The notes under the pieces were generated by a model. The model made no database searches and was not told where the DNA came from. It was given only the letters and a program-made list of their open reading frames with translations. 64,000 nt of DNA from Eledone cirrhosa (taxonomy: Eukaryota). Both the position numbers and the translations under genes were made by a program. Shown here piece after piece: positions 1 to 64,000 of this stretch. The stretch spans positions 181,784,001 to 181,848,000 of the forward strand of contig OZ024741.1 in assembly GCA_964016885.1 (NCBI GenBank), written 5' to 3'. The first letter of the stretch is position 1, and every line of letters starts with the position of its first letter.

Positions 1-357
1 GGTAGCCTTATTAATCATTTAATTCAACAATACTTTAATCTTAGGAGGTGAATAGGGAATTGATGCTTTTAGCAACTCTATTTTACCTTGATATAAATTG
101 AACGGAGGATTTCTCTGGGAGCTGCACGGTGCAACGCTGAAGTATCTTTGATCAGTCATTCCAGGAATGACAATAAGGCATGCATGGGATTGCATTATTC
201 ATGTGTAATTTATAAATGTATAACGTATAAAGAGGACACTGTGATAAACAGGCGAAACACCAGAGTAACAAGAATCGTTATTTAGCATTAATAAAATGAA
301 TATGAAATCCCTACTTCGGTACTGACTAATATTTTACCTCAGCCGTCTACCACATAG

Positions 358-526
<169 letters not shown>

Positions 527-529
<3 letters not shown>

Positions 530-675
530 TGTGAGAAAAACCACAAACCCCGCATCTCAGTTCTACTTTCGAAAAGCAGAAGAACTGCGAAACAGGTAAA
601 CGAACCAAATAAATATATATTAAAAGAAAAAAAAAAGACTCCAGTTGCATTTTCGATTTCATCTTTTTTCCTCAT
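527..675 (+). repeat. Short (TA)n-embedded dispersed repeat, second copy at ~29650-29790
   Basis: GAAAAACCACA...GAAAAGCAGAAGA..TGCGAAACAGGTAAACGAACCAAATAA...GACTCCAGTTG is shared by both sites. Confidence 0.8.
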
Positions 676-816
676 ATATATATACTCTCGGGAATTTTAC
701 CCGCCCTAGATAGAGATATATATACTTTTTTATTAAGGCTTAGTAAAGTGAATTTTAAAACTCGGCATTGAGTGCTTTGGCATTCAGTGCTTTTTCCTCT
801 TAGCTGTCAACCATAT

Positions 817-859
<43 letters not shown>

Positions 860-862
<3 letters not shown>

Positions 863-3800
863 CAGAGGAACCTTGGGAATACATACATTTCCCCTTGATT
901 TCTCCAACAATAGTGACTTTATACGACTGACAGTTATGCGTGGGCCCTTATATAGACATGGTGGGTCCAATTTTCTGAAAAGGATGATGGGAGTTCCTGT
1001 CTTTAGTATCATTTTGTGTGGAAGAAGTCCACGGAGTTCCAGACTATTACAGAACTCTGCAAGTTAATTAACAGCTTCATCATTCCTTTCAATCTTGTCA
1101 ATGGAGAACCTTATGTATGAACCTTCCCATTGAGCGTATCCAGTAGGCATTGGTTGATCTGATTTACCATATTATTCTTTGATGTTAAAATTGTTCGCTC
1201 AAACAGCCATGATTGATTGATATAATTTGTGGTAACATTTGGATATACTTGATCAATTAGTTTATTTGCTGTATTGCAGATATTTCCAAATGTTACAGAT
1301 TTCCATCACCCGATGTAATTAGCTGTTTTGCAAAAGTATCAGTTTCTGTATCATTGTGAAACTGCACTCTCATGTTCGTCGTCAAGATTAATCGCTGGAC
1401 TTATTGCCATATATTTGAGACATTGAGGCAACCGTTTACAATATCAGCTCTTGTGCCTTTATGAACAACGGGGATAATCAGTCTGAAGTCACCAGCAAGC
1501 CCCATCGTTACTTCTCCCATAATTTCATTGCATCCTCTGATGTCGCTTAAAGAACGGTCAAGTGCTTCAAATAACCTTCTATGTGCCATTATCGCCTTCT
1601 CCGAAAGCTCTTCTTTTGACATGTTATTTTTCATATTGCCCGAAGGAGACTTTACTCTTATGACATTCAATGGCAACATGAATATTATTGTTTTGCCTCC
1701 ATGAAGTAAGGTAGCGGCAATAGCCAAGGGAATCTACTTTCGCTGTCTTACTTTTGCCAAAATGAGTTTTATAATGAAGGTTTTATCGGTTCCTCAGAGA
1801 GCATTCAAGAAGTAAAGGCCTTCTTCATTCTGGTTGATACTGTTCAAATTTTTCCATAAGCAATCCTTTGCTCTTCAGTTAGCTTTTCTTAATTTTCATT
1901 GACATATTGTGTAAGCTTTTTGATTTCATAGTTCGCCTCCCTTAATATATCCTATGATAAATGACATGTAACTGTGTCTTGAGGTTCTTGTAAACTGCAA
2001 TCCTTAAGGGACCAGCCAATTTTACTCAGATGGTTGTTAATTTCTGTCAGAGCTTCGTTATAGATCGGTGGAGAAAAATCTACATCAATGCCAGTGTTTT
2101 GAAGTTTGATCATGTGCAGTATATCTTCCAACAAGTTTTTCTCATAGCTTACACAGGAACTCAATGGATTTGAAATATTGCACGTAGTGAACATTACAGC
2201 GAGGAGTTTTCGAAGTTGTTTAGACATTTGTGTGGCAGCTGCATATTTCAATGTTTTTTCCAATATTCCCCATCTTTACGTAGGCCAAGTAATTTACATG
2301 CTTCAGCATACGCTACACAGGGAATTCCATTTACAATTTTGGTATTTTCAAATGATGTTGAACATCTAGCAGTGTGAAGGAGTAACCTCTAAAAGAGACA
2401 TTCCTTATGTCTAGAATGGACTGTGTAAACCCTCCATTCCTATTGTGCCACCTGCATTGATGTCTTGATAGACTATCTTTCGTTTGCTCAATTTCCTTTT
2501 GTTCCATATGTAGAATGTGGGAATCTCATGATAAAGCAAAGTTTTAGCAAAGGCATCTTCTCTACAAAGCTTTAAAAAAGCAGTGAGAGTTGTGTCTGGA
2601 GGAGATCTAGCCATCAATTGTGCATTGTAGTAAGTATAAAATATCCTCTGAACACTTTTCAAGTGGGCAGCAAGGTTTAATTTTGTTCGGTGTCTATTGT
2701 GTATATCGAAACCAAAGATTTTCCATATGGCTTCATTGCTAGAAATGTATCTTCCTGTTAGGTGCGTTTTAACATCATTCAATTATTTATCTCCACCAAT
2801 AGTAGAGGTTAACATATCACTACCTTTGTTGAACTATTTACAAACAGTTAATTGATTTGACTGTTGCGCTGTACTCACTATTGATGTGAGCGTCAAGGAT
2901 TTTGCAGAGGAGAGGATTGTAGGGAACGACCCAATTGCTTCCAACCTGAACATCTTGACCTCGTATCTTGATAATTGCATTTTTTTCATCAAAGTCAAGG
3001 CTTATCCGTCTGTATTGAGGATATCCATCATCTCCAGTTATGTTTTCTTGTTGAAAAGACCTTGGATGTCTTTTTCACATTTGTTACTTTTCATACACAC
3101 ATTCTCAGGGATTATACTGCCACATAGACCATGTAAAACAGTTCTGCTTCTTCTTCAGGATAGGGCAATTCGGCACTTATGATTTTATCAATTTCATTTG
3201 AATGAATGTGGTTAGTACACCAAATTATCGTGTGGGAATGAGGAAGACCTCTTTTCTGCCATTCAATGATGTAAGGCCAACATCTTAGTTCTCCAAAAGT
3301 TTGTCCATCTTTCAGCAGCCACATCAAGATCTTCTGTTTCTCATTAAAAACCCTGGTAATGATGTCATGTCATTTGCATCTTGGTGTTTTGAATTTCCTG
3401 CCACATAAGATTGCATGCAAATATAATGAAAAGAGCTAAAAAACCAAATTTTCTTACATATGCCAATGCATCTGGTGTGTGCGCAGCCATATAACGTGGA
3501 CTGACTGAAACGAGATGGCAGAATGACTGGCTGACCAACACAGGAATGATTCATTCCATCGATTACATTGGTGTCACTCAAGTGGATGTAATGTTCTGTG
3601 TTAAGTTTAGCTTGGTTAATTTTAATGAATGCTAACCATTAATTGGCTTGTATGTCTTTTCATTCTTAGGATATGGATGAAGCAATCTCTTATCACGAAG
3701 TAGAATGAAAAAAAGTTGTTGCAAATTTTATCTATCCTGACTACTGCAAAAAATCAAAAGATACTGAAGAGCGTCGTATACTCTGTGTGTCCCTGCAATT

Positions 3801-3990
3801 CTTCGTAAATGACCAAATCTCTCCTGTGCAATGATGACTGTGGATCCACATTGTTCAGTACAGCCACTTCGTCTTCAGTGGTTTGTTATAACGCCATTTG
3901 TGTTCTGTTGCTGTTTTCTTTTTTACCAAGTCTGATAATAATTTTATACATGGGGTTTGCATTTGTTTTCTCAGGCAAATTTGAATACTC
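860..3990 (-). pseudogene. Decayed Helitron Rep-helicase (HUH Rep + Pif1-like SF1 helicase), many frameshifts/stops
   Basis: Minus-strand fragments in the expected order: IEWQKRGLPHSH (HUH Rep motif), GRYISSNEAIWKIFGF, a decayed Walker A (FLNAL*GTDKTF ~1770-1810), IAATLLHGGKT, MAHRRLFEALDRSLSDIRG, LAGDFRLIIPVV, ILKTGTPIILFRKLDPPCLYKGPR. Both ends are interrupted by (TA)n. Confidence 0.92.
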
Positions 3991-4022
3991 TTAACTCTTA
4001 TGTAATGATGGTTTTCATGAAG

Positions 4023-4080
<58 letters not shown>

Positions 4081-4086
4081 CATACA

Positions 4087-4175
<89 letters not shown>

Positions 4176-4329
4176 TGTGTGTGTGTGTGTGTGTGTGTGT
4201 AAGTATGCCCACGTACATATATACACACATATATACATATATACACACACATACATATATACATATACATTTATGTATTAGCTGTGCTAGGGCGAGAAGT
4301 AAAATTCTAATTTCATATACATATATATT

Positions 4330-4540
4330 TATAAGTTTCATCGCGGGTTCAATCGGGGGTAACCACAGTAAGTAAGGTACTCAATACATAGCAGAGTATA
4401 AATATTTAATATAGAAATGACTTCTACAGGACTAGAACTGTTTCATTCGGGAGAAATTATAAGGAGGTCCATCGGAGCTTCCTGGTGATTTCTCCCGAAT
4501 GAAACAGTTCTAGTCCTGTAGAAGCCATTTCAATATTATA
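4330..4540. mobile_element. Miniature fold-back (hairpin) element with one-sided tail, next to (TA)n
   Basis: Arms ~4408-4457 and ~4488-4537 are near-perfect reverse complements. The tail carries GTACTCAATAC. Confidence 0.75.
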
Positions 4541-4758
4541 TATATATATATATTCAAAATGTTTATGTATATTGAACATACATACTCGCTGTGAGTCTTT
4601 TATGCTGTGATATCATCACAGCTTAAAATACTTACTGGAGGATTATGTATTTTGTTTTATATAAGTATATAGTATATTTTTTTTTTATACCTCTTTTTCT
4701 GAATTACGCTGTATTTCACTTACCACTACACATTTACACCCTCCATATATATATATAT

Positions 4759-4850
4759 GTATTTCCTGGCAGTATGAAGTAATCTTTTGTGAAACAATCC
4801 AGTATCCATATGCCGATGATATACTGCAGCGAAACACGTTTTAGAATTAC
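4759..4850 (+). ncRNA. Degenerate hammerhead-like motif (catalytic core partly deleted)
   Basis: GTATTTC-CTG-GCAGTAT...ATACTGC-AGC-GAAAC-ACGT...GAATTAC. Stem I and stem II pair, but CUGANGA is incomplete. Confidence 0.35.
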
Positions 4851-4936
4851 TAATAATTATTAATAAATGAAATATTGATTGAACACCAACATTATTGCCT
4901 CAGTGATTTTACCACAACACTTGACTATATATATAT

Positions 4937-5059
<123 letters not shown>

Positions 5060-5133
5060 ATATATATATATATGTTATATATATATATATATAACATATA
5101 TATATATAACATATATATATATATATATATATG

Positions 5134-5200
<67 letters not shown>

Positions 5201-6003
5201 GTGTGTATGCGCACGCATGTGTGTGTATGTGTATGCGTGCATGTGTAAGTGTGTGTGTGTGTGTGTTTCTATGTATGTGTACGGTTATATGTATGTATCT
5301 ATGTGTAGTCTGCGTATTTGAGTGTATGGCTGGGAGAGACAGGGAAAGAAAGAGATACGTATGTATATTATGTTAATGTACCAGTAAAAGTTTGATGTAA
5401 TTTGAATTTCATTCACCTCATTGAACATGGTTGGTGTCGGTGGAATAAAATACAACAGAGAATTAGGTAATTTGTCCGAATCACAATATTTTGGAGTTGT
5501 ACTTGCCTGGAAAATGAATTCATCTAAGACCGTGTGTTGAAAATAAAATAATTATTGCTCGAAAGAGTCATAACAGCCATTCACAAATATATAAAAGCGA
5601 TTAACCTTACTTAATATATATAATTTATTTCTTGGAGTCAAAATTTTCGTCGCAGTGTCTGCGACCTAGTCATCGACACAAGAAGACAAGACATACATGG
5701 TGTATATGATATTAATAGTTTTTCTATTATGTCATATAAAACGACTGAAACTTATTTCTTGAAGTACAATGATTTGGTAGCATTGTTGCATAACCTATTT
5801 TGTTATACCATTTTCTGGTATTGTAGAATGTGTTGGAATCCCGATCGAAAGTTTAAGAAGTTCGCTTCGCAATCATAAAGTTCCATTTTCGAACCAACTG
5901 CGTGGTCTTTTACGCAATACTCTTTTACCATAACTGCGGTTCTGAGTAAATCTGGAGAGACAGCAACTCTTTCGAAGTCATCCAGATGAATTGTATCTGT
6001 TTA

Positions 6004-6198
6004 CAGACTTGTCAACTCTCCCAGTACGACGGGTAGACCTCCCACCTACTTTGGGGTGGGTGAGAGATGTCTTCTCTTGTGGAAATGGGTATAGCTTTCA
6101 TTATGTAAAATCTCCCTCTTTTGCCTCATTTCTCCCCGTTTTGGCGCACTTTTTTTCATGATACTCCCCGTTTGGATCTTTAGATGTTGGCAGGTCTG
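6004..6198. mobile_element. MITE, probably hAT-type
   Basis: Imperfect TIRs CAGACTTGTCAAC / GTTGGCAGGTCTG. No clean TSD. Confidence 0.55.
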
Positions 6199-8229
6199 CT
6201 GTAATTCAATGACCCAGTGTAGTCACATATTGTGTTACGCTGAAACTCCCCGAGAATTGAGTTAAGTGCGCATGTGTTTATGGAACTTACACATTAATTT
6301 CACGAACAAGGTGTTCTGTTGATAGAATAAATAGATCACTCATCGGAGAAACTGACGGACATCCAGTCTATCTAATTTAACATTTTTCTAGATTTGTTTT
6401 ATCACATACTTGCTCTTGAAAATGTAATAAACTTTGATCTATTATCCATTAGAAACTTAGATACAATATATTCAATACATCCTCAACTTTTATAATAGCT
6501 GTAAAAGATAGCAGCATCACCTGTTGTTATGATTGAAAGGTTTATAATTTTCCATTTTACTTCCTATGTTTATTGGATATTTTTGGTTTTTCAATTGCTC
6601 CAATTTGATACTGTCTATATATTTATAAAGAAATATTTCAGTGATATTAATGGAATTTTTGTTTGGTGTCACCATTTTAATTCTTTCTACTAAATCTTCC
6701 GAAAATATCGAAAAAATCACCAAAATGTATTTCCTATTGCTTAATTTTTATTTCAGATTGTTTTCATGCCTTCAATTTAAAATATAATCTCCATTATATT
6801 TCTCTCTCGCTTGAAATCAGACGTAGGCGGTTAATATTATTTCTATTAGTGTTGATAATATTTTTTTCTAGAATTTTCTTGTTTCATTAATTTCAATAAT
6901 AAAAACGAATTCTATTTTGCTTTTATTTAATTTTCCGTCAATTCCATATTTGTGTTTGAAAAGGTTTCCAAAAATCCGTTTAAAAAACACCTTTCTAAAC
7001 ATTATTTTGATTTGGGGAAATAAGTTAAGTGTAATAAACTAATCTAAATTGCCAGATATAAATATCAGTAAACACGAAATATATTATAAAATGGAATTGT
7101 TTCCATAATTCTAATATTTGGTCAACAGTAAGGATAAACAATATCTCACTAAATGATGCACTCACATTTTCGTTAAATTGTTGGAATTTCATATTCAGTT
7201 AAAACGGTTGTCATCCAGCCATTTACGTTTTTATTTGCCTACAACAAACAAAAGGTCGAAATTAACGAAAGGCTATTTCACTGGAAGTGATCCCTTGATA
7301 TAGTTACGTAATGAATGGTTTGACACTTACACATGAGACTTGAACATCAACGAAAGCTCTTAAATAAACGCCTTATCATAATATATTTTAAAATTGAAAG
7401 TGAATTGTGTATGAAATATCTTTTAAGAAAAAATCTAATATGTATACTCGTACATATGGATTGCAACAACTTTTTGACAAACCTCACATATTTTCTTCAA
7501 TTTGAATTTTCGGCACGCGGTCTCAAATTAATATGGAAGGAAAATTAAAGTTGTACGAAATTCTTACAAGACAATCTTATAACGGAAATCATAAAAAAGG
7601 TGACTGGGATCACCGAAATCATAGCCGTGTCACTGTGTAGTCAGTAGAGGACTGGTAGCCAACATGATATGTGTTTTCTAAAACCTAGAAAACGTGTAGG
7701 AGGAAGGGAGCAACTCATCTTTAAACCGTAGAATTGATCTGAATGATTATAACGAAGTGGACTCCACTAAAAACATCCAACAAACAGGTGGCGGTATTAA
7801 ACTGGGTGACAAATTACGTGTAACATTAAAATATTCAGAATGCATGGAGCAAATAAGGCAAATCATCTTTCAATTCCCAAAATATAAGGCTCTGGAGTTA
7901 TACTTTATTTTATCGACACCGAAAAGATACAAGGTCAAACTCATCACAGTAACATTGGAACTCAGAGTGCAGTAGCTGCACTTTAAAATAAATATTAAGC
8001 AACGATATATTACCAAGAGAAGACCTGTTCAAATATGAAATTGAAATATTAGCATCATAACAATAGAAGTTTCTTTGCTAACTCATTGGCCAGAGAGTGG
8101 AAGTAGTTAGAGATCATGGAGGTGTTTCTCAAATAATATCAATTACTGATTTATTTTCAATGTATATACAAAATGGAATAATTTTGAATGCATATTTGAA
8201 AATGCTGTGCATTGTTCTTTCCGAGACTC

Positions 8230-8450
8230 TTTGGTCTTAGTTCGAATTTCGTCGGAGTTAACTTTGATATTAAAGATGATCATGAAGATGACGATAACTA
8301 GATGGTGATCAGCCGATAGCTCAGCATTTCTCTTCACACGAACATCTAGCACATAATTAAAGAGATCAGAGACAATAACAAATTCAATTATTGATCTCCG
8401 TCCTTGATTCCCCTTATAACATGTATATTTATGGCTGTTTTCTACTGGCA
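8230..8450 (-). pseudogene. Non-LTR (RTE-like) AP-endonuclease C-terminal fragment
   Basis: YTCYKGNQGRRSIIEFVIVSD...DVRVKRNAELSADHHLV matches the APE SxID..SDH region. Confidence 0.75.
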
Positions 8451-8567
8451 GAACATATTCATAATAGAGATTAAAAGGAAAGTTTATCGCAGCATGATTT
8501 GAACGTAGAACACAGAGAGACCTAAATATATACGGCAATATCGATTGTGTCATATATAGTCATATAT

Positions 8568-8750
8568 ATTTCTACTTTTGGTACAAGGTCAGCAATTACC
8601 CCAATGCTTTACTGGTGCTTTATTTTATCGACCCCCGTAAGGATGAAAGGCAAAGTAAACCTCAGCGGTATTTGAACTCAGAACGTAAAGGGCCATATCT
8701 CTACGCTGAAAGCATGGTGTCTGACGCTCTACTGATACTGGATTGCCACG
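8568..8750 (-). mobile_element. tRNA-head SINE family A
   Basis: Reverse complement of the family seen at 22419-22608. Confidence 0.85.
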
Positions 8751-8845
8751 ACTAGTACTTCCATAAATTTTTAGTATCGACAGGATGTTTCCCATTTAGG
8801 GAGGGTTTACTCGACTACATTCTCACCAGAACATGACTAGTATTA

Positions 8846-9012
8846 CCGTATTTCCCGACGCCGAAGACGCTTCGTCCTCGAGGACGCACCCTAATTTTGA
8901 CAACCAAAAATTTGAAAAAAATAACAAACAACCTGCGGCCTCCAGGATGCATGGTAGATTTTTTAGACTTATTTTAGAAAAAAAGTAGCGTCTTCGACGC
9001 CGGGAAATACGT
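8846..9012. mobile_element. Tc1/mariner (Tc2/pogo-like) MITE inserted in an old SINE
   Basis: TIRs CCGTATTTCCCGACGCCGAAGACGC / GCGTCTTCGACGCCGGGAAATACGT, flanked by TA at 8844-45 and 9013-14. Confidence 0.85.
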
Positions 9013-9231
9013 TATTTTATTGATTTCGGAAATATAAAAGAAACAGTTGAACCACTCGAGTTTAGAATTCCGAATGTAAACGCATATACCTAAATGCTAC
9101 AAGGCATTTTGTTTGTCACATTGTAACGATTCTGGCATCCTGTATCTATACTTGGAAGGATGGTCAGTAAAATGGAATTTGGTGAGGTTTTAATCCAAAG
9201 TTATGTGTGTTTCTAACACATGCATACACAA

Positions 9232-9421
9232 ATAATTGTTTCTACTTTAGGCACAAGGCCAGCAATTACCCAGTGCATTACTGGTACTTTATTTTATCGA
9301 CCCCGTAAGGATGAAAGGCAAAGTCAACCTGGGCGGGATTTGAACTCAGATTGTAAAGGGCCGTAACTATGCTGTAAAGCATGGCGTCCGACCCTCTACC
9401 GATACTGCCAATCCACCGCCC
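9232..9421 (-). mobile_element. tRNA-head SINE family A, full length
   Basis: Matches the family. Imperfect TSD (AC(A/G)TGCATACA(C/A)AAATA) on both sides. Confidence 0.9.
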
Positions 9422-9919
9422 TTCCACGTGCATACAAAAATAATAACATCTAGTTTGAGAGAACGCGTGAGTAAGTAAACTCCTAACTTGACTCTTACTT
9501 TTATTTATTCGCCTTCGAAAGGATGGAAGGCAAAGCCAATACTAGTCATTCGAAATATATTTATAAAAGGTATTCAGTTTACTAATGAAGTAAAGTGCCA
9601 GTACATGATCAATCAACCTGCTAGAAAAAGCAGGCAAATCTCCTCCATCAAATTACATCCTACCTCCTAGAAAATACTGGGACACATTCGATAATGATGT
9701 TCTGGATAGGAAATACGTGGAAGAAAGCAAGAAATAGCAATGACTCAAACATCATGGACCATTCGCTCCTTCATAGATCTCAACATTAGCAACAACTACA
9801 ACCACAACCGAAGTGATCCTGTCTGCCTTGATTTGTAGATATCAATAATTACGTCAGGGAATAGTGAATGATGCAGGATAGAAGTGGAAGCCAAATTTGC
9901 CACTCTGGAACCATTATTT

Positions 9920-10102
9920 AGCAGTATCCGTAGAGGGTCGGGCGCCATGCTTTGCAGCATAGAGTTACGGGCCTTTATTATCTGAGTTCAAATCCCGCCG
10001 AGGTTAGCTTTGCCTTTCATCCTTACGGGGTCGATAAAATAAAGTACCAGTAATACACTGAGTAATTGCTGGCCTTGTTCCAAAAGTAGAAACAATTATT
10101 AT
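9920..10102 (+). mobile_element. tRNA-head SINE family A
   Basis: B box GAGTTCAAATC, central GCCTTTCATCCTTACGGGGTCGATAAAATAAAGTACCAG, and a tail ending AAGTAGAAACAATTATT. Confidence 0.88.
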
Positions 10103-10788
10103 TCCAAGCTATTTATCTTACATCTCTAACGAATCCACCCGGAAAGGTATGATCCGATTCTGTTTCGTCTTCTATATCCTCTCCACAGCACGGAGACCTT
10201 GCAACGAAAACCATAATGCATGTTTATATGAAGATCAAATATTCTAATGAAAAGATAACTATATATAATGTAGATTTGGAATCGTTCAATCAGTTCTTAC
10301 TGCAATACAGTTTGGTGCCATCTTTGTTAGGGTGGCAGTTATACGATAGAACAACAATAGACAGTATAAAGAGGTACTTAAAAAACAGATATATAAATAA
10401 ATAACGAAAAAAAGAAGAAAGTAATAAGGAATTCATAAATGAAGGACAGAAATAGGTGAAAGAGAAACACCATCATGTGTCTATTTCGATATGAAGTGTC
10501 ATTGCAATCACTATAAAGCGTTTACTTTCAAACGAATCCTTCTATTGATTCTGTATGACGCCCGAGAGGCGTTAACGAAGCCAGAATTGCTACTGTAGAC
10601 AATGAGTTTTATTCTATAATGTGAAAGCGTGAAGCAATGAATAAAAATGACATTTAATAAGATGACATTGAATAAGGATGTGGCACTGAATAGGATTGTC
10701 AATTGATCACCTTATACCGACAGATGGTGTTTATTATGAGAAGCGCGTAATATGAGTAACTTATTCAAAATGTTGAGTCCTGAGGTAA

Positions 10789-10888
<100 letters not shown>

Positions 10889-11280
10889 TTAACTTATAAC
10901 ATTCTGTAATGTTTTAGCAGAAAATGTTTTAAAACAGGTTTTCAAATTCAATTGCTTATAATAATTTTGCTAGTAGAGGAATCGTAGTGACAAATTGCCA
11001 TACAAGTCGTAGTTCAGTTTAAACGTATCAAAACGGATTCGATAATGTGGTTGATTCCATGTGGTATAGGATTCTAAGAGTTAAATGGCTAAACGAAAGA
11101 TTTAACACACCTACAATTGTAACACACACACACACACCCACACAAACTCACAGACACACACACATGTATGTATATATGTATATATCCGAACATATTGACA
11201 GTTTTCCTACGCTATCAAGCATTAAAGAAATACATTTTTTTCATTCTAATCTGTTGCCTGCTATGTTACATCTACATTTC

Positions 11281-11328
<48 letters not shown>

Positions 11329-11330
<2 letters not shown>

Positions 11331-11503
11331 CGAAGGAAGTGTGGTAAGGAACCAGGTGCACCATAACGCACCAGAGTACTCAATACTTAGGGTAGTATAA
11401 TGGGTAATAGGAAAAATGTTCAAGACCCCGACGGAAGAGCCTAGAGTCCAGAAATATCGGTCGAAACGCCTTGAGCTCTGCTGTCGAGGTCTGGACCATT
11501 TTC

Positions 11504-11507
<4 letters not shown>
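11329..11507. mobile_element. Miniature hairpin element in (TA)n, same family as 29444-29638 (opposite orientation, partly deleted)
   Basis: CAGGTGCACCATAAC...GAGTACTCAATACTT...GGGTAATAGGAAAA is the reverse complement of the 29557-29620 tail. It contains an imperfect hairpin with GTCGAAACG. Confidence 0.75.
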
Positions 11508-11551
<44 letters not shown>

Positions 11552-11600
11552 AAAATGAATACAAAGAGTTTAAAGCCGTTAAAACATGTTTATATAATTG

Positions 11601-11643
11601 TGCACCTACGTACGTTTCGCCCTGAGCGGTTTTATCAAAGGCA
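11601..11643 (-). ncRNA. Minimal type-I hammerhead with U3-A8 core variant
   Basis: Minus strand: TGCCT-TTGATAA-AACCGCTCAGGGC-GAAA-CGTACG-TA-GGTGCA. The repeat copies give stem II GCCC-GCTCA-GGGC. Confidence 0.6.
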
Positions 11644-11868
11644 TGGAAAGCAAAATAATGTGGAATAATAATGGTCCAACACCCTGAGCGGGCTTATCAA
11701 GGGCATGGAAAGCAATATAATGCGGAATAATAATGGTACAACACCCTGAGCGGGCTTATCAAGGGCATGGAAAGCAAAATAATGCGGAATAATAATGGTA
11801 CAACACCCTGAGCGGGTTTATCAAGGGCATGGAAAGCAAAATAATGCGGAATAATAATGGTACAACAC
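11620..11868. repeat. 62-bp tandem repeat, 4 copies
   Basis: Unit CCCTGAGCGGGCTTATCAAGGGCATGGAAAGC...GGTACAACA starts at 11620, 11682, 11744 and 11806. Confidence 0.95.
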
Positions 11869-11869
11869 C

Positions 11870-12937
11870 GCACGCCTTAAGAGATAACAGTACCAATGAC
11901 AGAGTTAGAGACATATATAACAACATAGATAGCAATAGTAATAGCTTTACTTTAGGAATTAGGAGCGACCGTGACGGAAAATGCAACTGTCGTGACAGGG
12001 AGGCTGCCCTGTCAGGGGAAACTGCCTGACTGATAAGGTTGTTTATAGGTGCACCGTAACTAGTCATTTCAGAGTTAAACACTATATAGGAGCCACCTCT
12101 GGCCAGTTTAAAACGAGATTTAGAACGCATCTCCACTCTTTCAGGAACAAAAAATTAAGGCGCTCCACATCGCTTGCCAACTATGTCACCACATTGCAAG
12201 ACGCCAACATAAGCTTCTCCACACACTGGGATATTGTCAGTAGGGCTGCACCCTACAACTTCAGGGGGAAATGCCAGCTCTGCCTCGTGGAGCTGTACTA
12301 CGTTATAAGAACACCCCATGAGCTCTTAAACAGCCGAGCAGAATCAGTTATTAATTGTAAACACCGGGTACAGGCGTCGTATTTTGCCTGGGAGGCGACT
12401 GTGACATGAAAACTACGAACTGGGTCCCCCTGCCCGAACCATAACACCCCAGTGGGCACGCAGTATGAACAAACATCTGTGAACCAAATGTACACCGCAG
12501 ACCATACTCAAACAAACATTAGTGAAGCAACATCCACTAAATAATAAATGGACACCCCAGACCCGACTTGTACTGGCACTAGTGAAACAATACACATAAT
12601 ATAAAGATGCTAAACACCAGCATATGAACAGGCATAAAAATCCACATCACTCTCACCCCCTCTCTCTATATATATGCATGTGTGTACATGTACCCCCCCC
12701 CCCACATACACACACAAACGTACCCACACCCCCCACACACATATATCTTTTTAAAATTTGTGTTGTATATTCTGAAGATGAGGTCAGACCATAATTCCAT
12801 CTTAGTAACACCTGGACCTATCGATTCATGTATTGATAGATCTCAATCTTATAGATTAAAGTGTGATTTTGTCCTCTGAAACAATCGTATACAAATAAAC
12901 AATTTTACAAGAATTTGATTGATTTTCTCCTAACGTA

Positions 12938-12940
<3 letters not shown>
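11870..12940 (+). mobile_element. 5'-truncated Penelope-like element: frameshifted GIY-YIG endonuclease + 3' pLTR
   Basis: GKCNCRDR..CPVRGNCL, VVYRC...HYIGATSGQFKTRF, W-IVSRA, CQLCLVE...LLNSR...CKH. It ends at (TA)n. Confidence 0.88.
12763..12894 (+). ncRNA. Hammerhead-like motif with long stem II
   Basis: TTGTA-tatt-CTGAAGA-tGAGG...~85 nt...CCTCt-GAAAC-AATC-GTA-TACAA. Confidence 0.55.
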
Positions 12941-13000
<60 letters not shown>

Positions 13001-13624
13001 ACTCATATAAAATGGTACTAAGTTACAAAGTATATAATGGCTATCTTGCTCTTTACTAACTGTACTTTCATTAATTAATGAAGAGGTTTGAAGGATGTAC
13101 TAAAATGATTAATTATTTCATTAGTAAGATAGTAACTTAACATATGGCTCTTATATAAAATTATGCTGGAAGATTTTGATTTAGATAGGAACCCAATGAA
13201 ATGACTTTTTTTTCATCGTATAACCAGAGCTGGCTTAGGTCAGGCTAGTATAAAAAATTATTTTAGTAAATCTACATTTTCGCAATATAGAAATCAATAA
13301 AAAATTTAAAACTGAATTACTAGACATACGCTATAAATCTTATAAAATATTACTAAATTATACACACATAGGCACACTTATATGTGTTTATGTGCGCGTG
13401 TGTTTATACATGTTTGCGTATACACACACGCGGACAGAGGCACGTTCATACTCGCGCACTCATATATATATATATGTATAGTAGCAGTACATCTGTTTTC
13501 GTCTGTTTCGTAATTTATGAAAATATATGAAAAGAGAACTTGCTTTAGGATATTTTGTTTCTCTATCTCTACCTCCCTCTCTCTTTCTCTCTATCCATCA
13601 ATCTATATCTATATTTATATCATA

Positions 13625-13678
<54 letters not shown>

Positions 13679-13760
13679 GGTGTGGGTATATATATGTATG
13701 GGTGTGGGTGTATATATATATATATATATATACATACATACATACATACACACATACATA

Positions 13761-16700
13761 GACAGTCAACGCGACCAGTCGCATATTTTGGCGTGGGAGA
13801 CTATTTATTAAATTTAAGATGAATACTATCTCCGACAGTAATGCCACAACTACAGTCATGTTGAATAACTGGTTATTCTTCTAAAAATATCTTCTGAAGA
13901 CACCTTTTATTCGAATTCGTAGAGATATCCGACTAAATACATAATTCATTTTACAAGGATTTGCTACAAACAGCATGGCTGAACACAACATCAACAACAA
14001 AAAAATTAAGGGAGTACCGAAGACAAATAACAAGGAAGGTAAACAAACTTTATTCAGTTGTAGCTACAGAACAAACCGAAATTATAAATCGCATTTCTCT
14101 TGGAGTTGCGAACTTAATAATGATTTATTTAATTGTTATAAAATGGCAAAAAACAATCCCTCCATTGGCTATATGAACAGAATGAAGCTACACTGGGACG
14201 AAATACACACAGAGCTAAGTTATTTCACAGTGAAACAATTACGCCAAAAGCGACGTTTGTTGAACGTAAAAATAAGATAAATATTATTAATTGTAAGTCC
14301 CCCACAACAAACATGTTATCAACAACACGTGTTACAGGTCGCCATGCTACTAGACTTCCTAGCAGCCAGGTCGAAAGCTATGCCTGTAAAAAACTTGACA
14401 CCACCTGTACCATCTAAGTCTACCTTGAATGCTGGGGTAAACACTATCGATAATAATAATAACCGAAGAAATTTGACACCACGTGTACCATCCGAGTCTA
14501 CCTCGACTGTTGTGGAAAATACTATCGATAATGATAATCAAATGTATAAACAATTGAAATTTTCCCTCAACGAAATCTTCCAGAAAGAAATTAATTCATG
14601 TACAAATATCTCTCTTGCTGAACGTATTAAAACGACAATGTTTAATAAAAAACCAAATAATGAAATATTACGTGTTATTGACGAAATAGGGGATAAATAT
14701 TTACGACGGATAAAAACCCCAACATTTTGGCAAATCAACGCCTGTTTATATGCCTTAGCAACGGCAGTGAAGCATTATCTTGGTGATAGCAGAGATATTA
14801 ACAAGAACAGAACACCACCAAAAATACCATCATATATAACTAAAATAGAAAAAAAGATTGCTGACCTACGAAAAAACATAGGACATGTGACAATGTTCCT
14901 TACATGCAAACAAATACAAAAATACTTCTCTCCTCACCAACAAAGAGTGAAAAATAAAATAGAGACGATGTTTTTAACAATAGAACCGAACTCTCCAATA
15001 TAAGCTGATCACTCTCAAACAAGAATTGAGAGCTGTTAGCGAAAAACGCCGATACCTGAAGAAGATAGATGAGAGAAAATTGCTACAAAAAGATTCAGAC
15101 GAAACCAAACATCAGTCTATAGAGATATGAAGGAGGAAATAATAAGTGTCACTGAGGCCCCATCCCAGAAAGACATAGATTCCTTTTGGAACAAAATATG
15201 GGGTGAAAAAAAGAATTTCAACCAAGATGCAGTGTGGCTAAAAGAGATCCGAAAGAACTATTGCTCCTACGCTACAACAAAAACATACGAAATAAGTGAG
15301 GTTGCCCTTGAGACTGTTTTAGAAAACTCAAAGATAAGAAAACTCCAGGAAGAGACATGATTGTCGGCTACTGGTACAAAAAACTGATATTCTATCGGAG
15401 GTATCTTACTGACCTCTACCAACAAGTTCTTAAGGGAGATACACTTATACCAGAATGGTTGACATTAGCACAAACATTACTGGTCCCCAAGAACAAAGAC
15501 ACCCACTTGGCAAAAAACTACCGACCCATTGCATGCCAGAACCTGATGTATACGATGTATACAGCCTGCCTGAACCTATTCCTCCAAGATCACTGTGAAA
15601 ATAATAACATCATCACAGATGAACAAGCAGCTAGAAAGAAGGTTTGGGGATGTGCTGAGCAACTCCTAATCAACAAAACTGCGATGTCGGAGGTGCGACA
15701 ACTTAGGAGGAATATGGCTACAGTCTGGCTGGACTACAGGAAAACTTTCGATTCTGTTCCCCACTATTGGATGATAGAGGCCCTCCAACTTGCTAAAATC
15801 CCAGACATTATGTCAGAACCATAGAGAGGCTATCTTCTTCTTGGGCTACTATCCTAAGGTTAAAACAGAGGGAGGACTCTATTTTCACTGATAAAATAAA
15901 ATATTGCAGGGGTATATTTCAGGGGGACAGTTTCTCTGTGATATTAGTCATCTTGTCATTAAACCTCTTGTCCTTTCTGCTCAAGAAATGTGAGGGATAC
16001 ATCATTGGCTCACAGGAGGACGGAAATACGAACCTAACCCATAATTTCTTTGTGGATGATCTGAAACTCTATGCCAAGAACATGGATGGGATGAAGAAAA
16101 ATCTTGACCTCATTACAACGTTCCTCTAATGGTGTCTGTAATAAAGAACGCGTAACCAGGGAATACTACACCCGATTAAGAAAGATCTGGTCATCGGAAC
16201 TCTCTGCGCAAAACAAAACAGTGGCTCACAATGTGTTTGCTGCGCCTGTCCTAACACCAACGTTTGGAATACTCAATTGGACGATAGACGAAATCCGAGT
16301 AGTTGATGTTGGAACTCGAAAAATACTAAACAACACCGGAAATTTCCACATCAACAGTGACATAGACCGCCTTTACTTGAAACGTAAGCAGGGTGGTAGA
16401 GGCCTAACATCAGTCAAGGGATTTGAATGTCGCATCATATCTCTCCGACAACATCTACGAACCTCGAAGCGTAGGAGCCCGTTTCTCGAGCAAGTCTATC
16501 TGCATGAAACAGATAAGATCATGAGAGTTGGGAAGGAACTCCTCGAGAGATATTCCCTGTGTGATAATCAAAAACTCACACCCAGGGATGTCGCTCAGCA
16601 GTATCGCAGTGAATCCATGGATGAAAAGCTGCATGCTTATCATCAAAACATCATGCATGGATATGTTGCCAGGAAGCTCCAGAGTGAGAGTAATATAGAT

Positions 16701-17680
16701 AAGGAAAGTAGTCTATCTTGGACCAACTACCGCTATATTGGCTCCCACTTTGAAGGATACGTTTTTGCAATCCAAGAACAGGAGATTAACACGAAATAAC
16801 TGATTCACAAAAGAGATAGGGATGCAGGCAAAACACTTAGATGTGATAACAAGTGCAGACTCTGCAGAACTAACATCGAGGATATCACCCATATCATCAG
16901 CAGCTGTCCAAAGATGTCATCGCGGTACTATCTACCTATGAGGCATGATGCAGTGGCCAAAACACTTTACAATGCAGTTCGTAAAAAAGATAGCCCCGAT
17001 AATAAACACATTAAAAGCTACAGCAATGTGGAAGACATCCATGTACATAATATGAAAGAGTACTGGTGCAATGTTCAAGTAAAACCCCCAATAAAATGTA
17101 GGCATAACAGACCAGACATTATGATATGGGACAGAGAGAAGAAAGCATGCACAGTAGTGGAAATTAGCTGCCCAGCAGATGCCAATATAATATCAAAGAT
17201 TAGTTAAAAGGAGAATATTTATGCAGAACTGATGAGAAATCTGCAGATACTCCACCCTGATTACACCTTCAGAGTTATGCCTGTGATTATTGGGGCACTG
17301 GGGTATGTTAGTAACTGCCTCAATACAAATATTGAGAAGCTAGGCTTCACAGGAACAGAAATAACACAACTAGTTAGGAAATTACAAGTACAATCCATTA
17401 ATGGAACAGTAAACATATGTAAAACATTCCAAAAATGTTGCATCTAATAACTGCATATACACATGTACAGATACAAAGCATATACACATGCACACATACA
17501 ACTCAAAATATACACATCCACTCATACAATAACATCCATATCTACACATGCATGCATACATACATATCTACCTAGTTGATGTTGTGTAAATTCCAATGAG
17601 AGAGTCTTGTGTCTATGTTAGAAACCGACTCTCTCTCTCTATTGGTAACACTTTGTGAAATTATAAAACCAGAAGAAGAT
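13761..17680 (+). mobile_element. Near full-length R4/Dong-like non-LTR retrotransposon (RT + CCHC + restriction-like endonuclease), pseudogenised
   Basis: N-terminal GYMNRMKLHW. RT motifs YRPIAC, WLDYRKTFDSVPH, GIFQGDS, FFVDDLKLY, RLYLKRKQGGRGL. CRLC..HIISSC, RHDAVAK, HNRPDI, VVEISCP, PVIIGALG. There is an internal deletion near 16125. Both ends abut TACA repeats. Confidence 0.93.
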
Positions 17681-17709
17681 ACATACATATATATACCTTT
17701 ATATATGGA

Positions 17710-18070
17710 TAAAGTGTAAGAGTAAAGATCCCCTTCCGTCACGAATGACCACGGAATTTGCGTCTAGGATGTCACCCTCCGAGGCACAGGTCCGGGCAAG
17801 GTTGTTTATGGAAGACCAGCAGTCGCCCATGCATATCAGACTCCCTCTCCACTCCATCGATGTTGTCCAAGGTTATCCAAGGGAAAGGCAATGGCCGATA
17901 CAGCTCGGCACCAGTGACGTCGCAACTCATTCCTACAGCTGAGTGAACTGGAGCAATAAATAAAATAAAGCATCTTACTCCAGGACACAGTGTGAAATAT
18001 AGTGTCTTGCTCAAGGACACAACGCATCACCGGGTCCAAGAATCCAACTCACAATCTCATATATAGTGAA
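17710..18070 (-). mobile_element. SINE family B (tRNA-like head, long body); related degraded copies at ~18514-18780 (+), ~54300-54480, ~56030-56310 and ~62460-62600
   Basis: Shared blocks GGAAGACCAGCAGTCGCCCATGCATA, ATCGATGTTGTCCAAG, GAGTGAACTGGAGCAA and GTGTCTTGCTCAAGGACACAACGC. Confidence 0.75.
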
Positions 18071-20919
18071 ACGGCGTTTATCTCTACACAATGGTGACAC
18101 TCCAACATACCATTTCGACTTGGAAAATATGATGATGTTTCAGCTATCCCTTCTTTTCGTAAGTGTGTAGATATCTATTGAGGCAAAGAATTGACAGCCA
18201 CATTCGAACACCGACTAGAATACATTTGTCTTTCTTCTCTCTCTTCTTTTCTGGAAGAAGTCGGCTTTTCGCCTGTCTTCGCTGTCCAAACCAGAGTTTA
18301 ATGTTCTATAGATCTTTCAATACTTGTAAGAAGGTTTTCCCTGTGCTGGATTTGAATATATAGGTATTGGGCTTATGATTATAACGTCGTGAGTTCGATT
18401 CCCGGACTGCGCGACGCATTCTCTCATTGAGCTAAAATTAGAGATTATAATCAATCGATTTTTCTACTGATTATAATGTGTTACATTATAATGAATTTGA
18501 ATATATGTGTGTTGGGTTCACGATAGCAAGGTCGTGAGTTCGATACGAAGACTGGGTGGCACGGTGTGTCCTAGAGCACAGCATATTATTTCATGTTTCT
18601 CCACTTTACTTCGCTAAGAAAAATGTGTTACGACGATACGGGTGCCAAGCTATATCACTTTTATCTTTGTCTTTGAGAACACCACGAATGACAAGCATGG
18701 GCAATTGCTGGTCTTCCACAGAACATCTAGCCCAGATTTGTGATTTGGAGAGGAACTTCCCAGTTGCAAGCCCATAGTCAGTGGTATCGGACAGGAGCCT
18801 CTACTTCCCGTTGTTTCTTGATGAAATGAAACTACGTTATCATCGAGGAATGGCATAACAAACGTTTATATTATCTCTATATTATCACTGCTTGTCCAAT
18901 AGTAATCACTGAATAGATATGCCAATGATTAAAGTAAAGTGCAAATTCTTAACTTGAAATTAGAACATTTATTTGATCTGTCACTACCTAATTTTGGCAC
19001 GACATCGTAAAATGTATGGAAGAAGAACATTGTATGAAAGCCATGTATTTTGCTAAGGTGTAAAGCAAATACTTTTATTCAGCGGAGAGAGGAAAGTGCT
19101 CATAATCTTTTTTCAGGGTTTCCGTGATTAGTGGGAGGAACTGAACATATCCTCAGATGAGAAAACTGATAAAAACTTCTTCAAAAAAGTGCATTCTGCT
19201 AGAAATAATATCAAACCGCAAGAATAACTAATTGATTGCATTAATAGCATCCACAATATTGACCAATCACATTGACAAATCAACATCACAATATACATAT
19301 CATCATTTTATGAGTTACAGACATATCATTTACAACAACAATTTTCATTTGTTTGCCAGTCCTTTCAATACAACCGAGACTCTGGTTGTTTTGTCTAAAC
19401 GAAAAAACAAATTATATAAAATATAAAATACCATTGTATCCCATTTGTTTTCTTACCTCACTATAAAACACCTTTCATTAGTTCCTGCATCAAATAACAA
19501 TATAAACTAATAGAAAGATGCTATTACCTACTTTGTTTTATATAGATAAGTATTATATAGAAACATTTTACCATCATTACCATCAGCTGAATTGTTCGAA
19601 ATTGCCGAGAAAATGTTTTCTCTAAAACAGCCTAAAGCTTTGTAAGAACAACAGCAAATAATCTACGCTAATGCCGATATCGACTGGTTTAAGCTTCAAT
19701 ACTCTTTATACAAGTTAGAATTCATGGCAAATATTACATTTCTTATTGTAGTATTCTTAAAAGATTGTATTTTGTTTTTCTGCATTGCAAATAGCTTTAT
19801 ATATTCTTGCTAGCTAATACTATCGAATTTTATGTTACATTACTGTTATTGACAAATAGTTAGAGAACTTTTACTTTATATTGAAGTGATATAATTTAAA
19901 GAGTCTATTTCTATTTTTCATTCAAATAGTTTATTTCATTGTTGCATTGAATTGTTGGTAAAGTTGGTCTCATTGTATTTTTCGTCTGGGATGGGATTTA
20001 CAATCGTTACTGAAAGTGTTTGTAGAAATTGAAGCCGCAATAATAGCTTACTCTAGCAAAAAAAATGTATAAATGTAAAACTTTACTGTAGGGATATATT
20101 ACAATTACCAGAAGAAACAGCCTAAAGGTGACAGTGAATATGCAGTAATCATAGTAACAATTAATGTAATATTGTTAACAGTGGAAATGTACTGAAAGCT
20201 TACAGCTTCAATATGTATCAGTAGACATGTACTACACTTTTGCTGTGGAAACCTACTGCAAGTAGTAGTTGAAATTAAGTGTAAGAAGCCGTCAAAATAG
20301 ATTGTAAGTAATAGTAGTATATTATGCTGTTATCAACAGACAATCTGATGTTCTCTTTTGCCACAGAAGGATATCTGTTAACGGATTCGCACGAATGAAA
20401 CATTTACATTGGTAGAAGTAAATATGTAAGCGAATATAAAATTTGCTGTACTTTTATCATTATCACAGGTCTTGTAAAAGTGAGTTGCTGAATTATATCA
20501 AATATTAAATAAAATGTAGTATCAGCATCAGATTAAAGCTAATAGTGAAATGTTATTTTTCTCGGTCGTAAATATTTACATCATAAAATCGAGGGTAGAT
20601 ACAAATATTGGCACAACCCAGTAGGATCGAATTATTTTGGTCAGGTATTTTCTTGTATCTCTTTTATAGTCAGTGAAAGAATAATTAATTTTTCTGGACC
20701 CGAAAATAGGGAGCATCTACATGCTTACTCGTTCTGTTATAAATAGCAGCTAAATCTCACTCACACATCACGGCCTACTGTCGTAGCAACAACACTAATA
20801 ACAAGAACAGTAAAATGCAATTATTTTATTTTCATAGTAGTTAATCTTTTCTATGACTTACGTTTTTTATGCCGCACTTCTTCTTCTTCTTTTTCTCGGA
20901 GACCATCTTCTGTCTAGTT

Positions 20920-21230
20920 AAATAGTATCATGTCGCCTGCAAATTCAAACTAACTGATACTGTACCTGCCAATCATGATACCACTTCCAACCCGGCTATG
21001 CCTGTCATTCCTGTTCATGTAAATGATAAACAGAAGTACGGATCCTTGGCGGAGTCTGACTCCCACATTTAATGGTTTCGGTTTTGCACCATTTATGCAA
21101 GCACAAATACTAGGGCATCCGTATAGAGACATCAGGACAACAAGAAGCTGTCCATCGATCCGATACCCCTGCAGAACCCTCCACAGAAGGTCCCATGGAC
21201 CACGGTAATATGCCTGTTTGAGGTTAACCT
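20920..21230 (-). pseudogene. RTE-like reverse transcriptase fragment
   Basis: QAYYRGPWDLLWRVL...NVGVRLRQGSVL.FIIYM...EFAGDMIL (decayed motifs A, B' and C). Confidence 0.8.
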
Positions 21231-22418
21231 CCCCCCCCCATCTCTTGGCAGTACTCTGACGATTTCTCAATGACCTGTCAGGTAATTTGGTTTGCTGTTG
21301 TTTAGTCACATGTCAACCTTTATCAAACAAATCATTCATCAAAGACGTTCAATACTTCTATGTTTCAGAGAGTGTGCTTCCAGAGCAACAATATCTAATG
21401 TCTTTTTCTCGTTTTAAGACGCTTTGCTGTCCAAGTCGAGGTTTTTGTGAAATTTATTTGAATGGCGGACACATTAAAGCAGGATCCGACTGTGAATAAT
21501 TTAGGTACAATGCCTGCAAGTTAGTGGGGAAGGAGACATCGATTGTGTCGATTGCAGTACTTGACTGGTACTTTATTTTATCGATCCCGGAATGATGAAA
21601 AGCAAAGTTGATCATGGCAGGATTTGAACTCAGAATGTAAAGAGCGAGAACAAATACACACAATAACATTTTATCCGACACTGTACCAAATTTTCCAATC
21701 CACCATCAGATTCGATTGTTAACGACATAAGTATAGCTTGCGGTAGCTTCAGTGAAGTTCTCTACAATGGGAAGTCTCTGTTTTTCACGAAAAAGCACGG
21801 ACGTGTGCAAAACACATTGTCTCTGTAAGTTAGACAGGAAACTGATTCTTACTTCGCTTCAATGTAGCAAGTTGTTTTACATGAGCATATAGAGATCTCT
21901 CGTTAGTAAGATAACATTCAATAAGTATCATACGATCTGTCTTTGTTAAATACTCTTTTAAACCAAGCCTCTATGTGGTCATTCGAGCTCTAAAAATAAA
22001 TGCGAAAGTTGTTAAATTACGACTTACCAGCCTGAAAATATATAGCACCCACAGGATAATGTAAGTTTTGATATATTTTCTGAAAATAAGATCCCTATTC
22101 AAGTATGCTTGTTCACGATCAATCTGGAGTAAAATAGAAACAACGAAATCGTTTGGAAAAGCTTGAATATTACTACCTTCATATCACCTTTCTTAAAATA
22201 TATAGTCTCTGTGCCTCATAACATATCTATGAATCTTTTGTTATATCACTTCCACTTAGTTTACGGACAGGTATTAGGAATAACATTCAAAATGCTAGCG
22301 AGAGAGCAAGGCTTCTATGTGATTATTTCATCTACTAGAAAGAGTAACAAATTCTCACTAAAGTCGCAATCTACAGGCTTAAAAAGAAATGATACATTTC
22401 ATTATGTAGTTGTAGATA

Positions 22419-22608
22419 GGGCGGTGGATTGGCAGTATCGGTAGAGGGTCGGACGCCATGCTTTGCAGCAAAGAGTTACAGCCTTTTATGGTCTGAGTTC
22501 AAATCCCGCCGAGGTTAACTTTGCCTTTCATCCTTACAGGGTCGATAAAATAAAGTACCAGTAATACACTGGATAATTGCTGGCCTTGTGCCAAAAGTAG
22601 AAACAATT
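22419..22608 (+). mobile_element. tRNA-head SINE family A, full length with 18-bp TSD
   Basis: A-box-like TGGCAGTATCGG and B box GAGTTCAAATC. TSD ATTATGTAGTTGTAGATA at 22401-22418 and 22606-22623. The central domain resembles the Meta domain (from memory). Confidence 0.93.
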
Positions 22609-22970
22609 ATGTAGTTGTAGATATATTCTATATAAGAATATACGAGCAGTGGTCTGCATGATCAGGGATGACGTGGAGATAAACAAAGTAGCAACATGAA
22701 TATCACAAATTTCAAAATACTTTCTCTCTTAAAATACAGCTTTACTGTATCTGGTTTAACATGGTAAAAGGAAAGGGAAGACATGTTGATATAATACAAT
22801 TACTAATACAATGACCTATCTGATGTTAACCCTTTTAAGTGGTACTTATGAGACACAGCAAACATTGATATATTGTACCTGTTCTGAACCCGATATACAC
22901 AGCATACACACACACATATATATAATGTTTATATAAGGGATAGATTATTGAATAGATATAGATGGATAGC

Positions 22971-23047
<77 letters not shown>

Positions 23048-23781
23048 AAATTAGTCCTTCATCACTGATTTTCCAACCTTCATTGGTATTTCATCGCTTT
23101 AAAAATCATATACCTCTAGTTGGTGCGAGCAATAGCTAAATAAAGCTATTGGGACAAGTAAAATAGCGTGAAGCGAGCGAGACATGTAAACAAACAAAGA
23201 TGGTATTGCAACGGAAAGATAGGAAGAGAAAAGTATATGATATCTATAAGCTTAAGCTTGGTGAATTCATGGACGAGAGAGATATACAGACCATCCGACA
23301 TGGGTGAGATGTGAGCGAGAAAAGTATTTCACACAGGTCAAACGGGAGGAAGTGAGAGAGGGGTTAGTTACAAAATATCAGATAAGGAATATATTTACTT
23401 ACATGTATATATATTTACTTACATGTACTTGTGTTTGCACTTAATTAACATTCAGACTTAAATTTTTCTTTCAAGTGTACGTATCCTTTCACCCACGCAT
23501 TCACACACAAATATATTTGCACACCTCTACAAAATACATATACTCACAATTCACATATTCATACTTACATATATATACACATGCATACACATATATATAC
23601 ACACATGTATTCATGTACATACTTACGCGTTCATGTGTATACATTTTCATACTCAACTTATCTTTATATACACACGTATAGACACACACATATATACATA
23701 CTTACTCTAGTCCATGTGTACACACATACACATACATACACATCTATATACACATATATACATACATATACATATATATAC

Positions 23782-23864
<83 letters not shown>

Positions 23865-24168
23865 CACACACACATATACACACATATATACATATATATA
23901 TATAAGCACTTTAATACATGAATACACTTACATCTAACTATACACATCAAACATATATATATATTTACTTATTTATATACATTTTCACATATATATACAT
24001 ACTTATGGACGTTTTTAGACACATTCATTATCGCATATTTGCACCTATTCTCATCGGCATATCTTTCCATTATTAGTGTGGTAATTTAAGGTTATTAATA
24101 TATGTTGAGAAGAGATTGTTTTTATATTTTTCTAACTAGATTAAGGTTTATATAGTTGGGGGATGTCC

Positions 24169-25298
24169 TGGATGTCACACTCAATTTAAACTCTGGTTTG
24201 ATTAAACCGTTTCATAAATTGAATGAAAATCTCAAATACGTAAATGTTGGGTCTAACCACCCCATCTCTATAATTAAATCTATCCCTAAAAATATTTCCC
24301 TTAGAATCTCGGGTCTATCTTCTAACATACAAGTTTTTAAGGAACACGCCGAGTACTTCGATAACGCCCTTAGTAAAGCAGGCTACCTCAACAAAATAGA
24401 GTACATAGATGGGAACAATCAAAACACCCAAAATAAATCCCACATAGGTAGATATAATAACACAACACCAAACCACACTTACTACCATAGTATGCACACC
24501 AGTAAACCAACAAACAAAACTAATAGAAAGCGATGCAAAGAGTACTTATGGTATAACCCCGAATACAATAGTTCCATTAGTACAAATTTACCAGTACTCT
24601 TCTTTAAAATAATTAAAAGACATTTTCCCACATCACACAAATACCACAAAATCCTAAACCCTACCACTATAAGACTGTCATACTCTACAGCGTTAAACCT
24701 TGAACAACACATAAAAAAGATCAATACTAGAAGGTTAAACGAAAACACTAAGAACTTAAGTACAAAGAACACAAAAAAAACAGTAGACAATACACTACAG
24801 AACATAAATAAACCACACCTAAGTTCGTCCGCAATACTACTCCAGAGAAAACCCAACGTACACAACTGTAACTGCACCTATCCTGACAACTGCCCCCTCG
24901 GCAATAACTGCCTGGAAAAAAATATTATTTATAAGTGTACCATTAAATCCGGAGGCAACGAGTGGTATTACGTGGGATCAACGGCAACATCGTTTAAATC
25001 TCGATTGTATAGGCATTCTTACTCAATAAAACACCAGAGCCAAAGAAATGTAACAACTTTAGCAGAAAAGGCTTGGACGCTCAGGGATAACGATCAAAAG
25101 TTTACCCTAAAATGGGAGAAATTAGCTAAAACCCAAAGCTTTTCCAGGAGCCAAAATTTCTGCAAATTGTGTAATCTTGAGATTTATTACATAATCACAC
25201 ACAAGAAGAAACTGCTGAATAACAGAATTGAACGAACATTATTCTGCCGTCACAGAACTAAAACCCTTTTTTCCCACTACAAGCCGAATATTACATAA
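24169..25298 (+). CDS. Uninterrupted PLE RT-thumb + CxC-x5-C linker + GIY-YIG endonuclease (no RT catalytic core, no native start)
   Basis: LDVTLNL..KPFHK..YVNVGSNHP, WYNPEY, CNCTYPDNCPL, IIYKC..YYVGSTATSFKSRLYRH, CKLCNLE..LLNNR..CRH. Highly similar to ORF 31766-33094. Confidence 0.75.
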
Positions 25299-25611
25299 AA
25301 GAGGGACATCCCCCAACTATATAAACCTTAATCTAGTTAGAAAAATATAAAAACAATCTCTTCTCAACATATATTAATAACCTTAAATTACCACACTAAT
25401 AATGGAAAGATATGCCGATGAGAATAGGTGCAAATATGCGATAATGAATGTGTCTAAAAACGTCCATAAGTATGTATATATATGTGAAAATGTATATAAA
25501 TAAGTAAATATATATATATGTTTGATGTGTATAGTTAGATGTAAGTGTATTCATGTATTAAAGTGCTTTTATATATATATATGTATATATGTGTGTATAT
25601 GTGTGTGTGTA

Positions 25612-25682
<71 letters not shown>

Positions 25683-26252
25683 GTATATATATGTATATGT
25701 ATGTATATATGTGTATATAGATGTGTATGTATGTGTATGTGTGTACACATGGACTAGAGTAAGTATGTATATATGTGTGTGTCTATACGTGTGTATATAA
25801 AGATAAGTTGAGTATGAAAATGTATACACATGAGCGCGTAAGTATGTACATGAATACATGTGTGTATATATATGTGTATGCATATGTAAGTATGAATATG
25901 TGAATTGTGAGTATATGTATTTTGTAGAGGTGTGCAAATATATTTGTGTGTGAATGCGTGGGTGAAAGGATACGTACACTTGAAAGACAAATTTAAGTCT
26001 GAATGTTAATTAAGTGCAAACACAAAACCAACCACGCATATCTTTACTATCTCTAATCCTTCTATAGATTTAGAAAAATAACCAATAATATATTCTATAA
26101 AAAATGTCAAAACAACAGATGGGAATCTAATTACTCACTGCCACGAAGAATTCTCACTGCTATCGAAAAACCACTCCTTCAACTATTCTTCTAACAACTT
26201 CACCCCTCCCTCCTAATATTCTCTATAAAAACTAAATAGGTCCTCAGTAATA

Positions 26253-26372
26253 TTATTCTGATGAAATGACAGTAAATAATAACATTGAAATATTGAATGT
26301 CTGCATAACTAAAAGTTTGTAGATAGCAGCTGTTTTAGGTTATGTAACTGTTATAGAAACACGTGTCAATAA
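26253..26372 (+). ncRNA. Type-I hammerhead ribozyme, long stem II
   Basis: TTATT-CTGATGA-aATGACAGT...ACTGTTATa-GAAA-CACGTG-TC-AATAA. Canonical core, palindromic stem III, GUC cleavage triplet. Confidence 0.8.
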
Positions 26373-26434
26373 ATTCCTTTCAACTAAACTGTATCCATTC
26401 AAATCTTTCTATATATATATATATATATATGAGT

Positions 26435-27030
26435 GTGTAATTAATACACGCATACATTTATTTTTTCAATTTCAATTGAGTTCTTAACACGTTGGATTGA
26501 TAATGTTTTTGAAAAAACTAATCAACCCGAGTGTATATTATTTTTTTCTTTTCTCGTGTCGTGGTTGTCTCCCTTTCCCGCTTCGTTACGCTATGAAACT
26601 TCCTCAGTCAAAAGATTGCTTGAATTTCAAATTTGGCGGTCATTCGATGCGTCAAGGAGCAGCTTAGCGGACACGATTTTTAACTGCGGTAAGAATTTTT
26701 TCTTATTTCAAAGTTTAATGGGCTTCCACTGAAGATTTATAAGTGCCCACCTAAATATATTCTTACATGAATATATGTTAGGCTTCTACATAAACTGGAA
26801 ACATTCTCCCAACTTGTAGAAAACTTATAATGAAACAATTGTTTGGAAAGAGAGATATATTTTAACTTTAATTATATCTCATAAAATAATACAACTGGCT
26901 TTCCACAAAATACATATAGTTAGCACCCCAAACACTTAAATTGGGTTATACTAACATATAACCTAATGTTTGTTGAGTGAGATGGTTACCAGTCGGAGTT
27001 TAGCGTTAAGCTATCTCTGTTATTGTATTA
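26435..27030 (+). mobile_element. Non-coding hammerhead-bearing repeat (solo pLTR / retrozyme-like); inverted copies at ~59255-59860 and ~60258-60585
   Basis: High similarity to the reverse complement of 59255-59860. No ORF. Bounded by (TA)n. Confidence 0.85.
26724..26848 (+). ncRNA. Type-I hammerhead ribozyme, long stem II
   Basis: TTCCA-CTGAAGA-tTTATAAG...CTTATAAt-GAAA-CAATTG-TT-TGGAA. Confidence 0.75.
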
Positions 27031-27107
27031 ATATATATATATATATTTATATATAGATATATTATAAAGAAGAGAGACGGTTTTAAATGTACATCCTATG
27101 TTTATTA

Positions 27108-27300
27108 TCTATATATCTAAAACAGAGAATGTCTGTCTGTCTGTCTGTTTGTCTGACTCCCTAAAACTCGAGAACCACCCAACCTATTGTTTTCAAACTT
27201 TACACATGTAATATTTATGGTCCTGTGAGTGTTTTGAGAAAAACAATTTCAAATTTTCAATGCCCTAGGGACCGCAATAGGCGATTTAGCGATCTCTCGC
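27108..27300 (+). mobile_element. 5' end of a non-autonomous Helitron
   Basis: A|TCTATATATCTAAAACAGAGAATGTCTGTCTGTCTG..., the same terminus style as the elements ending at 58277 and 63884. The 3' end was not found. Confidence 0.6.
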
Positions 27301-27570
27301 TACAATTCTTAGTCTTTCTTTTTAGATAGATACATAGATATAGCGTTGCGCCCTTATAATAACTCTCTGTATGTCTGGTTGTCTGCATTACGACATTATG
27401 ACGCTATATATCTGTGTGTGTGTGTATGTATATATATAGTGTGTATATATATATAGTGTGTAACATTTTTCGAAATATTTCCTTCTGCGTTTACAGATTG
27501 ATTTTTTTAGTTTCAGAAGATCCCGTTAAGGGTGAAAGCAGGGATTCTTTGCTTAAAATTTAATCTGTTA

Positions 27571-27628
<58 letters not shown>

Positions 27629-27847
27629 TAAATTCGTGTACAGATATTTTTGCATACACAATAACAAAATATATACAAACGTATTTAGTTCACGAAGCTC
27701 GATAAGGATAAATATATATCAAATATATAAGAACCCTAGAGCAAATCCTGAGCGATGGGGTTCTTAATGGGGTTCTTAACCCTACTATCAGGCTAAATAA
27801 TTTCTTTAATTTCTTTAGTCCAAATACGGCGATAGCTTACATTTCTA

Positions 27848-27878
<31 letters not shown>

Positions 27879-27930
27879 GTAATGTATGTATGTATGTATG
27901 TATGTATGTATGTATGTATGTATGTATGTA

Positions 27931-28009
<79 letters not shown>

Positions 28010-28014
28010 TAGTT

Positions 28015-28440
28015 AATGGCCATCCAAAATCACCGGGAGAAATGACCTCTGAGCCTTTGTCAAGGCAGAATTCTAGGAGAAGGAAAACTCTGATATAACA
28101 CCTGCAACTCTGATGGTATCCAATGATGTTGACTTGTTCTTCTTTTTGGTAAATATCATCTTGGTTAAGAGAGTGGGACTGGCTTTGTGCAGTGCCTTTG
28201 ATCACTATAAAAGCTTCACGGCACAGGCATTGCTTTATATCTGGAGATCTCTCTGCACTTGTCGTCACATGGTACCATGGGCCCAGCACTATGTGTCAAT
28301 AATTGTCACAAGTGTAGTGTTTGTACCAGAGTTTTCAAGTCGCTGGCTGGACTAAAAAGTCACACTCGTTCAGCGCATCGGTAGGGGTTCTCCTACAGGA
28401 TATAAAGTAGTGGCCGTACTCGAAAACGAGTTGGCAGCCA
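28015..28440 (+). mobile_element. Possible RTE-like 5' UTR fragment
   Basis: CTAGGAGAAGGAAAACTCTGAT resembles RTE 5' UTRs (from memory). It is a GC-richer island between microsatellites. Confidence 0.35.
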
Positions 28441-28488
28441 CCATATATATATAAATGTAAGTATATATAAATATGTACTGCATATATG

Positions 28489-28521
<33 letters not shown>

Positions 28522-28525
28522 CTAT

Positions 28526-28576
<51 letters not shown>

Positions 28577-29161
28577 AGAGGAAACGAGGAAAGAAGCGGC
28601 AAGAGGCGGAAAGAGAGTTATGCAGATAAGATATCTCTAACATTTTGGCAAAGTAAATTTCACCAATGAACAAACAATACATTCCAGTATAAGTTACTGC
28701 ATCAACGGTAGTAAAAGCTGTATACGTCATAATACGATTACGTCACATATGTCTATTGTTTCCTTTAACATTACATTGCTTTTATGCTTTTATTTTTTAA
28801 AAATCTATTTGATTCCTGTGTTGTTCTTACTCTCTTTTCTTCATTGCTCTCTACCTTCTTTCTCCAACCATTCTGCTTGATATTCTACCCATATTTGTTA
28901 CGTCATCGTCTTTGCAAGAAGTTTCCGTGATTTTTATCTATTTACGTCTTTGGGGAATTGTTGTATTTTGTATTCTTTTTATTAATTTTAACCGTTTGAT
29001 TCACTTCGAGATTACAAAAATTGCGACATTTTGCTATAGGAAGTGATTGAATAATGCCGCAAGTATTCATTGAATGAAGATATTGTGATACTAGTTCTAA
29101 GGAATCTTTAGCAAACTGAACACGAGCCCACACACGTACTTGCACCCTTACACCCCATATA

Positions 29162-29242
29162 CAGGGTGTCCCTCCAAAATGTATACTCACTTTGATCACA
29201 TGTACAGGCAACTTTGTGTATACATTCACGGGAGACACTCTG
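29162..29242. mobile_element. 81-bp Tc1/mariner-type MITE
   Basis: TA|CAGGGTGTCCCTCCAAAATGTATAC...GTATACATTCACGGGAGACACTCTG|TA. Confidence 0.8.
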
Positions 29243-29345
29243 TATATATATATATTTATACACATATATATATATATAGTAATAATAATAAATTTGAAGA
29301 TTAAGGGTGAAAGCAGCGATTCTTTGCTTAAACGTTAATCTGTTA

Positions 29346-29638
<293 letters not shown>

Positions 29639-29861
29639 TATATATATATATGAAAAACCACAGACCCTCCATCTCAACTCTACTTTTGAAAAGCAGAAGA
29701 CCTGCGAAACAGGTAAACGAACCAAATAATTATATATATTTTAAAAAAAAATAAGACTCCAGTTGTATTTTCGATTTCATCTCTTTTTCTTTATACTTTC
29801 ACTCATGTAGGACACCTCGGTTATTTTTCATTTTGTAAAAAAAACCTCACTTTCTAATATA

Positions 29862-29982
<121 letters not shown>

Positions 29983-30414
29983 GCTGGACCTTCAATCGAT
30001 CTTCAATCGATTCCAGTGATGAGTATTCGGTTGTTAAATCAACTGACAGTTCAAGCCGTGAATTAATAATTAAGTGCTTTTGTATTCCATATATTCGTGT
30101 AGACTTAACGTATTCTCCTTACGGAATCAGCGTGACATAATATATTTCACGGTTGTGCCTTAGAATTACTGAGACAATCGATCCGATTGTCTTCCATTTA
30201 GTTTCGATTAACTCAGTTTTACACACACACGATGCCATGGTGCGTCACATTGATTGCAAATTCTTCATCACTGGGCTATTGAAACGTCATATCGCGTATG
30301 TGGCTTAATAATTATTGCATTTGGCTCACGACCATGAGTTCGATTCTCGGACCGAGTAACACCTCGTGTCCTTGAGCACGTTGCTTTAGTTCACTCCCTG
30401 AGAGTTACATTAAA

Positions 30415-33900
<3,486 letters not shown>

Positions 33901-33903
<3 letters not shown>

Positions 33904-34089
33904 AATGAAGTAATTCCGTCGGAAAGGTTCAGGAAAAAAGAGTGTTCTATGTAGGTGACAAAGCTTATTTATGTATTAAACAACATAAGATGATTATTTC
34001 ATTTACCAGTGGTTTCTTGAAAGCAAATAAAATAAATGCTTTCAAGAAACCACTGGTAAATGAAATATTCATCTTATGTTGTTTATTAC

Positions 34090-34090
<1 letters not shown>
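33901..34090. mobile_element. Miniature fold-back element between (TA)n tracts
   Basis: Arms ~33971-34025 and ~34036-34090 are near-perfect. The arm contains GAAA-CCACTGG-TA. Confidence 0.75.
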
Positions 34091-34119
<29 letters not shown>

Positions 34120-34124
<5 letters not shown>

Positions 34125-37100
34125 TTACATGAATCAAAGTTCTGTTTAAATCATTTATTTGCTTACAATTGTTTCTTCCAAACCGAGGTTTGGGGTCTTC
34201 GGAGCAATTATTCAGTGATTTTTAACATACTTGACCTCCTTTTCAACACAAGAGACATATAGAAACATATGTATATATTGACCCACAGTGGGTTGACATC
34301 CATTATAATAATATAGCATGGTAATTTACATACAAAGATTACAGTCATATTAAAGGACAGAATTAAAATTAAAATAAAAATTAAAATTAAAATTAAAATA
34401 AAACATTGGCAGTTTACTAAGATAAAGCAAGAGGAAAGTTTGGAGTAGCCAGTGTATGCAACAGTCACGCGTGTGGCATGCACGCGTGTCCTATTTATAC
34501 AAGATTATAGTGCGGCAGATTGTTACATGTAAAACAAGCAGTCAAAGCAGGCAATTAAGAGAATCATGGGGCTGTACTGGTAAAGCATTATTCACACACA
34601 CCTGTACGATATAGAAGCCCGTGTGTAGAGAAACACCAAAAATATCAAAAATATTACAAATGAGAAGCAAAACAGCACCACTGTCCTCGTACACACCACC
34701 ACTCTCACAATCCAAGAAACGGAATTTATAGACTACATGTCCATCACACAATCCACGATGATTTAACATTGGGTGCCTGGTGAACCATGCTAGAACATCA
34801 CAGCTTGTCGTTTTTTAATTCGATTCTATAGAGCAGGTTGTATTTGTTGTGAGAGTTGACATCGTATTATATTCCGGAAGTGTGTGTGTGATTAAGGGGA
34901 GTTAATGCGTAAGGGGAGGTAACTATCTGATTTCTATAGCTAAATTTATTATCCTAAAGTACATTAATGGTGTCTCAAATGAGTTCCTATCATATAAGGT
35001 TATAAACAATTTCTAAATTTAAGTATCTTATCTATAAATTACAGTGTAGTCTATCAAGAAGTACTAAAGGTGTTCATATTAGGATGATTACCTTCTATCT
35101 TAGAGTGCCACCACCCAATATTCCACATGAAGAGTCAGATCTCCAAATCAATGATCTTTGTAAGTGTAGTCCACTCGTAGAACCTGGCAGGGTCTTATTA
35201 GAATCACTTCTATATATGACTCCTGGTAAGCTCTGGGTCATTGCATGTCTGATTGCATGGCAAAGTTAAATATCACTAGGGTAGTCCAGAGATCAATTCT
35301 CACCTACAAAGACACTAATCTGACCATCAAGTCATACATGTATTAATAACTCATACATCACCTGTACATAATTCATTGCACTCAGCATATAGATTATATA
35401 GCTCTTTTATGTTAATAAATTAATTATTTAATCTTTCATTTATCCAATGATGGCACTATATACACAGGAAAATGTTAGCACAACCAATTCCTTGCTTAAA
35501 GTTTACATTAATTATATATTGGTGTAATGTAGTCTAAACAATTGAAGGCCAATATACCAAAAGTAGAAGTACATGTGGATATCTCTAGGGTAAAAGGTAC
35601 TAGGAGGATGTCACTATTTGCGTTAAAGTGGATTAATGGGTGTGGAGATGAGGTGTAAGGTGTGCCCCTGATGAAAGAACTAGAAAACTATTGCACAAGA
35701 CATTCAAAAACTATAACCTTAGTATTACGATGGACAAAAACACTAAAAACGTTAACTTCCTGGACGCCACCCTCTACCTAGACTCAAAGATATTCCACAA
35801 ACCTAATGAAAAACTCATTTACGTAGATACCAAGTCTAACCACCCTAGATCTATATTAAACTCTATCTCTAAGGGAGTATCTAATAGAATCTCTAATCTA
35901 TCCTATGACGTAAACATATTTAGCAAAAACTCGCAATATTATAATCAGGCATTAGCTAGATCAGGCCATAATATAGAGATCGAGTTCCTACCTACAAAAC
36001 ACATAGCTACAACATTATTTCGCACAACATGTCCACGAGGAAATTTAGTAATAGGAATACCAACCACACACACACTAATACGGAGGATGCCAACAAAAGT
36101 AACCCACACCACAGAAATTACCATAGTACCATAAATGGAAACAACTCACCAGACATAAAAAACAAAAATAGAAGAAGAAATAATACATTTTTCAACCCTC
36201 CTTTCAACCTAAACGTCTCTACCAACCTACCTAGGGCTTTCTTCTCACTACTAGATAAAAACATCCCATCCGGCCACAAGTACCATAGCCTTTTAAACAA
36301 AAACACTATTAAAATATCCTACTCTACTACGCCTAACATAGCATACCACATAGATAGTAGCAATAAAAGAAAAAATAATTCTTACTTCCATCAAACTAAA
36401 TCACAACAGACGATAAACCTTCAAAATAACATTATAGCAACTAACCCTAATATCAATAGAAATAATAGTAATAGCACTAGTGTAAACAATAACGCTGGGA
36501 ACGTCAACCCATATAACCATAACCCTATAGCTACCATCCAGACTTCTACACAACATAATAACCAGCAGACTAACACCCAGAATAATTGTAACTTTAGATA
36601 AAAAATGCTTAACCAAGGATATCTCATGCACAGTCACAACTAGCAACTCTTCTGAAACCTATATAGGCTCTACTTCAAACTGCTTCAAAACCAGATACAA
36701 TTCGCACCTCCACTCTTTCAAAAAACACAGTCTAGCCAACTTCACTTCACTATCTAGCTACATACACTATCTAAAAACTAAAAATAAACCATATACACTT
36801 AAATGGGAAGTGATAGGTAACGCGACATCGTACAAACCACCTAATACATTTTGTAACCTCTGTCTACTAGAGACCCATACTATCATCTTCTCAAACCATA
36901 ACCTCCTTAATAAAAAATCATAAGTGTTCGCGACTTGCCAACACCGCTTCCGACACTCCTTCCAAAACTTTAAACCCTTAATATAAAACAATGTCAGACT
37001 TGAACCCGTCACCACCTCTAGCAGCAATCATCAGGGGCACACCTTACACCTCATCTCCACACCCATTAATCCACTTTAACGCAAATAGTGACATCCTCCT

Positions 37101-38582
37101 AGTACCTTTTACCCTAGAGATATCCACATGTACTTCTACTTTTGGTATATTGGCCTTCAATTGTTTAGACTACATTACACCAATATATAATTAATGTAAA
37201 CTTTAAGCAAGGAATTGGTTGTGCTAACATTTTCCTGTGTATATAGTGCCATCATTGGATAAATGAAAGATTAAATAATTAATTTATTAACATAAAAGAG
37301 CTATATAATCTATATGCTGAGTGCAATGAATTATGTACAGGTGATGTATGAGTTATTAATACATGTATGACTTGATGGTCAGATTAGTGTCTTTGTAGGT
37401 GAGAATTGATCTCTGGACTACCCTAGTGATATTTAACTTTGCCATGCAATCAGACATGCAATGACCCAGAGCTTACCAGGAGTCATATATAGAAGTGATT
37501 CTAATAAGACCCTGCCAGGTTCTACGAGTGGACTACACTTACAAAGATCATTGATTTGGAGATCTGACTCTTCATGTGGAATATTGGGTGGTGGCACTCT
37601 AAGATAGAAGGTAATCATCCTAATATGAACACCTTTAGTACTTCTTGATAGACTACACTGTAATTTATAGATAAGATACTTAAATTTAGAAATTGTTTAT
37701 AACCTTATATGATAGGAACTCATTTGAGACACCATTAATGTACTTTAGGATAATAAATTTAGCTATAGAAATCAGATAGTTACCTCCCCTTACGCATTAA
37801 CTCCCCTTAATCACACACACACTTCCGGAATATAATACGATGTCAACTCTCACAACAAATACAACCTGCTCTATAGAATCGAATTAAAAAACGACAAGCT
37901 GTGATGTTCTAGCATGGTTCACCAGGCACCCAATGTTAAATCATCGTGGATTGTGTGATGGACATGTAGTCTATAAATTCCGTTTCCTGGATTGCGAGAG
38001 TGGTGGTGTGTACGAGGACAGTGGTGCTGTTTTGCTTCTCATTTGTAATATTTTTGATATTTTTGGTGTTTCTCTACACACGGGCTTCTATATCGTACAG
38101 GTGTGTGTGAATAATGCTTTACCAGTACAGCCCCATGATGCTCTTAATTGCCTGCTTTGACTGCTTGTTTTACATGTAACAATCTGCCGCACTATAATCT
38201 TGTATAAATAGGACACGCGTGCATGCCACACGCGTGACTGTTGCATACACTGGCTACTCCAAACTTTCCTCTTGCTTTATCTTAGTAAACTGCCAATGTT
38301 TTATTTTAATTTTAATTTTAATTTTAATTTTAACTTTAATTTTGTCCTTTAATATGACTGTAATCTTTGTATGTAAATTACCATGCTATATTATTATAAT
38401 GGATGTCAACCCACTGTGGGTCAATATATACATATGTTTCTATATGTCTCTTGTGTTGAAAAGGAGGTCAAGTATGTTAAAAATCACTGAATAATTGCTC
38501 CGAAGACCCCAAACCTCGGTTTGGAAGAAACAATTGTAAGCAAATAAATGATTTAAACAGAACTTTGATTCATATAATCTCT
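34120..38582 (+). mobile_element. 5'-truncated PLE flanked by ~1.55-kb inverted repeats (34120-35674 and 37028-38582)
   Basis: The ORF track shows mirrored near-identical ORFs. Spacer 35675-37027 encodes frameshifted FLDATL, SNHP, FFNPPF, CNF, YIGSTS..FKTRYNSH and CNLCLLE. Confidence 0.93.
38495..38543 (+). ncRNA. Minimal type-I hammerhead, U4C core variant (mirror copy at 34159-34207, minus strand)
   Basis: TTGCT-CCGAAGA-ccCCAAACC-TC-GGTTTGGaa-GAAA-CAATTG-TA-AGCAA. Confidence 0.75.
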
Positions 38583-38726
38583 ATATAACTGCTCTGTAAA
38601 ACAACTGATGTTGTTACATTGAGCTATTTATCTTACTGGTAATAAGATAGTAATAAATTACTGTCTTTCACTATTTAGGGTATAAAATATATATAACTAT
38701 AAAAGGTTTTAGTATATACATAACCA

Positions 38727-38945
38727 TAAATAGTATCCTTAATACTATATATATATATATAGTATTAAGGATACTATTTCAATGGCTATAATCGAAATAT
38801 ATATAGCAGTAAATATAGGATTATTAATTCATGCAATTGACTTATGTTTCGTCACTATATATATATATAGTGACGAAACATAAGTCAATTGCATGAACTC
38901 ATAATCCTTTATTTACTGCTATATATATTTCGATGATAGCCATTG
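38727..38945. repeat. Two adjacent palindromes, each centred on a short (TA)n
   Basis: AAATAGTATCCTTAATAC-(TA)n-GTATTAAGGATACTATTT, then ~38778-38855 / ~38870-38945 reverse complements. Confidence 0.9.
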
Positions 38946-38970
38946 AATGGCTATGACCTCATCAGGCAGT
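38915..38970 (-). ncRNA. Canonical minimal type-I hammerhead
   Basis: Minus strand: ACTGC-CTGATGA-GGTCATAGCCAT-TCA-ATGGCTATCATC-GAAA-TATATA-TA-GCAGT. Confidence 0.85.
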
Positions 38971-39250
38971 TAGTCAGTTCTTAGATATGCCAGCTCTGTG
39001 TTTATAGTGTTGATGGTATCAGAGCCTTGGAACATATGAGCTTGTTAGGAACAATTTAATGTTGTCAGCAGGAATAGTCTTGATTCTCATTGGTCAGTTT
39101 GTAGATGGTAGTAGGGTTGGTATTTGACCTCAAAGAGGCAGGTGGTGTTGTAAAGTTCAAACCGTCCGGCAAGATGACAATAGTTCCATATGACTGATTT
39201 TCACAAAAAGCATTCCTGGTCAGATATATATTAAATTAAGGTTAATAGTA

Positions 39251-39401
<151 letters not shown>

Positions 39402-39413
39402 TGTATATATATA

Positions 39414-39763
39414 TACCACTCTCCTCGAACAGATGTTCCAACTCCTCTCGCTTCTCCAGCGTCCGAATAGTCCTCACATTCAAAGTGCCCATTTTGATGG
39501 CTCTTCTGCAGGACAAAACTGACACAGAGGAGACTGAGGTTAGCTGGACATGCTCACCGACATCCACAGTTGACATTGCACGCAGTGCTCCTGTGGGAGC
39601 TCCTGCATGATCACACTGGAAGAGGAAGACCGAGGTTAACATATGTTGATGCCCTAAGAACAGACACTGGTCTGTTGGAGACGCAGGAAATGGCAGCGAT
39701 AATGAGGAACAGAGACCGCTGGAAAGAACTCGTCCATGGATCTCGGGAATTTTACCCACCCTA
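39414..39763. mobile_element. RTE-like LINE remnant: inverted APE N-terminus fused to the ORF C-terminus/3' end, in (TA)n
   Basis: Minus strand 39414-~39508: [21 protein letters not shown]. Plus strand ~39510-39763: [32 protein letters not shown], followed by stop and (TA)n. Confidence 0.85.
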
Positions 39764-39812
39764 GATATATATATATATACATATATATATATACATACAT
39801 ACTTATACATAC

Positions 39813-39850
<38 letters not shown>

Positions 39851-40210
39851 TAGAAGGGGTATTTAATTTGTTGGAAGCCCGACAAATATAAATGTTTATA
39901 ACTGATTTAGAGCACTCAACAGTTTAGTGGAGTAAATATTCAATGATATTAAATAAATGGAAACTATATTTATAAAACCATATTTATTTTATTATATATA
40001 TTTCAAGGGTACCAAGACACATTGGTACGCTTTCCTCAGATAAAATACAAAGTTTGTTTTATAAATAGAGACATACCCATGAAAATCATACATCATCGGT
40101 TGGATATTCACTGGATAGTGAATATCCAACCGATATATATATATAGCTAAGGATACGCTAAGGTGAAACAATTGTTCTCGATATGGTGAACTAACTATTG
40201 TGTAACCACA

Positions 40211-40272
<62 letters not shown>

Positions 40273-40365
40273 TTTTGAGTTTATGTTGGTTGTATACCAA
40301 CACCTCAGTATGCAGGCTGGAGCACTCGACGAAGTGCGCAGGTTGGTTTGGTTACTCCGGAGTAG

Positions 40366-40773
<408 letters not shown>

Positions 40774-42670
40774 AATATATACGTACATACATATATATAT
40801 ATGTGTGTGTGTGTATATATATATATATTGAAAATAAGGGGCACAGAGGACAAAGGCAACTGGCGAAAGCAACGGAAAGACGGACATGCCTATCTCAGTC
40901 TACCTCTGGAAATCATTTCGGTTTCGGTTTATTAAGCTAGATACCGTTCATTACAGTGCACTTTGGGACATAACAAAATAGGTAGAGACAAGTTATGCTT
41001 TTAGGTGAACTACACAAATATAGATGAAAACTTATTCCAAGGGCATCAACTGGCAAAGGAGAGAGAGAACGGTGTGCGAGGGTTTAGCCAAAGGAAAACA
41101 AATATAGAAAGAAAAGGAATAGTAAAACAGAAAAATGTTATGGACTCTTGTCCAACGTGCAGACAAAGAACAATGACTCTGAAACATAGAAAATCACTAT
41201 TGTTCTTGTTTTGGTATTGTCCTTTATGTTTCGGCCTTAGTGACCGATAAAGTAATAATAACAATACAGCGTTCTGTGCCTTGAGTATGTGCAGAGTTGC
41301 TTTTGTTGTTATTCCTATTCTATTGAGAGTACTATTCGTAATAGGTGTTCAGTGCATAGTGACGCAAATTTATGTAAGTTGTAAGTTCCGAGGATTATGT
41401 ATCTGTCCGTGTCTATGTTTTACAATTCCTAGACCACCTATAATTATATAGATTGTTTCTGTTTCCATCAACCACATTCGAGTTATTTCTATATCCAGAT
41501 GATTATATTTGGATAATCTCTCAATTTCTTTGAGAGATTATCCAAATCTTTGTTGAGTGATTCGTCAATTATTATACAAGACATTCCTTTTTTTGTGATC
41601 TTTGACTCCATTATCTCTGTCGAGTGGCGTCAATGTGTGTATTCGCATATCCCAGAGTGTGGTGGCCTTGTCATTCGCTGATACATTTTCTGGAGTGTTC
41701 CTATACCACCACATTTATGTTGGTATTTCATAATGCCAGCATAATCTCCAGTGTATTTAAGCCCCATCCCAGCTATGTCTGTGGATATAGTTTTTGGCTA
41801 AGACTGGACATTCAAAGACAATGTGGTGATTGTTTCATTCCTTTTTCACATATTCTGCAGGGACTGTTTTCTGCTTTATTATATACGTTTTATGGGAAGG
41901 TTTTGATCTTGTGCTGCAATCTAGAATATTACAGGTTCGGCCTTTCTCATATTTAATAGTTTTCATTGACTTGCGCAGAGAGCAGGTCTGGTTGCAATTT
42001 ATCAGATGCGATTTTCTACATCTCAAATCCCTGACGGAGCTGCAGTCCTGGGTGAAGAAAAGGCCAAGGCACAAGGCAGGGTACCTGACATCTGGATTAT
42101 CGTCGGGCACTGCGATAGTCGGATATTCCACATTACCAATTTATAGAGGATTAGTGGCGGAAAAGTGTGACGACGTTCTCGCGGAAGTTATGAGTGTCGA
42201 CAAGAACGAACTGGATGGAGGACTTTAGCCCAGAACTATGGATAATTTCCCGAAATATCATACCTGGTGGTGCTACCCAGGGCGTTTCTAGGTCGAGATA
42301 AACTCTGCATACATGCAGATGAGACTGTACAAGATGTGCGCAGAGCGATGAAACTGTTCTGCATGCACACGTTCAAAGTCCGCGCTTTGGTAACTTGTAG
42401 AATTATGTTGAACAGCTGGCGTCGCATGTAGGTCTGGTCCAGTTATCAACATCTTTACATCATAAAGATCGTCTAAATATCTCTTGATGAAATTTGTTTT
42501 TCATTTTGTTATGCAGTGTAATTATTATTATCGTTACTTATATCACTTATCAAGAATCGCACGCAGTGAGAAGGTTTTATAAGCGATGGATTGAATTCTA
42601 AGCTTCGTTTCAATACACAGACACACGCGCGCGAGCACACACTCATACACACACATGCATAAATACATAC

Positions 42671-42725
<55 letters not shown>

Positions 42726-42842
42726 GACCAAATTCCAAAGAGTACTCGATAAGGGTTGCATATGAATATACAAGTATATTTAAACCCGTAGAACAAAGGG
42801 TGAGAGAAGAAAATTCATTGTTGAAATCTTTAATCTATACTA

Positions 42843-42896
<54 letters not shown>

Positions 42897-43129
42897 CGTT
42901 TCTGAATTTGTTTAGCAAGATTCTTTATCTGAAAACGTGTGTTGAAACAGATATTTTTATACTTTGGGAGGGTCATGTTGCCAATAAGAAACACACGCAC
43001 CAGTTGATTTCACTTCAATTTATTATAAGTTTATAAATTTCCGGTTAGTTGGTTGGTTCCACAACCAGATGGTTGTTTATATATTGTCAAAGTTCTTTCG
43101 TCACACATTCTGTGACCTCTTCCGTGACC

Positions 43130-43502
43130 GTATATAGTAATAATAATAAATTTGAAGACTAAAATCCAAAGAGGGTTCGATAAAGATAAATATATATCAA
43201 ATATATAAGAACCGTAGAGCAAATATTTATTAAAATAACAGATTAAAATTTAAGCAAAGAATCGCTGCTTTCACCTTTAGCGGGATCTTCTGAAACTAAC
43301 AAAGTCAATCTGTGAACGCAGAAGTGGATATTTCAAAAAATGTTGCAACCGGAGGAAGACAGGAAGACGATACTTTGATTCGTGGAAACGTTCCCTGGCA
43401 AAGAACGAAAAAAAACGAATATAATACGTCATTAGTTGGAGCGGTGAAAAACAATTACGCGCAAAGACAGAACCACGTTTATGGTATAAATGAAGTCGTA
43501 GA

Positions 43503-43576
<74 letters not shown>

Positions 43577-43661
43577 TATGTATATAAATCAAGTCTGACA
43601 AACCACCCTAGCTAACCTAGTCCTTACGATTCGAACACATGTATGTTTATATTAGTGTTCA

Positions 43662-43732
<71 letters not shown>

Positions 43733-44120
43733 TAAAATAACAGATTAAAGTTTAAGCAAAGAATCGCTGCTTTCACCCTTAACGGGATCTTCTGAAACTA
43801 ACAAAGTCAATCTGTGAACGTTGAAGTGAATATTTCAAAAAACATTGCAACTGGAGGAAAACAGGAAGACGATACTTTGGTTCGTGGAAACGTTCCCTGG
43901 CAAAGAACGGGAAAAAACGAATAATACGTCATTATTTGGAGCAGTGAAAAACAATTACACGCAAAGACAAACCCACGTTTATGGTATAAAAGAAGTCGTA
44001 GACTAATATTCTCTTAGGTGGTTCATAGAGACATTCTCTGGCAATGAAAGGAAACAAACGAAGATAATACGTCATATGTGGAGCGTGGAGAACAATTGCA
44101 CGCAAAGACAAAACCACGTA
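43130..44120 (-). repeat. Dispersed (TA)n-associated repeat family, tandem partial copies (~43225-43507, ~43728-44120; also ~27465-27578, ~27655-27745 and ~29275-29352)
   Basis: Shared ATTAAAATAACAGATTAA..TTTAAGCAAAGAATCGCTGCTTTCACC..AACGGGATCTTCTGAAACTAA. Confidence 0.8.
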
Positions 44121-44709
44121 GACAACATTCTAACTAGGAAACAGAATGATTCTCGGCTTAAGAGTTAAGAATAAAGTAAATAAAATACAGAGGTTATTCA
44201 AGTTAAATAAATACATACACGCATCCATATACGTACATACACAAGCATACGCGAAAACACTCGTCATAGGTATACTAATACACGCACGTACACCCCCACC
44301 CCCACCCCCCAAAAAAACGCACGCACATACAGAACCCACGCAACGCCTGTACCCGCACACATACGAATGTATACACCAAATACACATAAAAATATATATA
44401 AAAAAAAATATATATATATATATGTGTGTGTGTGTGCCTATATACATATAATTAAATAAACGTATATAAATAAATAAATACGTATATAACAAGCGCACAC
44501 ACAAACCTACATGTGAATACACATATGTTCGGAGACGAACGTCAACTAAAACACAAAGTACACATATACACACACCCTACATACGTACAAACCCGCATAC
44601 TCACACAGACGCAAAACTCACATATACACATAACCAAAATCATATGTACCAGAATATATAATATATACGCCATAACATATACAATCAAATATACGTACAT
44701 ATATATGTA

Positions 44710-44802
<93 letters not shown>

Positions 44803-44823
44803 ATATATATATATGTATATATG

Positions 44824-44858
<35 letters not shown>

Positions 44859-44867
44859 GTATATATA

Positions 44868-44978
44868 TAGAGAGATTACATGAATCAAAGTTCTGTTTAA
44901 ATCATTTATTTGCTTACAATTGTTTCTTCCAAACCGAGGTTTGGAGTCTTCGGGGCAAGCAATTATTCAGTGATTTTT

Positions 44979-44982
<4 letters not shown>
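44868..44982 (-). mobile_element. ~115-bp solo hammerhead + tail of the 34120-38582 PLE family, in (TA)n
   Basis: Nearly identical to 34118-34228 and flanked by long (TA)n on both sides. Confidence 0.9.
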
Positions 44983-45046
<64 letters not shown>

Positions 45047-45059
45047 TATATATATGTAC

Positions 45060-45239
<180 letters not shown>

Positions 45240-45254
45240 TATATACATATATAT

Positions 45255-45317
<63 letters not shown>

Positions 45318-46599
45318 CGTGTGTGTGTAGCGGGGTTGGGGGTTGGGGTGGTATTTGAATGTTAAGTTTACTTCTATTTTGTGGATACGAAATTAGAATT
45401 GAATGTTAAATATCTTATTTACACTTACCAATGGCGATGAATAATTGGTAGAAAGTATGGATCAGCAGGTAAGAAGTTCGCTTGCAACCACATGGTTTCA
45501 GGTTGGGACTGACTCATGCGCATGTATCTTCTACTATAGCCTCGAGTTAATATACGACAAAAATTGTGGATCCGTGTTTCCTGTTTATAGGAAATCAGTC
45601 CACTGAGCATCTAATGCACTTTTAAATACATTTTACCTGAAATAACATCCAGCACATTGCGTGGACTAGAACCCTTAAATTCAAAGAAAATTTCTTTGTT
45701 ATACAAATCCATAGAGGGATGTTATTTTCCACCACTAATGGAAGAGAGACAATAAAATGAAATGTGCGCACTTGCACAAATGCATGCACATATATAACGA
45801 AACCACACAGACTAATCCCGAACACTCACAGTCACATATTCAAAATTCAAAAGTTTTGGCATGTATATTCTTGTATACATTTCTTTGTTTGAATCTTCTA
45901 TTTAATGTAGTTAGAATCGATTTGAAAATGTTCTCCTCGTTATTCTGACACTGATTATATCTACGTTCGATTGATAGCTGCAGGTGATTTACTGAAGAGG
46001 ATAAATATAGTTTTCTATTGTCTATAATCTCAAAAGTTAAACTTTTAGATTTTGTTTCTTTTATAGTGCTAGATATCCTTAAGTATCAGCAAAAGATACT
46101 TGGCTTCAATTCCGATTTTACCTTTATTTTTGTTTTATTCATTCATATATTTATTTGTGATTACTCTATCTATACAATAATCTTTTGGCCTTTGTTGTGT
46201 TTACTTTATATATACAATATATATTTATCATTCCATTCAAGTTTACCCTATCAGCAAAAGAAAGATATTAATATAAAAAAAAAAATTTTTGAGACTAAAG
46301 AAAGTATGAACAGAACAAATTATACAAAGAACACCGCTTTTAATGTCAGAATAACGAAGAAACGATTTAGCTATCGATTCATGAAAACAGTAGCGATGTA
46401 AAAGGAGAGAAATCGAAACAATCGGCATACGAGAATACAAACATATAGGAACTAATGAGAGATCCACTTTTGTGTTGTTCTAACTGACAGAAATAGTAAC
46501 CAAATCTCTCTTCTGATGAGAGACTAAAATATGCTAAATATCCTTGCTTTCGAATATATTTCTGTATAATATGACAATAGGGTCTATAGTATAAGGTCC

Positions 46600-48200
46600 C
46601 ATTTGGCAAATGAAAAGTTCCCTGAACTGGAAATAGAGCACATAAATTGTGAAATTCTACGAGTGAGTTAAACAAGGAGAGTTGAGCATGTACCACCTCC
46701 TAGAGAAATAAAAGCAACTACAAAAAGCAAAACGGTTTCTCATAAATCAAGATATAGCACCAAATGTGATTTGTCTAAATTATACATAACCTGGAGTCAA
46801 ACAAGTGCTTAAAAGCTATGAAAAATCCAAAAGATGCGATTCTTATAATATAGATATATCCAAAAATATCTAGTTATCCATTTGTAGAAGCTGATGCTAT
46901 ATTTGCAAAAAAAGATGAGCCCTTGAATCAGACAAGAATACAATACACAATGATTGTGGGCGATACTAACGCTAAGTTCGGATCAAAGACACATAGCTTT
47001 TAAAAATCAAAAGGGAATTTTGGAAATACGTGCGAGGAATGCCTAAAGTTTTAGAAAGTAAGAACTTAAACCATTATGACTGTATTCTTTAGAAAGACAT
47101 TGGAAGTAAGGTTCGACGTAGAAGAATCCAGAGGATGAGACAAAAGATGAAAAACTGACAAAAAGGCAGAGCATAGTGAAATATTAGCAGACGTTATATC
47201 GTCTGGTACAGGTTACATATTTAATTAACACGAGACAATAAAAAGATAAAACAGACAGGAGTGAGAGGCCACAAATAAATGTACAAGTCTTTTAAATAAA
47301 TGTAAAACAGAAATATGAATATGAATAAAATATATGGATATCAAAGTACAATATGACTATCACAGAGAAATATAAAATATGTTTTCAGTTAAAAGATGAA
47401 CTACAAAACCGAAACTTAGATTATCACAGACACTGTATTCAACGTTGCAAGAAGAAAGACAGAAAGAGATACACTATCGAAATAATGATATCGTGGTAAA
47501 CAGTGAAATGAAGAAAGAAGACAGTATTCTGAAGGTGGAATCTGTAGAAACTAAGGTCATTAAGGAAAGGATGAAATTGGAAGTTTGGAAATTTAATATG
47601 TATAACATTGCACAATCGATACAACCAAATAAAGCTTTAAAAGAGCTAAATTATTTAAGGAAATCACAAATTATTGCTCCGAAGTAGTCAGTAGTGATAA
47701 ATGATAAAGAAGCGATTATTTATAGAGTTGAAGAATTATATCAAGATGTTTACTCATGGACATTAAATAGTTACCGAAATTAAAGTATTTGATGGAGATG
47801 AAGTATTAGGGATATTAGGAAGGCATCGAAGGAATTGAAAATGGGAAAGGCACCAGGTGAAAGTAATTGACAGATCTCAAAACATCAAATCAAATATAAT
47901 CCCTATCTACTGAACACATTGCTATCCTCGGATGGTTATATAAGAGATATAGCAGAGAAAATACATGTGTGCAGAGAATGTGGCACGAACAAATGACAAC
48001 AGGTGGAGAAATAAGTAGATCGAATGGAGACGTAGGGAAACGTGTGCATAGTCGTAGAAGATAGAATACACGATGGATAGATGAGATAAACTAATTTATG
48101 GGTGAAGGAGGCACAAAGTAAGACCTAATATCCCCAGCTTTGTGTAGGAAAATAATGGATGAGAATTGTGATAATAATGATGATGATGATGATGATGATG
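46600..48200 (+). mobile_element. Heavily decayed RTE-like LINE with (GAT)n tail
   Basis: Scattered motifs VGDTNAKFG (~46955), KMGKAPG (~47838) and RWIDEI (~48071), with (GAT)n at ~48170-48200. Confidence 0.55.
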
Positions 48201-49554
48201 GATCCCCAACTACATCATTACTGTACAGTCTGCCGATTCTACACCTACGCTATATAATATTTATTTTGACAGGCATTTCATTTTATCCTATAGGCCTCTG
48301 ATCAAGCTTCATCAATTGCCTACGATTTGTGCTGTATGTGGTATGCGGTGTTTATACATTTTAAACTTTTGTTAAAGATTTATAATCCTATGTTACCCAC
48401 ACAACTATGGTTAGTCTTAACAGAATTGTTGTTAAATAATTTATATTTATGTGGATTACGGAGAGTTCGTACTGGTCAGAGTAAGGAAAGTTCTAGCAAA
48501 ATATTTAGATGCCTTTAAACTATGGGGAGTATTACACGTGTTAATATATCGGTGTTTACATTTGGTATGGGTTATTCTATGTATTTGAGCTTCATATTAA
48601 AAACACTTCTAACTAAATCTCTGTTATCATGTGTCACAGCAATGTTAAATATTTGTCTATAAAAAACGAAAAAAAAACATTTGGTATACGTCTGCCGCTA
48701 CCGCTTGTAATACACCAGAGTGTATTGGGATGGTATTGGAACTCCTATTTATCTTTATTGTTTTCCTTCGTTGGCTTTACGGTAGACGAAATGTTCAATT
48801 TTGTTCCAATTTTTGTTGTCTAGAAAATTTATTATCACTAGTGTTTTTCTGATTTTGTATATACCATGTCAAGCCAAAGAATTGGCAAAGTCTTTAGATG
48901 GTCGGATAGAATGATTTGGGGTATTCGCTCCCGGTATCTGCGCTCTGAGCTTAAAACCCGCTGAGGTCAACTTTGCCGTTCTTCCTTCCGATTTCGATAA
49001 AAAAAAGTACCCGTGGTGTGAATTCTTCCTCTATATCTCTTTCACACTTCTTCTCTATCACTTCATCTCTAATTCTCTCAAAGAAATCGGTGAGATGGAC
49101 TCAAGCAGGTCGTAAACATTACTCACACATTATGTATGCCTCTACGGCGCCCCTACAATTTTATAAGGTCCATACATGCATGTGGTATGTCAATTTATGT
49201 TATGAGATGTGGCAAGTTTCTCTTTTCTGTAACATCCTTTGCCAATGGGACCTATACAAATTTCCAGCTTCAAATATATTCTTATACTAGTTGGTTTTCA
49301 CTGCATCTAGCTGAACCTATATCCGATATATAGGATGTTAAGAAATTCAAGTTGAAATTTAGGATAAACGGTGACATCAACTAACAAGTGAAGAAGAGCT
49401 CAACACCTTATTATCTTCCTTGACGAAAGATGTGCTCCATTTTAGGTTGCCTGTGTTAATCAGTAAAATTGTGAGATCCATGCACCCTCTTGGATTAATA
49501 ATTTTGTTTTTATTATGGACTAGTTTGTCCGTCTGTCAGATCGTGCAATTATGA

Positions 49555-49978
49555 AGCGTAAAGTAATAATTGTTTCTACTTTAGGCACAAGGCCAGCAAT
49601 TACCCAGTACATTACTGGTACTTTATTTTATCGACCCTGTCAGGATGAAAGACAAAGTTAACCTCAGCGGGATTTGAACTCAGACCGTAAAGGGACGTAA
49701 CTATGCTAGAAAACATGGCGTCCAACCCTCTACCGATACTGCCAATTCACCACCCCTTAGCGTAAAGTAATAATTGTTTCTACTTTTTGGCACAAGGCCA
49801 GCAATTATCCAGTGTATTACTGGTACTTTATTTTATCGACCCCGTAAGGATGAAAGGCAAAGTCAACCTCGGCGGGATTTGAACTCAGATCGTAAAGGGA
49901 CGTAACTATGCTGGAAAGCATGGTTTCCGACCCTCTACCGATACTGCCAATCCACCGATATTAGCGTAAAGTAATAAT
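49555..49978 (-). mobile_element. Tandem pair of family-A SINEs with three copies of a 16-bp target sequence
   Basis: AGCGTAAAGTAATAAT at 49555, 49759 and 49963. Confidence 0.92.
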
Positions 49979-49979
49979 A

Positions 49980-52240
49980 AAAGGTAAAAGCCGAATAAAT
50001 ACTATTTCACAAGTGGTAACACAACAGTTAGTTCACCATACCGAGAACAATTATTTCGCCTTAGTGGATCTTCAGCTCATAATGGACATGGTTATACGGA
50101 ACAGGAAGGACAACCATTAGAACGCACATGCGTAGAAAAGGTCACTTCACCCAGTCAATACAAAACTGCACGCGAGAGGTGTCTCTGTGAAAGTCCGAAA
50201 GGTTCTAGTTGATAAGAAAATTAGGATGTTGCTGTTATTCAATCCTGAGCTTTGTAGTTATGTAAGAGGAGTTTTCAGACATGTGAGTTTAGGCAATCGG
50301 TATTGCGTAATCTCTTTAGAATATTTATCCGTTCATCAATACATAGTCCACAAGACGGATTGCCCCTTGCGTATGGCTTGGACTTAGTGATGGCTTTCCA
50401 TTGAATGGAGTAGTCTATACTTGAGTGCTTGAGGGACCATACGTGGCTCGCGAGTTCCGTGGACGATCGTTTATCCGGGTATCTAAAGGTCGACTGGTGG
50501 TTCAGGAAACGATTTTTAAATCGGCCCTCCGCCATACCCACATAGTATTTGACCTCCTGTGGTTGATTTGGTCGGTTGGAAGTGACCACAGCTTCATAAA
50601 CTACAGCGGGTGTGCTGCATTGCTGTTGAATGGGACAAGCTTCAGGCTTTCGGCAAGAGCACCCCGGTGGGATGTTGCTCTTAGGGCTGTTGGTGATGTG
50701 GGCCTTCATATTCTTAGCGCAGGAGTACTCTAGTTTACTTTGTCTCTTTTAAAGATAGAGCGGTATTTGTGACCTATGGGAAAGTGTTTATCTAAGAGGG
50801 CTAAAAGTTTTTTCCTACATTAGTTTTAACATTGAGTGAGAAAGGAGGCGAGAACCAGATAGTTTGTCTATTTTTACGCTTTCTTTTGTTATTGCTGTTG
50901 TTGTTAGTGGGAGAGTAAGTGATAGGTTGTGAGAAGCCGCTGTTAACTAACGCCGTGTTATAGTAGGGTGCCGCCCTGTCAAAGATAGCCTTATTAGAGG
51001 AGAGGTTAGAGATTCTAGTACTTATATTATTTATGAAGTTTCTAAAATCAGTGGGAGGATGGCATGAGTCCTTGTGAATGTAATTGAGTTTTTTGTTAAG
51101 CTTTTGGAATGGTCTGTAGGTGTGTGTGCGAAGGTCTAAATTAATGTCTAAGAAATCTACACTAGAGAGGTTGGTAGCTACTGTTATCCTAAGTCCTAAC
51201 TAATTGAAGGTAGAAGTTAAATCTTTTTAAACCGGTTGAGGTCGTGACCACTTTTATGACTCGATAAAGTCAGACCATCGTCGCGGTATATTCCCGTGTG
51301 GAAGTCCGGGAATCTAACACGTAATATCTTTAAAATAAATAGGCCAACCAAGTCGCATACGTCAGCACTGTCAAACGATCCCATGGAGACGTCGAATAGT
51401 TCTGAAGTGGTTGACTTCTTTGCCCAGGCTACTCCCTTGTTGAAGAGGGGGTTCCAATAGCGATAATTTACCTGTCTAAAACATGGCCGGTAGTGTAAGT
51501 GGTAGCAAAGTCCAACTCTTTGTTTAACAGGGTCTCTGAGATCGACGGGTAAAAATCTACAATGTCGAATTGCGTGAACCTCGCTTTTTTGGATTTGAAG
51601 GAGTTAAACTACTTAATGACGCAGTCGCTGTTCTCCCACTGGGACAGGTTGGACTTGGTTCTAATGGTCTTAACTATGTTTCTAAGTATGGCTTTACTGA
51701 CTAGTCCCATATCCGTGCGTGCCGGGTTTAGTAGTCTACACGTGGGACTAGAAGTAAAGTCTACCTTGTGATCGTTCAGGGTGAGGAACGCCTCCCTCTT
51801 AGCTAAGCATTGTAGCTTCTTATCTACCTTAAGGGCGGCCGCAAGGTCTTTGGCTTCTGTATTAATGTCGTGGTAGGCCACAGGGTTAGCCTTCTTATAT
51901 TTGCAAGTAATAGCGTTATGGGCCAAGTGGCTGTAACTAGTGTTGTCGATTTCGTAAACATTATTGGTTTTGTCAGAAAGAACGAAAGTGTTATCGGAAG
52001 ACCTAAATTTCTTAATATCATTTCTAAGTTTAGTTTGAAAGGTGTTAGGGTATTTGCGAAAGGAAATGTTAGCGACTAAGTCAAGAAGGTTCGCATCGAA
52101 AGGAACGCGTTCAGTTACCTTAGGAGGGTAGGCTCTCGATTTCAGGTTGAAGGTGTTACTGGTGCCTGTAATTTTGCCGTCAAAGGCTAGGGCTCGTCAT
52201 CTTAAGCGTCTGACGACATCTTCCACTTTTTGTTCAAGAT
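49980..52240 (-). mobile_element. Decayed near full-length Penelope-like element (Hydra-clade-like, different family)
   Basis: SDKTNNVY, LNDHK..CRLLNPAR, QFDIVDFYPSI, FDVSMGSFDSADV, GIYRDDG, FLDINL, WFSPPFS, CSCRKPEACP, VVYEA..YYVGMAE..KNRFLNH, CGLCIDE. Confidence 0.92.
50043..50078 (-). ncRNA. Very short minimal hammerhead at the PLE 3' end
   Basis: Minus strand: GAG-CTGAAGA-TCCACTAAGGC-GAAA-TAATTG-TT-CTC. Confidence 0.65.
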
Positions 52241-53459
52241 AAACAAGACGAACCCCATCGATACAGTAACACTAAGTCTTATTAGTTTCACGCTTGTTGG
52301 AAAAGGTAAATGATTGTTTCAGCGTATCGGATGTTAATCCTTCATCAGTAATAAACAAAGTTCAGAGAAAGAGGAAGTTAGAAGGTGGGAAAAGTAAAGT
52401 TTTATTAGGATGGCAGAAGTGGAAAGGCAATAAGTTCTGCATGTATAGGTGAGGGCTATTATTGGTAATTCCTATGCGCGCGCGCGTGTGTGTGTGTGCG
52501 TGCGTGTGTGTGTGTGTGTGTGTGTGTGCGTGAGTGTGTGTGCGTGCATGTGTGTGAATCTGTGTGCGTGTGTGTAATGAGAAAAGAGAAAAAGATAAAG
52601 AATGGAATTAGTAGAGAGACAAGGAGAGAAAGAGAGATAGAAAGTAAAAAGAAAGAGAGAAAAAAGGAAAAAGGGAGAGTTAATCGAGAAATGCGAGATA
52701 GTTTGTCACGTGATATTATGCAATCCCTGGTTTTACTTGCCTTGAGTTAAATTTTTATTGTTTTGTCTTTTGTTCTATTGCATTGGGAGGTGGAATACTT
52801 CTGTTGACCTATCTACCTAAACTGTTTTACGAGTGGGTGTTGAGATTTTCATTTTTATTTTTCGCATCTTACAAGCAAGCAGCGGATGAATAAAAACGAA
52901 AGAAATAAAAAGGATATATATAATATATGAAAAATATCAATAAATATCTGAAAATTGTCTATGTTATCTTTAAAAATAAAATAAAATGTCGGTGGAAAGT
53001 AGTAGTTGTTTCTGTCGGTACAAATCATTTTGTGGAATGTGTTAGTTCGTATGCCTTGGGGAGATTAGTGTACTGACTTCTCAGTACTGACCCATCCCCC
53101 TCAAGAAACATCAGTAGGCTGTTCTACCCAAGAGCTATACGAACGTATCAACATTTTGTGAACTTTACTATGTTATCTTTCGGCAAGTTTATTCCTCCAT
53201 TCATTACATAAACAATGCAGCATACTATGTTGGAATTGTAAAAATACCTTCTCGTTAAAGGAAATAAAATGTTAAAATTAGACAATAAACAAAATAATTA
53301 AATGATTTATAGCATCATTTTTCTTGGTTGTTGCCCTTTATAGTGTTGTTTGTTCCAAAACCAGGATCAATATTAAACAAGGTAACTCCTGACTACTCGT
53401 AGGAGCAAGGATACAGGTCGGAACACAGCTGATTTTTTCCAGAAAAAGGAGAATTGAGT

Positions 53460-56400
53460 TCAGTACATGACTAGTAATGTATCAATTTCGAATGGATGAA
53501 AGGCAAATTTGACTACGGGAGGTGTTGGACTCAGAGCACAGTAAGTCAGGACAAATGAGGTGATATTTTAATTCGACGCCTTAACGACACTGCCAAATCT
53601 CCGCTTACCAATATTATTTAAACATTTTACAAAACCTTTTTCAACTGTGATCACCATTTCGTCAAAAACAAAATTATCCAATTGACGTGGGCATGGCTGA
53701 ATAGTTAAGAAGTTTGCTTCGCAAACACGAGAATCTGGGTTAACATATTTGTGGAGTACTTATACATTAATTCACGAGTGAGTTACCGTTGAAACCGACG
53801 CAAGAGTCATCATCAACCCCATCCAATAAGTTTTTTAATTATATAAACAGCAGTAGAATGAGATACTTGGAGGTCTAGTTGTTGAAAACGAAAGTGATAT
53901 AAAATCGAAACTTGTAGTATGAGCGGCAAGGGATGGATTGCGGTCTAGACACAAACTTTAAATAAATATTGCAGTTTTAAAATTTATGTTTGTGTACAAC
54001 AGTACAGATAAAAATAAAATCTAATATACGAAAGAAGCTAAAAAGGAGACAAGTGAAGGACAAGTGACATTTTAAGAGATATATAATTTTGTAAAAAGGA
54101 GCAAATTGTCAGAGTGGTTCGAGCGTTGGATTAAAATGCTTTGCGGTATTTGTTCCGATTCTCTGAGGTCTCTGAATTCAAATCACATGAACTCAAGGTT
54201 GCCTTTCATCATTTTGGGATCGATAAATAAAGAACCAGTCCAGCCCTGGATGGTGGATTAGGGGAAATGAAATTTTAGAGCGTTGGATGTGATGTCTTAC
54301 GATATCTCTTTCTTCTGAGTTCGGCATCACTGGTGTCAAACTGTATTGGACTTTGTCTCTCTTTCGGACAGCATCGGTGATGTGGAGAGATGATATCTGT
54401 ATGCATGTAGGACTAATGTCTTTCAGAAAAATCCTAGCCTAGGCTTGCGCTTTGGGGTTAATCTTCCCAAATGCAAACACGTGTTGTAGCAGTGCACATG
54501 AACACACTAAATAAAAATCAGTATGTGATCAGAACTAAGTATATTTTATTGTTTCGCCATTACCGTTGCAATTTTAGATTATAATTATGAAACATTTTGA
54601 AATGTTAGTTAATTGTGAAACAAACAGGTGGAAGTTCATTGTAAGATGCCTGCTTTGATGTGACTTATTTCAACATTGGTAACAATCTATCTGGCAGGCA
54701 TACAGTTTTGTAATTGCTATTTGCTAGTTCCTTTTGGATTTAAATAAAATTATCGTTAGTAATTCTTTAAATTATTTGGCACTTTTCTTTTTTAATTTAT
54801 TTTACGGGTGAACATTTCACAACGTATTTTATTTAATCTAAAATTAATTTCTTTCCGCCTTCAATAATAACATTATCTTGGTAAAGCGTGTTTGTTAAAA
54901 GTTGAGTCGCGCAATGTCAGATATTATTTTTGCTTATATTGGCATTAAACTGCGATTCGGTAGAATCGTTAAAATGTCCGATGGAAAGCTTTACGCTAGT
55001 TGTTCCGACCCTCTGCGCTCTAAAATCAAATCCGGCGAAGTTAACTTTGCCTTTTATCCTTTCGAGTTCGATAAAAGAGTACCCGTCCAGGGATCAAATT
55101 TTTTCTATATCCATTTCTCACCTACTCCCTCTTCTCTCTCTCCTTCTCTAGAAGGAATTGTGTTCAAACCTAGGAGGGGATGGGCTCCACCAGATTTTAA
55201 ACATATCTACGGGGACACCACCAGGAGTCATGGAGGGACATACATATTCGGCGTATATCAATATATCTATTGTCTTGCTCACACTTACTAACGGCTCAAA
55301 TTTACTACTGCTGTTATCGTGTGCTAAGTTCACTACCAGTATAAGTGTAATGACACGTGGCTTAGAAGTTAGCAGTTTTCGGCTCACGATCGTGTGATTG
55401 TAAGTTTGATTCCCTGTGACGTGTTGTGTTTTGTACAAGACAAGTTATTTTATGTCCATTCAGTTTGCACAAATGACCATATTTCCATTATGCCACATTA
55501 AAAGATCTTCCTCTAAAACACGTTAGGGGTACATATGTCTGTGGAAATTTCAATAATAAGTAAGCTGGTCTGTTGAACGAATAACTGGAACCGACGGTCC
55601 AACACGTATACAAGATTGTACATATAATTTTATTGTGACTTTTTTATAACGTTCTCCCTGAGACATTTTTACCTAAATTCAGTATCCTATGACTGATACA
55701 AAACTAATACTATTAGAGAATGGGTTTATTTCACCCAATAAATTACAAATTAGGTTAAACTAGTTCACATGAAATCGGATATAGAGCGGAAGCGGTTTAT
55801 TTTATCTAAGCCTTGGGTTGGCGGAATTGTTAGAAAGCTCAGCTTCCATGTAACGAAATACAAACTTCGATCATTCAAACACATTTCTGTACAAGTTGAT
55901 TTCAAACTGCAAACTGGTTGAACCAACAGATGACTCATGGGTGATACGAGATTCGACACATAAACCAAACTGATATTTCTGTTAAGTGCTGACTATTACT
56001 ATGTAAGGAAAACAAACTTCTGTCGGCATCGACAAAGAGTGTTCCTGTTTGATCAACGGAACAGCCAGCTTGTAAAGTTAACGCTAATGTGGATAAGCAG
56101 TCTCAGAGACGTGTACACTTAATGTCTATCTGAGGAAGATTCAGTGTAATAAAACATCGGTCCTTTGAACAACAGATAACTCACTTTTCCAGTTGAGTGG
56201 CCTGGAGCAAAGTAAAATAAAGTGTCTTGCTGAAAGACACAATGCCTCGCGAAGAATCAAACTCACGACCTTACCATCGCGAGTAAACCATTCTAACCGC
56301 TAAGCTAGGCGCGTTCAATAACTCCTAATACAACGAGCACATCATCCCGCCTTACAAAATCCATAGACCCACGTGCAGGGCGTGACATATGGTGTACCAA

Positions 56401-56575
56401 GAAGCCTGACACAGAAAAATGAGCTGATTTACAATGAAATCAAGAACAGCTGTATCGCAGAGTCGTTAGAACGTTGGATAAAATACTTTGCGATATTTAT
56501 TCCGGCTTTCTATGCTCTGAGTTCAAATCCGGCCGAGATCAAATTTGCTTTTCATTCTTTCAAGGTCGTTAAAAA
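53460..56575. mobile_element. Cluster of old, diverged SINE copies (~53460-53610 -, ~54110-54240 +, ~54950-55090 +, ~56455-56575 +)
   Basis: Degenerate GAGTTCAAATC...TTGCCTTTCATC...TCGATAAA blocks. Confidence 0.65.
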
Positions 56576-57035
56576 AACCCACACTTTACTACATACTGTG
56601 GTCGATTCTACTTCGATATTGTTTGCACTTTTTATTTATCACGCTCTCTCTCTTTCCCCCGTGAGGGAATTGGCTCTACCAGGTTTAAAGCGCCCCAGAA
56701 ACGCATTATGTCACGACGGCACCCCTAAGACTCCATCAGGAGCTACAGGTATATACAACTGTATTTCCTTAAGACAATATATTATCTATTAGCCATTTAC
56801 CCGTGGTTCCAGTGGTATACGATAACCAATGAGGCAATGACACCACGGTAACTTCTCTGATAAAGGCATATCTAATATAATAAAGGGAGGAGTGCGGGAA
56901 TGCGTCCTGAATATATTTGTTTACCCCGTTTGTAAAATAAGTTGGATTACTTTGAATGCATAATGAATGAATATTACATAATTTATGTACAAAATTTCGC
57001 AACTCTTGATTAAATATAAATAATTTTAGATATAA

Positions 57036-57572
57036 CTAGCAGAAGTACCCAGCGTTGTTCGAGTATTACTTAGCAGTTATGTATACCATTTATGTCAATA
57101 CTTCACTGCTGCTTCGAAAACTATACTTTTACAAAATCATCGGCTTTTTTCAAAAGGGGGTTCCTGCCTCCAGGGTCCTCTACTCAATATGTGCCAATTC
57201 TGAGAGTTCACATTCATCTGTAGAACAAACGTAGCCCATGTGGTTTACACACACACACGCGCGCGCGCACACGTGTGTGTGTGTGTGTGTGTGTATATTT
57301 GTGTGAGCGTATGTATATGTATGTGTATGTTCGTCGGCGCATACGTATGTACTGACCTAAATCTTCACTATTTACTTTTACTATGTTAAGGCAAAGTTAA
57401 AATCCCGTCGAGGTTAACTTTGCCTTTCATCCTTACGGGGTCGATAAAATAAAGTACCAGTAATGTACTGGGTATTTGCTGGCCTTGTGCTGAAAGTAGA
57501 AACAACTATTTTAATAACCTGTCATTTTCGTTGACAATTTTATTTACATCATTCTTAAACTCCAGGGCTACA

Positions 57573-57643
<71 letters not shown>

Positions 57644-58277
57644 TTGTGTGTGCGTATGTATATGTATGTGTATGCTCGTCGGCGCATACGTATGCACTGG
57701 CCTAAATCTTCACTATTTAGTTTTACTATGTTAAGGCAAAGTTAAAATCCCCTCGAGGTTAACTTTGCCTTTCATACTTACGGGGTCAATAAAATAAAGT
57801 AGCACCAATGTGCTGGCCTTGTCCCAAAAGTAGAAACAACTATTTTAATAACCTGTCATTTTCGTTTATAATTTTATTTACATCATTCTTAAACTCCGGG
57901 GCTGGAAATCATTCGGTTATTTTAAATAGAACATTAGTCTAACGACTCCATTTACACCATAAACTTGGTCTTGTCTTTACATGAAATTGTTCTCGGTCCA
58001 CCGCGTCGTTTATACATAACATAAATAGATAAGCAAATGATACCATAAAAGGGAAATAACTCGTCTCTCATCTCTATTTATACATTTGAACTGAAAAATC
58101 AATACATTACAAATTCGATTTTTGCACTTGGCATGGGTCGATTTGAAAATTCTTTTGACCGAGATCTCCGGCGGATTTTCATCTATGAGTGTAGCAATTA
58201 CACCGAGGAGGAGATGTGTGCCGAAGGTTTTAGTAGACAGACAGACAGATAGACAACCTCGGTTTTATATATATAGA
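57036..58277 (-). mobile_element. Non-autonomous Helitron, unit 1 (contains a ~350-bp duplication with truncated SINEs)
   Basis: On the minus strand it starts TCTATATATATAAAACCGAGGTTGTCT and ends with a subterminal hairpin + CTAG|T. Confidence 0.8.
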
Positions 58278-58715
58278 CTAGCAGAGGTACCCGGCGTTGC
58301 TCGGGTATTAAATACCAGTTATGTATACCATTTATGTCAATACTTCAGTGCTGCTTGGAAAACTATACTTTTACAAAATCATCGGCTTTTTCCAAAAGGA
58401 GGTTCCTGCCCCCAGGGATCCTCTACTCAATATGTGCCAATTATGAGAGTTCACATTCATCTGTAGAACAAACGTAGCCCATGTGTCAAGTTTTGTGAAA
58501 ATCGGTTGCGAACTCCAGAAGTTATGACGTTTTGTTGCATTGCACTGCAGTTCTTCAGTCGACTCCAAGGAGGTGGTTAAAGGAGGTTATCTGCCGGGAG
58601 GCCCTATAATCAATATCTGGAAAAATGAAAGTATCCCATGATCATCCGAAGTACATAAGTAACCTATGTCTTAAGTTTGGTGAAAATACTGTAGAAATGC
58701 ATAAGGTTTATCCAC
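58278..58715 (-). mobile_element. Non-autonomous Helitron, unit 2 (3' part), head-to-tail with unit 1
   Basis: 58278-58485 repeats 57036-57241. The 3' end reads ACCCGAGCAACGCCGGGTACCTCTGCTAG. The distal boundary is approximate. Confidence 0.8.
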
Positions 58716-59174
58716 CTGAAGGGTGGTTTTCTGCTAGTCTTTCATAATAACCCAATCATGACGTCGGATTGATCGAATATTCGCAAGCATTAATATAAGA
58801 ATTAATGTGATCAGTTAAATAAATATATAATATTACTTTATGTAACGGACTGGATACGTTTCCGCTTGTTCGTAATTTCAATTTAAACAATGTGTATTGA
58901 TCTGCATTTGTTGGATCCCGTCGGTTTCACCGATGAGCATTGGAAAAGCCTAAACGTGAAATTAACCTGTAAATGACTGAGCATTGCATAAACATGTGTA
59001 TCTTTAACGTAATTCTCAGGGAGATCCAGCGTAACGCGCTCTGTAATAAGGCGGCCCTTTAAATTATAGGTCGAACTCACTTTTGCTAGCGGAGTGAACT
59101 GGAGCAACGTGAAATGTATTTATGTATAAGTATATATCCCGGCATTTCTAAACACATGCATATATATATATACA

Positions 59175-59254
<80 letters not shown>

Positions 59255-59259
<5 letters not shown>

Positions 59260-60585
59260 TACAATAACAGAGATAGTTTAAAGTTAAACTCTGACTGGTA
59301 ACCATCTCACTCAACAAACATTAGGTTATATTAAAATATAAACCCAATTTAAGTGTTTGGGGTGCTAACAATATGTATAATGTGGAAAAACCAGTTGTAT
59401 TATTTTATGAGATATAATTAAAGTTAAAGTATATCTCTCTTTCCAAACAATTGTTCCATTATAAGTTTTCTACAAGTTTGGGAGAATGTTTCCAGTTTAT
59501 GTAGAAGCCTAATATATATTCATGTAAGAATATATTTAGGTGGGCACTTATAAATCATCAGTGGAAGCCCATTAAACATTGATATAAGAAAACAATTTCT
59601 TACCGCTGTCAAAAATCATGTCCGTAAAGTAGCTCTCCCTCGCCTCGAATGACCGCCAAATTTGAAATTCCAGCAGTTTTTGACTGAGGAAGTATCATAG
59701 CGACACGAAGCGGGAAGGGGAGACAACTCACGAAATGAGGAAAAAAATAATATACACGCGGGTTAATTAGTTTTTTTGAAAACATTATCAATCCAACGTG
59801 TTTAAGAACTCAATTGAAAATAAAAAAATAAATACATGCTTGTATAAATTACACACGCATAAAGATATTTTCTTAGGCTAAATCAGAAGTTGTACCCGAA
59901 TAAGAACCGCTTCTCATAACCGCAGTAAATGCAGAAAGTTATGCTATAAAGGGAAAATGGGAATATAATTCTCCGGCCGAATTATTAAGAGTAAAATATA
60001 AAACACGCGGGTTAATTAGTTATTTCAAAACCAATATTAATTCCTCGTGTAAAGAACTCAATTAATAAAAGAAAATAAATACATATATGGATGTAATTAT
60101 ATACGTAGGCATATATATATATATATTTTCCTAGGCTAAAAAACAGAGAAGTTACAACCAAAAAAAGCCACAATATTTCACAACAGTAATAAATGCGGAA
60201 AGTCAAATTCATAAGGTACCTGGAAATAAACACCTCTGGCCAATCAAGAGTAAATATTTAATACAATAACAGAGATAGTTTAAAGTTAAACTCTGACTGG
60301 TAACCATCTCACTCAACAAACATTAGGTTATATTAAAATATAAACCCAATTTAAGTGTTTGGGGTGCTAACAATATGTATAATGTGGAAAAACCAGTTGT
60401 ATTATTTTATGAGATATAATTAAAGTTAAAGTATACCTCTCTTTCCAAACAATTGTTTCATTATAAGTTTTCTACAAGTTTGGGAGAATGTTTCCAGTTT
60501 ATGTAGAAGCCTAATATATATTCATGTAAGAATATATTTAGGTGGGCACTTATAAATCATCAGTGGAAGCCCATTAAACATTGAT
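59255..60585 (-). mobile_element. Partial tandem of the non-coding hammerhead-bearing repeat
   Basis: Reverse complement of 26435-27030. Ribozymes at 59441-59566 (GAAA mutated to GGAA) and 60443-60568 (intact CTGATGA/GAAA). Confidence 0.85.
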
Positions 60586-60682
60586 ATGAATGTATATATA
60601 TATGCATGTGTTTAGAAATGCCGGCATATATACTTATACATAAATACATAGACCAGTTCTATCCAGTGGTGAACCTCAAACC

Positions 60683-60726
<44 letters not shown>

Positions 60727-60828
60727 TATCTATATACATATATATATACATACATACATACATAAACACGCGCGCGCGTTTACACACATATACTGTATAA
60801 ATATGTATATATTCTAGATGTAGTACAG

Positions 60829-60993
60829 CAGGAATGTCAAACTGAGAGTTCCCCGAGGGCTACATGGGTCACATATGTGTTGTCTGAGGGTCACACATTA
60901 GAACTAATTGCCTATATTACAACTAATATTTTTTATTTTATAATACGCTCGCGCTGTAAAAACCTTTGTGCGGGCTGCATGTTGGCATACCTG
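60829..60993. mobile_element. hAT (Charlie-like) MITE with 8-bp TSD
   Basis: TAGTACAG|CAGGAATGTCAAAC...GTTGGCATACCTG|TAGTACAG. Confidence 0.9.
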
Positions 60994-61792
60994 TAGTACA
61001 GGAGGTTCACAAAGTATACATCTAATACCCTATATCTTACTCCACGAATGAAGGTTAACATTTTTTACACATATATATTTTTTACACAAATATCTTTTCA
61101 CTAATTTTTCTTGCATAATTCAGTACATTCTACAAAGTTTTAATCAAACTATGACGTTATATGGTTTTCTACGCTTTAAATCACTCTAGCAATTTTCTTA
61201 ATCTACTTGTTGATACAAAATAATATGTAAATAGTTCATATATAATATTTCATTATATTCTTTTTCTCACTATTTTTAAGCCGCTCACTTTTCCTCCTTT
61301 ATCACATCAAATTTTCAGTATAAACCTTCGTAGATTTTGTAAACAAACTATGACGTCATATGTTTTTTTCTATGATTTTTTTCTACGCTTAAATCATTCT
61401 AACATTTTCCTTTATTTACTTGTTGATTAAAATAATATTTAAATATTTAAATAGTTTTCCCACATATATAATTTTATTATATATAATTTATAATTTTTAA
61501 TAGTAAATTTTTAATTTTGACATGGTTTGACTATTCTTATTTATTTTTTTCTACACATATATATTTTTTTTTACACAAATATTTTTCACACATTTTTCTC
61601 ACATTTCTCAATACACTCTGTTTAAATAAACTATGACGTGATATGGTCTTCTACGCTTATAAATCATTTAATTTAATTTTATTCTATTAATACCTTTTCA
61701 CACCTCTTAATCAATTTTGTTAGTATATAAACCCAAAATAAATAATATACCTAGTTTCTATATTTGTAATCTAAGCACCTAAACCTCTACCT

Positions 61793-61863
61793 TATTTTAT
61801 CTGATGAGAACGCAATTATCGTCCCAGGATGATATTTGCTTTTGAAATGCGCATAATAAAATA
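61793..61863 (+). ncRNA. Canonical type-I hammerhead in an AT-rich, internally repetitive solo pLTR-like segment (~61060-61985)
   Basis: TATTTTAT-CTGATGA-GAACGCAATTATCGTC-CCAG-GATGATATTTGCTTTT-GAAA-TGCGCA-TA-ATAAAATA, with a perfect 8-bp stem I. Confidence 0.85.
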
Positions 61864-61988
61864 TATGGAACTTTTTTAACCATCTTTTAATTTCTTCTAT
61901 ATATACTCCAGTTCTATCAACTGTTGAGTGCTACTTATCTGATATATGCATTGTTTTATTGTTCTACAACAAAACACACCTCTTACAT

Positions 61989-62047
<59 letters not shown>

Positions 62048-62603
62048 CATATATATATATATAAATATGCATGCATATGTGTGTATATATATAAATATGT
62101 GGGGGGTTGGGGGCGTGTGTGTGTGCTTGTATGTATGTATATATGTGTGTGCGTGCGTGTGTATATATATAGTTTGGATTTGTCTTTGCGCATTTAAACT
62201 CGCATATCTGATGAGATGTCGAGGAAGAGTCGGGTCCCTGTGCTGATCGATATTGAAAAAACTGTAAATATGCAAATAAAGTTTATATATATGCTCCGAC
62301 AGTGACTTCGATCCCACTTTCATTTCTCTCTGCACACTACAGACGCCTTAACTTTGAAATACAACCCAATATGAGACGGGTTTCCTAACAGTATCGAGTG
62401 CTCCGAAAGGCGCACCACCTGTAACTATAATTACACACTTAACTATTCCCGCCCACACACACATACAGGCCCATTCATACTGGTCTTCTTTCTCCACGCC
62501 ATCGATGTTGTCCAAGGGAAAAGCAAAGGCTGATGCAGCCCCGTACCAATGACGTCATAACTCACGAGGTGAGCCAGGCGGAGCCGAAGGAAGGTGGTGA
62601 TGT

Positions 62604-62652
<49 letters not shown>

Positions 62653-62693
62653 AAAGCAATAGGATTCCGCTTCAAGCATAGCTTTATACAATA

Positions 62694-63884
62694 CTAGCAG
62701 TAAAGCCCGGCGTTGCTCGGGGTCGCTCAGTAGCTGTGTTAAAGTTACAATGTTAAGTTTCCTTTTTGGCTTAAAAACTGTAGTGTCTACTGTGCAGACT
62801 TGCATGTGGTGTTTTTGATTAATATTCCCTCAACCAACAATATGCCTGATGAAGTTAAGAAAACATAACGATAACCCGAATGTTATAACAAAAGAGGATG
62901 CTGGGGATAAAAACTGCACTGGTTATTTATTAACAAAGATCGAAAATGTAAACACTGCAACGCAGAGAAAAACATTAGCGTAACCAAATTATCAGTTATG
63001 TCTGTCTGCACGCCTATATCACCTCTCTGCACGACTATCTGTCTGCACGCCTATATCACCTCTCTGCACGACTGTCTGTCTGCACGCCTATATCAACTCT
63101 CTGCACGACTGTCTGTCTGCACGCCTATATCACCTCTCTGCACAACTGTCTGTCTGCACGCCTATATCACCTATCTGCACGACTGTCTGTCTGCACGACT
63201 GTCTGTCTGCACGACTGTCTGTCTGCACGCCTAACGACGAAATATTTGCTTGTTTTACGTAGTCTTTAAATAGACTTGTTTTCAAGTAAAAATATTGTTT
63301 TAAAAGGCTTTTAAATGGAAATGAAGCAAAACGGTAGCTTAGTGTTCGAACTGATGAATTTTGCAGGTCAAAATTTTGCTGGCTCGACAACTGTTCGTGT
63401 AAAGCCAGCGTAATTTTTTTAATTTTTGCCAGCGTAATTTTTTTAATTTTTGCACGCAGAAAATGTAAACAGAACGTAAGACGCTACGCTGAATGTAAAC
63501 AGAACAAAGGGAAATAATTTTTTTAATTTTTGCACGCAGAAAATCTAAAGAGAACGTAAGACGCTACGCTGAATGTAAACAGAACAAAGGGAAATCATTT
63601 TTTAAATTTTTGCACGCAGAAAATGTAAAGAGAACGTAAGACGCTACGCTGAATGTAAACAGAACAAAGGGAAATAACTGATCACTTACGCTCAAAAATC
63701 GATACATTATATTCGATTTCGTCAGATAGGGCGGGTCAATTTGAAATATTTTTTTTCCGATGTCTTCGCTAGGGCTCAATGTACAAGTATAGCAATTTCG
63801 GTGCAATTCCGTGAGAGATTCTAAGAGGAGATGTGTGCCAAAAATCGATAGACAGACAGACAACCTCAGTTTTATATATATAGA
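62694..63884 (-). mobile_element. Complete non-autonomous Helitron with internal minisatellites
   Basis: Minus strand A|TCTATATATATAAAACTGAGGTTGTCTG...CCCGAGCAACGCCGGGCTTTACTGCTAG|T, with AT target and no TSD. Tandem arrays at ~62998-63233 (~38 bp) and ~63403-63680. Confidence 0.92.
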
Positions 63885-64000
63885 TGTATAAATATTTCGT
63901 ATCTCCAAAGAAATACGGCTTTAGGAAGTCGTAGCTATGCAAACACCGGGGTGCTAACGCCCTATTGTGATGTCCAGCAGAAGCAAGGGGGATAACCGTC

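Follow-up and report, generated by a model that had tools for sequence, protein, structure and literature searches.

How does a Penelope-like element (PLE) come to lie beside an inverted, 5'-truncated copy of itself, with an outward-facing hammerhead in each arm and a tail on one side only? The question is posed here by a cassette at 34120..38582 of the window, the whole 64,000-nt stretch of Eledone cirrhosa DNA that was analysed (contig OZ024741.1, 181,784,001 to 181,848,000). Inverted 5'-truncated copies and one-sided tails are described for PLEs generally (PMC8557442, PMC3846280), and their origin is named as an open question in the accessible text of PMC8557442. The cassette is a single, dead, 5'-truncated Penelope-like insertion into (TA)n that carries an inverted 5' copy. 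It is ordinary in itself, with no demonstrable function of its own; its interest lies in the mechanism to which its family points.

The cassette contains the longest inverted repeat in the window, with arms of 1555 nt each at 34120..35674 (reverse strand) and 37028..38582, seven mismatches between them, and a unique centre of 1353 nt. This upholds the preliminary description of 1.55-kb inverted repeats around RT-thumb and GIY-YIG sequence. The central sequence belongs to a 5'-truncated ORF with broken frames (35673..36986, forward strand) that comprises the end of the RT palm, the thumb, an N-rich linker and GIY-YIG, the last with a Pfam match (E=0.0016) under the curated cut-off. As had been noticed, truncation falls just past the RT catalytic motif, the 5' break lying 36 nt (12 codons) after YRDD, and the inverted arm, a copy of the 3' UTR that reaches in from the short (S) end, starts just after the ORF end, 42 nt past the stop codon at 36986. 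The ORF is followed by the main copy of a 1.76-kb 3' UTR/pseudo-LTR (pLTR) region (36987..38748, forward strand), which contains the right arm. The inverted arm had been thought to cover this whole region; instead, the left arm lacks the one-sided tail of ~166 nt (38583..38748, forward strand) by which the right copy extends beyond its arm to the (TA)n of the right flank (38749..38760). The left outer end is (GA)7(TA)n, with the (GA)7 run at 34111..34124 (forward strand) and the (TA)n target at 34090..34110. The two copies meet head to head at 35673..35674, where the junction overlap is a 2-nt microhomology, GA.

A mirror of this kind could be a product of the assembly. The read data leave some room for this reading: when four of the nine listed sequencing runs were compared with 35380..36200, the family was present and no junction-spanning read was found, but the reads differed at the private sites of the window copy and so are silent on the junction; the nine runs include neither long reads nor RNA. 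Against this, the arms carry seven mismatches, the flanks are unlike, and the centre is unique, in agreement with the earlier argument from arm differences. The same layout also recurs at other loci with different breakpoints, and 45 family arm pairs from best-scoring loci hold 236 arm-private changes at a mean divergence of 2.1%, which indicates that the mirrors have aged in the genome. An assembly mirror thus has next to no chance of being the explanation. The DSLN/DALN difference between the mirrored frames is present (34562/38140). The frames had been called ORFs, a status that is not confirmed: the difference lies in a stretch of 90 codons within the 3' UTR that happens to lack stops, and nothing indicates that it codes. 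More widely, a coding role of the 3' UTR was considered and rejected, as its frames are incidental (62-98 codons) and, in older copies, the UTR has diverged faster than the ORF.

Judged by its motifs, the family of the cassette (family 1) is a Hydra-clade PLE with a C-terminal endonuclease (EN+). Sister copies hold the RT motifs together with a C-terminal GIY-YIG in one frame, with the ORF continuing upstream through YRDD. The RT carries RVRWR and ADKTNN (RVRWK and ADKTSN in a second family, family 2, also present in the window), and the linker and endonuclease carry CNCRSNRTC, CNLCLLE and LLN...CQH, that is, CxCX5C, then CxxC and CxH beside the E and N, with no CCHH. By eye, these linker and endonuclease motifs agree with Hydra-1_Obim. 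The Hydra clade as presented in PMC8557442 likewise has RWR/RWK, DKT, YRDD, CxCX5C and CxxC/CxH around the GIY-YIG E and N, a sense hammerhead near the 3' end, and a (TA)n target, which is the target of both families here. Penelope-13_HM, listed in the same source with a 5'-truncated copy of 966 nt in inverted orientation and with one hammerhead per strand, has the design of the cassette. A Pfam search of two long sister ORFs gave neither an RT nor a GIY-YIG match, and none of 14 near-full family-1 copies holds an intact ORF (longest 637 aa). Membership of Naiad/Chlamys was rejected: there, an N-terminal GIY-YIG and no hammerhead are expected, and the cassette has a C-terminal GIY-YIG and a hammerhead.

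Family 1 has the Penelope layout: a partial tandem pLTR before full-length copies; an inverted 5' copy; and a one-sided tail. One near-full copy, L071, is a 4212-nt unit with a partial tandem pLTR in front. Layout and clade are already known; the long tail, the long UTR and the fixed U4C hammerhead core are variations. The 4.2-kb unit of family 1, with its 1.76-kb 3' UTR, compares with 1.1-3.0 kb for the Hydra families listed in PMC8557442. Both unit lengths (4212 nt in family 1, 3582 nt in family 2) exceed the generally <3 kb of the clade description, owing to the 3' UTR. The tail of ~166 nt in family 1 and 115 nt in family 2 compares with the 30-40 bp described for PLEs in that paper.

Both outer ends carry the outward CCGAAGA (U4C) hammerhead that had been reported. 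The cores, at 38500 (forward) and 34202 (reverse), are flanked by stems I-III within identical minimal type I motifs at 38495..38543 (forward) and 34159..34207 (reverse). In the right copy, stem I is TTGCT/AGCAA, the core CCGAAGA...GAAA, stem II 6 bp long and stem III palindromic, with a predicted cut after 38538. The layout matches that of Hydra-clade hammerheads (PMC8557442 File S2, as far as accessible). In its pLTR location, short palindromic helix III and long helix II it also resembles the minimal dimeric type I hammerheads of PLEs described in PMC4209133, where dual motifs on opposite strands were noted before. Because the two motifs of the cassette lie on opposite strands, they cannot pair up within one transcript. 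The U4C change is recorded in the accessible part of PMC3088659 as a natural variant with low activity; here it is fixed in a family with thousands of candidate copies, position 4 of the core being C in 125 of 129 family-1 segments from best-scoring copies, and it sets family 1 apart from the Hydra families of PMC8557442. The minimum free energy structure predicted for the monomer lacks the full hammerhead fold (z=-0.70). An Rfam scan of the window gave 119 matches at E up to 1, all below gathering and none to a hammerhead or SECIS family.

The window holds a second cassette, at 23429-26410, and the preliminary description took the pair to be unrelated families of the same design with matching breakpoints, suggesting a preferred pathway or a stable sub-element. 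Much of this comparison dissolves. The second cassette is from a Hydra family as well (family 2), with 41% amino-acid identity to family 1 over 635 residues; it has lost its left outer end and has a hammerhead on the right only; and its break lies ~42 codons after YRDD, as against 12 in the present cassette, a distance of ~30 codons. What speaks for a stable non-autonomous TIR sub-element, or for a preferred break after the catalytic motif, is the presence of two like cassettes in 15 kb and, among best-scoring family-2 copies, an excess of truncations ≤150 nt after YRDD (6 of 25, P=0.008). This excess is weak, and family 2 is uniform overall (P=0.87). In family 1, 4 of 27 GIY-YIG-anchored truncations in best-scoring copies fall in that interval, where 2.8 are expected (P=0.31), and the histogram of truncation points that had been proposed as a check is compatible with uniformity (P=0.92). 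For this analysis, L152 and its twin at C2:201890419 were dropped as duplicates; it covered copies not running past u650, and 2 of the last 10 matches had no mapped start. Most best-scoring family-1 pairs break inside the 3' UTR, and none of 60 inverted arms in these loci ends within 100 nt after the stop. The 25-mer spanning the window junction matches the 3.0-Gb genome once at up to one mismatch; no other copy shares it, which refutes the sub-element reading for this cassette. A sub-element or preferred break is accordingly scarcely credible, and the resemblance of the two cassettes is best taken for coincidence, the layout being very common. Of the suggested pathway, the part that survives concerns the two outer ends, which are fixed; the inner breakpoints of family 1 are spread evenly.

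The outer ends were compared across the genome. Profiling gave 3656 candidates with the core query and 3385 with the 3'-end query, the best 40 being scored in each; since every search yielded 1,600-3,700 candidates and its top-scoring 40 made up the sample, the samples lean to young copies like that of the window. In family 1, 80 loci were fetched and 76 kept after removal of the duplicates L033, L067, L082 and L093; in family 2, L130 was dropped. Standard family-1 outer ends are of two fixed kinds, 163 nt apart: S, at 38582-38588 of the window, reads ...GTAATCTCT[ATA], and L, at 38748, reads ...AATACTAT. A complete head-to-head pair is present at 58 of the 76 best-scoring loci. The 60 head-to-head units from these loci comprise 53 S+L, 2 S+S, no L+L, and 5 with one non-standard end, so that 53 of the 55 pairs with standard ends are S+L. 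One of the two exceptions is clear (L099); the other (L079) was scored S+S by the script, and by inspection consists of two abutting S+L units. The tail-independent sample gives the same result (25 of 27 S+L; P=2.8e-6 if ends were chosen freely). Family 2 uses an S and an L of its own, separated by 115 nt; all 18 distinct pairs in its best-scoring loci are S+L.

The tail may lie on either arm. Among the tail-independent S+L pairs, 13 have it on the longer arm and 12 on the shorter; across all 53 S+L pairs from best-scoring loci it is on the shorter arm in 19. This bears on a route in which one cDNA, or an antisense template, snaps back and copies itself, as proposed in PMC3846280 for the inverted pLTRs of Adineta vaga Penelope. 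Those structures are alike in their head-to-head inverted copy, optional one-pLTR tail and microhomology junctions, and such folding back would place the same haplotype in both arms; a few family-1 junctions, moreover, come close to a palindrome or contain templated insertions (L039, L046). However, where the tail belongs to the shorter arm (19 pairs), each arm has sequence that the other lacks, so folding back fails there, and inner ends are usually hundreds of bases apart. Self-priming on an antisense template, which the accessible text of PMC3846280 offers for Adineta, does not fit an either-arm tail as a general route. As such a route folding back is largely refuted and has a very small probability; as a minority route it could hold.

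The two arms of a unit resemble each other more than they resemble other copies. In the best-scoring family-1 loci, they agree at 714 of 733 family-polymorphic sites, with 19 disagreements against 299 expected from random draws, and they diverge by 2.1% from each other versus 4.5% from other loci. The window arms have the same base at 61 of 61 such sites. A shared haplotype identifies a common source lineage without establishing a single template molecule; it would also arise by gene conversion or if one source dominated at any given time, and the window copy, whose arms differ far less than its core has diverged (below), is a case in point. Nearly every S is paired with an L of the same template lineage, an arrangement suggesting that the two cut DNA ends begin to copy a single RNA. 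Two RNAs from the same source locus might instead sit on an asymmetric dimer, its subunits starting at S and at L, respectively. This arrangement fits the shared haplotype and the dimer predicted for Poseidon_Ac (PMC11167929), and it spares two cDNAs from copying the same stretch of one RNA. It would nonetheless require an extra rule against S+S and L+L, given the mixed ends of 53 of 55 and 18 of 18 pairs in the best-scoring loci, and the arms differ at only 19 of 733 informative sites despite co-existing subfamily variants. Two RNAs are therefore unlikely, and priming on one RNA is retained.

Both ends are followed by the same signal. In the 4.2-kb unit, TAACTGCTC has exactly two sites, directly behind S and, in tandem precursors, directly behind L. 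In the window, the motif and its bulged hairpin (GCTC-helix-TT-GAGC) occupy 38586..38624 (forward strand), directly behind the S end. A CTC-helix-NN-GAG element lies 4-6 nt behind family-1 S, family-1 L and family-2 L, against a background of 4 matching positions per 4236 nt. In family 2, the copy tested for the S hairpin, L143, has a variant and failed the motif test; most of the copies inspected by eye fit. Of 70 read-through copies, 60 have an intact S hairpin. The S end is also extended. Among 64 terminal ends, 31 have a pyrimidine run longer than the 4 nt of the template (up to 94 nt), as do none of 64 read-through sites; (TC)n reiteration is confined to S ends; and some ends repeat an 8-9-nt unit (L046, L059, L101). 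As the template has only two GA units, the extra (GA) units at the window S end are likely the result of slippage at initiation.

These signals bear on the account given as most likely in the accessible text of PMC8557442, whereby both arms start at one site and the endonuclease removes the tail from one of them when resolving the intermediate. Trimming of this kind accounts for one tail per insertion and for the shared haplotype. It sits poorly with the (TC)n and 8-9-nt reiterations, which are confined to terminal S ends and resemble initiation, with the RNA-sense motif common to both ends, and with the in vitro behaviour of Poseidon_Ac, where both tail boundaries are RT starts (PMC11167929). 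Tail trimming is thus improbable, and two separate starts are the better reading of the tail.

From the two ends, their pairing, the haplotype, the motif, the reiteration and the junctions, we infer that the cassette arose from reverse transcription of one element RNA, primed by the two nicked target strands at its two fixed start sites, a reading to which we assign a probability of roughly 60%. The process would likely involve: nicking of both strands of (TA)n by the GIY-YIG domain; initiation from one 3'-OH at S and from the other at L, each a few bases before TAACTGCTC and its bulged hairpin; addition of (GA)n at S by slippage; copying of the same template upstream by both cDNAs, which would terminate independently of each other (at 1.55 kb and 3.08 kb in this cassette); and joining of the cDNA ends by microhomology, followed by fill-in. 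Consistent with the joining step, the 62 junctions examined in best-scoring loci mostly have 0-7-nt overlaps, the rest having longer overlaps or short inserts. The product would have outward-facing arms, a hammerhead carried as a passenger in each, and a tail on one side. The material behind this scheme consists of genomic end products.

The motif stands behind L only at the join of 3' repeat and ORF start, so that long L-primed copies point to a template that is probably a circular or multimeric RNA, as far as sequence can indicate. In tandem loci, the pLTR and the 3' repeat have the same haplotype (41 of 43 informative sites), which is compatible with a circular template and no proof of one. 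For retrozymes, hammerhead cleavage and RtcB ligation have been demonstrated in the accessible literature. In Poseidon_Ac, for which a dimer is predicted, hammerhead mutants did not affect insertion in vitro (PMC11167929), so a circular template would be optional.

Poseidon_Ac is a biochemical parallel in other respects. In vitro it nicks and extends both target strands at an AT-rich target, and two internal RNA start sites bound its tail (PMC11167929), all of which agrees with the proposed scheme. The accessible text of that study does not tie the two start sites to the two arms of one insertion; the genomic copies here add the one-of-each pairing, the repeated motif behind both sites and the slippage at S.

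In L1 twin priming, both target strands prime one RNA, and microhomology joining yields a 5' inversion; the cDNAs cover separate parts of the RNA, and the second primer has no fixed landing site. In the present families, by contrast, both cDNAs would start at fixed sites and overlap, so that the 3' region is duplicated.

A broader proposal, to which we give slightly less than even odds, is that Hydra-clade PLEs perform programmed two-site twin priming. An RT-endonuclease dimer would read two TAACTGCTC-plus-hairpin signals on one circular or multimeric RNA, making one cDNA per cut strand and telomerase-like repeats at S; this would explain the inverted copy, one-sided tail and tandem pLTR of all PLEs. 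No two-site account with a one-S-one-L, same-template rule was found in the literature searched, which lay mostly outside subscription journals. The S+L pairing, either-arm tail, shared haplotype, common signal and S reiteration turn the question of PLE integration into specific predictions, testable with the existing in vitro Poseidon assay or with an intact family-2 ORF, of which the genome holds examples elsewhere (L112, L140, L143). PLEs are telomerase's closest relatives; if repeats are indeed added reiteratively at initiation, this would tie the two together directly in mechanism.

Changes are unevenly spread in the window copy itself. Relative to sister copies, its ORF has deletions near 35796 (9 nt), 35994 (1 nt), 36594 (23 nt, within the CxCX5C linker) and 36624 (6 nt), together with an in-frame stop at 36921. 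The core carries 15 private substitutions in 1344 nt besides these deletions, whereas the arms share ~10 private changes and differ at 7 of 1555 positions. Two causes could account for this contrast: mobilisation of a defective source in trans, or later homogenisation of the arms.

The family 2 cassette (window 23429-26410), from a Penelope-like element family of the Hydra clade, has the short fixed outer end (S) on its right side, whereas the outer end on the left has been lost. Family 2 is young: its copies are ~99% identical, and L112, L140 and L143, at other loci of the same genome, carry intact frames of 777-779 codons. Six of the 25 family 2 truncations, the 5' breaks of its copies, fall within 150 nt after the YRDD catalytic motif of the reverse transcriptase (unit positions 1114-1264; P=0.008), and this interval may act as a weak pause site.

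The inner breakpoints are secondary in some cases. Two copies separated by 32 kb (L033 and L035, G000:C3) share their flanks but differ in their palindrome centres. They represent one insertion that was duplicated, after which the centre of one copy shed ~700 nt.

Within the window, pieces of an unrelated LINE-type reverse transcriptase lie at 15312-17207 (Pfam RVT_1, E=3.7e-9; zf-RVT weak). Two long stop-free frames of 214 and 494 codons occupy 30831-33094, and a Pfam search of these frames matched no family.

To the right of the long outer end (L) of the family 1 cassette, at 38761-38990, an inverted 20-nt copy of the family 1 L end abuts a 76-nt 3' piece from a third hammerhead family. This piece lies tail-to-tail with a longer copy (CTGATGA hammerhead core at 38965, minus strand), with (TA)n between them at 38857-38869. 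The arrangement is possibly a cross-family chimera or a target fold-back.

Short fold-back stubs are found at 33966-34096 and 40400-40600, the latter containing CTGAAGA hammerhead cores at 40468 (minus strand) and 40531 (plus strand). A solo 120-nt S-end fragment of family 1, flanked by (TA)n runs, lies at 44865-44984 and includes its hammerhead (core at 44953, minus strand).
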